DNA from: Candidatus Bathyarchaeota archaeon | Lineage (GTDB): Archaea; Thermoproteota; Bathyarchaeia; Bathyarchaeales; Bathycorpusculaceae | Assembly: GCA_963806535.1 (NCBI GenBank) | Contig: CAWDYC010000007.1 | Coordinates: 320,001-384,000 of the forward strand | Reading direction: 5' to 3' | DNA length: 64,000 nucleotides | Shown here: positions 1 through 64,000 of the stretch, in pieces | How positions within the stretch are numbered: the first letter of the stretch is position 1 | How the letters are laid out: each line of letters begins with the position of its first letter | Made by a program: the position numbers and the translations under genes | The notes under the pieces: model-generated | The model's database searches: none | Told to the model about the DNA's origin: nothing | What the model saw: only the letters and a program-made list of their open reading frames with translations

Positions 1-453
1 CTTCATAACTTACTTTCTTCCCACGTTCTCAACCGCAAATTGATGTTTTTCCTTTATCTCCATTCGGAGCTGACAGTTTTCTTTTCCAATACAGTAATCG
101 CAACTTACATATTCTTTTGGGGTTTGGCAATCTATTACTATTTGAGCATACAAGTTTTCTCAACCTCGGGAAGCAACACAACGACAAGAACTTGCTTATA
201 GGCAATATCAACTAAGTTACAGCACTAGTTCCAGCAGGATAATTCGTCTTTACCATCAAGTTTAAACAAAAAAATGCATCAAAATTCTGTTTCTATTGTT
301 TCAGCCCTCGAACTCCGATTTATATCTACCAGCAAGTCTTGCCAAAATTCTGACTGACTTTTCAGCAAAAACATATTTAGACCTTACCCAGAAATCAACT
401 GAACAGTAAACTAACGTTAATCGAATTGGTGAAGATTTGGGAGTGTAATTGGT

Positions 454-1878
454 TTGGTTAAAATTCAGTTTGTAGAGCCGCCAAAAGATTACTGGTTTGT
501 TATGGGCGAATATCTTCCTCCGCCATACGGAATTCTTCAGCTCGCAGCATATCTTGAAAACAAAATGGAGGACGTGGAAATTGAAGTCATAGACTGCCAA
601 GCAATGTCTCTAGACTGGCCTGGACTGGAGAAGAGAATTGAAGCATTTAATCCTGACATTGTCGCAGCAAGCGGATTAGCAACCTGCAACGTTTACATTA
701 CAGCCCGCACCTTGGAATTGGCGAAGAAGCTAAAGCCGAACGTCGTGACTGTAACGGGCGGTCAGCACTTCACAGCACTGGCTCAAGAAAGCCTTGAAGC
801 TTACCCAGAAATTGATGTTGTTGTACGAGGTGAAGGCGAAGAAACGTTCCTAGAGTTGGTTAAAGCGGTAAGCGAGAAATCAGACTTTTCAGCAATCAAA
901 GGCATTTCGTTTCGTCATGAAAAGAAGATTTTTCATAATCCTCCAAGACCTTTGATTGAAAACTTGGATCAATTGCCTTTTCCAGGATATCATTTCGTAA
1001 AGGATTACGCTCACCGATACCATTTCACCATGATGGCGGGTTCCAAAGCGAAATACGGAATGATTGAAGGGTCAAGAGGCTGCCCTAACCGCTGCACTTT
1101 CTGTTCTCAATGGAAACATTGGCAGGGCGCATGGCGACACAAATCTGTAAAACGAATAGCAGATGAAATGGAATATCTATACAACAACTATGGCAGCAAG
1201 CTCCTGTGGCTAACAGATGACAACTTTGGCTTGGGCAAACGAACCGAAGACCTCTGTGACGAACTCATTAAACGTCCTTTCTCCAAAGATATAACAGGTT
1301 TCATGCAGGTTCGATGTGACGATGCAGCAAAAAACCCAAGAATCGTAGAAAAAATGAGCAAAGCCGGAATCAACTGGTTCCTTCTAGGTGTAGAAAGCCA
1401 AAGCAAAGTCACTCTTGACCGCTTCAACAAAGGCACCAAACCTGAAGACGCTGCAACAGCCGTTAAACTGCTCAAACAGAACGGCATATTCTCACAAGCA
1501 ACATGCATCGTCGGAAACCGAGCTGACACGGCTGAATCAATAAGTGGACTAAGACAATTTGTCAACGACATCGACCCCGACATTGCCATCTTCATGGTTC
1601 TAACCCCGTTTCCAGGAACAGACCTCTACCAAGAAGCAAAGAGTAAAGGCTGGATTGAAGACTATAACTGGGCTAACTACGACATGGTACACGCAACAAT
1701 GCCTACCGAAACCTTGACAAGAGAACAAGTACAGCAAGAGCTGACCAAGTGTTACCAGTCGTTCTATGGCTCATGGGGTAGACTACTGCAGGGTGTTTTC
1801 TCAAGAAACAAAGTGAAAAAGCAGAGTGTACCGCTACATGGCTCGTCAAGGAGTAGTAAGACAACTGGAAAGCATTAA
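454..1878 (+). CDS. B12-binding domain radical SAM protein
   Basis: N-terminal cobalamin-binding region (PPYGILQLAAYL, GGQHFT, GEGEETF) and CxxxCxxC motif SRGCPNRCTFC; probable indel in the A-run near 1817-1820 alters the C-terminus. Confidence 0.9.
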   Translation: MVKIQFVEPPKDYWFVMGEYLPPPYGILQLAAYLENKMEDVEIEVIDCQAMSLDWPGLEKRIEAFNPDIVAASGLATCNVYITARTLELAKKLKPNVVTVTGGQHFTALAQESLEAYPEIDVVVRGEGEETFLELVKAVSEKSDFSAIKGISFRHEKKIFHNPPRPLIENLDQLPFPGYHFVKDYAHRYHFTMMAGSKAKYGMIEGSRGCPNRCTFCSQWKHWQGAWRHKSVKRIADEMEYLYNNYGSKLLWLTDDNFGLGKRTEDLCDELIKRPFSKDITGFMQVRCDDAAKNPRIVEKMSKAGINWFLLGVESQSKVTLDRFNKGTKPEDAATAVKLLKQNGIFSQATCIVGNRADTAESISGLRQFVNDIDPDIAIFMVLTPFPGTDLYQEAKSKGWIEDYNWANYDMVHATMPTETLTREQVQQELTKCYQSFYGSWGRLLQGVFSRNKVKKQSVPLHGSSRSSKTTGKH

Positions 1879-2130
1879 GCCGCTGATTCCATGTTAAAAA
1901 CCAAGAACCCACCAATCGAACCAACCCTAATGTTTCTTATCTTTATCTCCCTCTTTGGATTAGCCCTTTCTTTCGTATTGGTTGTCAACCTCAGGTAGGA
2001 ACGCCGTCTGATGGCTTCGGACTGAGAAAACCGTTGGTGGGCTTAGTATTTGGCGCGCTCTGCGTATTAGGAATCTTCGCCTCGATTTACCCCAGTTCAT
2101 GTTCCAAGAGTTTTTGATTATGAAAAAAAC

Positions 2131-2694
2131 ATGCAGCACGAGAATGAAGCTGGAAAACAACGAGATGTAAGCATTCGTGGACATCACCCAACGTGCAGAA
2201 ATTATTCTGCCCACATTCTGAAAGTCAAAAACAGAATATTCTGCGCTACATGTACAGGTTTCTCCGTCGGTGCAATTATCGCATTAATAGGTGTCGGGCT
2301 ATTCTTTTTTGGGCCATTCAGCTTCGGAACAAAACCATTGATTGCAATGATTATCGGCGCTTTTGCTGTGTCAATAGGCTTGTTGCATTCAATCCTGCCT
2401 GGCTTCAGAGTCGGTTTCTCACGCTTCATTGCTAGTGCTTTTTTCGCTGTAGGATCGTTTCTGATCCTTGCTAGTGTAGAAGATGCTTTGCGTAATACTT
2501 CAATTGACTTTTTCTTCGTTTTGCTGAGTGTACTTTGGCTTATGACAGATACCGCTCTGTCACGATGGGATCATCGAAGGATATGCGCCAAATGTCTGTC
2601 AGAATCTTGCGGTCGCAAGAGCTTAATTAGGTTGGGCTTGGTCTTGAGCGACTCATTCGGTAGATCGCTCCTGCAATCAATAAGATTCCAATGA
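2131..2694 (+). CDS. Membrane protein, DUF2085-like
   Basis: GHHPTC...HILK...FCATCTG motif followed by about 4 hydrophobic helices and a CxxC; the real stop is probably near 2625. Confidence 0.6.
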   Translation: MQHENEAGKQRDVSIRGHHPTCRNYSAHILKVKNRIFCATCTGFSVGAIIALIGVGLFFFGPFSFGTKPLIAMIIGAFAVSIGLLHSILPGFRVGFSRFIASAFFAVGSFLILASVEDALRNTSIDFFFVLLSVLWLMTDTALSRWDHRRICAKCLSESCGRKSLIRLGLVLSDSFGRSLLQSIRFQ

Positions 2695-2963
2695 CTATTA
2701 CGATAATAATCCATAGATCAGGCGTTGCAGAAACTAGACCCTGATGCTTGTGCCAATGCAAAAGCGCCCCATATCAAGATTATTGCTCCTATAACTAATC
2801 CGACGATTGCACCGCCGTGCGGAAGCCCGAAACATTCATTTTCAGCTCTTCTACGTTCGTAACGTCGTGATTCATAGGTTCCTGTACGTAGACTTGCGCC
2901 ACATTTGACACAAAATTCTGCTGTATCATCATTCAGAGTGCCGCATTTTGGACAATAAACCAT
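2627..2963 (-). CDS. Zinc-ribbon membrane protein (one frameshift near 2745)
   Basis: YCPKCG...FCVKCG zinc ribbon plus TM helix; a second TM helix (DLWIIIVIVIGILLIAGAIY) continues in another frame to TAA at 2627. Confidence 0.75.
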
Positions 2964-3133
2964 ACAATTACCGGCTAAGAAGTTGTTTGTCCGTTACTGT
3001 TAATAAGTTTTTAGCATAATTCACTTCGCTGATTAAACAAATTTCTTACAAACGTTAAATTTTATGCTTTTTTTCAATTAAAACCGTGCGCTTAGTTACG
3101 GATAAATACAACTTTCACAATATTTAATTATAA

Positions 3134-4093
3134 ATGGAAGTTTTTAAACGAAATAAAACAATAGCTTTGATTTTGATATTAATAGTTATCATTTCGACAA
3201 TTTCAGTAGTGTTTTTAGTTCAGAACATTTCTAAACCTCCTTCGAGCCCAAACTCTTCTCCGTCGCCAACGCCTATTACTACTGCTTCTCCAACCAAAAA
3301 TTCTCCAACACCTACTATTAAGGCCACTTTGCCTCCGACTTTTACTCCCCCTTCCACTTCACTGCCCACACCTACAAGTTCATTCTTCCCGGGCGAAGTT
3401 ACTCAATATCAGGGCCAAGGCCTAACCTCAATTAGTATTTACATCGATTATCTTTATCAGCATCCTGACGTTGCAATTCATGGAGCACAAAATATTAACG
3501 AAGCATCATACCACTTAGCAATTACTGGCCTCGTGAATAATCCAATAAATTATAGCTACGATGAGATTGTTGACAACTTTTCTTCAACCCTGGATGTGGC
3601 TACTCTACCTTGTGTGGAAGGATGGAGCGTAACCTTGTTATGGCAAGGGGTTCAGATAAGCGACCTTATCCAGCCACTTGGTGTTAGCCCAAATGCAACA
3701 ACGCTCATTTTCTTAGCTGCCGACGGCTACTCAACTTCACTTCCATTAGATTATATAAAACAGAATAACATTACGATAGCTTACAAAATGAATAACGTTA
3801 CCCTTACACCTCTAACGGGATTTCCATTCTTTCTTGTGGCCAAAAACCAGTATGGGTACAAATGGATTGAGTGGTTAACGGAAATCAACGTGTCGAACGA
3901 TTCAAACTATCTTGGATACTGGGAAAGCCAAGGCTACCCCAACAACGCAACTGTTAGCAATACTAGTAACAATTCACAACTGCTAACAAGTGTTCCAATC
4001 AGCACCTTAGTCATATCCATTTCGATTCCGTGTATAGCCATTGCAGGAGCGATATTTGTCCACCGACACAAAATAAAGAAAAAACAGAAATGA
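3134..4093 (+). CDS. Molybdopterin-dependent oxidoreductase (sulfite oxidase/MsrP-like), membrane anchored
   Basis: LPCVEGWS, GYKWIEWL and GYWE motifs; N-terminal TM, P/T/S-rich linker, C-terminal TM with basic tail. Confidence 0.85.
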   Translation: MEVFKRNKTIALILILIVIISTISVVFLVQNISKPPSSPNSSPSPTPITTASPTKNSPTPTIKATLPPTFTPPSTSLPTPTSSFFPGEVTQYQGQGLTSISIYIDYLYQHPDVAIHGAQNINEASYHLAITGLVNNPINYSYDEIVDNFSSTLDVATLPCVEGWSVTLLWQGVQISDLIQPLGVSPNATTLIFLAADGYSTSLPLDYIKQNNITIAYKMNNVTLTPLTGFPFFLVAKNQYGYKWIEWLTEINVSNDSNYLGYWESQGYPNNATVSNTSNNSQLLTSVPISTLVISISIPCIAIAGAIFVHRHKIKKKQK

Positions 4094-4560
4094 ACAATGT
4101 TACTGGAATCCTTCCTCGGCGCAATTTTAATAATTAGGAGTTTTTTGTAATTTTTTCACTTTAGCTTGCAAGCATACCCAAAATCTTCGCTCAATCCATA
4201 GGCTTCTAAAAAGTAGTAAAGAATTTGGAAAAAGTAGAGTGCTCAAATTGAATTCGAGATTTCAGCTAGTAAACCTGCGGATAATGCCTGTTTGAATTAA
4301 AAATTGGACTCGTTTATGAACGGCGGTGAGGGACAAGTTTAGTCTCTCAGCAAACTCGGCGTACGAGAGCCTGGAATTCACCAACAGCAACTGAACGAGG
4401 GTTAAAGAATTTTAATAATTAATAGTTCAACTTGACCAACGTCCCCGTTGAGGTTTCAGGTTTTCGTTTTGATACTAAAAGTAAACGGGAGTTTTGACCA
4501 AGGCAGCTGTGTGGTTGATAGAGATCTATTTGGAGAATATCGGTTATTGAAAGCTTAGGT

Positions 4561-4600
4561 GATCGCCGCGTTCGCAACGCGGAGCCGCGGGTTCAAATCC
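4561..4600 (+). pseudogene. tRNA-Ala(CGC) central fragment (anticodon arm and partial T arm only)
   Basis: GATCG CCGCG-TTCGCAA-CGCGG AGCC GCGGG-TTCAAAT-CC; no acceptor stem or complete D arm can be formed. Confidence 0.75.
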
Positions 4601-4740
4601 ATATAGACTCAACCCTATTGATTGATTCCGGTTGGCTTCGACAAGTTTCCCAAGTCCACTAAACGGTAGTCAAAAATGTATTCACCACTTTTTCATAAGA
4701 TTGGAAAAGCTAAACGAAAAGCTTGAGCACTGAAAGTGAG

Positions 4741-5760
4741 TCATTTGACTATATTTTGTGGTTTCTCCTTAGCGAAGGCCTTAATATTTTCAATAGTGCC
4801 ATTAACAAGCCTCTCCAACGATTCCTTACTGTTAAACGCGCAGTGGGGCGTTATGATAACGTTATTTAGCCTCAAAAGAATATGTTCCCTCAGCATCGTT
4901 GCCAACTGTTCCCTTGGGAGATTGTCCAAAAGCAGCTGTGCCTCCTCTCGAATAAGCGCTTCCTCCTCTAAAACATCCAAGCCTGCACCTCGAAGGTGAC
5001 CATTTAATAATGCTTCGGTAAGTGCTTGCGAATCGATTAGGCTGCCTCTTGCAGTGTTAATTACAACGGTTCCTTTTTTCATTAGTTTGATTGTGTCCTT
5101 ATTTAAGAAGTGGCGAGTTTCATCATTGAGCGGCAAATGGAGAGTAACTATGTCTGATTTCGATAGTAAATCTGTCCAATCCACATATTGGAATCCCAAA
5201 GCATCCGCTAAAATGTTGTCTGGAAATTTGTCATAAGCCAACACATTCATTTTAAAGCCCTTGGCTATTTCAATTACTTTAGTACCAATTCTACCAGTGC
5301 CAAGAACGCCAAGGACTTTGCCGTTTAAATCAAAGCCTCCTACACCTTCACAAGTAAAGTCACCCTGACGGGTCCTTTCGTATGAATCATGAATATTGCG
5401 TGATAGCGAAAGAATCAGAGCAAAAGTGTGCTCGGCAACAGTAACCTCACCATAATAAGGAACATTACAAACTAAAATGCACCTTCGTTTGCAAACCTCA
5501 AGGTCAATATGGTCAAAACCCGTTGAACGAGTAGCGATTAAATGCGTTTTTTTAAGTTTAGAGATGATATTGCTGTTCAGGTTAGAGTAGATAAAAACTG
5601 AGATTACCTCAAAATCAACTATCTGGTCAACATTTGCTTCACTTAATTGATCTTTGAACAAACGAATCTCATTATCGGCCAAGCCCTTACATAAAAATGG
5701 TTTCTCCCAATCTTGAACCTCAAAGAAAGCAATCCTCAAAAAAGCACACCGTAATAACAT
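4741..5760 (-). CDS. D-isomer-specific 2-hydroxyacid dehydrogenase (D-lactate dehydrogenase-like)
   Basis: RSTGFDHID, GTGRIG Rossmann motif, INTARG, GLDV, ITPHCAF. Confidence 0.9.
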   Translation of the reverse strand: MLLRCAFLRIAFFEVQDWEKPFLCKGLADNEIRLFKDQLSEANVDQIVDFEVISVFIYSNLNSNIISKLKKTHLIATRSTGFDHIDLEVCKRRCILVCNVPYYGEVTVAEHTFALILSLSRNIHDSYERTRQGDFTCEGVGGFDLNGKVLGVLGTGRIGTKVIEIAKGFKMNVLAYDKFPDNILADALGFQYVDWTDLLSKSDIVTLHLPLNDETRHFLNKDTIKLMKKGTVVINTARGSLIDSQALTEALLNGHLRGAGLDVLEEEALIREEAQLLLDNLPREQLATMLREHILLRLNNVIITPHCAFNSKESLERLVNGTIENIKAFAKEKPQNIVK

Positions 5761-5954
5761 TTAGTGTGGTGTTTCAGTTAAACAATTTGGTAATTCGTTT
5801 CAATGCTTTCCTCTTTCATGACAGGTTACAACTGACGCTAAATCAACTTTAAGGTGAGGTTAAGCTACTTAAATTGACACTTATGGAAACTCTTTAGTTA
5901 ACTAAAAATATTAGTTTTTACTATAGCTTATTTGAGCTTGTTATTGTTTAATCG

Positions 5955-6299
5955 TTGAATTTTGGTTTGGCATTTAGTATGTCTTCGGAATTAAGAACAA
6001 TTTTGAATAAAGTAGCTGAAGAAAACTATAAACGAGAAGAAAATGCGGTTGAGCAAGCATTTCAGCGTTACAAACCTCTCCTCTTGAAAATTGCCGGTTT
6101 TAAGGGAATCGATGTTTTAGTTTCCTTTGAAGGAACCAAACAAGCCGATTCGAAAGAAGAGCAAGCAGATTTATGCATGCTCGAAAAAGCCAGCTTAATC
6201 AGAGGCCATACCAAAAACAGTAATCACAACACCTACCGACAATACGAACTCACAGAGAAGGGAGCTGAATTAGCAGAGAAGATCGCAAAAGAGGATTGA
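5955..6299 (+). CDS. Hypothetical protein with C-terminal winged-helix-like end
   Basis: Ends in YELTEKG, a typical wHTH wing; start probably ATG at 5979. Confidence 0.55.
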   Translation: MNFGLAFSMSSELRTILNKVAEENYKREENAVEQAFQRYKPLLLKIAGFKGIDVLVSFEGTKQADSKEEQADLCMLEKASLIRGHTKNSNHNTYRQYELTEKGAELAEKIAKED

Positions 6300-6308
6300 A
6301 GTTGGCTT

Positions 6309-6527
6309 ATGGATAACGATTTCAAAGTAGGCGATCATGTTGAGTGGAATTCAGAAGTAGGCAGAGTTCAGGGGACTATAAGGAAAAAAATTACCTCCGA
6401 AATCGAATTCAAAGGTTACATGGTTCATGCCTCGAAGGAAGAACCGCAATATTTGATTAAGAGCGACAAAACCGAACATTTAGCCATGCACAAAGGCTCA
6501 GCCCTCAAAAAGATAAGCAAAAAATAA
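6309..6527 (+). CDS. DUF2945 (Hva1 Tudor-like) protein
   Basis: FKVGDHVEWNSE.G...ASKEEPQYLIKSDKTEHLAMHKGSAL signature. Confidence 0.85.
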   Translation: MDNDFKVGDHVEWNSEVGRVQGTIRKKITSEIEFKGYMVHASKEEPQYLIKSDKTEHLAMHKGSALKKISKK

Positions 6528-6561
6528 AGGCAAGCTAGAGCCTACAAAGGTTATTCTCAAG

Positions 6562-6744
6562 CTATTTAGTGTCTACTTTAACAAATTTGTAATACAATTT
6601 TTCTCCAGTTGATTTCTTGATAGCTCTGGATTCGACAGCCCCTTCTTTCTCCAAGTTCTCGAGAGTAAGGCGAAACTTCGACTCTGGAGCCATACCATAA
6701 CTCCAAGCTGTGCCGTGTTGTCCACGCTTGCCAACCACACACAT
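6562..6744 (-). CDS. Small hypothetical protein or fragment
   Basis: Protein-like ORF filling a gap; weak wHTH-like end. Confidence 0.3.
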   Translation of the reverse strand: MCVVGKRGQHGTAWSYGMAPESKFRLTLENLEKEGAVESRAIKKSTGEKLYYKFVKVDTK

Positions 6745-6799
6745 TTATCAGGTTATTCCCTCTTCATAACTTTTTAATGCTTGCGGAGGTGACATTTCA

Positions 6800-7009
6800 A
6801 TGTCTGAATGGCCCGGAGGAATAAGTGGCGGCGACTACGACAAAAGAGATGTACCTATCCCAGAGCCAAAAATTGAGCCAGATGGAACATACCGCTGTTC
6901 AGTTTGCAACCAAGGTTTCTCAACAAGACAAGGCTACGACGACCACTACATAAATGACCACACAAAGGAGAAAACAGAGAAAAACTATGCCGAACCTTAT
7001 ACAAAATAG
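6800..7009 (+). CDS. Small C2H2 zinc-finger protein
   Basis: YRCSVCNQGFSTRQGYDDHYINDH; GGAGGTGA RBS upstream. Confidence 0.8.
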   Translation: MSEWPGGISGGDYDKRDVPIPEPKIEPDGTYRCSVCNQGFSTRQGYDDHYINDHTKEKTEKNYAEPYTK

Positions 7010-7131
7010 AAACAGGAAACATCCGAGGATATCGGAACAAAGCAGCGCTTGTAGATGTGGTTCTACAGTCACAAATCGTTAAGTAGAATTGAAAAGATAA
7101 TAAGTCAGTTATACAAGAGGTGATTGGACAA

Positions 7132-7251
7132 ATGAGGTTTTTGCATAATAACAAAGGTGGTTTAGCTGGGTGGCTCTGGTCAGCTATTGTAGTAGTAGTA
7201 TTAATAATAGTTCTTATCGTTGTTGTGAGATTTCTTCTTCACTTGATATAA
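7132..7251 (+). CDS. 39-aa single-TM peptide (below ORF-track cutoff)
   Basis: MRFLHNNKGGLAGWLWSAIVVVVLIIVLIVVVRFLLHLI; GAGGTGA RBS upstream. Confidence 0.65.
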   Translation: MRFLHNNKGGLAGWLWSAIVVVVLIIVLIVVVRFLLHLI

Positions 7252-7427
7252 GGCAAGCTGAAAGAAAGATTCGACCGAATCTTTAGCTTACCCTATCTGT
7301 TTGTGTTGCGTTGAGTTTTATCAAAATTAAAAATCCAGTTAAGCCTAAAAAAATTAGTGTCATCTAAGTAAGAGCGCACGCAAAAAGTTTCAACTGAGAA
7401 CAAAAAGAAAAGTACTGAGTTAGAACT

Positions 7428-7841
7428 TCAGCTGTCTGAGGTCGAGGATGTGTTCAGGACCACGGCGGCGCGAATAAGAGCTATCAGAGCCTCCTCGTCA
7501 ATCTTGTCTCCTTCATGGAAGTCGATCGCACGTCTTGCGCTACCCTCGAGACATGAATTGAAGAGACCTGAGGGGTCATCCAACGAGGCACCCCTGGGAA
7601 ATGTCATCTTTACGACATTCTTGTAGATCTCCCCGGTGCAGATTAACCCGTTGTGAGACCAAACTGCGACGCCCAGCGGATTGGACGGCTTTATCCACTT
7701 TACTTCCTCGACAACTTTTGGGTCGGCTTGCTTGATCAACGAACGGAGGCGGGAAAGCATCACTCCGCGCCAGTCGCCTAGCTCCCGGATCCTAGCGTCT
7801 ATCGATCGAGATGAATCATCAACAGCTTTATTTTGGGGCAT
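7428..7841 (-). CDS. DUF1801 (YdhG-like) protein
   Basis: LGDWRG..L..LR.LI..ADP.V.EEVKW...TGE.YK..VK.TF..GASL.DP.GLFN..LEG..RRAID; GC content higher than flanks. Confidence 0.85.
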   Translation of the reverse strand: MPQNKAVDDSSRSIDARIRELGDWRGVMLSRLRSLIKQADPKVVEEVKWIKPSNPLGVAVWSHNGLICTGEIYKNVVKMTFPRGASLDDPSGLFNSCLEGSARRAIDFHEGDKIDEEALIALIRAAVVLNTSSTSDS

Positions 7842-7897
7842 CTTTTTACCATATTTATTTGATCATTAATTAATAAACTTTGGAGATTAGTTTTCAG

Positions 7898-8221
7898 ATG
7901 AACACTTACGTCGTTTTGTTCCGTGGTGGATTGCCCAAAAGAGAAATTAACTGATGATTATCTTAGCCGCTTTACCAATTGGGCCAAGTTTGTCTCAAAG
8001 ACTTGCGGCTTGAAAACAGGCTTAGGCCGGAAGGCAAGATAATCTCGGGCAAGAATGGCGAAAATGTCTCGAATGTTGAGTTTAGTGACTTGTTAATCGG
8101 AGGATATATCGTGATAGAAACTGATGACTACGACAGTGCTGTTTCGAAACTTAAAGCATGTCCGATTTTCGAGAACGGCGGTTCAGTAAAGGTTCGTGAG
8201 GTACTGCCCGTACAGGCCTAA
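7898..8221 (+). CDS. YciI-like protein (frameshifted)
   Basis: MNTYVVLFRGG start at 7898; C-terminal IGGYIVIE...CPIFENGGSVKVRE lies in another frame. Confidence 0.65.
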
Positions 8222-8469
8222 AGCATCTGTATATCCCTGTTATATCTGTCTTTTTTCAAAAAAATTTTTACTTCCTTAATTTCGCGTTGTTAAGATGGGA
8301 TTGCTGAGGCTCTGGAACAAACTGAAGGAGAAAAGAATGGAAAATGAAAACCAAACCATTCTTCAACCGCGACTACGTAAATTTTATCCAAAGCCCACTC
8401 AGCCCCAATCTTTCACTCATATTATTTTAGTCCCAAAAAAAGGGAAAGGGAAAATTGTGTTTCGCGTTT

Positions 8470-11229
8470 TTATGGTCGTTTTCTAAGCATTAAGACGCCA
8501 ATTATAACCATTACAATGATTATGGCGATTGCTGCACCGACAATGTATGTCATTAGGTCTGTTGTTGTTGCAACGTTTGCTTGAGCTGTAACGGTTGGTA
8601 CGGTTGCTACTGCAGCACTTGCGTAGAAGGCTGTTGAAGCCGATGATGGATAGTATGAGTTTGATCCAGCGAAGTTTGCGATGACTGTATAGTTGCCTGG
8701 AATATCCGGTGTCCAAGTTAGACTGTAGGTACCATAGATGTTGCTCGTGGTTGTGCCGATTTCTCTGAAATTGTTGTTGGAGTCAAGTACACTGATGGTA
8801 ACAGGAACACCCGTAGCATTAGTTGGCAGTGGCTGGTCTTGGTAGACGTATTCCATCCATTTGCTCTGGCTTGCGTCAGAAACACATGGAAGCCCATTGG
8901 GGAAGTTCTTCTCAACCTGAGACTGCTGTGAACCCGCAGAAACATCCGTAACAGTACCTGTGATGGTTATCGGTGTAGTGGTGGATACTCCAACGCTTGG
9001 CGCATTAACAGTTAGAGAGGTTGGACCCTTAGCGTAGGCATAGATTTGGTTGTCATATTGATTTAGCGTCACCAGGGTGTTGTATGCAATAGCTGAAGCC
9101 ATCACATCCTGACCCAATTCATTCCAGATCAACTGTCCATCTGTCAAGTTTAAAGCTATCATCTGTGCACCGTGGAACAGCGGCGGATCATACATGTGAC
9201 CAATTGTAAAGTATCCAACGTCTTTAGTGTAAACATTGTTGCACCATTGCCATATTGGCCAAATACCATAAGGCGATTCGATACCCGGGTTGCCGATGAG
9301 AGTTGTAGTATTTGTGTACCAGAGTTGCTTTCCTGTCGCTGGATTTATAGCCCATATGTCTCCGCCGAAACTGCTAATTATCAACTTACCGTTTGCTATT
9401 CCCGTAAAACTAGTGCCGCCTAAAGTACCGTATATGTTTGGCGTTCCGTCACCGTATGGAGTTTGAAGAGTTGCTGTCCACACTTTGGCGCCAGTTGTCA
9501 GATCGATAGCATCGCATTCCCAAGTGACATAGTCGACATAGATCATGAATCCGTCTATAGTATACGCTGTATATCTCGTAAATGGCGCCAAGGACTTATA
9601 TTCTGGGTAGGTAAAGTTCTTGCACATCACCATGTTGCCGGTGTCTTGATCCATGCTAGCTAAAACCATATATCCCGGTGATTGGTTCGACCCGTGAAGT
9701 TCGCCTGAATCCAAAATTATGACGTTTCCAGTGAGTTCATTGTTGCCGTAGCCTGTAAATGAGAGAGCGGGGCTTATGGGTACGCCTGAAATGTTTGTAG
9801 GTATTGGTTGTGCCCACATTAATGCAGTATCAAAGTCAACAGCGGTGTTCAGCGTTGGTGACCATCCCCAACCATTGCCAATTGCCTGCGTCATGTTGAA
9901 GCAGCACAAGACAGGAGTATTAATATTTACCACTTCTTTAAGCTGTGGTCCCGCAAATGCGCTAGATCCAGGTTCATAGATACTCTGGGTGCCGCCAACA
10001 GTGCTGTTAACGTAGTAGCCTATCAAGTTTCCATTTGCGTCAGATTTTAATGTCGGAGTTGCACCCATGGCCATAGGTATTGAACTGTTTACAACGCTAA
10101 GGACATACTTGCCAGTTGTAGCGGAAAATAGGTTGAATTGTACTCCAACGCTAACAATAGAGTTTCCACCGGTTTCGGATGCAGAAAGAGTACCAGTAGT
10201 CCAGAGGTAGGGACCAATTGCACCGTAAGAGTTAGCTGTTTTATATTGAGTAATCATGCCGCATAGCAACGTGGAAGTGGTGTTTATTATGAAGTCAGTT
10301 TGACCAGTGAATAGGTCAGTGCAAACAATGCCATTTGAGTAACCTGTGGTCTCCGGATACCATTGGGCATAAAGCTTGCCGTCCATTATCACTGGCGCAA
10401 ATTGTTCCCAGTATTGCCGAGTAGTCCAGTAACTGCCTGTCACTTCATTTCCTCCTGCATCACCGCCAACTACGCCACCCGGACCCCAAGGTTTCGTCCA
10501 GAGAACGTGACCAGACATTACTGAGTCGGTGAATGGATTGCAAGTGCTTGTGGCATTGTAAAGTCCACATTCTGTCCCGCCTGAAAGTGTTCCAGTCCCA
10601 AGCCATGGACCCATAATCTGGTACCATTCTTGCACGTTTTCCGCGCTAACGGGAGTCTCCCAATAGCTTGTTGGAAGTGGAGTTATAGGATATGCAGTTT
10701 GGGTTATCGGGTCCTGTTGTACTGTCAGTGTATAGGGTTTGCTTTCACTGGGTAGCATTTTAAGGTCTCCGTATCCCATGCCGAACATAGTCTGTGTTGT
10801 TGTTTGCCCACCATAGAAGAATTGGAATGTCCAGTTGCCAACTTTGTCTGGAGCAAAGTCGAAGTGTGAACCGCCGGATGGATCGCCTGCATAGGGACCC
10901 TTTGTTTGAGTATTGCCATTTGGATCCGTGATTTCAACTGTCATGTTCGTTGGTCCTTCGCCTGATTGAATTGCTGTTGCCAAGAAAAAGTTGACGTTGA
11001 CTGTTTGACCGACACCAATGGGGTTTGGAGCTACGTTAATGAGTGCATAAGTCGGAATTTGCGTTCCCGCCGCGAAGTATGTGTCACCATGTACCGAGGG
11101 TAAAATCATACTGCTGGCCATCAAGAATACGAGTAGTATTGCCGCGATTGCTGCGAATGCTTTTTTTGAAATTTTGGTTTTTTGTTTTGCAGAAATTTCA
11201 TCTCTAATTTTATTGAATTTATTTGACAT
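8470..11229 (-). CDS. Secreted PQQ-like beta-propeller repeat protein with C-terminal membrane anchor
   Basis: Signal-like N-terminus, APNPIGVGQ, repeated AIDLTTGAKVW/AINPATGKQLW blades, Ig-like C-terminal domain, TM followed by RKRP. Confidence 0.85.
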   Translation of the reverse strand: MSNKFNKIRDEISAKQKTKISKKAFAAIAAILLVFLMASSMILPSVHGDTYFAAGTQIPTYALINVAPNPIGVGQTVNVNFFLATAIQSGEGPTNMTVEITDPNGNTQTKGPYAGDPSGGSHFDFAPDKVGNWTFQFFYGGQTTTQTMFGMGYGDLKMLPSESKPYTLTVQQDPITQTAYPITPLPTSYWETPVSAENVQEWYQIMGPWLGTGTLSGGTECGLYNATSTCNPFTDSVMSGHVLWTKPWGPGGVVGGDAGGNEVTGSYWTTRQYWEQFAPVIMDGKLYAQWYPETTGYSNGIVCTDLFTGQTDFIINTTSTLLCGMITQYKTANSYGAIGPYLWTTGTLSASETGGNSIVSVGVQFNLFSATTGKYVLSVVNSSIPMAMGATPTLKSDANGNLIGYYVNSTVGGTQSIYEPGSSAFAGPQLKEVVNINTPVLCCFNMTQAIGNGWGWSPTLNTAVDFDTALMWAQPIPTNISGVPISPALSFTGYGNNELTGNVIILDSGELHGSNQSPGYMVLASMDQDTGNMVMCKNFTYPEYKSLAPFTRYTAYTIDGFMIYVDYVTWECDAIDLTTGAKVWTATLQTPYGDGTPNIYGTLGGTSFTGIANGKLIISSFGGDIWAINPATGKQLWYTNTTTLIGNPGIESPYGIWPIWQWCNNVYTKDVGYFTIGHMYDPPLFHGAQMIALNLTDGQLIWNELGQDVMASAIAYNTLVTLNQYDNQIYAYAKGPTSLTVNAPSVGVSTTTPITITGTVTDVSAGSQQSQVEKNFPNGLPCVSDASQSKWMEYVYQDQPLPTNATGVPVTISVLDSNNNFREIGTTTSNIYGTYSLTWTPDIPGNYTVIANFAGSNSYYPSSASTAFYASAAVATVPTVTAQANVATTTDLMTYIVGAAIAIIIVMVIIGVLMLRKRP

Positions 11230-11991
11230 TTTTTTCTTTCCTTAATTTTTAAACGGAAAGTAAAGCAAATGTTCACTTTTCGTGGGGAAAACATCCTTTA
11301 AAATAACTTTTAAAATATAGCAGTCAGACAGCCGACTACCAACCTTATTTACTGTAAAAGCTAACGCTTTAGCCATGAATAACATTCAGGAAATTGTTTA
11401 AAGCATTACTAAGATGGGCACAAAATTGATTGAAATCTGAAGAACACAATACTTGAAACAGTATCGTCCGATAACATTAGCAAAATGAATAAAATTATCA
11501 TAATCACATCCAAGATAATTAAACACACTTTCGCTATGAAGCGTAGTGCCTGCGCAGGTTAAATCAACATTTTGAACTAAGCTTTTTGCCACTAACAAAA
11601 GCCCTAAACGCCAACTTGGCTTATAAAAATTAATGAGATTATGATTTTCAAGATGTAGTTTAATATAAAATCAAGAGATTTATGTAATAAATGAAGTAAG
11701 GATCAGGATACTCAATTTCGGATGGATTGAAGCAGATTTAAGAAAATTCAAGTTGCCCTGTCAGTATATATTAACTTTTTAAGTTAAGACTAATTACTCT
11801 CATCGCTAAGCGATATTTCATATCCAAACCAATTGGTTTATATTAGGCTGATTTACAACATTTAAAAGTTAGTGTTTTTGAAATCACTTTACCTTTCTTT
11901 GCGCCTAAAATACTTATTAAGAAATATTTTTGATAATTACTTGATTTATTGAAAAAACTTAAAAGCAATTTGTATGAAATAATGCGGAGGG

Positions 11992-12783
11992 TTGAAAAAG
12001 ATGCAGTTTCAAGAGGAGCCAATTCACACGCTCGTCAACTTGGAACTCACAGTTTTGCAAGCAAAAGTCTACATTGCCCTAGCCAAATCAGGGACCTCAA
12101 CAGGAAGAACAACGGCAAAAGCAGCAAAAGTAGCTCCACAAGACGTTTACCGAGTACTCTCTGAGCTCCAAGAGAAAGGTCTTGTTGAAAAAATAATAAC
12201 CAAACCAACAATGTATAAAGCCACTCCAATTAATCTAGGCTTATCTATGCTACTTCAAAACAAAAAAAGAGAATACATAGAAACAGAAAAGCAAGTAAAA
12301 AAGATGTCTAATAATTTTTGTGAAAACAAAAACCAAAATATTCTGAACGAAAATGAACAATTTCTCATTACTTCGGAGTTTACTCTTCTTTCAAAAATGC
12401 ACGACAAATTGGCTGACGCGACCAAAAAAAGTATTGATTTCGTGTGTCTTATGGGACTTAGTGATAAAATTTTATTTGAAACTTTCAAGTACCTCAAGAG
12501 GGCGACAAGGAGAGGTATAAGAATTAGAGTTATCTCACCGAAAGTTATTGTAGACACAATTGCCGAGAATCCAAAGCCTTTTTTGAAAAATTCTGTCTTT
12601 GAACACAGATATTTTAATGATAAAACTGTTCCGTTTGGAATGCATATATTTGATAAACAAGAAGTGACTCTAATGGTATCCGAAAAAAAGCCTATGCCTA
12701 GCTTATCGACCAAAAATGTTAATGTGCTAAAATTAGCAGAAGTTTATTTTGAAACGGCATGGGATAATGCTCAAACAAATTAA
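11992..12783 (+). CDS. TrmB family transcriptional regulator
   Basis: LTVLQAKVYIAL...VYRVLSELQEKGLVE HTH and a PLD-like effector domain (IFDKQEV). Confidence 0.85.
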   Translation: MKKMQFQEEPIHTLVNLELTVLQAKVYIALAKSGTSTGRTTAKAAKVAPQDVYRVLSELQEKGLVEKIITKPTMYKATPINLGLSMLLQNKKREYIETEKQVKKMSNNFCENKNQNILNENEQFLITSEFTLLSKMHDKLADATKKSIDFVCLMGLSDKILFETFKYLKRATRRGIRIRVISPKVIVDTIAENPKPFLKNSVFEHRYFNDKTVPFGMHIFDKQEVTLMVSEKKPMPSLSTKNVNVLKLAEVYFETAWDNAQTN

Positions 12784-13059
12784 GAACAGTTATTAACACA
12801 CTCTCAGCCTTGAAAGATATTTTTAGTAACAGCGCTAAATATTTTGCTTGTCAATTTTGCACACGCTGAAAAATGCCAAATTAAATTCAAGTGAAAAGTA
12901 TGTTAATTGAAAAGAAAGATACACTTTTACTGTACCCTCCTCTGCTTCAAACAGTCGTTTCTATGGATGATATAAAAGCTCAAACTTACCAATTTGATCC
13001 CTTCACTCAGAAATACAATCAATTACAACCATAATCAAGTTTAAGAAAATGGAAATCAG

Positions 13060-13383
13060 ATGGCCAAGGAATCATTTATGTCAGAAAATCAAGAAAATGA
13101 TGAAGATCTCATAAAAACCGAAAGGGAAATAATGGCAAACCTAAAGCAAATGTTCAATGATCAAGCACTTTCAACTATGGAAAAAGTTCGTGTTGCTAAT
13201 GCTCTTGCTTATCACGCTGTTATTCTAAATAAACTCCAATCCAAGAAAAATGAAGAATCACAATTTGATGAAGATACTTTAGGCGATTTTATTGCAGGAG
13301 TACATTATGCCAATGGACCGATGCGGAGACGGATTAGGAGGGATTTTAGAAATTGGACGAGAAGACTTTCATCGACAAGGTAA
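13060..13383 (+). CDS. Small helical protein, candidate terminase small subunit
   Basis: Overlaps the 5' end of the terminase gene; assignment is positional only. Confidence 0.45.
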   Translation: MAKESFMSENQENDEDLIKTEREIMANLKQMFNDQALSTMEKVRVANALAYHAVILNKLQSKKNEESQFDEDTLGDFIAGVHYANGPMRRRIRRDFRNWTRRLSSTR

Positions 13384-14825
13384 CAAACGATATAGAGTTT
13401 GCAGCTTCGGTATGCGAGGGTTTGTTACAGAAGCCTAAAGCCCTTAGACAATTGATAGCTCATAAAGAAGTAACTGAGAAACTTGTTCAGGATCCTGTTT
13501 TTTTCGCGGTTTTGATGTGTGGTGATAAATGGCTTGCTCATGCACCGGAGCATCAAAAGCTTCTTCGAGAAAATAGTTCGAAGCAGGTTGCGGTTTGTGG
13601 GAGAGGATGGGGTAAGAGTTTGGTATTTAGCAGAAAAAATCTCTGGTTGCTATTCACCAAACCCAAAATTGAGAGTCTAATCATTAGCAGCACCCAACGT
13701 CAGTCGATGATCATGTTTGATTATTGTTTCTCGACCACTATGGCTAATCCTTTATTGAGAGAGATGATTCAAAAGCGAGGAACCTCGCGCACTGTAATAA
13801 TGGTAAAATCACCGTTAGGTGGAAGACTCATTGCCTTACCATGTTCAAAAGACAGGCTTAGAGGATATCATCCTAATTACATTTTCATTGATGAGGCATC
13901 AATTGTTCCGAGCGAAATGATAACAAGCGAAATAATGATGATGCTAACAAAACCCAATGCTTGCCTTGTTATGAGTGGTACACCAATGAGCTCGGATCAT
14001 GTTTTTCGCAAAGCCTTTTTGGATACACAACGTTACAGCGTCCATCATTACGCAAGCTATCAAAGTCCTCTTGTCAGCCAGAAAGAACTTGATGAATGGA
14101 AAGAGGTAATGACGCAGGAAGAATGGCAAAGAGAAGTTGAAGGCTTATGGGTAGAATCGACACACACTTTCTTCCCAATTAACCTGATTGTCTCTTGCGT
14201 AGATGCCGATTTAGGGAACCCTGACTCGCCTAACGCCTACATCGAAGAGATAGAAAATACGAAACCGGGACAACTTGAGGGACCATATTATGCAGGGTTA
14301 GATTTAGGCAAACAAATTGATTACAGCGTATTAGTTGTTGTGAAAAGATTTGATACGGGCGAGATACGAGTGGTGCACAAACGCCAGCTTCCACTAGGCA
14401 CTAATTATCCAGAAGTCATCGGATACGTCGCTAGGGCAAACCAAGTGTTCCACTTCGAAAGATTAAGTGTGGATAAGGGTGGGATAGGCGATGCGATCGT
14501 TGATGAGCTTGACAGAATTAGAATGTTTGGCGTTGAAGGGGTATTCTTTACTGATACAGAAAAAGAAAACATGTTAAACAACCTTAAGCTTCTGATGGAA
14601 AAGAAATTGCTTAGAATAATTGGGGATGACAAGGCGTTGATTGCGCAGATGAATGAGCAACAGTATGAGTATTTGCAGCCTAAAACGGCTCAAGAGCGAA
14701 TTCACTTAAAGTTTTGGCATCCGCAGGGGAAACATGATGATCAGTTGATGGCTTTGGCGTTAGCTTGCCGATCAGCTTCTCAAGCAGCACCACCGGGCAG
14801 AGGCGTCTTTTTTATTCAACACTAA
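13353..14825 (+). CDS. terL: Terminase large subunit (ATPase plus RNase H-like nuclease)
   Basis: Walker A CGRGWGKS, Walker B IFIDEA, SGTP coupling motif, GLDLG, DKGGIGD, KHDDQLMALALA. Confidence 0.9.
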   Translation: MDEKTFIDKVTNDIEFAASVCEGLLQKPKALRQLIAHKEVTEKLVQDPVFFAVLMCGDKWLAHAPEHQKLLRENSSKQVAVCGRGWGKSLVFSRKNLWLLFTKPKIESLIISSTQRQSMIMFDYCFSTTMANPLLREMIQKRGTSRTVIMVKSPLGGRLIALPCSKDRLRGYHPNYIFIDEASIVPSEMITSEIMMMLTKPNACLVMSGTPMSSDHVFRKAFLDTQRYSVHHYASYQSPLVSQKELDEWKEVMTQEEWQREVEGLWVESTHTFFPINLIVSCVDADLGNPDSPNAYIEEIENTKPGQLEGPYYAGLDLGKQIDYSVLVVVKRFDTGEIRVVHKRQLPLGTNYPEVIGYVARANQVFHFERLSVDKGGIGDAIVDELDRIRMFGVEGVFFTDTEKENMLNNLKLLMEKKLLRIIGDDKALIAQMNEQQYEYLQPKTAQERIHLKFWHPQGKHDDQLMALALACRSASQAAPPGRGVFFIQH

Positions 14826-14899
14826 AATTTTCTCGAACCTGCTCACTTTCAAGTTAGATTTCTTGTCCCTAAGAAAAGCGGTTTAAGGGTTAGGTTGAT

Positions 14900-15664
14900 T
14901 TGTTGCGCGGCTATTCTCTCTTATTGATGACGAAACGTAAGTTTGATTTAACCTACTCAGCAGAAAAAATCTGGAACAAAGATTTGTTTATATTTGTAAA
15001 TCATAAAGTGGCAACTCTTTGCTGGGCCATTTTAAAAGTAAAGACGGAACTCTGCGATGTTATAACTTTTGATAGTCATCGAGATTACCGCGACGGAGTA
15101 ATTCTTCAGAGAGAAGCAACAATGGAATCACTAACGTTACCTTTGGAAAAGCGATGTTTGTCTTCGATGTATTACCAAGATGTTGCTTTCCCTCATTTCA
15201 CAACTTCCAAAGAATTCATGAATTGGAACCCGCTTGATGAACAGCAAAACAATGAGAGAATTGCGAAGGAACAAAAATACTTCAGCCCAAATAATGATAA
15301 TTTCATAGATGTAGCTTTTATGAAAGGCTTGGTCAACAACGTTTGTTGCTATTACCTCCACACGAGAAACCAAACAGACTCCGGAAAATGCGATGATGTT
15401 TTTGGGAAAAACCATTTCTTTGAAATGAGACATATCGACAATTTCAGAAAACCCAAACGCAATAGAAAATTTATTCTTGATATTGACCTGGACTTCTTCG
15501 CAAACTTTGACTATGAATCGGACCATCCAGAATTCGTTATTATTCCAAAATCTGATCTGAACAAATACTTCAGTTTAATGAAATCTTTAGGTCAACAAGA
15601 AAATTGTGCAGGCATAACCTTGGCGCTGGAACCTGATTGCTACGGTTCAGAAGAAAACGCTTGA
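14900..15664 (+). CDS. UPF0489-like (arginase/deacetylase-fold) protein
   Basis: NH...W, FDSHRD, DNFI, ILDIDLDFF, ITLALEP motifs. Confidence 0.65.
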   Translation: MLRGYSLLLMTKRKFDLTYSAEKIWNKDLFIFVNHKVATLCWAILKVKTELCDVITFDSHRDYRDGVILQREATMESLTLPLEKRCLSSMYYQDVAFPHFTTSKEFMNWNPLDEQQNNERIAKEQKYFSPNNDNFIDVAFMKGLVNNVCCYYLHTRNQTDSGKCDDVFGKNHFFEMRHIDNFRKPKRNRKFILDIDLDFFANFDYESDHPEFVIIPKSDLNKYFSLMKSLGQQENCAGITLALEPDCYGSEENA

Positions 15665-15794
15665 CAGTATGCAAGTATTTTTCAGAAGTCTCCGACAAAG
15701 ACATCATGTCTGTTTCTAGACATCACCTAACAGTAAATCATCAGATGCACTATGAAAATGGCAGCTAATTTGGTTCGTTTCTCTGCGATTTGTT

Positions 15795-16142
15795 CTAAGG
15801 TTTATTTTTCAAAGTTTCTTCTATATCCAGCCGTAGATCGGCATTACCTATGTGAGGCAAGAGTTGCAGTAGGCGGCCTCGTGTGCTTGTCTCTTTTTGG
15901 TCGCCAAGGTTAACCCAGTACCGTCCTTCTTTTAGCCATGTTAACATGACCCGGGCTTCAGCCTCGGCGTTTTCCGTTTTAACTGCTGATGGAAAAACAA
16001 GTCCATAATCTACGGCGGCAGTCATAAATTTTTCAAAGGCTGCGGTAAGGGTGTAGCCGTTTTTTGATGCTAATTGTTGGAAATTACTGTATATTTGTTG
16101 GTTGAACCTGAAAGATTTAAGAGTTTTTGGCATAACCTTCAC
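15795..16142 (-). CDS. Ribbon-helix-helix-like DNA-binding protein
   Basis: N-terminal KSFRFNQQIYSNFQQLASKNGYTLTAAFEKFM fits an RHH pattern. Confidence 0.6.
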   Translation of the reverse strand: MKVMPKTLKSFRFNQQIYSNFQQLASKNGYTLTAAFEKFMTAAVDYGLVFPSAVKTENAEAEARVMLTWLKEGRYWVNLGDQKETSTRGRLLQLLPHIGNADLRLDIEETLKNKP

Positions 16143-16156
16143 TTTGTATATACAAA
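16143..16156. promoter_or_regulatory. Perfect 14-bp palindrome, candidate autoregulatory operator
   Basis: TTTGTATATACAAA directly abuts the RHH start codon. Confidence 0.5.
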
Positions 16157-16285
16157 TGTACTGACAAAACGTATATATTTTTACCTATCGGTAGGTAGTG
16201 AAAAAAAATTTAAAAAATCCGTATACAAAAGCATCAACAAAACACAGAAATTCTAGTAAAACTGGATCTGCAATTATCTTCATTC

Positions 16286-17548
16286 TTAGGGTTGAAGATC
16301 GGAAAGTCTAATCGATAGAAAGGGAATAATCATTTCTTCGCTTGTCATGCCGCCATGAGTTCCTAGCATTGGATGATATCTATCATCTTCAAAAAAAGGA
16401 TAATTCAATGCGTTGTCCTTGAGGCCTAAAGCTGTGAAATCTCCAATCTTTTCTATAAGCCCGTCGGAATTTGTCGTCTTCCCGAAAACACCCTTATTGA
16501 TTAGTTCGCTGGAAGAGAAAAGCTTGAAGCCTGCAATATTTTTTCGGAAAGCTTCGGCTAACGCATCTTGTTGGTTGGGCTTTGAGAAAAGAAATGCTGA
16601 TCTACTATCACCAACTGGCGGGAGCATTAGTCGAGAAAACACTTCATGAACATCTTTAAGATAGATTGTTTTCTGTGTTTCTGCTACTCCATGATCAGCT
16701 GTCAAGAGCATCAGGGTTTCTTTTTTTGTTTTCTCAGAGAGGTTACTGATGAAGTTCTTCAGATTATGCTCGATTGATGTTAATTCAAATGTTACTTCAT
16801 CTGAGTATGGTCCATATCTGTGAGATAGAGTGTCAACGCCGCTGTAGTAGATGATTAGTAGAGTTGGACCTTGCTTTTCGAGTTCTCTGGCTGATTGCGT
16901 GAACATGTCAGAGCTCAGCGAGTAAGGTATTAACTTTAGATCTTTATGTATAATCTGGGACAAGCCGCTTCCAGCAATGGATGCTCGAGTCGTAACTAAC
17001 GTTTTTACTCCCTGTTGCTCTAAAATAGGCAGCCAAGGCTTAACGGTACTAGAAAAATCTTTAGCCAACTCAACTTGTCCGCTGTACCCGTAAACTGGCT
17101 TCATGTCCAAAGTATCAAAAACCAAACCATATTTTTTAGAAAACATGTGGTAGCCTAGGATTTGATGTTGAGCAGGTGATAGTGTGGTGAATATGCTTGT
17201 TAAAACAGTTGAGGTTGTTGCGGGAAAAACTGTGGTTAAAGGTTTAAGCGACCCTTTTTCAGCCAACTCTATGAAAGTTCCATTGTGGCTTTCTAGATGA
17301 TGCAATAAGCGATTGTATCCTATTCCATCGAAAATAAACAAAACAACTTTGTCAACGTTTTGGGAATTGCCAAAATACTCCTGTGGAAAACTGGGTGAGC
17401 CAAAAGAGTCTACACCAAGAATTGAGCCAATTTGAGGCAAAACATTCTTGACACTAAGCTTTTGGTAGTCTGGCAGAACAAAATCTTCAGCAAAAGCCAT
17501 TTGCTTTGAAAGAGTCTGCATGTGCTCCCTAAAAACGTCAGTTCTCAT
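16286..17548 (-). CDS. Alkaline phosphatase superfamily / type I phosphodiesterase-nucleotide pyrophosphatase
   Basis: FDGIG, TVFPATT, VDTLSHRYGP, TADHG, GTHGG. Confidence 0.9.
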   Translation of the reverse strand: MRTDVFREHMQTLSKQMAFAEDFVLPDYQKLSVKNVLPQIGSILGVDSFGSPSFPQEYFGNSQNVDKVVLFIFDGIGYNRLLHHLESHNGTFIELAEKGSLKPLTTVFPATTSTVLTSIFTTLSPAQHQILGYHMFSKKYGLVFDTLDMKPVYGYSGQVELAKDFSSTVKPWLPILEQQGVKTLVTTRASIAGSGLSQIIHKDLKLIPYSLSSDMFTQSARELEKQGPTLLIIYYSGVDTLSHRYGPYSDEVTFELTSIEHNLKNFISNLSEKTKKETLMLLTADHGVAETQKTIYLKDVHEVFSRLMLPPVGDSRSAFLFSKPNQQDALAEAFRKNIAGFKLFSSSELINKGVFGKTTNSDGLIEKIGDFTALGLKDNALNYPFFEDDRYHPMLGTHGGMTSEEMIIPFLSIRLSDLQP

Positions 17549-17644
17549 TATGCTCTGTGAAATATTAATTCAGTTAAGAGATATTAACTTTGAACTCTAC
17601 AAATTGATCCTCGGAAAGATTTTACAATTTTGAAAAGGAACAGA

Positions 17645-18449
17645 TTATCCTATCTGAAAGGCTCGCATGGAAACTGAGCCGTTTTGAAAGCCTTCATGGA
17701 TAAATTTCAAGGATCTCTCCTTTTTTTTGAAGCCCAATTGCGTAAATCATTGGTAGATAATGATCCGAGGTGGGCACGGCATAAAGTGCCTCTTTTCCTA
17801 ACTCAAGGTAGTTGATAAGGTCTTTGTGATTTCCTGAAACCAGCATTGTTTCACTTTCTCGTCAAATTTCACAGCCCAATCGAACGGTTTAGCGTCAACG
17901 TCAAAATCAATAAGCCCCAGGTTGTGAACGATGTTTCCGCTTCCGATAATCAGAACGCCTTTCTCTCTTAGAGGTGCAAGCTCTGAAGCTAACTTGTAAT
18001 GGAACTCTAATGATTTTAGGTTTCCAATTGTTGTAGGGCGAGTAGTCTAGACTCATCTCAAAAACTGGAACGTCAGCGGCTGGATACATATGTTTCAAGA
18101 CAGCCCAAGCAGCATGATCTAACCCCCAGTTTCCGCATTTTATCTGTGTCGACTTTGCCGTTTTGATTGCTAACTGAGCATTTTCTGGTGAGCCAGGACT
18201 TGGATAACTCATTTTGTATAATTCGTCTGGAAAACCGTAGAAGTCGTAGATTGTTTTTGGTTTTTCAACGCATGTTACGTATGTGCCGTTTGTCAACCAA
18301 TGAGCCGATACTACAAGTATTGCTTTGGGCTTAGGCAGCTCTTTAGCGGCTTTAACGAGGCTTTCGGTATAGCTGTTATGAAGAACTATGTTCATTGGCG
18401 AACCATGACCAACGAAGAGAACAGGCATAATCTTGGACGAAGTTGTCAT
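17645..18449 (-). CDS. ygiD: 4,5-DOPA extradiol dioxygenase (LigB/YgiD family), frameshifted near 18010
   Basis: FVGHGSPMN, VSAHW, IYDFYGFP, GLDHAAW; continuation GSGNIVHNLG...DHYLP...SVSMR in other frames. Confidence 0.85.
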
Positions 18450-18584
18450 TCACATCGACCTCACTTTAATCTCAAAAATGTATTGTCGTCGTCAATGTTA
18501 AAGAGTTTGTACATTGTCACAAGGGGCAGCCAAAAAAACATTAAAAGCTTAATATAGATTAAGTTCACGCTATTTTACTGAGAG

Positions 18585-19437
18585 TTGGAATTATTGTTCA
18601 AAAGCGTGGGAATAATCGCCCGCTACGATAAAAAACCTGCTTTAAAGCTTACAGAAGAGCTAGCGGAGTATCTTACAAAGAAAGGATTGAAAGTTTACAT
18701 CGAAGATACTCTAGCAGGAAAAATCTGCCACCCAAGAAGAAATGATTCCTCTCTCAAAAATGAAAACTGACTTCTTAATAACAATCGGCGGCGACGGAAC
18801 AATTCTACGAACATGCATAGGCCTAGCTAAGCCTGAACCGCCAATTTTAGCAATAAACATGGGACTCCGAGGATTCCTAACCGAAGCTGAACCCAAAAAC
18901 GCTTTTGAAGCTGTAGATAAAATTCTCAAAGGCAACTACAAAATAGAAAAATGCGCAAAACTGTCGGTAATAGCAGGCGAAGAAACATTACCTGATGCCT
19001 TAAATGATGTAGTGATTTCTGCAGGTGAACCATCAAAAATACTTTACACTCAAATATGCAAAGATGGCAAACCGATTCTCAATTGCCAAGCAGACGGCTT
19101 AATTGTAGCAACAGAAACAGGTTCTACCGGCTATTCTTTTTCAGCAGGTGGACCAGTTTTAGACCCAGCGGTTAGGCGCTTTCGTGGTTACCCCTATCTG
19201 CTCGTTAACAGTTTTCCATTCACTTGTTTTCCCAGCCAACTCCACTATCACTTTCAATGTGAGTCAAAGCAGAGGAAATTCTTGTTCTCATTGATGGAAA
19301 GTACCGTAAACAGATAAACTGTAAAGAACCAACCTTAGAAGGTCACGGTATCCAAAAATGTAACATCTTTCATACGGTTTGAAACTGACTTTTACGACCG
19401 ATTGAAAAGTCGGTTACTTTTTAAGGGAACGGAATGA
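18585..19437 (+). CDS. nadK: NAD kinase (several frameshifts)
   Basis: GGDGTILR, GFLTE, LND, DGLIVATETGSTGYSFSAGGP; split over ORFs 18585 and 18742 and a C-terminal frame ending at 19437. Confidence 0.9.
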
Positions 19438-20041
19438 AACCGCAAGCGAGCAACCAATGTAAACAAGTCATTGTTCTAGATACTTCTGCTTTTGTGGCGG
19501 GTTTTGATCCTTTCTCATTAAGCGAGGAGCAAGTGACTGTTCCTAAGGTTGAAGAAGAAATAAGAAGAAATTCTATGAATAAACTGCGCTTTGAAACAGC
19601 CCTTGAAAACGGACGAGTGAAAATTAAAGCACCATCACAAGAATTTGTAAATCAAATTAAAGCATCATCCAGCAAAGTTGGCGACTCGTTCAAATTATCG
19701 GAAACTGACATTGAGCTTTTAGCTTTAGCCTTAGAATTGAAAGTCAACAGGTTACAGTCCTCAGATTGTCAGCGATGATTACTCAATTCAGAATGTTGCC
19801 ACGCAGACTAGGGATAGAATTTTTGGCGCTTGCCACTTTCGGTATCAAACGGCTTTTAGAGTGGATAAGATATTGCCCAGCATGTTACCGAGAATACCCA
19901 GCTAACAGCTCAGCCAAGGAATGCAAAGTTTGCGGTACCACTCTGAAGAGAAAACCGCGCAGAACCGTGAAAAAAAGTGAAGATAAAAGTAGCCTATGCT
20001 TCTTTTGCGACCTCATTAATTGTATCTTCAACGATATCTAA
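19434..20041 (+). CDS. nob1: NOB1 family PIN endonuclease with zinc ribbon (frameshifted)
   Basis: VLDTSAF, LSETDIELLALA, SDDYSIQNVA in an alternate frame, CPAC...CKVCG; 3' end uncertain. Confidence 0.85.
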
Positions 20042-21346
20042 TGCAGCTGCAAGCATATCAGTTTGTATTGTAAGCGGCGGAACTATCCTCAGCGTTGAAA
20101 CGCCACATGTAACAACGGCAACTCCACGTTTCCATGAACGCACCATAACTTCAGCTGCTTTTTGATGCGAAGGCTTTTTCGTTTCTTTGTCCTCGACAAG
20201 TTCAACGCCAATCATTAGACCTTTACCGCGTACATCTCCAACTATGCTGTTAGATTCTTTGAGTTCTTCTAATCTTTTCATCGCATAAGCTCCTTGCTTG
20301 TTGGCGTTGTCGAGCAATTGCTGTTCCTTAATAACATCTAGAACTGCAACTGCAGCAGCGCAGGATAACGGGTTTCCGCCGAAAGTGCTTGCATGTGACC
20401 CACTTGTCCAATCCATAATTTTTGCGTTGGCAATTGTTGCACCGATAGGTAAGCCTGACGCTAATGCTTTTGAACTGCAGATTATGTCTGGTTCGATGTC
20501 CCAGTGCTCGATAGCGAACCATTTGCCAGTTCTGCCTATGCCAGATTGAACTTCATCATCGATAAGCAGTATGCCATATTTGTCAGCGATTTTTTTGAGT
20601 TTTTGGAAAAACTCGGCTGGAGGAACCACATAGCCGCCTTCTCCTTGAATTGGTTCAAAAAGAATAGCTGCAACATCTTCAGGAGGCATATACTTTTGCA
20701 GCACTTGCTCTTCAATAAAATCTGCACACCAATAATTACAGGAGGGCTGTTCTAGTTTGAAGGGGCAACGGTAGCAATGAGGATAAGGAACATGAGCAAC
20801 TCCAGGCATAAAGGGAGAAAATTGTCTCCTCTGCACTGGTTTGCTTGCGGTGAAAGATAATGAACCCATAGTGCGGCCATGAAAAGCGTCTATGAATCCT
20901 ATAAATTGAGTTTTGCGCGTGTGCCATCTAGCAAGCTTTATTGCTGCTTCCACAGCTTCGGTGCCGCTGTTGCCGAAATAGGTTTTTTTCTCACATTCGC
21001 CAGGAGTTATTTTTGCTAACTTTTCTGCCAGATTGATGACTTCTTTGTAGTAGAAGTCAGTGTTAGAATAATGTAGAAAACGGTCACACTGACTTTTTAT
21101 GGCTTCAACTACGCGGGGATGGTTATGTCCAACATTCATGCAGGCTATGCCAGAGTTAAGATCAATGTACTCGTTTCCATCAACGTCTTTAACCACACAG
21201 TCGTTTGCTGATTCAACAACAAGCGGGTAAAACCGAAGATACGATGGAGAAACAAAACGTTCATCCTTAACAACAAGCTCCCTTGCCTTAGGACCTGGCG
21301 GGGAAACAACAATTTTAGGATAAGAATTCATTTGAAATAACTCCAC
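19994..21346 (-). CDS. Class III PLP aminotransferase (acetylornithine/4-aminobutyrate aminotransferase family)
   Basis: NSGTEAVEAA, FHGRT, EPIQGEGG, DEVQSGIGRTG, SK lysine, TFGGNP. Confidence 0.9.
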   Translation of the reverse strand: MELFQMNSYPKIVVSPPGPKARELVVKDERFVSPSYLRFYPLVVESANDCVVKDVDGNEYIDLNSGIACMNVGHNHPRVVEAIKSQCDRFLHYSNTDFYYKEVINLAEKLAKITPGECEKKTYFGNSGTEAVEAAIKLARWHTRKTQFIGFIDAFHGRTMGSLSFTASKPVQRRQFSPFMPGVAHVPYPHCYRCPFKLEQPSCNYWCADFIEEQVLQKYMPPEDVAAILFEPIQGEGGYVVPPAEFFQKLKKIADKYGILLIDDEVQSGIGRTGKWFAIEHWDIEPDIICSSKALASGLPIGATIANAKIMDWTSGSHASTFGGNPLSCAAAVAVLDVIKEQQLLDNANKQGAYAMKRLEELKESNSIVGDVRGKGLMIGVELVEDKETKKPSHQKAAEVMVRSWKRGVAVVTCGVSTLRIVPPLTIQTDMLAAALDIVEDTINEVAKEA

Positions 21347-21402
21347 AAAAAGGCTAGTAAAGAACCAATATTAACCTTTACCACGCTGTAAGCAACGTTA
21401 AT

Positions 21403-23229
21403 TTAAAAGAGCAGCAGGAGCAATATTAAAAATAGACCTTCTAACCCAAAAATTGGAAGCATTTGTTTTGCTTTTTTAATGGCTTTATCGACAAGCGTCG
21501 TTATCGATTTTAGTTGTTCTTCGCCGATTACTCTGACTTGCGGAACAGTGAAATGTAAGTAACCAGCACGGGCAACCTCTAAGGTTGCGCCTGCGTTTTT
21601 TGCAGCATCACAGATGTAGCGAATTAGCAATTCTTGATCCATCGCTTCGCCAACTGGATGGTAACCTCGCCGACCAGCCCGTCCCCCAGTGATCAATGCA
21701 CTCACAGCATGGGTATCAGTAGTGAAAACCTCACTTTCATCAAACCCGATTGAAGCCAAAGAGGTAAGAATCTTTTCACGCAATCCAGAAACCATGTTGT
21801 TTCCATCAATGACCACATAAACGGTTTTCTGGTTCTCCACTTGAACAACAATTGCCGTGATTCCGCCCGCACCCATTCCATTCCTTAATGAAAATTCTTT
21901 TGGAAAAACACTTTCAGCTCCAACCAAGAACCGTTTCGTCTGCAATTTTACCGCTTTTTGAATGCATTTTGAAGCTGCAGTTTGTAATTCATTCAAATGC
22001 GCTTCAACATCAACCAAATCGGTGATGCTATTGTGACTATTAACCACTACAGAACCGTTTAAACCGTATTTTTCTGCTTCTTCAACAACAAATCGACCAA
22101 GATCCTGAGGTAAATCTTCAGTTGTTTCCGGAGCGAGCGAAAAAGAAAGAAAAAGAGTATCTCCAAAAATTTGGCCTGTAGCCGTGGCAGCACCCTCAGT
22201 AATTCTGACAGAAGGCGAAGCTAAATCTGCTGTAGCCTTGAATTTTGCAGAAGTGCTTACCTGAGAAATTATTTTATAATTCTGTTCTTGCGAAGCTAAA
22301 TCAAGCTCGTGTCCAAGAATACCTAAAGGAGTACAAGTGACACAGCTATACTCTTTTTCAAAGCCTTGTTTTAGAAGAGAAGGCAAGAGACTGCTCCCTA
22401 TATTCTTGAATGGCCCGGGGTGCACGAGTGGAACAATGATGGCCGCTTTAGGTTTGGAAGAGTCAAATTTTAAAAGAGTAACTTCAATGTCTTTGTCTTC
22501 GCCCATTTCTTCAAGGTACTTTTCCATAGGCGCATTTTGATCAGTTGCCCAGTTAACTATAAAAGCTCTAAACAGGGGAATGGAGCGCATTGAAAATGTT
22601 TTTTGACCTAAGCGTTCGATAGAATAAAGAAATAGGCTTACTGCAAGAAAACAGATGAGAGGAGAAATAATTATAAAAAGCAAAATTTGCATAAACGGAA
22701 ATTTAACTAAAGTGCTATCCCAAAAAATGACAAAAGCAACTAAACAAAGGATTGGTTGAAGCAAGACAGATATCCCCTTTCTCCACCAATCCGATGTTGA
22801 AGTCGCAATTAAAACGATTATTCTAAGAGTTAGGACGGCTGCGAAGCCAAGTAGGCAAAATTTAACCCAGATTAAAGAACCAAATGGAAAGCTTAACAGA
22901 ATACCTAAGACATTGAAAACAAGCCATACAATCCATCCAACGAGGGATATAGCCAAAGTACGTCTTAAAGAGAAAATTGGGTCATTTCTAAGAGTTATCT
23001 TAGTCATTAGTAAATCAGAGACGAGCGTAATAGCTAAAAAAGCGAGACCAATTGCCAAACCATAAAATAGCTTTTGCGAGGCAGGGACAGCCAAAGTTGA
23101 AAGCCCAATTATCAGGCATAACACTGAGACCGCAATAAGCACTTTTCTTAAGGATGGAAGAGAAAACATAGAGGAATAGTGCTTAGAAGCGCTATCAATT
23201 GATTTGTTTAGTGAACTCTTGCTCTCCAT
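21403..23229 (-). CDS. DUF2070 family membrane protein
   Basis: N-terminal TM bundle, VHPGPF..IGSS.LP, DGNNM, TTDTH. Confidence 0.85.
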   Translation of the reverse strand: MESKSSLNKSIDSASKHYSSMFSLPSLRKVLIAVSVLCLIIGLSTLAVPASQKLFYGLAIGLAFLAITLVSDLLMTKITLRNDPIFSLRRTLAISLVGWIVWLVFNVLGILLSFPFGSLIWVKFCLLGFAAVLTLRIIVLIATSTSDWWRKGISVLLQPILCLVAFVIFWDSTLVKFPFMQILLFIIISPLICFLAVSLFLYSIERLGQKTFSMRSIPLFRAFIVNWATDQNAPMEKYLEEMGEDKDIEVTLLKFDSSKPKAAIIVPLVHPGPFKNIGSSLLPSLLKQGFEKEYSCVTCTPLGILGHELDLASQEQNYKIISQVSTSAKFKATADLASPSVRITEGAATATGQIFGDTLFLSFSLAPETTEDLPQDLGRFVVEEAEKYGLNGSVVVNSHNSITDLVDVEAHLNELQTAASKCIQKAVKLQTKRFLVGAESVFPKEFSLRNGMGAGGITAIVVQVENQKTVYVVIDGNNMVSGLREKILTSLASIGFDESEVFTTDTHAVSALITGGRAGRRGYHPVGEAMDQELLIRYICDAAKNAGATLEVARAGYLHFTVPQVRVIGEEQLKSITTLVDKAIKKAKQMLPIFGLEGLFLILLLLLF

Positions 23230-23489
23230 ACTTCCAACTCGGCTAAGCTGCCATATGGATTTAGAAAGAGTTATTAAAATTCTTTAGGCAAGATAGAACT
23301 TCATTCTCAAAACAAGAAACACAAATTTTTTTATAACAAATAAGGGAGGCAGGTGCAATTAGGCATGAAGAAGTCAAAAAACAAAGGAACAAAAGACCGC
23401 TTTACACCAATGAGAAGAGAAGTCAACATGGTTTCGGCAGAGGAACTGTTTTATCCTTAGGATAACAATTGTATTAGTTTGCGAGATAT

Positions 23490-23780
23490 ATGGCAGATCA
23501 AGACTTGCCTCCTTCAATATTTCACATGTTGGAGAGGAACGTAGGCAAAAAAATCAGAGTAATTATTGATCCAGCCTACGGTTTTGAAGGCAATTTGGTC
23601 GCCGTAACGCATGATCCTTCAGGCATCTGGTTGTCAGATGCAGAAGCAATTGTTTTAAGATCAACTATTGCTCAGCCAATTCCTCAAGTTGCTAGCCGAG
23701 AAGAAAGAAGCGAATTGTTTCTTCATTTGAATTCGGTTCAAAGAATAGAAGTTTTACACGCGACCCAGCCCAGACGATAA
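23490..23780 (+). CDS. Sm/LSm-like protein
   Basis: GKKIRVI...FEGNL Sm1-like and ELFLHLNSVQRIE Sm2-like segments. Confidence 0.6.
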   Translation: MADQDLPPSIFHMLERNVGKKIRVIIDPAYGFEGNLVAVTHDPSGIWLSDAEAIVLRSTIAQPIPQVASREERSELFLHLNSVQRIEVLHATQPRR

Positions 23781-23788
23781 AGCTGTGT

Positions 23789-23962
23789 CTAACCGTGAAA
23801 GAATACTTTGGCCATGACAGAGATGACTATTAATGAAACTGAAAAGACAACGAGTAATTCAGGTCTAATTTTTACTCCTTCGGTTTCTTCTTCGAAGAAC
23901 CTAAGCAAACCTGCACTTGCTGCGGGCATTGGACCTGTATCTTTCTTTTTCTTCCTACTCAC
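23789..23962 (-). CDS. secG: Preprotein translocase subunit Sec61beta (archaeal SecG)
   Basis: Manual translation MSRKKKKDTGPMPAASAGLLRFFEEETEGVKIRPELLVVFSVSLIVISVMAKVFFHG contains the AGLLRFFEEE...P signature. Confidence 0.9.
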   Translation of the reverse strand: MSRKKKKDTGPMPAASAGLLRFFEEETEGVKIRPELLVVFSVSLIVISVMAKVFFHG

Positions 23963-24079
23963 CAATTATCCCTGTCCCTTCATGTATTGTCTGCATTTAA
24001 TTAATCTTGCGCAGGCAGAAGGCTAAACCATATTTTCATAAATCATACCTTAAATGTTTTAACGAATTTTATTTGCTTA

Positions 24080-24388
24080 ATGTTAATTGGTGAGCATATG
24101 CAAATCCATGAATTTCAAGAAATGATGCGCCAACTATATTTCAAAAGAGACTCTGAACGTGGAATAAACGGAACTTTCAATTGGCTAGTTGATGAGGTTG
24201 AGGAACTAGGCGAAGAATTACGTAAAGGAACTGACAGGGAAGCTACCGAGAAAGAATTCGCCGATGTAATTGCGTGGCTTGCCTCTCTCGCCAACATAAT
24301 GGGAATTGATCTTGAAAAAGCAGCACTCAATAAATACAACCATAAATGCCCAAAATGCCAGCATTCACCATGTAAATGTACTTTTTAA
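24080..24388 (+). CDS. MazG-like nucleotide pyrophosphohydrolase
   Basis: WLVDEVEELGE...EFADVIAWLASLAN, C-terminal CPKC..PCKC. Confidence 0.85.
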   Translation: MLIGEHMQIHEFQEMMRQLYFKRDSERGINGTFNWLVDEVEELGEELRKGTDREATEKEFADVIAWLASLANIMGIDLEKAALNKYNHKCPKCQHSPCKCTF

Positions 24389-24633
24389 CTTAGTCGTTTC
24401 TGTCCGAACCCTGTAGATACCCAAAAGTAAGGTCTGCTTCCTTTGCGGTGAACAATATCTTCCTTTTCAAGAAGTCGCAGGTGATGTATTACGACGCTGT
24501 AAGATAATGAAGCTTCTTTTGCCATTCTTCCAGCTGATCTTGGTTGGATGTCGAGAGTATCGAGTATTTTGGTTCTGGCTTTAAGACCGCAATTTACGTT
24601 TCTTATATTTTTTAGGTAAGCGTTTGGATGCAA
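24385..24633 (-). CDS. ArsR-like winged-helix protein
   Basis: ARTKILDTL...LSYSVVIHHLRLLEKEDIV. Confidence 0.75.
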   Translation of the reverse strand: MHPNAYLKNIRNVNCGLKARTKILDTLDIQPRSAGRMAKEASLSYSVVIHHLRLLEKEDIVHRKGSRPYFWVSTGFGQKRLS

Positions 24634-24695
24634 GGCGTCGTTTATATTTATTCACCAAAAATTAACAAACGTTATAGATTGAAAAGCTTTCGGGC

Positions 24696-27600
24696 TTAAA
24701 CAAAATCGAAAAGTTTTGATTGCTTTGGCTTTTTGTTATCAAACATTGAAGCGATCTCTTCTTTTATTAGATCCATTCTTTGTGTGTAATATTTGGGCAA
24801 ACCGTAAGTGTCAACAAGCTGCTGCGCGGCGACCAGGTACTTCTCTATACCGCCACGGTAAACAGTAAGCGTTAACTTTCCACCGCAGAAGGGACATTTT
24901 CCTTTAAGGGGTAAGCGACGAAACTTTTTGTTGCACGATTTACATCTAAACGCTTGTGTTGAAAAAGCACGAAGGTTACCTGCTATATCTCGGATGAAAT
25001 GAGTTGTCAAAACTTTTAATGCAACGCGTTTAACGTCTACGGCGTCAATTCTTGAACCTAACTCTAATTGCATATTCAGTTTTTCTATCATTGATTTGAA
25101 TTCTTTGTATGCGCTGTTTGCGTTTCCAAGGTTTATGTTTGTTACTGGAGTAGTATATTGGAAGCCTTCAAACTGAGCTTCAGTTCCAAGCCTATGGCTG
25201 ATAACATCCATAATTGAGCTTACAGGTTTTGCTTCTCCTTTATCCCAAGTTTTTTGGTAAAACTCAAGAGGATAAGTTGCGTCAACATCAAAATCATGGG
25301 CTTGTCTTTGCACTTCCTTGGTGTTAACAAATGGAATCAAGAGTATAGGAGCATCCATAATTCCGCCTATCTGAGCAGGCAAGTAAATATTTGAGAAGTT
25401 CAGAAGCGTATCTAACGCCAGCATAATTGCATCTTCATCACCGTCACAGTCACGACGCTTAGCTGAATGCCATATGGGGTGGGCGTAAATCACGTTACGA
25501 TCGGTGTAGCCAACTATTCGCCCTAGAATACAAGCACAGGTGTGAGGTGCTAAACCAAAAACCAAATGGCCAACGAGGTCTTCAGGCGTCTTAACATTGT
25601 AGTAAGCTGAAAGCTTGTAAACTCTCACAAGTAAGTCGTCAATGAAATCTGCAATCTGAATGAAGTAATCTCCTGCTCGCCATGGAATCACAATGTCTTG
25701 AACCTTAAGCTCACAAACTTGATTAGGATCAGTTAAACTTGCACCACGTCTGTCAGCGGTGTAGCCTAGCTGCTCTTATCTTTTCAACAGACACTCCAAC
25801 TTCAACAGGAGTAAAATGTGTTAGGGGAGCGTTCGTAGCGTCAAAGCGGATCGTGCCGTCTTTGTATACGGATAAATCATATTTTGCCCGCAAAATCCCT
25901 TTTTCAATAATTTCCGGAGTCTTGTCCTTGTTAGTTAAACCTTTGACCCCTCTTAACATTTTTGGAGATGGATAACCAAGGGATTTACAAGCTTCCCCAA
26001 CAATGTCCTTAAAATTAACTGGTTGCCGCTGGTATTGAACAGCATCAGTTTTGCATGTAGGGCAACTATTATCTTTCAAAGCTCTTCCACAGCGAGGACA
26101 ATAATTCTCTTTAACCGTATTACATCCACAATCGGAACATTTGACCTTTAAAGTGTAATTTTTGCAATTTGGACACTTACGCTTAACCATTTCAACAAAA
26201 ACAGGACCTTGCTTTGCTGCTTCCAAAAGATCTCTATGCATACCGCCCGCAAGATTAACCGGGAAAAGGACGTGAACAGGGGGTCTCATGTCTCGTTTCT
26301 TAGCCTTCTCAGGACGTCCCATTCGTCCACCAACATAAGTCGGTGCTTTATCCTTAACTTGAACGCCCGAAAGCAAATTGACTGCTTCAAGAACATTCGA
26401 TGCTTTTCCAATGTCTATATTTTTACCATAACCCAGACACATTGCCAAAGCGCCTGCAGATTCACCTTCCAACAAAATCTTACCATCGCATAGCCTATGG
26501 GGAACAAGAATTTTTCTCAACAATCTCGTAACGTCTTCGTTAACATCGCATGAAATTTTACAAACAACATCTTCTTCGGCTAAAACCTCACCGGACGCCA
26601 ACCATTTTCTCAGCAACTCCACTTCTTTAGGATCACATAAGCTTGACCAAAAGAATAGGTAACTTGGGTGTAAAGGCACACCTAAACGCGAGCTAAGCAG
26701 CACTGCCTCCCTAAACGAAGGTTTATTGATAAAAGGATCAGTCACAAAACTATTTAACAGCGATAAAGAAATCTGAATATCTTCTGCTGCCTTCCGATAG
26801 TCTGAGCCAAAATTTTGTTCAATAGCTCTCTGAAGGTCTTTAGCCCACCATTCTTCAACGTACCCTGAAGGCGGAAGTGCCTTGTTAGAATAGAGAAAAT
26901 CGCCAAAACTGATCAGAATGTCTCCAAGAAAAAGGATTTTTTGAATTTTACCTTTAACTTCACCAAAATTTTCTAAAGTCACTCTAACTACGGAGTTATC
27001 CTTTAACAAAACAACAGGTGGCTCAATTGCATCCACTGGAAGGGTAACGCACCCTTTCCCAGGAAGTTCTAAACGCATCTGTGTTCCTGCTGCCAGAAAA
27101 TTCTCTAGAACATGCATTGTCGCAGGATGGATACCTACAGCAGAAAGACCAGTGTTTCTTGATCGACCGTACCTTAACCTAAATCCTCCTCGACGCGATG
27201 GAAAAGCAAAGATTGGACGACCTGCAATCACATCATCCATAAATCCGCCTGATTTCTTCTCTGATTTCTTTTTGAATTCTCTTAGCCAATCCCAGCCTTG
27301 AAAACCGATCTTGTCGATTATAACAAATACTTTTTGCGCTCGCCCAACGATGCCGTCGTTAACTACTCTTAGTGCGCCTCCTCTAACACGATTTGTTTCC
27401 ACTCTTGGCAGGTTCCGATATGAGGAGACTTCTACTGGGTCAGATTCTGTGCCTGTGCATTCAACAGGAATCAGGTTCAGCGCCTTTCTTAATTCTTCGT
27501 CAGGAATGTGATATTGAAAACGGCCAACTGACCGTTCATACAGTCTCAATTCCTCTATAAAACGGGAAACCTCTTCGTCAGTGGGCTTGTATTTATCAAG

Positions 27601-28101
27601 TCCCAGCTGTCTACGAACAAAATCGCCAACAACCAAAGTTAGCGCTTGATCTGTTCCGCCTGCCGACCTGATTGGTCCTGCAAAATATATGGCTAAATAA
27701 CGCGTCTTATCTGAGTTAGTTTTTATTTTTACTTCAGCTATCCCTTGTATCGGGGCGGCAGTTAACCCTTCAGTAAAAATTGCAAGCGCTGTTCGAATCG
27801 CTTGTTCTGCAGCCCTTTCAGGGTCCATGCTACCGAATTTTCCTAAAACAATTTCCTCTGCAACTTTAAATGCGATTTCTTCTCGTTGAATCTTGGGGCT
27901 TAATTCTCTGATGCTAAGCGCAACTTTTTTTGGACCAACTAATCCTTCCACTAAATCAGCAATGTCCTGCGCGACGATGCATTCTGTTTTTAATGAGGGG
28001 TCTAAACCTTGAGACCTGGCGCTGTCGCTTATAGCGTATAGTTGCTCCAGTGTTTTTTCCAATGTTTCAATGTAGTTTTGATAGCCTTTGCTAATGTTCA
28101 C
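24696..28101 (-). CDS. polC: DNA polymerase D large subunit DP2 (one frameshift near 25775)
   Basis: AGPIRSAGGT, GFRLRYGRSRNTG, RMGRPEKAK, KRRDCDGDED catalytic motif, zinc fingers; frames rejoin as QLGYTAD...ELKVQDIVIP. Confidence 0.95.
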
Positions 28102-28188
28102 AGTGCAGTGTCCCTTCGCAAGATATAGAATAATGGGTTATTTTGGCTTTCTAAAAACCACATAGAAAAGTCAATCACAAACTAGTAG

Positions 28189-28941
28189 CTAAACTTTAAC
28201 GCCTTTGATGGCACCGATGATTTCAGAAATCCTTTGATTAGCATCGCATGTTTCAGTAACATTACCGGTAACGATTATGTCTGCTCCGGCTGAAGCAGCT
28301 GACGCTGCTTGCTCCTTAGTTCGTATTCCTCCACCTACAATGAGAGGTATTTCAAGCAAATGCTTGACAGTACGAATCATTTCAGGGGGCACAGGATTCG
28401 CTGCGCCAGATCCACCTTCAAGATAAATGAAGCGCATCCCAAGGTATTGGCCTGCAAGAGCATGAGCAGCTGCAAGTTCAGGTTTATTATACGGCACTGA
28501 AATGGCTTTGCCGACAATACCAGCGGTGCCACCATCGCCCACTATTACATAGCCCATAGAAATAGGTTCTAAATGATATTTTTTTACTAGTGGAGCCCCA
28601 AGAATCTGGGCTCCCATCAGAAAGTAAGGATCTACTGAATTAAGAAGAGACATAAACCATATGGCATCGGCATAACTGCTTATGCCTGTAATGTTATTGG
28701 GAAAAAGTATTGTGGGAAGTTTTACAGAGGCCTTAATGGATTTTACAACGTCATCAAGGTGAGCTTGAGAAGCAAAAGTTGAGCCTCCAATCATTATCGC
28801 AGCGGTTCCGCTATTTCGGGAACTTTCAGCAATATTAGCAGCCTGTTGAACCGTAACTTTTTCTGGATCAATGAGGGTTATATGGATTGAGCCTTCAGCT
28901 TTTATTTTTTCAAGTAAGTATTTTTCGATCGGCCCTAGCAT
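28189..28941 (-). CDS. Geranylgeranylglyceryl phosphate synthase
   Basis: TLIDPEK, MIGGST, YLEGGSGA, VGGGIR. Confidence 0.92.
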   Translation of the reverse strand: MLGPIEKYLLEKIKAEGSIHITLIDPEKVTVQQAANIAESSRNSGTAAIMIGGSTFASQAHLDDVVKSIKASVKLPTILFPNNITGISSYADAIWFMSLLNSVDPYFLMGAQILGAPLVKKYHLEPISMGYVIVGDGGTAGIVGKAISVPYNKPELAAAHALAGQYLGMRFIYLEGGSGAANPVPPEMIRTVKHLLEIPLIVGGGIRTKEQAASAASAGADIIVTGNVTETCDANQRISEIIGAIKGVKV

Positions 28942-28956
28942 GCAATAATCCTTCGA

Positions 28957-29223
28957 TTATTCTTTTTTAACAGATGTCACTGGAGTCCTTTTTGTAGAAC
29001 CATAAACCCGATCAGTCAACATGCAATAAACGTCAACTTCGCCTTGCGCATGTTTAATTGGAAATTCCTCTTTAAGACCACAGCTGCTGCATTGTGCAAC
29101 GGCATGACTGTCTTCCCGGGTAATTTCAACTTTAACAGTTTCTTTTCCGCAGGTCGGGCATGAGAAGAACTTAGGTAAACGTTTCTTAGGAATATGAACT
29201 ACTTTTTTCCTTCTTCGCCCCAA
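28957..29223 (-). CDS. elf1: Transcription elongation factor Elf1
   Basis: MGRRRKK...LPKFFSCPTCG...CSSCGL...VDVY. Confidence 0.9.
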   Translation of the reverse strand: MGRRRKKVVHIPKKRLPKFFSCPTCGKETVKVEITREDSHAVAQCSSCGLKEEFPIKHAQGEVDVYCMLTDRVYGSTKRTPVTSVKKE

Positions 29224-29327
29224 ATATAACAGCCTTCTAAATTGGTGATAATGTTCATTTAATATTTATCCTTGTCCTTAAATACTTGCCTACAAACTCA
29301 ACAATGTGAGGCTGCGTGACCAACTAA

Positions 29328-30170
29328 GTGAAATTAACGACTTCAAGCTTAGACATAGATTTTTCAGAAGCCGAAAAAAGAATTTCCAGATTCATTAAAG
29401 AATACGTTGAAAACGCTGGAGCCAAAGGAATCGTACTTGGGCTGTCTGGCGGAATTGACAGTGGTACAATAGCAGCGCTTTCAAGTCGTGCAATAGGCGG
29501 CGACAAGGTGCTTGGGCTCATGCTACCTGAAGAGGAAAACTTCAGCCAAAACGACATCAACGACGCAAAAATAGTTGCAGAAAAGTTTGATTTGCAAACA
29601 CAGATTTGTGACATGTCAGACGTCTTAGGATGCCTGTACAAGGCGATACCCGTCTTTGATCAAAAAGATAGGGTTTGCAAAGGCAATCTAAAGGCAAGAA
29701 CAAGAATGATTTACCTTTACTATTATGCTAACAAGTTTAACAGAATGGTTTGCGGCAGTTCCGATAAATCTGAAACGATGATGGGGTATTTCACCAAATG
29801 GGGAGATGCTGCAGCGGACCTAACGCCAATTATGGACTTATACAAAACGCAAGTTCGAAAACTGGCAATTCATTTGGGTATCCCGAAGGAGCTTGCCTTA
29901 AAACCATCCACTCCAGCCCTTTGGCCTGCTCAGTTCGCAGAGACAGAACTTGGAATCAAGTATGAAACGTTAGATCTTATTCTTTATGGGCTTGAGAAGT
30001 TTATGACGACTGATGAAATTGCGGATCAGCTGAGCATTCAGAAGCCTATTGTTACTGTTGTGAAGAGCAGATGGCTTGCAAATGAACACAAGCGAAGAAT
30101 GCCATTAGCCCCGAAAATTGGGTATAGAACAGTAGGAAACGATTTTAGACTTCCAAGACATAGCTATTGA
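29328..30170 (+). CDS. nadE: NAD+ synthetase
   Basis: GLSGGIDS, NLKARTRM, GYFTKWGD, EHKR. Confidence 0.95.
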   Translation: MKLTTSSLDIDFSEAEKRISRFIKEYVENAGAKGIVLGLSGGIDSGTIAALSSRAIGGDKVLGLMLPEEENFSQNDINDAKIVAEKFDLQTQICDMSDVLGCLYKAIPVFDQKDRVCKGNLKARTRMIYLYYYANKFNRMVCGSSDKSETMMGYFTKWGDAAADLTPIMDLYKTQVRKLAIHLGIPKELALKPSTPALWPAQFAETELGIKYETLDLILYGLEKFMTTDEIADQLSIQKPIVTVVKSRWLANEHKRRMPLAPKIGYRTVGNDFRLPRHSY

Positions 30171-30183
30171 ACGTGGAAACCAC

Positions 30184-31017
30184 ATGAAAAACAAAATTAG
30201 ACTCGCCCTTGCTCAAATAAGCAGTAGACGAGAAAACAAAGAAGTAAATTTCCAGAAAATTGAGGAATTGACTTTAAGGGCAAAAGAGCAAGGTGCCGAT
30301 CTTGCAATCTTTCCTGAGCTTTCACTGTCTGGATACGTGGTTAGAGATCAATTGTATGAGTTAGCGGAGACTATTCCAGGGCCAACCGTTGAGAAAGTGG
30401 AGAAGTTGGCAAAGGAAGCGGGCATGCACGTTATTTTTGGTATGCCAGAGTTAAGCGAGAAAACACAGGCAACGATTTTTAACACCGCTGTTTTAGTTGG
30501 TCCAAAAGGGTTAATCGGTAAATACCGCAAAATGTATTTGCCAACTCACAGTGTTTTTGAAGAAAAAAGGTATTTCCGTCCAGGTTACCAGTCAGCATCG
30601 TTTCAAACAGATTTGGGTAATATCGGTTTATGCATTTGCTATGACATTTTCTTTCCAGAAGTCATCAGACTCACCCGGTTGAAAGGAGCACAATTAATCG
30701 TGTGCATATCAGCATCTCCAGCAGTGCGCCGAAGCTATTTTGAAACATTAACTTGCGCTAGAGCAATTGAAAATACAGCTTACGTTGCTTACGTTAACCT
30801 TGCGGGAGTTCAAGATGGGTTGCAGTTTTGGGGAGGAAGCAGGTTAGTTAGTCCATCTGGAGATATTCTTGTTAAAGCCAAATATGATGAAGAAGACTTT
30901 GTCATTTGTGACATAGATTATGCGGACCTACGTTCTGCGGAAACATTCATTCCCACATTGAAAGATTTACGACCAGAACTGTTCGATAAACTAAGAGAGT
31001 ATTCAGAACTTCTTTGA
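30184..31017 (+). CDS. Carbon-nitrogen hydrolase (nitrilase family)
   Basis: Catalytic triad FPEL, YRK, ICYD. Confidence 0.9.
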   Translation: MKNKIRLALAQISSRRENKEVNFQKIEELTLRAKEQGADLAIFPELSLSGYVVRDQLYELAETIPGPTVEKVEKLAKEAGMHVIFGMPELSEKTQATIFNTAVLVGPKGLIGKYRKMYLPTHSVFEEKRYFRPGYQSASFQTDLGNIGLCICYDIFFPEVIRLTRLKGAQLIVCISASPAVRRSYFETLTCARAIENTAYVAYVNLAGVQDGLQFWGGSRLVSPSGDILVKAKYDEEDFVICDIDYADLRSAETFIPTLKDLRPELFDKLREYSELL

Positions 31018-31040
31018 ACTTGCGCTAAAGAGTATTTCAT

Positions 31041-31137
31041 ATCACAAAAGCATCACAGCCTCATCACAAGCTGTGATATCAAAAGCCTTTTAACCATAAA
31101 TCACCGTGATTTTAATGTGATTGGTGACGTCACAAAT
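31041..31137. repeat. RTCAC/GTGAY pentamer cluster 1
   Basis: 9 copies in about 95 bp, including GTGACGTCACAAAT (31124-31137). Confidence 0.75.
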
Positions 31138-31534
31138 TGTTTTCGTAAGCCGTTTCCTTTAATCTATTGTCAGGAAACATGAAACCTAAAAGACATAAAC
31201 ACCAAATAAATGTGTTTTAGAAAGTATATTGTTTCAAAACTACCGAAATATAGACAAGTGTAGCTTTGAGAAGACGGTTGAAACTGTATTGTTTGTGTAA
31301 AATTAATAAGAAAGCTCAAGGCAAAGATCCAAGAATTTTGCTCTTTATATGTTAACTGCACATTATCACCGTTTAAAAGCCAAAAAAGCCTCTCATTTGC
31401 CGCATTTTCCCATTTTGCGTTGTATTTACTTAGTTAATAATGGCTAAATCTTAAATTGCCACTTGGATAAACCTTAAAAAGTCGACTCAGTATACAAAAG
31501 TGTATTCATTCAGGTATACGGAGAAACGGAAGAT

Positions 31535-32014
31535 TTGAAGCTCAAAGATGGCGTACAGGCATGGCTAAATGGAGCATTAAACGACCCCATTGTCAAAATA
31601 CTTGCTAAAAACAGCCAATTAACAAAAACACAACTTGAAACACTACTAATAGACATTTTAGCCGAAAATATTGCGGGAAAACAGCTAAAATACGATGAAA
31701 AAGCCAATTTACGACTAACTAAGGCTAAAATAAGCCGCGGAGCATTTAATAGGACACTAAAACAGTCCAAAGAAAACGTCATAAAATCGATATATACGGT
31801 TCTACTTTTAGGCTATTTAGGGGTGTTTGAAAGCACAACTCTCGATCCCTATCTCGAAATAGCCAATAAACTGCACGAATATGTAGACGCACACCAAGAC
31901 ACACCAAACAAGGAAGAGGAACTAAAAGACCATCTAAAAGTAATAGAAATCATCCGCCAAGAGCTTGAAACAAGCCTAAAACGCCTTTCTAACCCATCAG
32001 AAGAGGTCTTGTGA
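31535..32014 (+). CDS. Archaeal HTH-like protein
   Basis: SQLTKTQLETLLID...ISRGAFNRTLKQSKENV helix pattern. Confidence 0.7.
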   Translation: MKLKDGVQAWLNGALNDPIVKILAKNSQLTKTQLETLLIDILAENIAGKQLKYDEKANLRLTKAKISRGAFNRTLKQSKENVIKSIYTVLLLGYLGVFESTTLDPYLEIANKLHEYVDAHQDTPNKEEELKDHLKVIEIIRQELETSLKRLSNPSEEVL

Positions 32015-32306
32015 CGTCACAAATCACAGCGATTAACGAAAGTAATCGCCTTCAAAAGATAGTTGCATTAATCGACATAAAAACATTATTTTCAAGCCCC
32101 AAACGGCAAAATAAGATTGAATTATGCCTCTATTAATCATGTTAAACAAGAGCTTAAGAGGAATGAAAATTCTGTGACGTGTGATATCATGGTTAACGTG
32201 ATTTGACATCACCACAATCCTTAAAAAGTCCATGGATAACTGTGATGTGTGATGCAACCAACTAAATCACGTATAATCACATTAAGATCACAGAGGGCAA
32301 AATCAC
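32011..32306. repeat. RTCAC/GTGAY pentamer cluster 2
   Basis: GTGACGTCACAAAT at 32011-32024 is identical to cluster 1; 10 further copies in 32174-32306. Confidence 0.75.
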
Positions 32307-32337
32307 GGTCGATTTTGTAACTGTTCTCTTAGGCGTT

Positions 32338-33033
32338 TTGCTTGTTGCGACGGTAACTGCATCAGTTGAATATTACAGGCAGGTACGTAAGGCACAGAAA
32401 GAGTATGAGAAAGCCAAGGATATTGTAGAAGATATTGTTCTTAGTTTTGACCGGGAACTCAAACGTGAAGCCGACAAATTAGATAATATTGCTTTCAAAA
32501 TTGAGGGAAATTTCGCCAAAGCAGATACCAGCCTAAAAAAAGTAGACATCTTAGAGAAAAAAATAATTCCATTAGAAAATCAAATTAGCAATATGTCGCA
32601 AATTAATTCTCAAAGCAATACAAATATCCTGTCAGGATTAACTGGTTTGGAATCGAAAATCAAAAATATAGAAACCTCACAAGAAACAATAAAAGTAAAA
32701 ATTGCCAGTTTCGAAGAACAAATCCAAAAGTTTACTACCTCCCCAGAAATTAGAGCTGAACCCGTTATGCCAATTAGACGTGACAAGGCAATGGCAACAT
32801 TAACCGATACAGAAATTGCAGTGCTGGAAATGTTATCTTCAGAAGGCCCTAAGACAGCGCCCGAAATCAAAGAAAAAGTACACCTCAGCAGAGAACATAC
32901 AGCTAGGCTAATGAAGAAACTCTATGAAGAAGGCTACCTGGAGAGGGAAATAGGTAAAATACCGTTCAGCTACAGCATCAAAAAAGAAATGGAAAAATTG
33001 CTGAAGAAACCCGAAAACATCCAACCCACATAA
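32338..33033 (+). CDS. Membrane-anchored coiled-coil protein with C-terminal winged HTH
   Basis: Frame is open upstream (VDFVTVLLGVLLVATVTASV, a TM helix); heptad-rich middle; LTDTEIAVLEML...LSREHTARLMKKLYEEGYLER wHTH. Confidence 0.8.
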   Translation: MLVATVTASVEYYRQVRKAQKEYEKAKDIVEDIVLSFDRELKREADKLDNIAFKIEGNFAKADTSLKKVDILEKKIIPLENQISNMSQINSQSNTNILSGLTGLESKIKNIETSQETIKVKIASFEEQIQKFTTSPEIRAEPVMPIRRDKAMATLTDTEIAVLEMLSSEGPKTAPEIKEKVHLSREHTARLMKKLYEEGYLEREIGKIPFSYSIKKEMEKLLKKPENIQPT

Positions 33034-33088
33034 TTTTTTAAACTAATTATTAACACGTAGTTCAGTGTCTGACAGTTAGCAATTTATG

Positions 33089-33520
33089 TTACTTCATCCG
33101 CTGCTTCAAAGTGGCTTGAGGAATATTTGGCGCAGTTTTGTACTTCAAATTGTTAGACCCCCCAGTTCTTAGAAGCATGCCTTTGCTTGCCATCCTTGAA
33201 AGATAGGTAGAAACTGTACTAAGACTAACTGGCTCTTTTAGCTCCTGTTCATAGACCGATTGAATTTCTTTTGAAGAAAACCAAATCAACGGAAAACTCT
33301 TTTGAACTACCAGTTGAACTTTTTCAAAACGTGAAAGAACCCGACTGGGCAAGGAAGCGCCTGCATTTACTGCAGGACCCTCACTTGGTGCACCGCCTAA
33401 CAACTCTACAAGATCTAAGAGGCGAAGAGCTTTGTCTCGGGTTACTTGACCCTCGAAAGCAATAGTATATCGATTACCATCGCTATCGAACAGCTCCACA
33501 CGCATCTTACGAGCTGGCAT
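33089..33520 (-). CDS. Winged-helix DNA-binding protein
   Basis: WFSSKEIQSVYEQ...SLSTVSTYLSRMASKGML; small N-terminal domain and linker. Confidence 0.75.
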   Translation of the reverse strand: MPARKMRVELFDSDGNRYTIAFEGQVTRDKALRLLDLVELLGGAPSEGPAVNAGASLPSRVLSRFEKVQLVVQKSFPLIWFSSKEIQSVYEQELKEPVSLSTVSTYLSRMASKGMLLRTGGSNNLKYKTAPNIPQATLKQRMK

Positions 33521-33538
33521 TAGGTGTACACCTTAAGG

Positions 33539-33839
33539 TTCACAGCTTTACACTTCACAACTTATAGCTGTTATGGTGAAACAGGGTAACATAAAAAATG
33601 AAAATAGTGCTTGTTTTAGTAAAATGATTGAAAATTTCAGTCTATTCAGCATAACCAACTTCACAATAAATCAGAATGTCTAAAGAACTAAAGTTCTGTG
33701 TTTGGTTTCAGTTCTCCAGTAGAAGCGGAGGGGTGTGTTGTTCACAGTAAACTGACAAGAAATAGGTAATCTTTGAGTAAAGGAAGGTGATTAAGCAACA
33801 AAATTAATGCTATTTCACATGTATTCACAATTTTGTGAA
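33539..33839. repeat. TTCAC/GTGAA pentamer cluster 3
   Basis: 8 copies at 33539, 33554, 33576, 33660, 33741, 33814, 33824 and 33835. Confidence 0.6.
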
Positions 33840-34315
33840 CGAAAAAACAGAAAAACTCTGTGGCAAAAACTTAAAGATTGACGATCAGAAGAAAAAGCAA
33901 ATACTTACGGTAAAAAACTACTGAGTTACCACTTATTTACCATGGGAACAATGCTTGCAGAGGCACCCCTATGTTTCCTCTCGAAGTTTTGAGAGCAAAA
34001 AGAAGTCAAGAAATCTCTTAAAAAAATTTTGAAGAATTTTTATCTAAAAAATTGGATGACAATTATTAATATACAAAATATTTACTTAACAACCAGAGTA
34101 TAGTTACTAAATAATAATATATAATGTCTTTTCTGTTATTGGCTATTTTTTTCCAGTAGAAGCTTTGGGGTGTGTCTTGCTCTCTGTTTAGTTGGTTGTT
34201 ATCTGATTTTTCCATGTTTTTTTAAGAATATTGTGCTATAGAACCAGTTTTTTGTACTGTATCCTTTATCTTCTCCACACGAAATAACGGTTCTACCTCT
34301 GAAAATGAGGGGATG
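33715..34315. other. Chromosomal replication origin (oriC)
   Basis: ORBs TCCAGTAGAAGCnnnGGGGTGTG at 33715-33737 and 34152-34174; inverted ORB TTCGAGAGGAAACATAGGGGTG (minus strand, 33964-33985); AT-rich DUE at about 34015-34150; directly upstream of cdc6. Confidence 0.9.
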
Positions 34316-34320
34316 AGAAA

Positions 34321-35562
34321 ATGGGGGATCAAAACATATTAGATGACGTATTCGAAAATTTCGTAAATGGCGTTCGGCTGTTTAAAGACAGAGAAGTTCT
34401 AAGGCATGACTATCTTCCTGAAAAATTACCCCACAGAGAAGAACAAATAAAATTGCTAGGGCAAACTGTGGCACCAGTCCTAAGAGATTCCCGATGCTCC
34501 AACATTTTTATTTATGGAAAAACCGGTACTGGAAAAACAGCAGTAACAAAATATGTATTAAGTCATTTAGAATCTAAGGCAAAAGAATATGGTTCACAAG
34601 TAAAATTTTGTTATATAAATTGTCGAATGACAGGTTCAGAATATCGCGTTTTCGCAGCTCTAAGCCAAAACATCGGTATGACGATACCTTTTACAGGGTT
34701 ATCAGTTGGCGAAGTTTTTGACAGGTTCAGAAATGCTTTAGATTCTTCAAGAATAATTTTCATAATAATTCTCGATGAAATCGATGCCTTAATCAAAGAC
34801 AAAGGTGACGCTTTCATGTATGAGTTAACAAGGATAAATGAAACTCTAACAAAAAGCAAAGTTGCGATAATCGGGATATCAAATGATCTTCGTTTGAAAG
34901 AATTTTTGGATCCAAGAGTTTTTAGTTCTCTTAGTGAGGAAGAACTGGTTTTTAGGCCATACGACGCAGGTGAACTTCGAAATATTCTTCTTGAACGCTC
35001 AAAGCTATCTTTTCAAGATGGTGCTTTGTCTGATTCAGCATTAAGTATTTGCTCTGCTTTGGCTGCTGCAGAGCATGGTGATGCTAGGCGTGCTCTGGAT
35101 TTGCTCCGTGTCGCTGGAGAAGTAGCTGAACGTCAAGGCGCAAAAGTTGTTACGGAAGAGCATGTACGTCAGGCAGAAAAACATATTGAACATAACCGAG
35201 TAGTGGAATCTCTCAAAAATTTAACGTTGCATTCCAAATTAGTGCTTCTCAGTGTTTACCACTTAAACAAACCAAGTGCAACAACAGGCGAAATATACGA
35301 TGTTTACAACGAATTATGCGGCGAAATGGGCTCAGGTCTCTTAACACAACGTCGTTTGGGCACTCTAATTAATGAGCTTGATTCCATGGGGCTTGTTAAC
35401 GCCAAAGTTGTGAGTATGGGACGATACGGCAGAACCAAAAAAATAAGACTTGAAATCTCAAGAAGCTTGATCCGAGATGTATTTAATGACGATACTCGAT
35501 TTAGCCGCTTAATCGACTATTCACCACAAACTCACGCAAAAGACTTAACTCGCCAAAGTTAG
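34321..35562 (+). CDS. cdc6: Orc1/Cdc6 replication initiator
   Basis: YLPEKLPHRE, GKTGTGKT, ILDEID, GDARRALDLLR, C-terminal WH with GRYGRT. Confidence 0.97.
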   Translation: MGDQNILDDVFENFVNGVRLFKDREVLRHDYLPEKLPHREEQIKLLGQTVAPVLRDSRCSNIFIYGKTGTGKTAVTKYVLSHLESKAKEYGSQVKFCYINCRMTGSEYRVFAALSQNIGMTIPFTGLSVGEVFDRFRNALDSSRIIFIIILDEIDALIKDKGDAFMYELTRINETLTKSKVAIIGISNDLRLKEFLDPRVFSSLSEEELVFRPYDAGELRNILLERSKLSFQDGALSDSALSICSALAAAEHGDARRALDLLRVAGEVAERQGAKVVTEEHVRQAEKHIEHNRVVESLKNLTLHSKLVLLSVYHLNKPSATTGEIYDVYNELCGEMGSGLLTQRRLGTLINELDSMGLVNAKVVSMGRYGRTKKIRLEISRSLIRDVFNDDTRFSRLIDYSPQTHAKDLTRQS

Positions 35563-35577
35563 CTTCTTGAGAACACA

Positions 35578-37154
35578 TTAGATAAATGAAAGAACTGTTA
35601 TTTCTAATGTTTGCAGGTTTACAACTGGCACTTTTCCAGGGGTAGGAACCAACCCTAATTTTTCCATGTAATCTGTCTGTGCTTGCCAACCACCTGAATT
35701 TACAACAAGTACTCCACGATAATTGAGGTATCCTAATACGTGGATGTGGCCAGCGTGAAAAATATCGGGCACTCTATCAATTACTAAGTAATCGCGGTTT
35801 TCTGGCGACAACATGGTTTTTCCTCCGTAGACGGGCGCTAAATGACGACTTTGCATTAATAGTTTCATTGATTTTTCTGGGTGAGCATGGTCCATTCCAG
35901 GTATTACAGCGACTATGTCGTCCAAGCTTCGACCATGATACATTAAAACTTCGACGCCATGCACGCTCAAAAGACAGGGGCTTCCAACAGAGTGAATATT
36001 CTTTTTCCCTTGAATTCCGGTCAAATAGCCTTCTGGAATCGCGGGCTGTGGCAAAGCTTTACGTGAAGCATCATGATTGCCAGGTGAAATCACTATTTCT
36101 ATGTAGTCAGGGAATTTTTTCCAGATATTTAGCAGCAAAATTATATTGTTTATGAACATCCCGAATGGATAATTCTTTTGCTTGGTTAGGGTAAATTCCA
36201 ACTCCATCAACGATGTCGCCGGCGATTAATACGTACTTTACTCTTCCTGCTATTTCCTTCATTTCTTCGTTTCCATATTTGCCTCTTAGCCATAATATGA
36301 ACCGTTTGAATGCTTCTTTTTCAAACTTATTGCTGCCAATGTGAAGGTCCGAAGTTAAGACAGCATAAACTGGTTCTTGGGCTCTCTGTTGAGGTTTTTT
36401 GCCTATTTCTGGAAAGATAATGTCTTCGAGCTAGGAAGAGGTTAGTTCGTGTTTTTATTACTGCCAAACAGACTACTTGGTCTGGCAAAAGAAGGAGTGC
36501 TCTTTTTTTGACTTCTTCTTGCGCTTTTTGAGGAACCAAAACGGTTGCGCTTCCTTGCAGATCTTCAACTGACAATATCATTTGATTTTTTGATTCTCTC
36601 TTTTCCGTTATCATACAAATTAGCTTGAGTTTTGTTTTGGCAGGAGATTTGAGCGCTTCAATTATTGATGTTGCGGCTCTTACATCGATTCTTTGTCGAA
36701 GCAAATGTTCTATTCGTTTGAATCTGTCTTGGAAATATAGTATATATTCTTCTAATGTGCCGTTGGAACTAAGTTTGCCAGTTGCATCTTCAAGGACAAA
36801 TAGGTTTGACTTTATATCCTTGGCGTATGGATAAAAACTGGTGTTCAAATCTGCAATGACTTGATTTAGATGCTGAGTGGTATGTTGTTGAATAGGGTGC
36901 TGTTGCTGTGGCTGCGTTTGCGTTTCGATAACTGGTACGGTTAGCTGTTGCGCCAAAGTTTCCAAGAATGCTTTGTCAATAAAGAATGGTTTTTCTTCTA
37001 GGTCCTGGAGTTTTCGAAGAGCTGAATTCATAATGTCCACTGGGTCGTTGAGGTCAGAGTTTTGGCTCAAGAATTCGAAAGCTTCGCTGTCTAACTGGTA
37101 TCCTGCCGCGAGTGTTGTCTCCATTGCTTTTTGTAGTTTTTCTTCTGCACTCAT
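35578..37154 (-). CDS. polB: DNA polymerase D small subunit DP1 (two frameshifts)
   Basis: OB fold, SDLHIGS and AGDIVDG in the middle frame, PGNHD, YHGRS, RHLAP, GHIH. Confidence 0.93.
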
Positions 37155-37785
37155 TTTGATCTTGTTACCGTGCTTTGAATTGATGGTTAAGTGTTAGGCT
37201 CTTATGCTTTTGCTTTATTTACTGTTTTTCATTTTGCTGTGCAAACTTGAGCTTAGCAGAAAACTTAGTTTCTTTGTCTGAAGTTAATTCAAATTAAACC
37301 TTTAACCAGAAAACAGCCCAAAACAAAAACAAAACATTTGCCGTCAAGAGGTTTCAGGATGTAAAGAAACACAAATAGCGGAATATGTACACCAGAAATG
37401 AATAAAGATACAATCTGCCCTTTAGGATTGTAAATTGGGCCAAAAAAGGTCTAACAGAATCATTTTCAGTCTAATGCAGTCATAAAGAGTCAAAAACAGT
37501 CAAATCTAGTCTCAACCCGCAAACAGAGCAAACCCTGAACCAAAGAAGCAAACTGAAACACAAACAACCAAATTTAGTTCAAAAAAATAAGGCCCTATTA
37601 GCCTTCACTTTTATCACTCAACGTGCAACCAAATTAAGCTTTAAACCAAAAAAGCAATTTGAAATAATCTGAACGAAAACTAATACAGAAAACCATCAAC
37701 AAGTCTACTTTATCTTCTATGTTTTAAAAAAACTGATTATTCGAAATTGATTTAGTTTATATAAGCGACGTACAGTTTAGATAAG

Positions 37786-38784
37786 TTGTATCTTGCTTGG
37801 GGTAAGCTTATGAGTGAATCACGCAAAGTTCAACAAACACCCACCGGCACTTTTTTTGTTTGCGTGCCTAGAGATTGGGCTAAGAAGAACGCCTTAAAAA
37901 AAGGTGACTTAGTACGATTGGAAGTTACCGGTGACGGCAAGCTTGTTGTGGATCCATCCAATAACGTTGAGACGCCACCTAGAATTACCTCTTTAACGGT
38001 CGGCCCCTACTTGGGCAGAGAGATTGTTGGCCGTTACCTATTAGGCTATGATATAATTGATATTGAAGCAAAAGACAGAATTGATTCTGAAGCCAGAAAA
38101 ATAGTTAAGTCAACTGCCAGTTCATTAGCTGGTTTAGAGATTGTAGAGGAAACGAGCTCAAAGATTTCTCTGCAAACCTTAATGCAGCAGCCATCTGGAT
38201 TTATACCCGAAAAAATTCTGCATCGAACTTACGCAATTGTAGCAGGAATGACTCGCGACGCTGCTAATTCTTTTGTTTATGGCGATGTTGAGTTAGCTAA
38301 GAATGTTATTGAGAGAGATGCTGAAAGCAACAAATTGTATTTTCTCTTGGTTAGAATTCTAAGGACAATCATTCAGAATCCTCGCTTAAGCGATAAGCTG
38401 GGAATTACTCCAATAGAGTGTTTGGATTATCGTTTGGCCGCAAGTCTGATTGAAGGCATTGGCGATGCATGTGTGCAAGTAGCCGCAAAAACAATTGCGT
38501 TGAACGGCGTAAAGATGTCTACTGAACTGCAAAAACTGCTTCTTGATTTGCAGGAAGTTTGTTGCAAAGCCAATGAACAGGCCTTAAAATCCTTCGTAAC
38601 CAAGGATATTTCTATGGCAGAAAACGTGCGAAACCTAAGGACAAAAATCGATGATACATACTCAAACATTGAGCAAGAGGCAAAAGACTCTTCTGTAGAT
38701 TTAATGCCGCAGCTTTTGGCAACAGTTTCTTTTCTTAGACAGATTTACGAACGTAGCGTAGACATGGCAGACTTGGTTGTTTAA
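37786..38784 (+). CDS. phoU: Phosphate uptake regulator (AbrB plus PhoU domains)
   Basis: RKVQQT...VPRDWA AbrB N-terminus, YLLGYD, two PhoU repeats; start probably ATG at 37810. Confidence 0.85.
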   Translation: MYLAWGKLMSESRKVQQTPTGTFFVCVPRDWAKKNALKKGDLVRLEVTGDGKLVVDPSNNVETPPRITSLTVGPYLGREIVGRYLLGYDIIDIEAKDRIDSEARKIVKSTASSLAGLEIVEETSSKISLQTLMQQPSGFIPEKILHRTYAIVAGMTRDAANSFVYGDVELAKNVIERDAESNKLYFLLVRILRTIIQNPRLSDKLGITPIECLDYRLAASLIEGIGDACVQVAAKTIALNGVKMSTELQKLLLDLQEVCCKANEQALKSFVTKDISMAENVRNLRTKIDDTYSNIEQEAKDSSVDLMPQLLATVSFLRQIYERSVDMADLVV

Positions 38785-38838
38785 TCGCTGGTAAAGGGTT
38801 AAATTTCCAAGTTTATATTCACATCAGGGATAACTTGC

Positions 38839-39459
38839 ATGTCAAGTATTACTGATAGAGTCGCTGATGCTCTTTACTCATCTGGCTGCTTAAAGTTTGG
38901 AAGTTTCAAAATTAAGTCAGGAGCAACCAGCCCATATTACATAGACCTTGCCCGTTTGCTTTCTAAGCCAAAACATCTTTGCACGATTGCTGAAGTAGCA
39001 GCTGAGCAGATAACACAAATAATGATTTCTGACCGTATAGACAAGTTAGCCTCGATTGAGCTCAAAGGTGCTTTGATAGTCCCTAGCATAGCTTGCGAAC
39101 TAAATTTGCCCTGTATTATAGTTAGAAAAGAGTCGAAAGCCTACGGTGTTACAGGCAGAATAGCTGGCGCCGACGTAGCAAAAGGCGATAACATCCTCTT
39201 CTTCGATGACGTCGTAAGCGAAGGGTTATCCAAAATTGAAGGCATCAAACCATTGCAGGAGTTAGACGGTAATGTCAAGCATTTGCTTGTTGTTGTCAAC
39301 AGGGAACAAGGCGGCAAAGAGAACTTGGAAAAACTAGGTTTTAAAGTGCATTCTTTAGCTAAAGTTAGTGAACTCGTTAATTCGCTATATCAGAGCGCCC
39401 GTATTTCAAGCCTTCAACAACAAGAAGTAATTGATTATGTAAGAACTTCCAAGACTTAG
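38839..39459 (+). CDS. pyrE: Orotate phosphoribosyltransferase
   Basis: FGSFKIKSG..SPYYID, RKESKAYG, FDDVVSEG. Confidence 0.9.
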   Translation: MSSITDRVADALYSSGCLKFGSFKIKSGATSPYYIDLARLLSKPKHLCTIAEVAAEQITQIMISDRIDKLASIELKGALIVPSIACELNLPCIIVRKESKAYGVTGRIAGADVAKGDNILFFDDVVSEGLSKIEGIKPLQELDGNVKHLLVVVNREQGGKENLEKLGFKVHSLAKVSELVNSLYQSARISSLQQQEVIDYVRTSKT

Positions 39460-39624
39460 AAAAATGTCCCACTCAAAGTTTTATGACATTATTTACATAA
39501 CCGCTCTTTCTGATTGCATAAGTTCAAATCTAATTAGCGAAAAGTAGTATTTCAGACGAATAGAAACCGCACATTTATTTGGATGTAGCTCACACAAGAA
39601 TAACTTTAAAGGAAGACATAACCA

Positions 39625-40641
39625 ATGAACGACCAAAGACAAGTGGTTAACGCCTTACTAAATCCTCAAGCTTATCCCCAAGAACCAGGCAAAATCAAAC
39701 TGATACAAACACACATATCTTTTGTCTTTGTAACCAAAAAATATGTTTACAAAATGAAGAAGGCAGTAAACTTTGGCTTTCTCGACTTCTCTACTCTTAG
39801 CAAGAGACGCTTTTTCTGTGAAAAAGAATTGGAGCTCAACAAGAGACTTTGCGCAGATGTGTACCTCGAAGTTGTGCCTATCAACCAATCAAACATTATT
39901 AAAATACAAGGCGATGGCGAAACAATTGAATTTGCTCTAAAAATGAAACGTCTTCCTCAGCAAAAAATAATGACCCTGCTGCTTAAAAAAGGCAAAGTTA
40001 ACGATAAAACCATCGATGATTTAACCAAAATTATTGTGGAATTCCATTCTAACGCACAAACAAACAATGAAATAAACGATTATGGCTCTCTTAAAATTAT
40101 AAAGACTAATTGGGATGAAAATTTCGCTCAAACCCTGAAATATATTAATCAAACAATCTCCAAACCGGATTTAGAATTTATTCAGAGTCGCATAAACGAC
40201 TTCATGGAAAAAAATAACCTGCTCTTTGAAAGCAGAATAAGAAATAATAAAATCAGAGACTGCCATGGTGATATGCACTCAGGAAACATATTCATCACGG
40301 AGCCTATCTGCATCTTTGATGCTATCGAATTTAACGATCGTTTCAGATACTCTGATGTGGCTTCAGATGTTGCGTTTTTAGCAATGGACCTTGATTTTCA
40401 AGATAGACCTGACTTGTCAGCTTACTTCATCGGCAGATACATAACTTACTCCAAAGACCAAGAACTGAAAGGAGTTCTTTCATTTTACAAGTGCTATAGA
40501 GCCTATGTTCGTGGAAAAGTGATCAGTTTCAAACTTGATGACCAAAACGTGACGGCTGAGGAAAAGAAACGCGCAGTCAAAGACGCACAAGCATACTTTA
40601 GACTGGCTCTCGAATATGCGAAAGAATTACAGAACTTTTAG
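39625..40641 (+). CDS. Aminoglycoside phosphotransferase-like kinase (COG2187/Rv2004c N-terminal domain)
   Basis: IQTHISFVF, GFLDFSTL, RDCHGDMHSGNI, FDAIEFNDRFR, YRAYVRGKV. Confidence 0.88.
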   Translation: MNDQRQVVNALLNPQAYPQEPGKIKLIQTHISFVFVTKKYVYKMKKAVNFGFLDFSTLSKRRFFCEKELELNKRLCADVYLEVVPINQSNIIKIQGDGETIEFALKMKRLPQQKIMTLLLKKGKVNDKTIDDLTKIIVEFHSNAQTNNEINDYGSLKIIKTNWDENFAQTLKYINQTISKPDLEFIQSRINDFMEKNNLLFESRIRNNKIRDCHGDMHSGNIFITEPICIFDAIEFNDRFRYSDVASDVAFLAMDLDFQDRPDLSAYFIGRYITYSKDQELKGVLSFYKCYRAYVRGKVISFKLDDQNVTAEEKKRAVKDAQAYFRLALEYAKELQNF

Positions 40642-41508
40642 TTATACGAATTGGTCAGCCACGCAATTAGGAATTTGAACCGTGCCCATTAGGATTGGTT
40701 TTTGGTGGCAATCACTTCCGCCAGTCATAATTAACCCTTGCTTTTTTGCAAACGCTATGTAGTGACTTGTTGTTTCTTGCGTGTTTCTTGAATGCCAACA
40801 CTCTATACCATCGATATAAGGCAAAATTTTCTCTTGTATGATTTCCGTTTGCTCAACTAATGATTTAGTTAATGTTGTCAACGATGTGCCATGAGGATCA
40901 TTTGGGTGAGCGAGAACGAGTTTTCCCCCGGCGTTTCTGATAAGATTGGCTGCTTCTTCCAAACTAAGCGGGTACTTGGGAACATCGCATTTTACAAGGT
41001 ACTTATCGAACGCTTCTTGCCGTGACTGCACTATGTTCTTCTTGACTAAGTAATCAGCAATGTGAGGCCTACCCAAAACTCCGTCAACCGATTCTTCAAT
41101 CTGCCTGAAATCATCATCAGTTAGAGCTGGAATATTTTCTTTTTTGAACTCAGCATTAAGGTTAGCAAGAATTTTCGCTGCCCTTTCATCTCGGAACTTT
41201 GCCATCATTTCAAGTTTGCTTTTCAAGGCAATATTTTCTGCGTCAAATTGGTAGCCTAAAAAATCTAGTGAAACAGCTTTTCCGTCACGGAACTTTGGAT
41301 GGCAAAACGTCACATTTAACTCTACACCCGTGACATAACGGATACTCTCATGTTTAGCAATTGCAACGGCTTTTGTTTGACAACTGATAGTATCATGGTC
41401 TGAGATTGACAAGAAGTCTATTTTTCGGTTTTTTGCTTCTTTAAAGATTTCTTGAACGGTAAGTTTGCCATCCGAGGATTTTGAGTGAATATGCAGATCG
41501 ATTATCAT
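40642..41508 (-). CDS. PHP domain phosphoesterase
   Basis: DLHIHSKSSDG, SDHD, GRPHIA, LAHP, GGSDCH. Confidence 0.9.
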   Translation of the reverse strand: MIIDLHIHSKSSDGKLTVQEIFKEAKNRKIDFLSISDHDTISCQTKAVAIAKHESIRYVTGVELNVTFCHPKFRDGKAVSLDFLGYQFDAENIALKSKLEMMAKFRDERAAKILANLNAEFKKENIPALTDDDFRQIEESVDGVLGRPHIADYLVKKNIVQSRQEAFDKYLVKCDVPKYPLSLEEAANLIRNAGGKLVLAHPNDPHGTSLTTLTKSLVEQTEIIQEKILPYIDGIECWHSRNTQETTSHYIAFAKKQGLIMTGGSDCHQKPILMGTVQIPNCVADQFV

Positions 41509-41523
41509 CTAACAATTCTCTGA

Positions 41524-42129
41524 TTACTTTTTGTTCATTCCTATAATGTGCCAGTCTTCTGGGTTGTCACTGCACGTATCAACAGTTAAATGGAGTACAT
41601 GTAAATTTGGATTGTTTTTCTTTATGCCGTCGATGTCTACTGATTCAAACTTTTTCTTGTTAGCAAGATACGCGTCTACCGTTAGAGCATTTGATTCATA
41701 ATTCTCTTTGGTTCTCCTTTCAATTCTTGCAACAGAAACTTCCTGGGGGCAGCTTGTCTGCATTATAACAAATTCCATTTTATGTTTGGCCGCTACTTCT
41801 GCAGCCCGCTTGCGTAAATCTTGAGTTACAAATGTGGCATCCAAAATAATGCCGCCTCCGCTTTTGCCTGCAAGTTCATCTGCTCGACGAAAGACTTCGT
41901 CATAAACTGACATACGTTTGTTCATGTTTCCAGCAACTTTAGGGTCAAAAACATCCTCGTTCTTAAGTACTTCCAAACGGATTATGTCGCTTCGGAGAAT
42001 TGTGTATTTTTTGATTTTTGAGACTTCTTCTGCAGTTTCTGTTTTCCAAGTACCAGGTAATCCGCAGGTAATGAGTAGTGTTCTTGGTCCGAGATTTGCT
42101 TTAATGAATTTGGCAAAAGGTTCTTTCAA
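41524..42129 (-). CDS. AAA_33-type P-loop kinase (COG0645)
   Basis: CGLPGTWKT, SDIIR, ILDATF. Confidence 0.8.
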   Translation of the reverse strand: MKEPFAKFIKANLGPRTLLITCGLPGTWKTETAEEVSKIKKYTILRSDIIRLEVLKNEDVFDPKVAGNMNKRMSVYDEVFRRADELAGKSGGGIILDATFVTQDLRKRAAEVAAKHKMEFVIMQTSCPQEVSVARIERRTKENYESNALTVDAYLANKKKFESVDIDGIKKNNPNLHVLHLTVDTCSDNPEDWHIIGMNKK

Positions 42130-42287
42130 GCATATTCCCTCTTATAGTTAGCTTTGGATGGGGCGTAATTAAACTTTTTCCAACTCAAAACGATGCTTAC
42201 TAACTATTGCTTAACTTAAATTGACTCTAATATAAGGAAATTCTAAATAGGTAGAAGTTACACTGTTCCTAAAAAGAAGGAATATTC

Positions 42288-43544
42288 ATGGAAAAATTCC
42301 AAGTTAAAGACAAAACTTTGGCACCTCAAGGTAACTTACAAATCGAATGGGCCGCAAAACACATGCCCGTCCTTAATATTATAAAAACACGATTCGAAAA
42401 AGAAAAACCGTTTAAAAGCCAAACCTTAGCTGCATGTCTACACGTAACCAAGGAAACAGCAGTCCTTATTAAAGCATTAATTTCTGGAGGTGCAGATATC
42501 GCACTTTGTGGTTCTAACCCCCTTTCAACCCAAGATGATGTCGCTGCTGCCTTAGCAGACAGTGGCGTTCATGTTTTCGCTTGGAGAGGACAAAACACTG
42601 AAGAATATTACCAGTGCATAGATAAAGTCCTTGATTACAAGCCAACCATAACCCTCGACGATGGTGCAGACTTAGTCGGGACTCTACATAGTAAACGCCA
42701 AAATCAGATCAAAGATCTCAAAGGCGGTACCGAAGAAACTACAACAGGCGTTATTCGTCTAAGAGCTATGGAGAAAGATGGTAGTCTCAAGTACCCAATC
42801 GTAGCCGTAAACGATGCCTTCACAAAATACCTTTTCGATAATCGTTATGGAACAGGTCAAAGCACGATGGATGGAATTCTGCGAGCAACTTCAATTTTAA
42901 TTGCAGGCAAAAACTTTGTAGTCGGAGGTTACGGATGGTGCAGCCGAGGCATTGCGATGCGGGCTCAAGGTATGGGTGCAAACGTTATAGTAACCGAAGT
43001 TCAACCCACTCGTGCACTGGAAGCAGCCATGAATGGTCTGCGTGTAATGCCGATGTCTGAAGCGGCTGCTATTGGTGATATATTTGTAACTGCAACCGGC
43101 GACCTAAATGTTATTCGCAAAGAGCACATGCAGAAGATGAAGGATGGTGCAATTATGTGCAATAGCGGTCACTTCAATGTGGAAATCAGCATTCCTGATT
43201 TAGAATCGCTCTCCAAAGGTAAACGCACTATTCGTCCAAACATGGAGGAATATGCCCTAAAGGATGGCAGAAAACTCTATCTACTTGCCGAGGGTAGACT
43301 GGTCAATTTAGCGGCAGCGGAAGGTCATCCATCAGAAGTTATGGATATGTCCTTTGCAAATCAAGCTCTAAATTCTGAGTTCATAGTTAAATCTGGAAAG
43401 CTTCAAAACAAGGTTTACTGTGTTCCAAAGGAAATTGATGAAAAAGTCGCTGAAATGAAGCTTAATTCGATGGGTATAAGAATCGATGAGCTTACTGCTG
43501 AGCAGAAAAAGTACTTGTCATCCTGGGAAATGGGAACGACCTAA
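42288..43544 (+). CDS. ahcY: Adenosylhomocysteinase
   Basis: [36 protein letters not shown]. Confidence 0.97.
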
Positions 43545-43617
43545 GCAAGAGCTTGCTCATTACATGACAAACTTTAAATTGCTTGACATAATACATGGCT
43601 ATAAAGTGGTGACTTAA

Positions 43618-43989
43618 ATGGTTAGCAAAGATCAAGGTATAGGTGGAGCAATACTCGCAGTATGCGTTATCGTAGCATTAGCATTTGTAGTGCTCGTTAT
43701 TTTCCCGGCAGAGGTTTCTAAGTTATTTGGCATGGCTATCAACGATAATACTGGTAGCACAGTCAGGCTAGATGTCGTCTTGATTCTTGTTTCCATAGCA
43801 TTTATCGCCATATTAGCGATCGGTGCGTGGATAGGCTGGACAATGGCAACAACACCGCCTCCAAAACCAATCGAAGAAATAACAACTGAGATCGAAGAGA
43901 AAAAAGAAGAACCAAAGGCAGACGAGCCAGTTAAACAAGCCGATATGACTTCCACCGAAGATAAAAATGCACCGAAGAAAAAGAAATAA
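43618..43989 (+). CDS. Archaeal two-TM membrane protein
   Basis: SKDQ.IG...AWIGWTMATTPPPKPIEEI. Confidence 0.75.
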   Translation: MVSKDQGIGGAILAVCVIVALAFVVLVIFPAEVSKLFGMAINDNTGSTVRLDVVLILVSIAFIAILAIGAWIGWTMATTPPPKPIEEITTEIEEKKEEPKADEPVKQADMTSTEDKNAPKKKK

Positions 43990-44179
43990 ATTCAAATCAA
44001 ATCTTTTCTATCTTTCGCTTCTTTAGTTTTTTTATTTATCTATATCAAAATTTTATCTGATTACTTAATCGGTTCACGCCTTTTTCCTTCGTTTTGCGGA
44101 CTGCCAAAGCGATTCTAACTATCAGTAAAGTTTTCGAAAGATATCCATAAATGAAATAGTCTCTGTAATCGTACTCTTT

Positions 44180-46330
44180 CTAAACTGACTTTTCGAGTCT
44201 ACGTTTCTTTTGTTTAAAGCTTACGGGTGGCATTTTTGGTTGATGAACACACCATGGATCCTCAGTTAGGTAATCATTTTTTAATTCTGCAGGTTCATGC
44301 AGGTCACCGCAGTAATCTATGAAGTCATTCGAAAGACCGTATGCTCGAGCTCGGCAGCCACCACATGAAGCACGATACTCGCAAACCCCACATTTGCCTT
44401 TAAGTGAATTCGGGTTTCTTAGGTCTTTGAAGACTTTTGAGTTGAACCATATTTCTTTGAAGCTTTTTTCTCGAATGTTTCCGAGTTTAATTGGAAGGTA
44501 GGGGCAAGGTGTTACGTCCCCGTTTGGGTAGATGCGACAATAATATAATCCAGCGATGCAACCGCGAATCCACTGCCTCATATCTAAACCCATGCCTTTT
44601 GCTATTCGCATAAACTGTGGTGCACATGAGGGTCTAACGTTTAATCTATGATTTGCGGTTTTTGCGAATGTCTTTGTTATCATTTCCTCATATTTTTCTG
44701 GTGAAATATCGGTTAATTTGGTTCCTCGGCCGGTTGGAACAAGGAAGAACAAATGGAAGTTTTCCACGCCTATGTTTTCGGCCAATGACATAATGTCATC
44801 TATTTGACTGTAATTCTGTTGCGTTAAGGTTGTGTTGACTTGAACAAGAACATTATTTTTTCTCAAAAGTTTGCAAGCTTCAACGGCTTTTTCCCACGCG
44901 CCTGTTACTCCTCTAAACTCGTCATGTTGCGCGGGAATATTTGAGTCTAGACTAATCGAGACGGTAGCTATTCCTGCTTCCTTCAGTTTTTGTGCAACAG
45001 CTTCGTCGATGAGACTTCCATTGCTTCCAAGCCCCATTTTCAAACCTTTTCTTGCCCCGTACTTGATTAGTTCAAAAATATCAGGGCGCAATAGAGGTTC
45101 ACCACCGCTCAGAATTAGAAGTGGTGCGCTAACTTGGTAGATTTGATCCATGAGATTTTTTGCTTCTTTTGTTGTTAATTCATTTTCAAGTTTTTTTTCT
45201 GTTGCGTTGATGTAGCAATGGCTGCATTTCATGTTGCATTCGCGTGTGACGTTCCAGGACATTACAAGGGGAACAAAGCGTTCAGACTTCTCCGCCATGG
45301 GTGAATGCGCGAGCTTAAGGTAAAATTCACACTTTCCATGCGTTGCTATTCGTTTAGGCTGCCAAAGTGTAAATGGAAAAGGAAGCACAGTATCCAGCAT
45401 TGCTTTTGCATGAGCAAAACAGAAATGAGTGCAAAACAACGAAGATACTTCCGGATTTACACCGTATTTTTCCTGAGCATATGTGTGGCTACCAAAAATT
45501 GGGCAATTCAAAAATTCCATGTGTCCATCGAGCGTTTCTGTGGACATTGTGTAATTGATGAAGTGGTCGCTTAGCATAATTGATTGAAGTTTTTCCCGCC
45601 GCATACCAACCTTAAGAGTTACATCAAGGGCTATGTTAACTGTTTCTTGGCCAAACTTATCCTGAATCCTCTGCATAGCATCCTCCAATTTAATCAAGTC
45701 GATGCTTTTTGCCAGTTCAGCCATGACTAGTAAGCCCTTTATTGTTTCGTACTCTTGAATTAAACGCATCCGTACAATCTGTTCCGTCCAGTCAAGAAAC
45801 AATTTTTTTAATGTAGGGGAAGCCTGAGAGTCTTTATTTTTAAGATGGTTTTCGACTAGTTTGTTACCTTTCCGCAAGTTTGCGAAAAGATTAATTTTTT
45901 CTGCAGTTCCCAAATGTGGAGTCGAGGTTATTTGCTCAAAATTAATGCTAGAAGGCGCTATTCCTGCAATGAGGGTTTTTGCGTCAGATTCAAAATCACC
46001 ATAAATATCATTAAGCTTGGATGACACATCGGGCAAGTCAACATGCAACTCGTCAATTAACATGCGCGTTTCAGAATCCATTTTTGTCACCATAGCCATA
46101 TGATACAAAAGAGAGCCAGCCATACTGGGGTCAGTTTGTTTGCCGCCGTTTACTCCAGTAAAAATTTGAGAAAACAAACTTTTTGCCAAATCAAAGTTTT
46201 CCTCTGTAATTGCAGTTAAGGCTTGATCGAGTTTCTGTTGCCTCAGAAGTAAAAGTTGCGCCCATTTATGGCAGTGTATAGTGTCGAATTTTGTTACTCC
46301 ATCCACGTCCTTAAGGTTGTTAAGATTCAA
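44180..46330 (-). CDS. Radical SAM/SPASM protein (AhbD/NirJ-like) with about 350-aa N-terminal extension
   Basis: WNVTRECNMKCSHCY, SGGEPL, FFLVPTGRG, GCIAG, PCPYL, CGGCRARAY, EDPWC. Confidence 0.85.
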   Translation of the reverse strand: MNLNNLKDVDGVTKFDTIHCHKWAQLLLLRQQKLDQALTAITEENFDLAKSLFSQIFTGVNGGKQTDPSMAGSLLYHMAMVTKMDSETRMLIDELHVDLPDVSSKLNDIYGDFESDAKTLIAGIAPSSINFEQITSTPHLGTAEKINLFANLRKGNKLVENHLKNKDSQASPTLKKLFLDWTEQIVRMRLIQEYETIKGLLVMAELAKSIDLIKLEDAMQRIQDKFGQETVNIALDVTLKVGMRREKLQSIMLSDHFINYTMSTETLDGHMEFLNCPIFGSHTYAQEKYGVNPEVSSLFCTHFCFAHAKAMLDTVLPFPFTLWQPKRIATHGKCEFYLKLAHSPMAEKSERFVPLVMSWNVTRECNMKCSHCYINATEKKLENELTTKEAKNLMDQIYQVSAPLLILSGGEPLLRPDIFELIKYGARKGLKMGLGSNGSLIDEAVAQKLKEAGIATVSISLDSNIPAQHDEFRGVTGAWEKAVEACKLLRKNNVLVQVNTTLTQQNYSQIDDIMSLAENIGVENFHLFFLVPTGRGTKLTDISPEKYEEMITKTFAKTANHRLNVRPSCAPQFMRIAKGMGLDMRQWIRGCIAGLYYCRIYPNGDVTPCPYLPIKLGNIREKSFKEIWFNSKVFKDLRNPNSLKGKCGVCEYRASCGGCRARAYGLSNDFIDYCGDLHEPAELKNDYLTEDPWCVHQPKMPPVSFKQKKRRLEKSV

Positions 46331-46443
46331 TGATGAAGGTAAAAAAGGTTAACGGTGTTCTGATTGACAACAAGCCATCTTTTGTAGAGACCTGTATTCG
46401 ATAAGCTAATTAACCTCTAAAACATCCATAAGCCAATTAACAG

Positions 46444-46740
46444 GTGAAAACTTTGAGTTTCGACTGGATCTATACTCTAGTTGGCTTCCTAATCATGCTT
46501 GGCTTGTTGGGCGGTATCGGCATAAACAAGCCTCGCGGAATGAGCGTTAAAATGTGGTGCGTCGGTTACTTGGCAGTTGCCTTAGGCTTCGACGTGCTCG
46601 TAGTTCTAGGATTAGTCGGAAACTATGCGCCGCTTAACAATTTGCTCTTAGGGCTTTCAGCAGGCGCCGCTACAGGCTTAGCTATACATGTCATGCATCA
46701 TATCAATGAAGAAAACGTTAACCCAACCATAATGGGTTGA
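46444..46740 (+). CDS. Small membrane protein
   Basis: Three hydrophobic segments. Confidence 0.6.
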   Translation: MKTLSFDWIYTLVGFLIMLGLLGGIGINKPRGMSVKMWCVGYLAVALGFDVLVVLGLVGNYAPLNNLLLGLSAGAATGLAIHVMHHINEENVNPTIMG

Positions 46741-47324
46741 GCTATAGGCTCATTTGTTGCCTAATTACTCTTTTCCGCCAGCCATGCATGATTGTTTAGC
46801 TTTTGATTTTGCGGACTTGACAGGAATAATGAAATTTAGTTATTGACGGATTTTGTGCAGTGTTTATTCTTTAAGTTTTAGGTTCCTTTTCTGAATTAAG
46901 CTTTGATTTCTTTACAGGTTGCGTCAAAAATCGCAAGAAACGTCTAAATTCGTCAAATAATGTTCAGGGACAAAAGTGAAAAAGTGAAATTGACTGGAGC
47001 TTATCTCGTTATCTTTTTTAGCGTTTTTTGTTCATTGTGTTTTAAGTTGTTTTTTGGCGAAAGGGCTTGAATTCTTTGCAGGCTGCGTACAAGGAAGGAC
47101 AAGCATACACACCTGCGGAAACCTGAGGAAAATCAAGCTTTAAGAAATGCTTTCACCAAAAATTTCATTACATTTGTATCGGTCAACTTTTTAACGTTAT
47201 CTTTAAGTATTGAAATTACTTCAATTTATGTAATTAAATATTGGAATTCTGATGGTTGTCTAATAAATTGACAACCTTTATATGTCGATAAGAAAAACAA
47301 ATCTTTCCAAAGGATGAGACATTT

Positions 47325-49262
47325 ATGGGAAAGTCCCTTACACGAAAAATCCTGGAAAACCATTTAGTTACAGGCGAATACGTACAAGGCAAAGAAATAG
47401 GCATAAAAATAGACCAAACCCTCACCCAAGACGCCACAGGAACAATGGCTTACCTACAGTTTGAAGCAATGGGCCTCAAGCAAGTAAAAACCGAGCTTTC
47501 AGTGAGCTACGTCGACCACAACACCATCCAGGTAGGTTTTGAGAATGCCGATGATCACAAATACCTACAAACGGTAGCGGCCAAATATGGAATCATTTAC
47601 TCGAAAGCAGGAAATGGAATTTGCCATCAAGTTCATCTAGAGCGATTCGGCAAACCGGGAAAAACCCTCCTCGGCTCAGATAGTCACACTCCAACCGGCG
47701 GCGGCATTGGAATGATCGCAATCGGAGCCGGCGGACTGGACGTTGCAGTAGCAATGGGCGGAGGGGAATTCTATCTTAATTGTCCAAAAGTCTACAAAAT
47801 AAATCTGATAGGCAGCCTTCAGCCTTGGATCACCGCAAAAGACGTTGTTTTAAAGATGCTAGAGATGTTCACGGTCAAAGGCAACGTCGATGTTGTAATG
47901 GAGTACTCTGGTCCCGGAGTAAAAAGCCTAACTGTTCCAGAAAGAGCAACCATCACAAACATGGGTGCCGAAATGGGTGTCACAACATCAATATTCCCCT
48001 CAGATGAGGAAACAAAAAAGTTTCTCAAGGCACAAGACCGAGAAGATGATTGGATCGAACTAAAAGCTGACGATGACGCAGAATATGACAAAATCGTGGA
48101 CCTTGACCTAACCACATTAGAACCTCTTGCAGCAGCGCCGCATAGTCCAGGCAACGTAGTTCGAATTAGCGACCTGAAGGATTTGAAAGTGGACCAAGTA
48201 ATGCTTGGATCCTGTACCAACTCATCTTACAAAGAGATTGCAACTGTAGCTAAAATTATGAAAGGCAAAAAAGTGCATCCCGACGTTTCGTTTGGAGTTG
48301 CACCCGGCTCAAGACAAGTTCTGCAAATGGCCGCAAAAGATGGTTACCTAGGTGACCTACTTGACTCTGGCGCTAGACTATTGGAAGCGACATGTGGCTT
48401 TTGTATTGGTAACAGTCAGAGCCCCAAATCGACCGGCGTCTCATTAAGGACAAGTAACAGGAACTTTGAAGGAAGAAGCGGCACGGCGAATGCGCAAGTC
48501 TATCTTGTAAGCCCAGAAGTTGCAGCTGTGGCAGCACTCACCGGAAAGTTCACAGATCCCAGAAATGCCGGTATAGAATACCCCGCGGTTGAGATGCCCT
48601 CCGAATTTCTTATCGACGATTCCATGTTTATCTTTCCAAAGAACGCCGACAGAAATAGTGAACTTGTCAGGGGACCAAACATCGGTACGCCACCAGTCAA
48701 TGACAAAATGGCTGAGCAAATAAAAGGCATTGTCGGCATAAAGGTTGGCGATAAGATTACAACTGATCACATAATGCCCGCAGGAGCCAGACTCAAATAC
48801 CGCTCCAATGTCCCTGAATATTCAAAGTATGTTTTCGAACCAATTGACAAAGCATTCCCAACCAGAGCAATGGAAGCAAAGAAGCAAGGATTGGCGACGG
48901 TTATCGTTGCTGGTGAATCCTACGGTCAAGGCAGCTCTAGAGAGCACGCGGCACTTTGCCCCATGTATTTAGGAGTAAAGGCAGTTGTAGCGAAGTCAGT
49001 GGAGAGAATTCACGCAGCCAATCTCGTAAACTTTGGCATAATTTCGCTTTCTTTCAAGAACATGGCGGACTATGATAAGATAGATCAAGGAGACGAAATC
49101 GAAATACCAGACATTAAAAAGAAATTGCAAAACAACGAGCCGGTCATCTTGATTGACAAGACAAAGAACCTAAAAATCGAGCTTGGGTACAGTCTTTCCC
49201 AAAGACAAAAAGACATACTTTTCGCCGGCGGTTTGCTCCCATACACCGTTAAGGGTAATTAA
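47325..49262 (+). CDS. acn: Aconitate hydratase
   Basis: QDATGTM, GICHQ, DSHT, GSCTN, CGFCIG, NRNFEGR, GSSREHA. Confidence 0.95.
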
Positions 49263-49267
49263 AGGAG

Positions 49268-50494
49268 ATGCTTAGATTGAGCAAAATAAAAGTTAAAACA
49301 CCAATTGTCGAGATAGACGGAGACGAAATGACCAGAGTGATGTGGCAAATGGTCAAAGACCAGCTCCTTTTGCCCTATTTAGATATGAATATAGCCTATT
49401 ATGATCTTCAGCTAAAGAAAAGGGATGAAACTGAAGACAAAATAACTCTCGAGGCAGCAGAAGCCATAAGGAAATATGGGGTCGGGGTAAAATGCGCAAC
49501 AATCACACCCAACAAAGACCGCGTTAAAGAATACAACCTCAAGAAAGAATGGAGTAGTCCCAACGGAACTATCAGAGCTGCATTGGATGGCACTGTTTTT
49601 AGGGCGCCGATTTTAGTCAAAAACATTCCGCCGTCTGTTAGGTCCTGGAAAAAACCAATTCATATCGGCAGGCATGCTTATGGTGATGTGTACAAGAATT
49701 GTGAGTACAGGGTTCCTGAAGCTGGAAAAGCCGAGATGGTTTTCACAAACAACGCAGGCAAAGAACTTTGGCGTGGAACCATTCAGGATTTCAAGAGTCC
49801 GGGAATAATTCAAGGCATTCACAATACCGACAAGTCAATAGAAAGCTTCGCAAAGGCTTGCTTTACGTATGCTTATGATCAAAAACTACATCTTTGGTTT
49901 GGCGCCAAGGACACGATTTCTAAAACATATGATGCACAATTCAAAAAAATCTTTGAAGAAGAATACAAAAAAAACTGGGAAACTAAGTTCAAACAAACTG
50001 GGCTAAATTACTTTTTCACACTTATCGACGACGCAGTTGCCCGAATAATGAAAACAGAAGGCGGTTTGCTATGGGCATGCAAAAACTATGACGGTGACGT
50101 AATGAGCGACATGTTAGGTTCAGCCTACGGCAGCTTGGCAATGATGACCTCCGTCCTTGTTAGCCCTCAGGGATATTACGAATTTGAGGCTTCTCATGGA
50201 ACGGTCCAGAAACACTATTACAAGTACCTCAGAGGTGAAAAGACCTCAAGCAACTCAATGGCCCTGATATTCGCTTGGACAGGTTGCCTCAGAAAAAGAG
50301 GCGAACTTGACGAAACACCTGACGTCGTGGATTTCGCAACAAAGCTTGAAGAAGCGGCTCTTGAAACTGTCGAAAGTGGAGTCATGACTGGTGATTTAAC
50401 GGTTGTTGCAACTCCTGACCCGAAGAATAGGAAGGTGGAAACCGAAGAGTTTATTGCTGAAGTAGCAAAAAGACTCAAGAAAAAGCTTCAATAG
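49268..50494 (+). CDS. icd: NADP-dependent isocitrate dehydrogenase (type II, eukaryote-like)
   Basis: DGDEMTR, KCATITP, SPNGTIR, GRHAYGD, KNYDGDV, EASHGTV. Confidence 0.95.
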
Positions 50495-50507
50495 AGAGTA
50501 GACATGT

Positions 50508-51821
50508 ATGGCGCATAAAGCGATTAGGGAAGCAGACGGGAAGCGAATGCTTGCTCGTCTGTTTAAGGACTACTCGGAAGAAAAATACGATGTTTCAGAT
50601 AAAATTGTTACAGTTGATCCATGTACTGACATGGTGAAGCTGCCGAAACAATACGAATGGTTAACAACCGAAAAGTTGGTTGTCAAACCTGATCAGTTGA
50701 TTAAGCGCAGAGGCAAAAACAACCTTGTTCTAGTTAATGCCAATTTCGAACAAGCAAAAGCATGGATAGAAGAGAAATCCAAGAAACCTTTAACCATCCA
50801 TGGAAAGTTTGATGCCCACGGAAAACCAGTCGATAAAGGAATCGTTGGGCAACTTAACCACTTCATCATCGAGCCAATGGTGCCACACAAAGAATCTGAC
50901 GAATCCTATCTTGCCATAATATCAACTAAAGACGGAGACACAATCCTGTTCTACCCTAAAGGCGGCGTGAATGTCGGAGATGTAGACGCAAAGGCAGTCA
51001 GATTAAAAGTACCGATTGGTACATTCCCGAAAGCATCGGAAATCGAAAAAAAATTGTTAGCAGAGGTGCCTGCTGACTGCAAGAAGCTGATTTCCTGTTT
51101 CATCGAATCGTTATTTAAATTCTATGCGGACCTGAACTTCACTTATTTAGAAATGAATCCAATTGTTGTAACAAAGGATTCCGTTGTTCCATTAGATCTT
51201 GCTGCCAAACTCGATAGCACTGCCGAGTTTGAAAGCGGGACGAAGTGGGGAAAAATAGAGTTTCCCGCTCCTTTTGGCCGAACGCTAACTAGAGAAGAAG
51301 CATACATTGAGGAATTGGATTCTAAAACTGGTGCATCGCTTAAGTTAACCGTTCTTAATCCGGAAGGAAGAGTGTGGACAATGGTTGCAGGCGGCGGTGC
51401 CTCCGTCATTTACGCAGATACAATTACCGACCTTGGTTTCATGCATGAATTGGCGAATTACGGTGAATACTCTGGTGACCCAAGCGAGGAATTTACCTAC
51501 TCTTATGCAAAAACAATTCTCGAAGTCATGACACGAAAGCCGCATCCAAAGGGGAAGTTTCTGCTCATAGGTGGCGGAATAGCAAATTTCACTGACGTCG
51601 CAAGCACATTCAAAGGCATTATCAAGGCGCTTAAAGAATACCAGAAGAATCTTCAGGAAAACAAAGTCAAAATTTATGTTCGGAGAGGAGGCCCCAACTA
51701 CAAGGAAGGTCTCTGTCAAATGAGAGAGCTGGGAGAAAAGCTAGGTGTGCCAGTCGAAGTCTACGGGCCAGAAACTCACATGACCAAAATTGTTTCAATG
51801 GCCTTAAAGGAAGGAAAGTAA
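50508..51821 (+). CDS. aclB: ATP-citrate lyase beta subunit
   Basis: [52 protein letters not shown]. Confidence 0.93.
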
Positions 51822-51822
51822 C

Positions 51823-53673
51823 TTGGCGAAAACAAAATCCACCAAGAAAGAGTCATGTGAACTGTTCGATAGGTGCACTCAAGCATTCATTTACAATAAT
51901 CAGGTCAATGCGACCCAGAGAATGCTGGACTTCGACTATATAGCGGGGCGTGAGACCCCGTCAGTTGCAGCAATAATTAACCCTACGGGCGTTGACAGTT
52001 TTGCAAAGTTTTTCTTCGGCACGAAAGAAATTTTGATTCCTATATACAAAACCTTCGAAAAAGCAACAAAGCTGCATCCAAATGTGGATGTGGTGATTAA
52101 CTTTGCATCATTTAGGTCGGCGGCATCTTCAACTGAGGAAGCACTCAATCTTTCGCATATACGAACCGTTGTAATAATAGCCGAGGGCGTTCCTGAGCGG
52201 CGAATGAAAATGGTCACCGCCAAGGCTAAAGCTCTTGGAAAAGTCATTATTGGACCCGCAACAGTAGGTGGAATAAAAGCTGGAGCGTTCAAAATCGGCA
52301 ATGCAGGTGGCACAATTGAAAATATCATTGACTCCAAGCTTCATAGACCCGGTTCCGTAGGTTTTGTATCCAAATCCGGTGGGTTAAGCAACGAAGCATA
52401 CAACATCATAGCAAGAAACACGGATGGTCTATACGAAGGTATAGCTATTGGCGGAGACACCTATCCTGCCTCAACGCTTCTTGAACATCTTCTCAGATTT
52501 GAATGCATTCCAGAAATCAAAATGCTCGTGTGCTTAGGTGAAGTAGGCGGAACTGCTGAATACGACATTGCTGAAGCAATTAAGAACAAAAAAATAACAA
52601 AGCCCTTGGTGATTTGGGTCACTGGCACATGCTCCAAGGCGTTCAAGACTGAAGTTCAGTTTGGCCATGCAGGTGCAAAAGCTGGTTGTGATGTAGAGAC
52701 TGCCGATGCAAAGAATGCAGCGTTGAGGAAAGCCGGTGCTATAGTTCCCAACTCTTATGATGATTATGACCAGAAGATTAGGGAGACATATGAGAGCTTG
52801 GTATGTAAGGGTATCATTAAGCCTAAGCCAGAGCCGCCCGTGCCTAGGATCCCTATGGATTATGCTAAGGCAGTAAAAGAGGGCCTGATCAGGAAGCCTG
52901 CCAATTTTATCTGCACGATTTCCGATGATCGAGGCGAAGAACTACTCTACGGCAAAATGCCGATTTCCGAGGTCTTTAAAAAAGACATAGGCATCGGCGG
53001 AGTACTCAGTATCCTTTGGTTTAAACGTCAGTTTCCGGCATACGCGACCAAGTTCATAGAAATGGCTATTATGGTTACAGCCGATCACGGACCAGCAGTG
53101 TCGGGAGCTCATAATACAATAGTTGCAGCAAGAGCAGGTAAAGACCTGATTTCTTCCGTGGCAAGTGGTATGCTTACCATTGGTCCCAGATTTGGAGGCG
53201 CAATCGACGGTGCAGCCCAAATGTTCTCCTCTGCATTTGACAGAGGCTTAACTCCTACACAATTCGTTGAAGAAATGAAACAGAAAGGCGAAACCATCCA
53301 AGGAATCGGACACTTGATAAAGAGCATAAACAACCCTGACATGCGGGTCTCCATCATGAAAGAATACGCTAAAAAACACTTCAAAGCAACACCACTTCTA
53401 GACTATGCCCTTGAGGTAGAAAAGATTACCACAGCCAAAAAAGACAACCTCATATTGAACGTAGACGGGTGTATCGGAATTTGCTTTGTTGACATGTTAA
53501 GAAACGAAATGACAAAACAGGAAGCTGACGAATACATTCAGATGGGTGCCCTCAACGGCTTATTCGTAGTTGGCAGAACAATTGGCATGACGGCTCACTT
53601 CTTGGATCAAAAACGGCTAAAGCAAGGTCTCTACAGACATCCATGGGACGACATTACATACATGACAGAATAG
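51823..53673 (+). CDS. aclA: ATP-citrate lyase alpha subunit
   Basis: QRMLDFD, GPATVGG, QFGHAGA phospho-His, [26 protein letters not shown]. Confidence 0.95.
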
Positions 53674-53737
53674 TTAGATTTAAGAAATCGCATCTAGCAC
53701 GTTTTTCGAGTTTCGTTCTTTCACTGAATCCAAGCAG

Positions 53738-53944
53738 CTATATCGCTGAACATTTAACCCACAATCTAAGCCACTCTAAATACTCGTCTCCATCAAGCCA
53801 CTCAACATAAGGTTTTTCCTCACTGTTTAACGGCTCATAACGTACAAAATGTCGTCCATTAGACGTGCTAAATAAAATAGCTTTGAAATCACCAAAGTCA
53901 CTGATGCCTTCAGCAATCTTTTCCATTTTGCTAAACCCGCTCAA
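53738..53944 (-). CDS. Small hypothetical protein
   Basis: Compact protein-like ORF downstream of the Cdc6 paralog. Confidence 0.45.
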   Translation of the reverse strand: MSGFSKMEKIAEGISDFGDFKAILFSTSNGRHFVRYEPLNSEEKPYVEWLDGDEYLEWLRLWVKCSAI

Positions 53945-54078
53945 GACTTGATATTCTTTGATTTAGATATAAAACTAACGCAAATCAGCACGTCTCTAAT
54001 TAGCGCTTGACGACGGGTCATTTTGGGAGAATTTGAGCCTATCGAGTAAAATTGCACCTGCTCTTTGAAGCTTTCACT

Positions 54079-54978
54079 TCAAAAATCGATTGTTTTGCCA
54101 AGATGTTTCTTTACTTTTTTGCTTAGATCATTTATTGTTGCGAGGCTTTTCACTCTCTGCGCGTTTTCTATGCCTAATTGGACATCTTCTTTGTCGATTG
54201 TCGATTTTTGACCAAATTCGGCTGACTGTCCGGCTGTGAGTAGCATTGACATGCCGAGGCGAATATCAGCCATGTCCTCGGTTGCTTTTGCAATAGTGTT
54301 TAGTAATTCATCCGAAATAACGTTTGGTTTGAAAGCCTGCTGAGCTCGGTCTTTCAGAATTTGGAATGCTTCTGATGCTGAATATGGATTAAAAAGGATC
54401 ATCATCGGCTGTAATGTACTTAAGCATCTTTCCGGAAGTTGGGTGGCTTGACTTAATTTGTTACTTATTAGGATTAGTGTTGTTTTTGGTTGCCGATTCA
54501 AGTAGTAGATTAATGGTTCTTTTTCTTTGAAGAGAATGCTTTCAACTTCATCAATGGCTATTAAAACGGGTTTTTCTTTGAGCGTGCTCTCGAAAGCTTG
54601 TTTAAGGCGAAAAAATTGCCATCCGATTTCTGGTACTTCAATATTAAGCTGTTTAAGAATTTCAAGTAAAGTATAATATGGATTTCTGGTTCTGCCCGCA
54701 TTTACGTAGGCTGCGGCAACCGGGCAATTAATATCTTTTGAGTGCCGCAGCGTTTCCTTCAGTAAATATTGAATACTTGCTGTTTTGCCTGTCCCTGGGG
54801 GTCCCCAAACAAAGAGGTTTCTCGCGCGACCCGCAGTGAAAATGCTGGAAATGTTTGAAGCCATTGAAGCTAGATACGTTTCACGGCAAAGAGGTGTTCC
54901 GCTCGGCGGGTCCGATTGTGCATCTAAGACAACAGCATCTTGAAGTATATTGCTCTTTCTTGTTTCAAACAGCGGCAT
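54079..54978 (-). CDS. Cdc6/Orc1-like AAA+ ATPase lacking the winged-helix domain
   Basis: GPPGTGKT, YVNA, IAIDEVE, LISN, F.PY, DIR; ends after the lid domain (299 aa). Confidence 0.85.
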   Translation of the reverse strand: MPLFETRKSNILQDAVVLDAQSDPPSGTPLCRETYLASMASNISSIFTAGRARNLFVWGPPGTGKTASIQYLLKETLRHSKDINCPVAAAYVNAGRTRNPYYTLLEILKQLNIEVPEIGWQFFRLKQAFESTLKEKPVLIAIDEVESILFKEKEPLIYYLNRQPKTTLILISNKLSQATQLPERCLSTLQPMMILFNPYSASEAFQILKDRAQQAFKPNVISDELLNTIAKATEDMADIRLGMSMLLTAGQSAEFGQKSTIDKEDVQLGIENAQRVKSLATINDLSKKVKKHLGKTIDF

Positions 54979-55407
54979 GACACATCATCTCGGATAGACT
55001 TAGAGAGACAGAGAGAGACGGAGGAGGGAGGTCATGGGAAGTTCTTATTTTACACCAACCTCGGCAACCTCGACTATTAAAGTTTTTATACATGAAAATG
55101 TTGCAAAAGCAATTTCATTCCATTAGATATTGTGTTTTTTGGCGCGCCTAAGCTCACAGGTTTGAAAAACGGAAATTACTCAAAAGTTAAATTGAATGCT
55201 CTGACTTATGTTTTTCAAAAATAATCGGTAACTACGTTGGAGAAAGTGGAGTTTGAATGTAGAAGATGCGAAAAAAATAGTATCTGCTGAGCAGCATAAA
55301 ATCCTCCATTTCCGTCAAAGCTGTGAAACGTTACTTACCCCTGGACCTTAGCAGAATCCTTGGCTTTTTCAATTTTTAGCCCTTCAACATATATTTTGGT
55401 CTTAATG

Positions 55408-55450
55408 TGGCGCAGAGGAAGGGATTCGAACCCCACTTTACTAGTAAAAC
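55408..55450 (-). repeat. att-like repeat 1: AT-rich arm plus tRNA 3' end
   Basis: Minus strand GTTTTACTAGTAAAGTGGGGTTCGAATCCCTTCCTCTGCGCCA. Confidence 0.85.
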
Positions 55451-55493
55451 TAACTCAATCTTTCACAGTACTTACATGGAGATTGTTCTGAAC

Positions 55494-57086
55494 TTAACGG
55501 TAGCTAAGAAATTTACTGATATTCTTTAACAGTAGATTAGAAACGTCTATAGTCTCTTCATCAATAGCTATTACGTAAACATCTATTACGTTTCCTACTT
55601 TAGTTCTCATCATCGCTTTTTGAGCAAAGTAGGGCAAGGTTGGAGCTATTGTATATAGCACAACATGAATATGGTTAGTTAGGATAATTTGTTCCAACCA
55701 TTCAGTAAGGTCTGGTGCATTAGGAAATATGTATAGATCCCCGCTTTCACCAAAATTTAGTGCTAAACTTTTTTCATCATCATTTAACTCAAAAATGTAC
55801 TTTGGAAAAACTCGTTTTCCATGATCAAACGTTGCAAAGTCCCAGTACTGATATAGATTTAGTTGAGAATCGCAAGGCGCCTTAGGAAGCAATTTTCCGT
55901 TTTCTTCAAAAAAGTCAGTGTACCCTAATGCAGCGGCACCCATTCCTTGATTAATTACCTTTTTTCGGCTTCTTGCAATTTGGTAATCTGCAAGATAGCT
56001 GCTAATTGAGCCTTGTAAGTGTTTTACCGCATTAAAAGTTTTATGAAAATCATCGAAAGTTATTGTTTCGGAGTACTTAGTCAAAACCAACAGTTTGTCA
56101 TTAATACGGATCTCGAGTTCGTTGTGGGCTATGGCGTTTCTAAGGTGTGTGTTATAACTTGATTTGATTTCAAAGGGTAAGTTTGGTTGAAGGTATTCTA
56201 CCTTATCTGCAAGACTAGATACTTTCCTCGGCTTTCCTTTGACTTTAATTGGCGGCAATTCTACCGCTGAAAAAGGAGTTTCCTGAACTAGCTTTCCGTT
56301 AATAATATTTAGTATATTAAGAAGAAAATCAAGGTAGACATCAATTTCTACTGTGTCTTGATACGTTGATAGCTCTAATTGTATTTTCATCCTCTCAGAA
56401 TTTACCTTCTTAGTGTTTATCAGACCCTCCTGCAATGATTTTGTTGAATTTTGAGATTGTAGGACCCTTAACATATCCTCTTTGCCGTAAATGTTCATTG
56501 TAGCATGGTGGCTTTTTTTCCAGTCGCAGACTGCTAAGTAGAGCTTCTCGAATTCTTCTGGGTTTGTTTTAAACGCATCATCCAAGAGTTTCTGCACTTC
56601 TGGCATGGGTTTGTATGATATGTCTGGGAAATGATTGAACAGGACTTCCATAAAATCATAATAACCTACTAGCATTTCTGCATGCGTATTAGTGGGAAAT
56701 AGACCCAGGGCCAATTTGCTCAATGCTTCAACATCCTCTGGTTTCATATTTTGTTCCGTCTTTGTTACAAACTCATCTCTTTCGTCAATAAATTCGGTAA
56801 TCTCTTCGAAACGCTTGAGGAATTGAAAGTTTAGCATTTCTTCCTCGTAACCTTTGCATACTTTGCACGGCACATTGCTAGATTGATATCTCTTCTTTAG
56901 TTGCTCTGCTCTTTCATGCGATAATAACATTAATTCGCCGCACTCACACTGGTGTACCTCAAGCTCCGGGTACTTACCTCCGAGTACATCCTTTACATGA
57001 TCCAAAAAATTGTTACTTAAAATGCCGTGACCTCTTTTTTCAAAGAGCTTCTCGAAGCTTCGCTTCATCAATTTCTTTCCACTCAT
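55494..57086 (-). CDS. Zinc-ribbon plus putative HEPN domain protein
   Basis: N-terminal CECG...CKVC; RxxxxH motif LRNAIAHN in a helical region. Confidence 0.6.
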   Translation of the reverse strand: MSGKKLMKRSFEKLFEKRGHGILSNNFLDHVKDVLGGKYPELEVHQCECGELMLLSHERAEQLKKRYQSSNVPCKVCKGYEEEMLNFQFLKRFEEITEFIDERDEFVTKTEQNMKPEDVEALSKLALGLFPTNTHAEMLVGYYDFMEVLFNHFPDISYKPMPEVQKLLDDAFKTNPEEFEKLYLAVCDWKKSHHATMNIYGKEDMLRVLQSQNSTKSLQEGLINTKKVNSERMKIQLELSTYQDTVEIDVYLDFLLNILNIINGKLVQETPFSAVELPPIKVKGKPRKVSSLADKVEYLQPNLPFEIKSSYNTHLRNAIAHNELEIRINDKLLVLTKYSETITFDDFHKTFNAVKHLQGSISSYLADYQIARSRKKVINQGMGAAALGYTDFFEENGKLLPKAPCDSQLNLYQYWDFATFDHGKRVFPKYIFELNDDEKSLALNFGESGDLYIFPNAPDLTEWLEQIILTNHIHVVLYTIAPTLPYFAQKAMMRTKVGNVIDVYVIAIDEETIDVSNLLLKNISKFLSYR

Positions 57087-57213
57087 TAATTTTCACCATT
57101 CCTATCGCTCCCTTAATTTATACTGTTAGTGGATTATTCTTTAGAGGTCTTTTATTGAGAGTATTTTTGTTTTGCGCTCCTGTAAATAATCCCAAGATTA
57201 ATCGGAGTTTGCC

Positions 57214-57243
57214 GGGAATTCGAACCCCAATTTCATATTAAGC
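57214..57243 (-). repeat. att-like repeat 2 (T-arm core plus AT-rich arm)
   Basis: Plus strand GGGAATTCGAACCCCAATTTCATATTAAGC versus GGGATTCGAACCCCAATTTAATAGTAAACC at 62712. Confidence 0.7.
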
Positions 57244-57342
57244 TATCTATTTGGAGCACAATCCATTGGTTTTTCAGTTGAACGGTTAAGTCCATCCAAT
57301 TTAATTGGCAAACAATAAATTATTTATCCTGAGAATTAACTC

Positions 57343-59149
57343 TTAATATGCCTCTAATGCTTGAAAATACGACAAGAAGTCACCAATTAAGCGGGTGCTA
57401 AATAATTCGAAAATCTCTTTAATTGTCCGCATGTCTTCTCTATCCGTCAGTATGAAAAAAATTGGAATGGTTTCTAACTCGACTTCTAAAACATTCTTTA
57501 ATGACGATAGATTATCGACTTTATCCTTAAAGCAGTCTTCGAGTCTTCTAAAAAAGTAATAGTTCACGAGCAAATTAACATTAGCATCTGGAACTTGCTT
57601 CTCTAAGAAAGCTTCCATGGTGTGAAGTTTTAACGCAGTAATGGGATTGGTTCGTGCGGAAAATAAAATATCTTGGAATACCACAGCTAAATTAGTTACA
57701 TCCTCCGATTTACTTCCAGCAAAGGCGCGCTCTAATAAATTAGAAAAAACCTTTGCAGTAACGACAATCATAGTTTTATTTATCTGATCAAGCTTCACGA
57801 AATCAAATTCCAAGTTTATTGCTTCAGAATGTTCTTTCAACCGTGCAGTAGGTGAAGTCAAATAATGCATTATATATACCATAGATTCATCAAAAAGTTT
57901 TAGCAAGGAATAGGATTTTGAAATAAAAAGAACTGTTGGAGACGATGAAGCCGAATCAAGCAATCGTTGATTTTCACGGGCACGATAGAGAATTTGGGCA
58001 GTATATTCCTTCACACGGTCATCGGGCATTAAAAGATAGCCCATAATTGCTCTGGCAGTAATAGTAGGGCTAGCGAAACTATTCCCAGCAATATCCAAAA
58101 CATTGGTCGCTGAATGAAAGATTCTTATTAAAAGAGAATCGGAAAAAGATCTCTCTAAGCCCTCGTAAAACGTTTCATATATTTTCTCTCTTAAATAATT
58201 CATTGATTCCATAAAATCTTTGTCGTCAACAAAACAAAATTCAGATTTCTTAACATCAACTTTGAAAGTATCGTTCTTAACCTTTTCAGTAAAAGAAAGG
58301 TATTTTTTTAAGTCTTCAGACTGGAGTTGAGCGCCTAAATTTGCATGATGCGCATCCCTCGCTATCCAATCAATTCTATCTCCGTTTATTCCACCAACTT
58401 TGTGATAGGTCCCCACGATGGTGGTAAGCAAGTGAATCTTTCGAAGTAGCTCTTTATTTTCGATTTCATCAAATAGTGGTCGTTTTTCTTCCATGATGAT
58501 TTGAGCAACCACTTTCTCAAGGTTAGACCTGATATCTTCATCCTCTATTTCTTTTGAACAAATATTGAGAGCTTTTTTGATCTGATCATTTTTTAGCAGC
58601 AAATATAAAGTGATTGCACTGTCCAGTTTCTTAGGGGTATAAGTTTCCATTGTTTGTCCAAGTAATTCGACAACAAAACCTGTAATTCCGTCTAAAGCGT
58701 GTCCCCATGCAGGATGACCTAAGTCATGCAATAAAGCCGCAATCCTTAGAACGACTTCTTCATCATTTGTTATTTTAAGTGCGTTTTCGTCTTCTTTAGC
58801 TGGTAAAGAAGAGAGCTTCGAAAGGATGCTGCTGCTTTTTTGCATAACTCCGTAGACTATGCTCATATCTCGTGTGGGTAGCCCCCGGAAACAAGATGTG
58901 AGTACTTGATAGTTGCCTAATCTCCCTGAGTCGCATTACCAAAGGCAATTGAACAAGATACATTATGTACTTTGGAAGATCGGTTTTCCCGTAAATAGGC
59001 AGTATTTCAGAACTCGCCTTTACCTTATCATAATCATTTATGATTTGTCCTGGTTCCCGATCATAACTTGATTCGTAATATCCTACTAATTCATAGAAAA
59101 GAGGGCCAAAAATGTTGTAGGTGTCTCGCCAGTATACTGGAGATGTCAC
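57343..59149 (-). CDS. HD-domain dNTP triphosphohydrolase (SAMHD1/YwfO/dGTPase-like), one frameshift near 58853
   Basis: RLREIRQL...FPGATHTRYEHSL(G), AALLHDLGH...GH, DRIDWIARD. Confidence 0.88.
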
Positions 59150-59535
59150 GTAGAAGTAACCACACAGGGGCTTTCTTTAACAGCTTCGTTTATCCTGATG
59201 GTGTATTGGTCAAAAAGCTTAACTCCTGTTAGATTTGCTGAATCTTCTACTACCTTAACTATTTTGTTCAATTTTGTTTGGTCTGTAATTTTTATTCTTA
59301 CTTTTTCTATATTATTCTCGTTGCCTTCTAATTGAACAATTCCGAGTTTCTGCAAGTATCTAAAATCGTCATAAAGATCTTCTTCACCATCGTGAAACAC
59401 CAGTTTCTTTTTTCGCCAAAGAATATCAAATACAAAATCGGAAAATTCTTTGAATTGCAAATCATCGCACTTTTGTGGACGCCCTTCACATTTCTCGCAA
59501 TATTTTCCAAATATATACGTTGTATAAGTCCACAT
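59146..59535 (-). CDS. Small hypothetical protein, possibly wHTH
   Basis: Overlaps the HD gene start by 4 nt; CEKC, LYDDFRYLQKLGIVQL. Confidence 0.6.
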   Translation of the reverse strand: MWTYTTYIFGKYCEKCEGRPQKCDDLQFKEFSDFVFDILWRKKKLVFHDGEEDLYDDFRYLQKLGIVQLEGNENNIEKVRIKITDQTKLNKIVKVVEDSANLTGVKLFDQYTIRINEAVKESPCVVTST

Positions 59536-59670
59536 TTCAATTTCTCCTCAATATCCTTCTATTGCATTCCGTAACTTAGGGTTTTTGGTGTGTTACAGGT
59601 TACGTAACGCATAACGCTAATTAAGTACTTTAGGTATTTATTTTTTGCCCTCAGTCCAGGTGTCCATCAA

Positions 59671-60426
59671 TTGTCTTTTGATATACTTCGCAAAGAGAAA
59701 ACCGTGGATATACTCCTAACCTTACTTAAGGGGGCTAAAGGAATTAGGGAAATCCAAGAATCAATTGGCGGCAGTAATTCAACGCTTATTCAAAGAATCA
59801 AAGAATTATTACTTGAGGAATGCTTAATCGATGATTACTTAACTGGAGAAGAATTTGGAAAAATACCGAGAAACAAACGCTTGATTCGATTAACACCTAA
59901 GGGAAAGAAAATAGTTGATTCTCTAATAGAATCTGGGTTCGTTAAACAATCTTGTCTTGAAAAAGATAGACAAAAATGGATTCTTTGCTCGCTTGATATT
60001 CTGGCAAATGTCAAAGGAAATACAAGAATGACAAAACTGCTTTTCTTGCTTCGAAATGAATTAGGGGCAAGAACAGGTAATTTTTTCAGGTTCAAACCTC
60101 ATTTTTATGGTCCATACTCAAATCAGGTGGCTGATGATCTAATTTCTATTGAAAAACTTGGGCTATTATACAAAAGAGCAATTCGTTTCAAGAAGCGAGA
60201 CTGTGGAGATGAACGAGTTGTTTACGAATATTCGCTTACAGAAAACGGCAAATCAGTCAGCCAAGAACTTTTTAAGACGCTTCAACCTGGTGAAATCAAA
60301 GCAATTCAAAGACTCAAAATTTACAATCAGATGCCCCTCGATGATTTGCTAAAATATGTTTATCGCCAATACCCGAGTTTTACCACTAAATCCAGGAATA
60401 CTCAAAAAAACCCTTGGAGAAAGTAA
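59671..60426 (+). CDS. wHTH regulator fused to YwgA/SocA(DUF4065)-like domain
   Basis: N-terminal wHTH (IRLTPKG); TRMTKLLFLL...FKPHFYGPYSNQVADDL...YSLTENG. Confidence 0.75.
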   Translation: MSFDILRKEKTVDILLTLLKGAKGIREIQESIGGSNSTLIQRIKELLLEECLIDDYLTGEEFGKIPRNKRLIRLTPKGKKIVDSLIESGFVKQSCLEKDRQKWILCSLDILANVKGNTRMTKLLFLLRNELGARTGNFFRFKPHFYGPYSNQVADDLISIEKLGLLYKRAIRFKKRDCGDERVVYEYSLTENGKSVSQELFKTLQPGEIKAIQRLKIYNQMPLDDLLKYVYRQYPSFTTKSRNTQKNPWRK

Positions 60427-60502
60427 TGTTGGATAAAAGAATGCTATTTTTATTATGTAGTATAGACTTTGAAGATTTGTTAACTTACCGCAAAAGTTTA
60501 AT

Positions 60503-61618
60503 TTGTTTCCTAACAATGAGGGTTTCCAAGAAGAAAATTCGGGGAGTGCCACTTTGTCTGAGCAGATAGTGCAAATTGTTGATAGAAATACCTTGTACAT
60601 GCACTACGATAAAGTTTACACTATGCGAGGGAGAAAGCCCTCTCTGAAGGCTTTAATTGTGTTATCAGATATTTCTGTTAACGAATTGGAAGACTGTCTA
60701 AAACGCAAGTATAGTCTACATAAACAATACTTCATAAAAGTAAATCCGTTGAGCGATTCGCTCTATAGCGTTGTTATTCAAAGGACAATTGGTATCGAAC
60801 AAATACGAGATGAAGTCTTCATCGATACTGGATGCAAAGGAATCTGGATAATTCTAACCGAGGCTGAATCCTACTTCGTTAAGCGTGTTGTCGAGTCTTT
60901 ATGCAAAAAGATGTATCCATTAATTTCAATGTTTTACCTAAACTATTCTCAGATGCGTTTTCTTACCGAAACCATTGAGAAAACCTGCGAAGGGGAAGTT
61001 GCGCTTACTTACTTTACAATAAAAAGATTCAAGGATGATGATGAAGCAACCGAGGCAATGTGGGCTAAGGACGTTGATAAGGAAATCAAAAGATTGTTGC
61101 TTGACGGATTTACTGTAAAAGTTGATAGATTGGAATTTAAGCTAAAAGACAAAGAAGGAGCAATCCTCAGAGCCCAGCTATCCAGAAAAGGGATCTGTGA
61201 ATTGAAATATGGAAGCTTCTCGTCATTTTACCAGAATGTTGTTTTTAACGCAATAGAATATGGATTAACCCAAAAGAAATTCTATTCAGAACGGCAAAGA
61301 AGCGTAGAGAAAGGAACAATACAGGTCTTTCCTCTAAAAATTGATTATGATTATTATATTCACGAAGAGCAAATGGCACGTTTTATTAAGAAAATAACTG
61401 GTAGTTATTCATGCTCTGTTGTTCATGCAGGAAATCCATATTTTGTTGCTGATTTATGTGATTACGGGGACGGTTCATCATTTGGTCTCGCTATTTTAGG
61501 AAGTTCAATCACCCTAACTCCAATTTCTAGAGCCAATGCTTCTGCAGTATGGAAATTAACTGGTGAACTTCAGGAAATATTCGGGGACGGCAAGGTCATA
61601 GATGTTAAAATGGAGTAA
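60503..61618 (+). CDS. Hypothetical protein
   Basis: Long ORF in the operon; no motif recognised; start may be ATG at 60599. Confidence 0.7.
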   Translation: MFPNNEGFQEENSGSATLSEQIVQIVDRNTLYMHYDKVYTMRGRKPSLKALIVLSDISVNELEDCLKRKYSLHKQYFIKVNPLSDSLYSVVIQRTIGIEQIRDEVFIDTGCKGIWIILTEAESYFVKRVVESLCKKMYPLISMFYLNYSQMRFLTETIEKTCEGEVALTYFTIKRFKDDDEATEAMWAKDVDKEIKRLLLDGFTVKVDRLEFKLKDKEGAILRAQLSRKGICELKYGSFSSFYQNVVFNAIEYGLTQKKFYSERQRSVEKGTIQVFPLKIDYDYYIHEEQMARFIKKITGSYSCSVVHAGNPYFVADLCDYGDGSSFGLAILGSSITLTPISRANASAVWKLTGELQEIFGDGKVIDVKME

Positions 61619-61623
61619 AAGCA

Positions 61624-62682
61624 TTGTTTAGTCTGCTAACTAAACAACAGCAGTATGAAAAGGAAATCCGAAAGTATTCAGATACAGTCGCAGTTCTGTC
61701 TGCAGTTTATAGCATTTTGAAGCAAAATCCCCCAATCGCAGAGTATGTTGGTGTTGAAACCAGACTGATGAATGAGCGTGGGAAAGAAATTGAACCAGAC
61801 TTAACTGCAATGTACGATATGCGAAGGAAAGGGTTGCTTTTCGAATTCAAGTGGTCAATGTCGTTTTCGGATGAATGGCTTAAACAAGATATTGAGAGTC
61901 TCGAAGAGTATTCAATAAAATGTTCAAAGTGGAGAAATTCCACGGGCACAGTTGATTATCATGATCTCGTCCTTGTTTGCCACATGGAGGACGCGGCAAG
62001 AGCAACGGAATTAATTACTAAAATGGCGAGTAATTCTAAATACGCGTATTTGGCTTCTGAGGGATTTGCTGTGTGGACATGGATTATTTCTGTTTCTCGG
62101 AAAGGTGGTTGTGGAGAAAACCTCATTTTGACTAGACAATATGGAAAGATACGTAATTCAGACTTAGACAATAAAACAAAACCTCCGACGGGACTGGTTC
62201 TTCCTGACGAAGCATTAACCTATCTCAGAACCTCTTTTCATTTTATTAAAATGAAGCCTCCAGTTCAATATACGATAATAAAACTAATCCAACATGTTTT
62301 CTCTCAATTCCAAGATTCAAGACGGGGCAAGGATGTTTATGAGTTAACGACTGACATGATTTACGAAAAAGCTCAGGTAATTTTCTTTTCTTGGAGAGAT
62401 ATAGATGTACAAACCGTACAAGCAAAGAGAAAATGGGTTGTTGAGGCATTAGAAATGATGTACGCGTTGAAATTAATAGGAAAGACAATTGACAAGTCTA
62501 AGTGGCTCGTACCAATACCTACAACGCGCCCTAGGATTCAAATGCAAGAGGCCATCTGTAAGAAACTAGCAAAATATACCCTGAAAGAGACTTCTCCCAG
62601 AAAACACAGATTAAAACCTCCTAAATCTGATAGCAAACCTCGACCGGGACTGAAAGCAACTACATTAATGGATTATAAATGA
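61624..62682 (+). CDS. Putative PD-(D/E)xK nuclease-domain protein
   Basis: E.....EIEPDLTAMY......LLFEFK. Confidence 0.6.
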   Translation: MFSLLTKQQQYEKEIRKYSDTVAVLSAVYSILKQNPPIAEYVGVETRLMNERGKEIEPDLTAMYDMRRKGLLFEFKWSMSFSDEWLKQDIESLEEYSIKCSKWRNSTGTVDYHDLVLVCHMEDAARATELITKMASNSKYAYLASEGFAVWTWIISVSRKGGCGENLILTRQYGKIRNSDLDNKTKPPTGLVLPDEALTYLRTSFHFIKMKPPVQYTIIKLIQHVFSQFQDSRRGKDVYELTTDMIYEKAQVIFFSWRDIDVQTVQAKRKWVVEALEMMYALKLIGKTIDKSKWLVPIPTTRPRIQMQEAICKKLAKYTLKETSPRKHRLKPPKSDSKPRPGLKATTLMDYK

Positions 62683-62697
62683 TACGATAAGTTTTGT

Positions 62698-62741
62698 TGG
62701 CGCTGGGGGAAGGGATTCGAACCCCAATTTAATAGTAAACC
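62698..62741 (-). repeat. att-like repeat 3: AT-rich arm plus tRNA 3' end
   Basis: Minus strand GGTTTACTATTAAATTGGGGTTCGAATCCCTTCCCCCAGCGCCA. Confidence 0.85.
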
Positions 62742-62835
62742 GCTAAGGTTTTGCTTACTTTCTTTCTGACAATGGTGGTAGAACGCAGCTTATCGTTAAA
62801 GCAATCGTTAGAACTAAAAATCATAAAGAAGAACC

Positions 62836-62869
62836 AAGGTTTTGAACCCATTTTCAGACTGGTAAAAAC
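62836..62869 (-). repeat. Degenerate att-like repeat 4
   Basis: Plus strand AAGGTTTTGAACCCATTTTCAGACTGGTAAAAAC resembles repeats 1 and 3. Confidence 0.4.
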
Positions 62870-63338
62870 TATTTTTGATTTCAGAAAATTGCTATTTTTA
62901 TATCGTTTTGCAGTGTTTAGAACCTTTCTTTTCAGATGTAAGTAGCAATTTTTAAAACTAAATTTGAGTTTTTTACACAGCCTGATTTTGGGTTAAAACC
63001 ATAGAGACTCAAATCGTTTCTGATTCGAATCCAACCATAAATAAATTTCTCACCTACTTGTCCTCATTTCTTGAGTTTCAGGGTTTCTACTTCTGCATCG
63101 TTTATGTATCATACTAACAAGCCGCACTCCCAACTTTTAGGTGAAGGGGGCGAACAAGAGAAGGAGCTAGAGCGATTGCTCGCTAAATATCTGGTGTAGC
63201 AGAAATAGCCTCAATCTTAAAAAACTATTTATTTCGACCCAATGGGTACGCACAAAGCATAAATGCAAACTGAATCAATATTCACGACGGGGTTCAGTTT
63301 CGCATCCAATATGCTTCCAGTTACCTAAAAAAGATTAG

Positions 63339-64000
63339 TTAGGTACTGGGCTTTATTTTTTGCTCTCTAAGTTCTTCATTAGTGTACTCCCTAATTATAC
63401 CCTGTAAGCCTTTGCTTATTATCCACATAAAAACATAGGATAAAACAAAAACCGTACCAAGAACTGCTGGTATAGCAAGCAACTGAAGCCCAAGTTGGTG
63501 CAAGGCTTGCATGCCGCCACCAAATAATAGACCATTTGGTAAGCCAGAGCCACCTCCAAAAGAAGCGTATGAATACTGCGCAAAGAACGCCACCATAACA
63601 AAACCAAATATACCGCCAAGAAAATGACCTGGAAAAAGACCAACTGGATCAGTAAACCATTTGGCTCTCTGAAATAATTTCTCACCTAAAAGAAATACAA
63701 TTGAACCTAATATTCCAAGAATTACAGCGCTACCTGGACTAACATAACCGGCAACGGGTGTGATAACGATTAAACCGATAAGAATACCATTTGCAGCATA
63801 CATTATACCCGGCAGTTTTCTTATCTCTAGAAACTTGAAAAACATGGTAAATAGGAAACCAGTTGAAGCAGCCAAGAAAGTGATCAATACCACAATGTAG
63901 GATTGGATATTTAGCGCTAATGTGCTTCCTGGATTGAAACCAAACCAGCCGAGCCAAAGCAGAAGAATTGACAAAGATAGCCAAGGCGTGTTTGGCTTAG
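63339..64000 (-). CDS. amt: Ammonium transporter (5' part outside window)
   Basis: LLWLGWFGFNPGS, NGILIGLIVITP, DPVGLFPGH. Confidence 0.92.
   Translation of the reverse strand, partial: KPNTPWLSLSILLLWLGWFGFNPGSTLALNIQSYIVVLITFLAASTGFLFTMFFKFLEIRKLPGIMYAANGILIGLIVITPVAGYVSPGSAVILGILGSIVFLLGEKLFQRAKWFTDPVGLFPGHFLGGIFGFVMVAFFAQYSYASFGGGSGLPNGLLFGGGMQALHQLGLQLLAIPAVLGTVFVLSYVFMWIISKGLQGIIREYTNEELREQKIKPST

Follow-up and report, generated by a model that had tools for sequence, protein, structure and literature searches.

A tRNA-less array of integrase-less modules with tRNA-Ser(CGA)-derived ends in a Bathyarchaeia genome

Short repeats resembling the 3' end of a tRNA punctuate a cluster of genes in a Bathyarchaeia genome, which raises the question of how such modules, accompanied by neither an intact tRNA gene nor an integrase gene, came to be stacked one behind another. 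The window, meaning the whole stretch of 64,000 nucleotides that was analysed, lies on contig C7 of the genome under study (G000), and an intact tRNA-Ser(CGA) gene is located on its contig C3. A preliminary description of the window had interpreted the cluster as integrase-less defence cassettes, which were mobilised in trans and stacked integron-style at tRNA-derived sites; its observation was confirmed in part, and its interpretation was likewise supported in part.

A repeat search of the window recovered one family of three co-oriented copies, termed R1, R2 and R3, which share 72-94% identity over 32 nt and are composed as follows.

55408..55450, minus strand: R1, arm A (TTTACTAGTAAAGT), T-arm core, decayed acceptor and GCCA
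57214..57243, minus strand: R2, degenerate arm (CTTAATATGAAATT), core GGGGTTCGAATTCC and truncated acceptor
62698..62741, minus strand: R3, arm A (TTTACTATTAAATT), core, acceptor strand containing an additional C, and GCCA

The reality of these three repeats was borne out far above the shuffle expectation: the R1 32-mer with at most 3 mismatches occurs at 2 window sites against 0.00 expected (100 shuffles), and the 14-nt core GGRATTCGAACCCC with at most 1 mismatch at 3 window sites against 0.02 expected. On the minus strand, each repeat runs from the arm through GGGGTTCGAATCCC and the acceptor strand to GCCA, where arm A is a 14-nt non-tRNA palindrome, TTTACTRGTAAANT, preceding the tRNA-derived part. 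The latter corresponds to the 3' part of tRNA-Ser(CGA), beginning with the T-stem and including the CCA (reference copy C3:472263-472387), which upholds both the proposed combination of a T-arm core with a non-tRNA arm and the derivation of att-type sites from a tRNA 3' end. Compared with the C3 gene, R1 carries 2 substitutions and R3 carries 1 extra C and 1 substitution, and part of the acceptor is missing from R2; the acceptor strands of R1 and R3, ascribed earlier to different tRNAs, proved to be decayed versions of this single tRNA-Ser(CGA) end. The close spacings to neighbouring genes also hold, namely 43 nt from R1 to the ORF stop at 55494 and 15 nt from R3 to the stop at 62682. A degenerate fourth repeat, R4 (62836-62869), had to be given up, as it is the edge of a MITE-like element.

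62838..62985, strand not applicable: MITE-like palindromic repeat, which contains R4 and lies at the array break

This palindrome of about 150 nt coincides with inverted repeat I1 of the window repeat search and is present in 4 copies in this genome and in many in the genus; as part of such a multi-copy repeat, R4 was ruled out as a fourth att copy.

The repeats encode a T-arm, an acceptor strand, G73 and CCA, and split tRNA genes occur in some archaea; the sites might accordingly be read as functional RNA genes, either 3' halves of a split tRNA-Ser or tRNA-like 3' ends of transcripts. This reading is extremely improbable, however, for a 5' half with a matching acceptor and a Ser-type D-arm gave 0 genome matches for R1 or R3, and both ARAGORN and Rfam were negative, grounds on which the split-tRNA version was rejected. 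Moreover, all four tRNA-Ser isoacceptor genes are present elsewhere in the genome, the acceptor indels and substitutions differ between copies, and the sites coincide with homology breakpoints between genomes. ARAGORN detected no tRNA gene in the window, where members of Rfam families are also lacking, and none is present in the 13 kb up to the contig end.

The modules delimited by the repeats, with the features adjoining them, are listed below.

53764..53988, no strand given: conserved sequence downstream of an ACL-like operon, left boundary of the variable region
54079..54978, minus strand: one-gene module encoding an Orc1/Cdc6-like AAA+ protein of 299 aa (Pfam Cdc6_lid and AAA_22)
55494..57086, minus strand: one-gene cassette whose 530-aa product combines a HEPN-like domain with a Cys4 zinc ribbon at the N-terminus
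57343..59149, minus strand: HD-domain protein gene with a dNTP-triphosphohydrolase-like N-terminus and one frameshift near 58800-58860
59146..59535, minus strand: 129-aa ORF with no assigned function and no family match
59671..60426, plus strand: wHTH protein (Pfam HxlR, E 1.2e-4), C-terminal domain similar to PADLOC PDC-M19A (E 7.9e-15)
60503..61618, plus strand: 371-aa ORF with no assigned function and no family match in Pfam, PADLOC or NCBIfam
61624..62682, plus strand: 352-aa ORF with no family match in Pfam, PADLOC or NCBIfam
62742..62846, minus strand: final ~100 nt of another arm-A element, which is present here in truncated form

The segment 53764..53988, which is homologous at 75-78% to sequences in the related genomes G125, G101, G013 and G002, forms, in the ancestral arrangement, the far flank of the tRNA-Ser(CGA) hotspot. 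R1, the final att fragment of the array, adjoins the chromosomal flank, and no hidden degenerate fragment was found between ACL and the Cdc6 gene at up to 9 mismatches of 27. The array had been taken to start at 55408; the Orc1/Cdc6-like module further left belongs to it as well, which moves the start to near 53990. In G125, a homologue (77%) of this gene lies between two tRNA-Ser fragments (L045 9643 and 10916). The encoded protein is shorter (299 aa) than the full-length Orc1/Cdc6 models that it matches (366-415 positions), and it scored 158.5 bits against NCBIfam TIGR02928, under the cut-off of that model.

In the 530-aa protein, C47/C49/C74/C77 and R316-N-A-x-A-H321 are invariant in 17 aligned homologues. 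The best VIA-align matches of residues 168-372 are HEPN domains with Z 5.4-8.0, values that are middling for helical domains, and they are headed by AbiA (Z 8.0), the HEPN toxin 7ae2 (Z 6.8) and HI0074 (Z 6.6); the Rx4-6H motif expected of HEPN proteins (R316-x4-H321) lies within this four-helix HEPN fold. The protein has no Pfam, PADLOC or NCBIfam match, a Foldseek search of the PDB returned nothing at E<=0.001, and the protein atlas yielded only unnamed clusters under the recognition level. Its homologue (75%) in G004 is situated directly behind an intact tRNA-Ser(CGA).

Within the five-gene module, the HD-domain gene is matched by Pfam HD (E 1.1e-4) and weakly by dGTPase models, and its frameshift is evident from an intact 605-aa homologue in G068, which aligns to two window frames. 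A homologue of the wHTH protein is present in the G013 island, and the 371-aa ORF together with the next gene has a 69% DNA homologue in G095; a possible PD-(D/E)xK nuclease motif (EPD...EFK) was read from the translation of the 352-aa ORF. R3 and the following 62742..62846 are 75-91% identical to element ends in G059, G071, G041, G109 and G077. No proteins are common to the window array and the other arm-like sites of this genome (C9:168100 and C10:103298).

The ancestral layout of such an array was found in related Bathyarchaeia, where a conserved flank is followed by tRNA-Ser(CGA), variable modules and the ACL-like operon; the upstream flank of the tRNA is conserved in 8 loci, including C3 of G000. 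In G002, 39 nt separate the end of the intact tRNA-Ser(CGA) from the ACL flank, at the position that corresponds to window 53979, while one module separates the two in G101, and five fragments in 4 kb, the Cdc6 cassette included, lie between them in G125. An intact tRNA with 1-3 arm-A fragments was observed in G038, G041, G049, G059 and G101 as well as in metagenome contigs, and up to five fragments occur behind one tRNA-Ser(CGA) in related genomes. Complete cassettes measure 0.7-8 kb and contain 1-7 ORFs of at least 100 aa, with a site of 41-42 nt at the end. The genus commonly has arrays of this kind following an intact tRNA-Ser(CGA), which agrees with the stacking of modules proposed for the window. 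On C3 of G000, the intact tRNA-Ser(CGA) adjoins a decayed integrase (472533-473589) and a classic 21-kb island, with a tRNA fragment at 493230 and a far-end arm of type B; beyond its ACL remnant, C3 has no DNA match in 5 relatives.

The best explanation of the window array, from about 53990 to 62850, is that of a partly decayed segment detached from its tRNA, and we regard it as likely that it belongs to cassette arrays which accrete behind the single tRNA-Ser(CGA), before the ACL-like operon. It is probably a fossil in this genome and not an active system, because it lies away from its tRNA, its sites are decaying and one of its genes is frameshifted.

Comparison between genomes located the variation of module content at the repeats themselves. 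G000 and G056 are 93% identical through the end of module B, the arm and the core (R2) and unrelated beyond, and a flank 93% identical between G000 and G013 continues into the T-arm, after which arm A stands against the type B arm; both cases represent presence/absence polymorphism with breakpoints at the att core. According to the preliminary description, one ordinary decayed island would be indicated by an intact tRNA and integrase just beyond the window and by module content that does not vary at the repeats; the locus departs from this picture, because no tRNA or integrase occurs up to the contig end and the breakpoints fall within the T-arm core. Among 18 homologous pairs of complete modules, 14 have non-homologous neighbours on both sides, one (L062/L087) has a downstream neighbour common to both, and three are 100% identical with the same neighbours and represent one organism sampled twice. 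The CBS-protein and MazF cassettes stand in opposite order in L071 and L127, and this evidence of permutation comes from short-read metagenome contigs, in which the 42-nt repeats could have given rise to chimeras. The Znu cassette common to G038 and G041 is unrelated between the two over the ~200 nt leading up to the arm, and therefore cassette ends are not always clean. Terminal direct repeats of 15-200 nt, by which a circular contig would be recognised, were not detected in 101 fetched loci, many of which are parts of longer contigs.

Arm and core occur together in 10 of the 101 genus genomes. A scan of 185,579 species gave 21 stretches with the combination, each of them under a Bathyarchaeia or Bathyarchaeota title, and one metagenome scan gave 95; viral contigs gave 0 stretches, and the reversed-pattern control gave 0 matches in the 101 genomes. 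In a comparison of 109 distinct sites, conservation does not exceed 45% at positions upstream of the arm, and the 14-nt arm is intact, an arm conservation that is partly circular in the fetched loci, where the search pattern itself contained the arm. An arm-agnostic census of the 22-mer TTCGAATCCCTTCCCCGGCGCC in 120 genus genomes, in which sites were classed by reading the preceding 19 nt, yielded 105 sites, comprising 86 tRNA bodies and 19 fragments (arm A in 9, arm B in 5 and another arm in 5).

Besides breakpoints at the att core, three features mark tRNA-targeting elements of the tyrosine-recombinase type: a direct repeat of the tRNA 3' part stands at the module boundaries (R1-R3), an intact tRNA at one end is absent from the window and present in relatives, and an integrase inside the element was not found, with no PF00589 match on contig C7 and no recombinase family (Pfam, NCBIfam) among the window module ORFs. 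The lack of an intact tRNA and an integrase, remarked upon before, consequently holds for the window and on to the contig end. In relatives, PF00589 at E<=0.05 had no match within the arrays of G038, G041, G101, G059 and G049, nor anywhere in the G071 genome. A local integrase HMM, built from 12 sequences and so of limited sensitivity, found 5 matches among 1284 ORFs from the 101 loci, 0 of them within the 23 complete arm-A modules of these loci. Among 77 ORFs of arm-A modules, no recombinase appeared in the families with at least 2 members (first 25 of the 131 families), a scope that could miss a single PF00589 match among those ORFs.

These results bear on the view that the modules are ordinary decayed islands, namely remnants of full elements whose own integrase and backbone were later deleted, with nothing acting in trans. 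Classic elements do occur at the same tRNA, with an integrase beside it and a type-B arm at the far end (G000 C3, G013:C19:46148 and L053/L102), and the window's own sites and one of its genes are in decay. Furthermore, L040 and L099, two near-identical metagenome contigs, contain a 158-160-aa N-terminal integrase remnant within an arm-A-terminated module, and therefore at least some arm-A elements once had an integrase. The view is nonetheless unlikely, since it would require independent and complete integrase loss in every module: an integrase was detected in 0 of 33 complete arm-A intervals (31 distinct) by screens of limited sensitivity, many modules consist of one or two intact genes in 0.7-3 kb, the sequence before the arm differs throughout whereas the 14 nt of the arm are preserved, and the cassettes occur in permuted order.

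Full-length relatives of the L040/L099 remnant in G096, G003 and G076 were rejected as arm-A cognates, as none is near tRNA-Ser or an arm-A site, and so was the integrase of G101 and G038 that lies some 11 kb upstream of the tRNA, as it borders another island; only a 72-aa remnant of it is left in G000. On C3, the tRNA is also the target of the type-B element, whose integrase is decayed and whose arm differs from arm A. Candidate tyrosine integrases include the type-B enzyme of L053/L102 (384 aa), the one at G013:C19:46148 and a XerA-like gene of the host at G000:C6:87331. No intact integrase linked to arm A was identified in the genus genomes or fetched loci, and mobilisation in trans is for this reason something that we infer from comparative patterns.

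Integrons are arrays of short, mostly unrelated cassettes, each with a conserved recombination site, whose recombinase is encoded outside the cassettes, and attC sites possess paired R''/L'' and L'/R' boxes (consensus GTTRRRY/RYYYAAC). The arrays described here are similar in that short unrelated cassettes each end in the same recombination site, and a dedicated integron-like platform can be envisaged, with a host recombinase at a fixed place, tRNA-Ser(CGA) reserved for it and the arm and core acting like attC. Arrays of up to five short cassettes, a 42-nt site conserved on unrelated cargo, and cargo resembling that of chromosomal integrons (a TA pair, small enzymes, transporters, regulators and unknowns) accord with such a platform, as does the fact that several arrays end beside the integrase gene of a type-B element (G041, L053 and L102). 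Its probability is low, however. No conserved recombinase gene adjoins the tRNA, and no IntI-type integrase is next to it in G000, G125 or G101, nor is there an attI beside an integrase; the G125 and G101 arrays are without an integrase between tRNA and ACL, and the upstream integrase of G101 and G038 stands at the border of a different variable region. The conserved site of arm, T-arm and acceptor lacks attC architecture, with no GTTRRRY/RYYYAAC pair seen. In contrast to integrons, the site is tRNA-derived, cassettes bear their own regulators and genes in both orientations, and new cassettes would enter at the tRNA, not beside an integrase. The label integron-style does not apply in its strict sense to such self-contained cassettes.

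The theme of a defence array fared no better, as the cargo in 97 ORFs scanned from the arrays is mostly transporters, regulators and redox enzymes, with a MazF pair; it consists mostly of ordinary accessory genes and is not specifically defensive.

The best reading is site-specific tandem accretion of integrase-less, CIME-like cassettes with a recombinase acting in trans. CIMEs, known from Streptococcus ICEs and site-specific accretion, sit in tandem with integrase-bearing elements at one site and are usually single remnants left by the decay of an ICE next to a live one. The modules at 55451-57213 (R1/R2) and 57244-62697 (R2/R3) have the corresponding make-up, with att sites on both sides and integration and transfer genes absent. 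Unlike the Streptococcus CIMEs, many unrelated cargos here share one conserved arm, and a live partner with this arm was not found.

The Dehalococcoides ssrA islands (McMurdie et al. 2011, PMC3146451) provide the closest known case; they lie in tandem downstream of one small-RNA gene, with 3'-end direct repeats, a conserved ~15-nt motif just upstream of each repeat that does not align with the gene, and an insertion placed in the T-loop. In that account, 16 islands carry an integration module with the serine integrase DsiB, and for the 15 islands without one the authors proposed cis-mobilizable elements that move by accretion. The tandem modules, the 3'-end repeats, the upstream non-gene motif (here the arm) and the placement of insertion in the T-loop, here a proposal, are shared, whereas the target here is tRNA-Ser(CGA) of an archaeon instead of the tmRNA of a bacterium, no integrase was detected in the complete arm-A modules, the modules are smaller (0.7-8 kb), and the nearby candidate enzymes are tyrosine recombinases. 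Archaeal mobile elements integrate into the 3'-distal part of tRNA genes, and those with tyrosine recombinases build up arrays through repeated use of a single site (Krupovic et al. 2019, PMC6563490). The elements catalogued there are complex and multigene, integrase-less or cassette-sized units do not figure in the relevant parts of the survey, and Bathyarchaeia lie outside it; the arrays described here share the target and the tandem arrangement, and differ in being cassette-sized and integrase-less.

Under site-specific accretion, a circular cassette with arm-core-P' would recombine with the tRNA inside the T-loop or 3' T-stem, a step that a tyrosine-type integrase supplied in trans may catalyse. 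The tRNA would be restored and the earlier 3' end displaced outward as a fragment, because of which arrays would grow at the tRNA-proximal end; recombination between adjacent cores could in turn free single cassettes. A broader proposal, offered tentatively and as a possibility more than an expectation, is tRNA-anchored gene capture, in which a pool of integrase-less cassettes, each with the 42-nt site of arm and tRNA-Ser(CGA) end, would be inserted, excised and reshuffled at a single tRNA-Ser(CGA) by a recombinase encoded elsewhere, integron-like without being an integron.

The message of the window itself is modest, that of a displaced and decaying piece of an array. Bathyarchaeia form an abundant, uncultured lineage whose gene exchange is poorly known; a conserved 42-nt site on dozens of unrelated small modules marks a specific route, open to testing, by which genes are gained at a single place on the chromosome, and it offers a simple sequence handle for mining the mobile accessory genes of the lineage from metagenomes, as the stretches recovered in one scan illustrate. 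The idea of cis-mobilizable elements and accretion, developed at bacterial tmRNA and ICE sites, is extended to an archaeal tRNA, at which integrase-less units are the rule and not the exception. If tRNA-anchored gene capture is true, the interval from the tRNA to ACL would be a dedicated accessory-gene rack of the Bathyarchaeia lineage.

The studied archaeal assembly (2.95 Mb, 41% GC, 12 contigs) harbors in the window, on contig C7, a single three-copy family of direct repeats (55417-55448, 57211-57242 and 62708-62739), which corroborates the three co-oriented repeats of the preliminary description (R1-R3). The 32-mer of R1 with up to three mismatches occurs at 2 sites in the window against 0.00 expected, and the 14-nt core at 3 sites against 0.02. 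On the minus strand, the repeats are composed of a non-tRNA arm (arm A), the T-arm core GGGGTTCGAATCCC, an acceptor 3' strand and GCCA, and their arms read as follows:

R1, 55408-55450, minus strand, arm TTTACTAGTAAAGT
R2, 57214-57243, minus strand, arm CTTAATATGAAATT
R3, 62698-62741, minus strand, arm TTTACTATTAAATT

Neither a tRNA (ARAGORN) nor an RNA family (Rfam) was detected in the window. The intron-containing tRNA-Ser(CGA) of this genome, located at C3:472263-472387, terminates in GGGGTTCGAATCCCTTCCCCGGCGCCA. R1 shows two substitutions relative to this end, R3 shows one substitution and an additional C, and in R2 the acceptor is partly missing. R1-R3 are therefore decayed copies of the 3' end of one tRNA and do not stem from separate tRNAs. 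The reported lack of an integrase or intact tRNA was borne out, since none of the eight PF00589 matches of the genome falls on C7 and the 13 kb between the window and the contig end, which encode one ammonium and one urea transporter along with a urease operon, a transposase and a methyltransferase, hold no tRNA.

On C3, a decayed integrase (472533-473589) comes after the tRNA-Ser(CGA), and some 21 kb farther along there is a 3' fragment (493230-493257) with a different arm, ...GATATCGCCTCTTTCTCT, termed type B; this region (C3:472263-494547) is a classic island. Just past the fragment lies a 577-nt remnant of the 3' end of ACL, only 77% identical to the window, where the gene is complete, beyond which no match was found in five relatives. 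The 5-10 kb upstream of the tRNA are retained on C3 and in seven related genomes (G001, G002, G004, G038, G041, G049 and G101), and the ACL-like operon forms the other side of the locus in relatives. The tRNA 3' end and the ACL flank are separated by 39 nt in G002 and by one 2.6-kb module with one fragment in G101, while G125 displays five fragments in 4 kb, one interval containing solely an Orc1/Cdc6-like gene 77% identical to that of the window. In G013, the ACL-Cdc6-flank is 86-93% identical to the window up to the T-arm of R1. From this layout of flank, fragments and Cdc6 cassette in relatives, window positions 53990-62850 were recognized as the ACL-proximal part of such an array. In G125, ARAGORN, probably misled by the intron, labeled L045 7534-7679 as an intron-containing tRNA-Ala(GGC), although the 3' half and the position of this gene match tRNA-Ser(CGA). 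Separately, an integrase carrying a zinc ribbon at its N-terminus (445 aa in G101), of which only the last 72 aa remain in the studied genome, lies about 11 kb upstream of the tRNA at the far edge of the conserved flank (C3:461519-461734; G101:C1 ~124139; G038:C155 ~2332), where it seems to mark the boundary of a second variable region.

Arrays behind an intact tRNA were also observed in G049, G059, G101 and several metagenome contigs, in addition to the following two:

G038, fragments at L012 11760, 14375 and 18012
G041, fragments at L018 10378, 12584 and 15887

The boundaries of homology coincide with the cores. G056 and the window share 93% identity across the end of the HD-domain gene, the R2 arm and the core, with unrelated sequence beyond, while G013 matches from the flank via the acceptor and the 3' T-arm and then carries arm B versus arm A in the window; both breaks place the point of strand exchange within the T-loop/3' T-stem. 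Cutting the loci at their cores yielded 52 complete intervals, 33 of which (31 distinct) terminate in an arm that is within two mismatches of TTTACTAGTAAA. Comparison of intervals gave 18 homologous pairs: three are 100% identical with identical neighbors, being one organism sampled twice, one has its downstream neighbor in common, and 14 have no homologous neighbor at either side. Module content thus varies at the repeats between genomes, contrary to the condition under which the preliminary description would have been refuted. The ZnuABC/NikR cassette occupies the third position in G038 and the first in G041, and the HEPN gene belongs to the last cassette of the window and the first of G004. 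The cassettes of MazF/antitoxin and of a CBS protein have their order reversed between L071 and L127, metagenome contigs in which chimeric joins at the 42-nt repeats are possible; the opposite orders imply that sequential insertion at the tRNA is insufficient unless independent acquisitions took place.

No PF00589 match lies within the arrays of ten genomes, and the only matches at an array edge are decayed type-B integrases just past the last fragment in G041. Among the 102 ORFs of arm-A modules, 77 were scanned (25 being L057/L094 duplicates or scanned before), and no recombinase appeared among the 25 of 131 families listed, in which those with at least two members were ABC transporters, TrmB/PadR/AsnC regulators, SDR, GDC-P, FtsX, PemK and similar. 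Across 101 loci, a local HMM applied to 1284 ORFs gave five integrase hits, three of them directly downstream of a fragment, the type-B position, and two (L040 and L099, near-identical) being N-terminal remnants of 158-160 aa in arm-A-terminated modules whose upstream end is off the contig. None of the integrases examined could be tied to arm A. Mechanistically, cassettes would circularise via recombination between adjacent cores and enter tRNA-Ser(CGA) by T-loop strand exchange, presumably catalyzed by a tyrosine recombinase supplied in trans, with the 12-nt palindrome as the putative protein-binding part of the cassette site. The integrases of type-B elements, which use the same core with an arm unrelated to arm A, are candidate enzymes.

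Besides the scanned set, 20 ORFs from the arrays of G038, G041, G101, G059 and G049 encode ZnuABC and NikR, SDR, OYE, MBL-fold, DinB, cupin and TrmB proteins, a PAS histidine kinase, a hybrid-cluster protein with HTH_10, an ABC-2 transporter with MarR, CDC48 and Ig-like repeats, and ten further ORFs encode CBS, PemK, MarR, STAND-TPR, MFS, AsnC and FMN reductase proteins. The designation of the cassettes as defence units was therefore not retained, the cargo being mostly transporters, regulators and enzymes. The genes of the window's own array are:

54079-54978, left of R1, Orc1/Cdc6-like gene, also an array member
R1-R2 interval, a single gene encoding a 530-aa protein
57343-59149, HD-domain gene, first of five in the R2-R3 interval, one frameshift near 58800-58860
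R2-R3 interval, 129-aa ORF
R2-R3 interval, wHTH protein with a PADLOC PDC-M19A-like domain (E 7.9e-15)
R2-R3 interval, 371-aa unknown protein
R2-R3 interval, 352-aa unknown protein with an EPD...EFK motif

The 530-aa protein has no match in Pfam, PADLOC or NCBIfam; in an alignment of 17 sequences from its family of 20 members, four cysteines and R316-N-A-x-A-H321 are invariant. In its AlphaFold model (mean pLDDT 75), which has no Foldseek match in PDB at E<=0.001, the best VIA-align neighbors of residues 168-372 are HEPN domains (AbiA, Z 8.0; HEPN toxin, Z 6.8; HI0074, Z 6.6; Csm6, Z 5.4), and we read the 530-aa protein as a zinc-ribbon/HEPN protein. The EPD...EFK motif may represent a PD-(D/E)xK nuclease signature. 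An intact 605-aa homologue of the HD-domain gene in G068 aligns to two frames of the window, and the frameshift could reflect a pseudogene or an assembly error. A defence role for these genes is plausible but unproven.

Right of R3, only about 100 nt of a further element are left, which match the ends of elements in five genomes at 75-91% identity. Beyond them lie a MITE-like repeat, a second dispersed repeat and then the gene for the ammonium transporter. R4 (62836-62869), previously regarded as a degenerate fourth repeat, is ruled out as an att copy because it lies inside this palindromic MITE-like repeat of about 150 nt, which has a conserved start (GGTTTTGAACCC), four copies in the genome and many more across the genus:

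62838-62985 (C7:382864), copy in the window
C10:103081-103217, C11:170535-170600 and C7:6989-7120, other copies, matched at C10:103163, C11:170562 and C7:7002

An arm-A-like site lies less than 100 nt from this repeat at both C7 and C10. The second dispersed repeat (window 62989-63291; ~130-300 nt), without an Rfam family, has dozens of 72-83% matches in genus genomes and sits within the tRNA-Ser array in G125.

The pattern TTWMYNRKTAAANYSKGGYTCGAATCCC was detected in 10 of 101 genus genomes (reversed control, 0). A search of 185,579 species for TTTACYRGTAAANYGGGGYTCGAATCCC gave 21 stretches, whose titles all name Bathyarchaeia; this second pattern occurred in no viral contig and in 95 metagenome stretches, 80 of which were studied as loci. 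The arm-agnostic 22-mer TTCGAATCCCTTCCCCGGCGCC, searched by exact match and hence missing decayed sites like R1-R3, gave 105 sites in 120 genus genomes, comprising 86 tRNA bodies and 19 fragments (arm A in 9, arm B in 5, another arm in 5), as judged by eye from the preceding 19 nt. Across 109 distinct arm-A sites, whose arm conservation is partly built in by their selection, conservation stays at or below 45% at every position preceding the arm. On the minus strand at C9:168100-168133 and C10:103298-103331, the arm TTTACTGGTAAAAT precedes a GC-rich hairpin, GGGCTGGGATCCCCCAGCCC, instead of a T-arm, followed at the C9 site by a tRNA-Ser(GGA)-like acceptor end; neither neighborhood has a protein in common with the window's array. 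Genome-wide, 32 hit rows of extra tRNA 3' ends fell outside called tRNAs, such as those at C3:142773, C3:193843 and 195648, C5:158120 and C9:86301. Some places appear under several tRNAs, and some hits may be intron-containing tRNAs missed by ARAGORN. Several of the copies are 1-11 kb away from the tRNA that they match (Thr-GGT, Val-TAC twice, Cys, Arg-TCT), which suggests that small islands bounded by att sites are common at the tRNAs of this genome.

Among described systems, the Dehalococcoides ssrA islands come closest: they stand in tandem behind the tmRNA, are inserted in the T-loop and have a 20-bp repeat, each copy of which is preceded by a conserved motif of 15 bp; 16 islands carry a serine-integrase module, and 15 without it were proposed as cis-mobilizable elements (PMC3146451). 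TRNA-integrating elements with repeated use of one site are known from Thaumarchaeota, but those in the accessible part of that source are complex multigene elements, integrase-less cassette-sized units not being among them (PMC6563490). A keyword search of the literature turned up no account of cassette arrays at tRNA-Ser in Bathyarchaeia. The array works like an integron or an array of cis-mobilizable elements, but it does not pass the tests that define an integron, so that this label was dropped.

The copy in the window, which stands apart from its tRNA, is most likely inactive, judging from its decayed acceptor strands, truncated R2 and frameshifted gene. The observation in the preliminary description was largely right, and its proposal of integrase-less, stacked, trans-mobilised cassettes is supported by the comparative evidence. 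We file the array as a variant of site-specific accretion: on the sequence comparisons, the integrase-less cassettes at tRNA-Ser(CGA) probably accumulated by tandem site-specific accretion served in trans, and, far more tentatively, they might constitute a lineage-wide tRNA-anchored capture platform.
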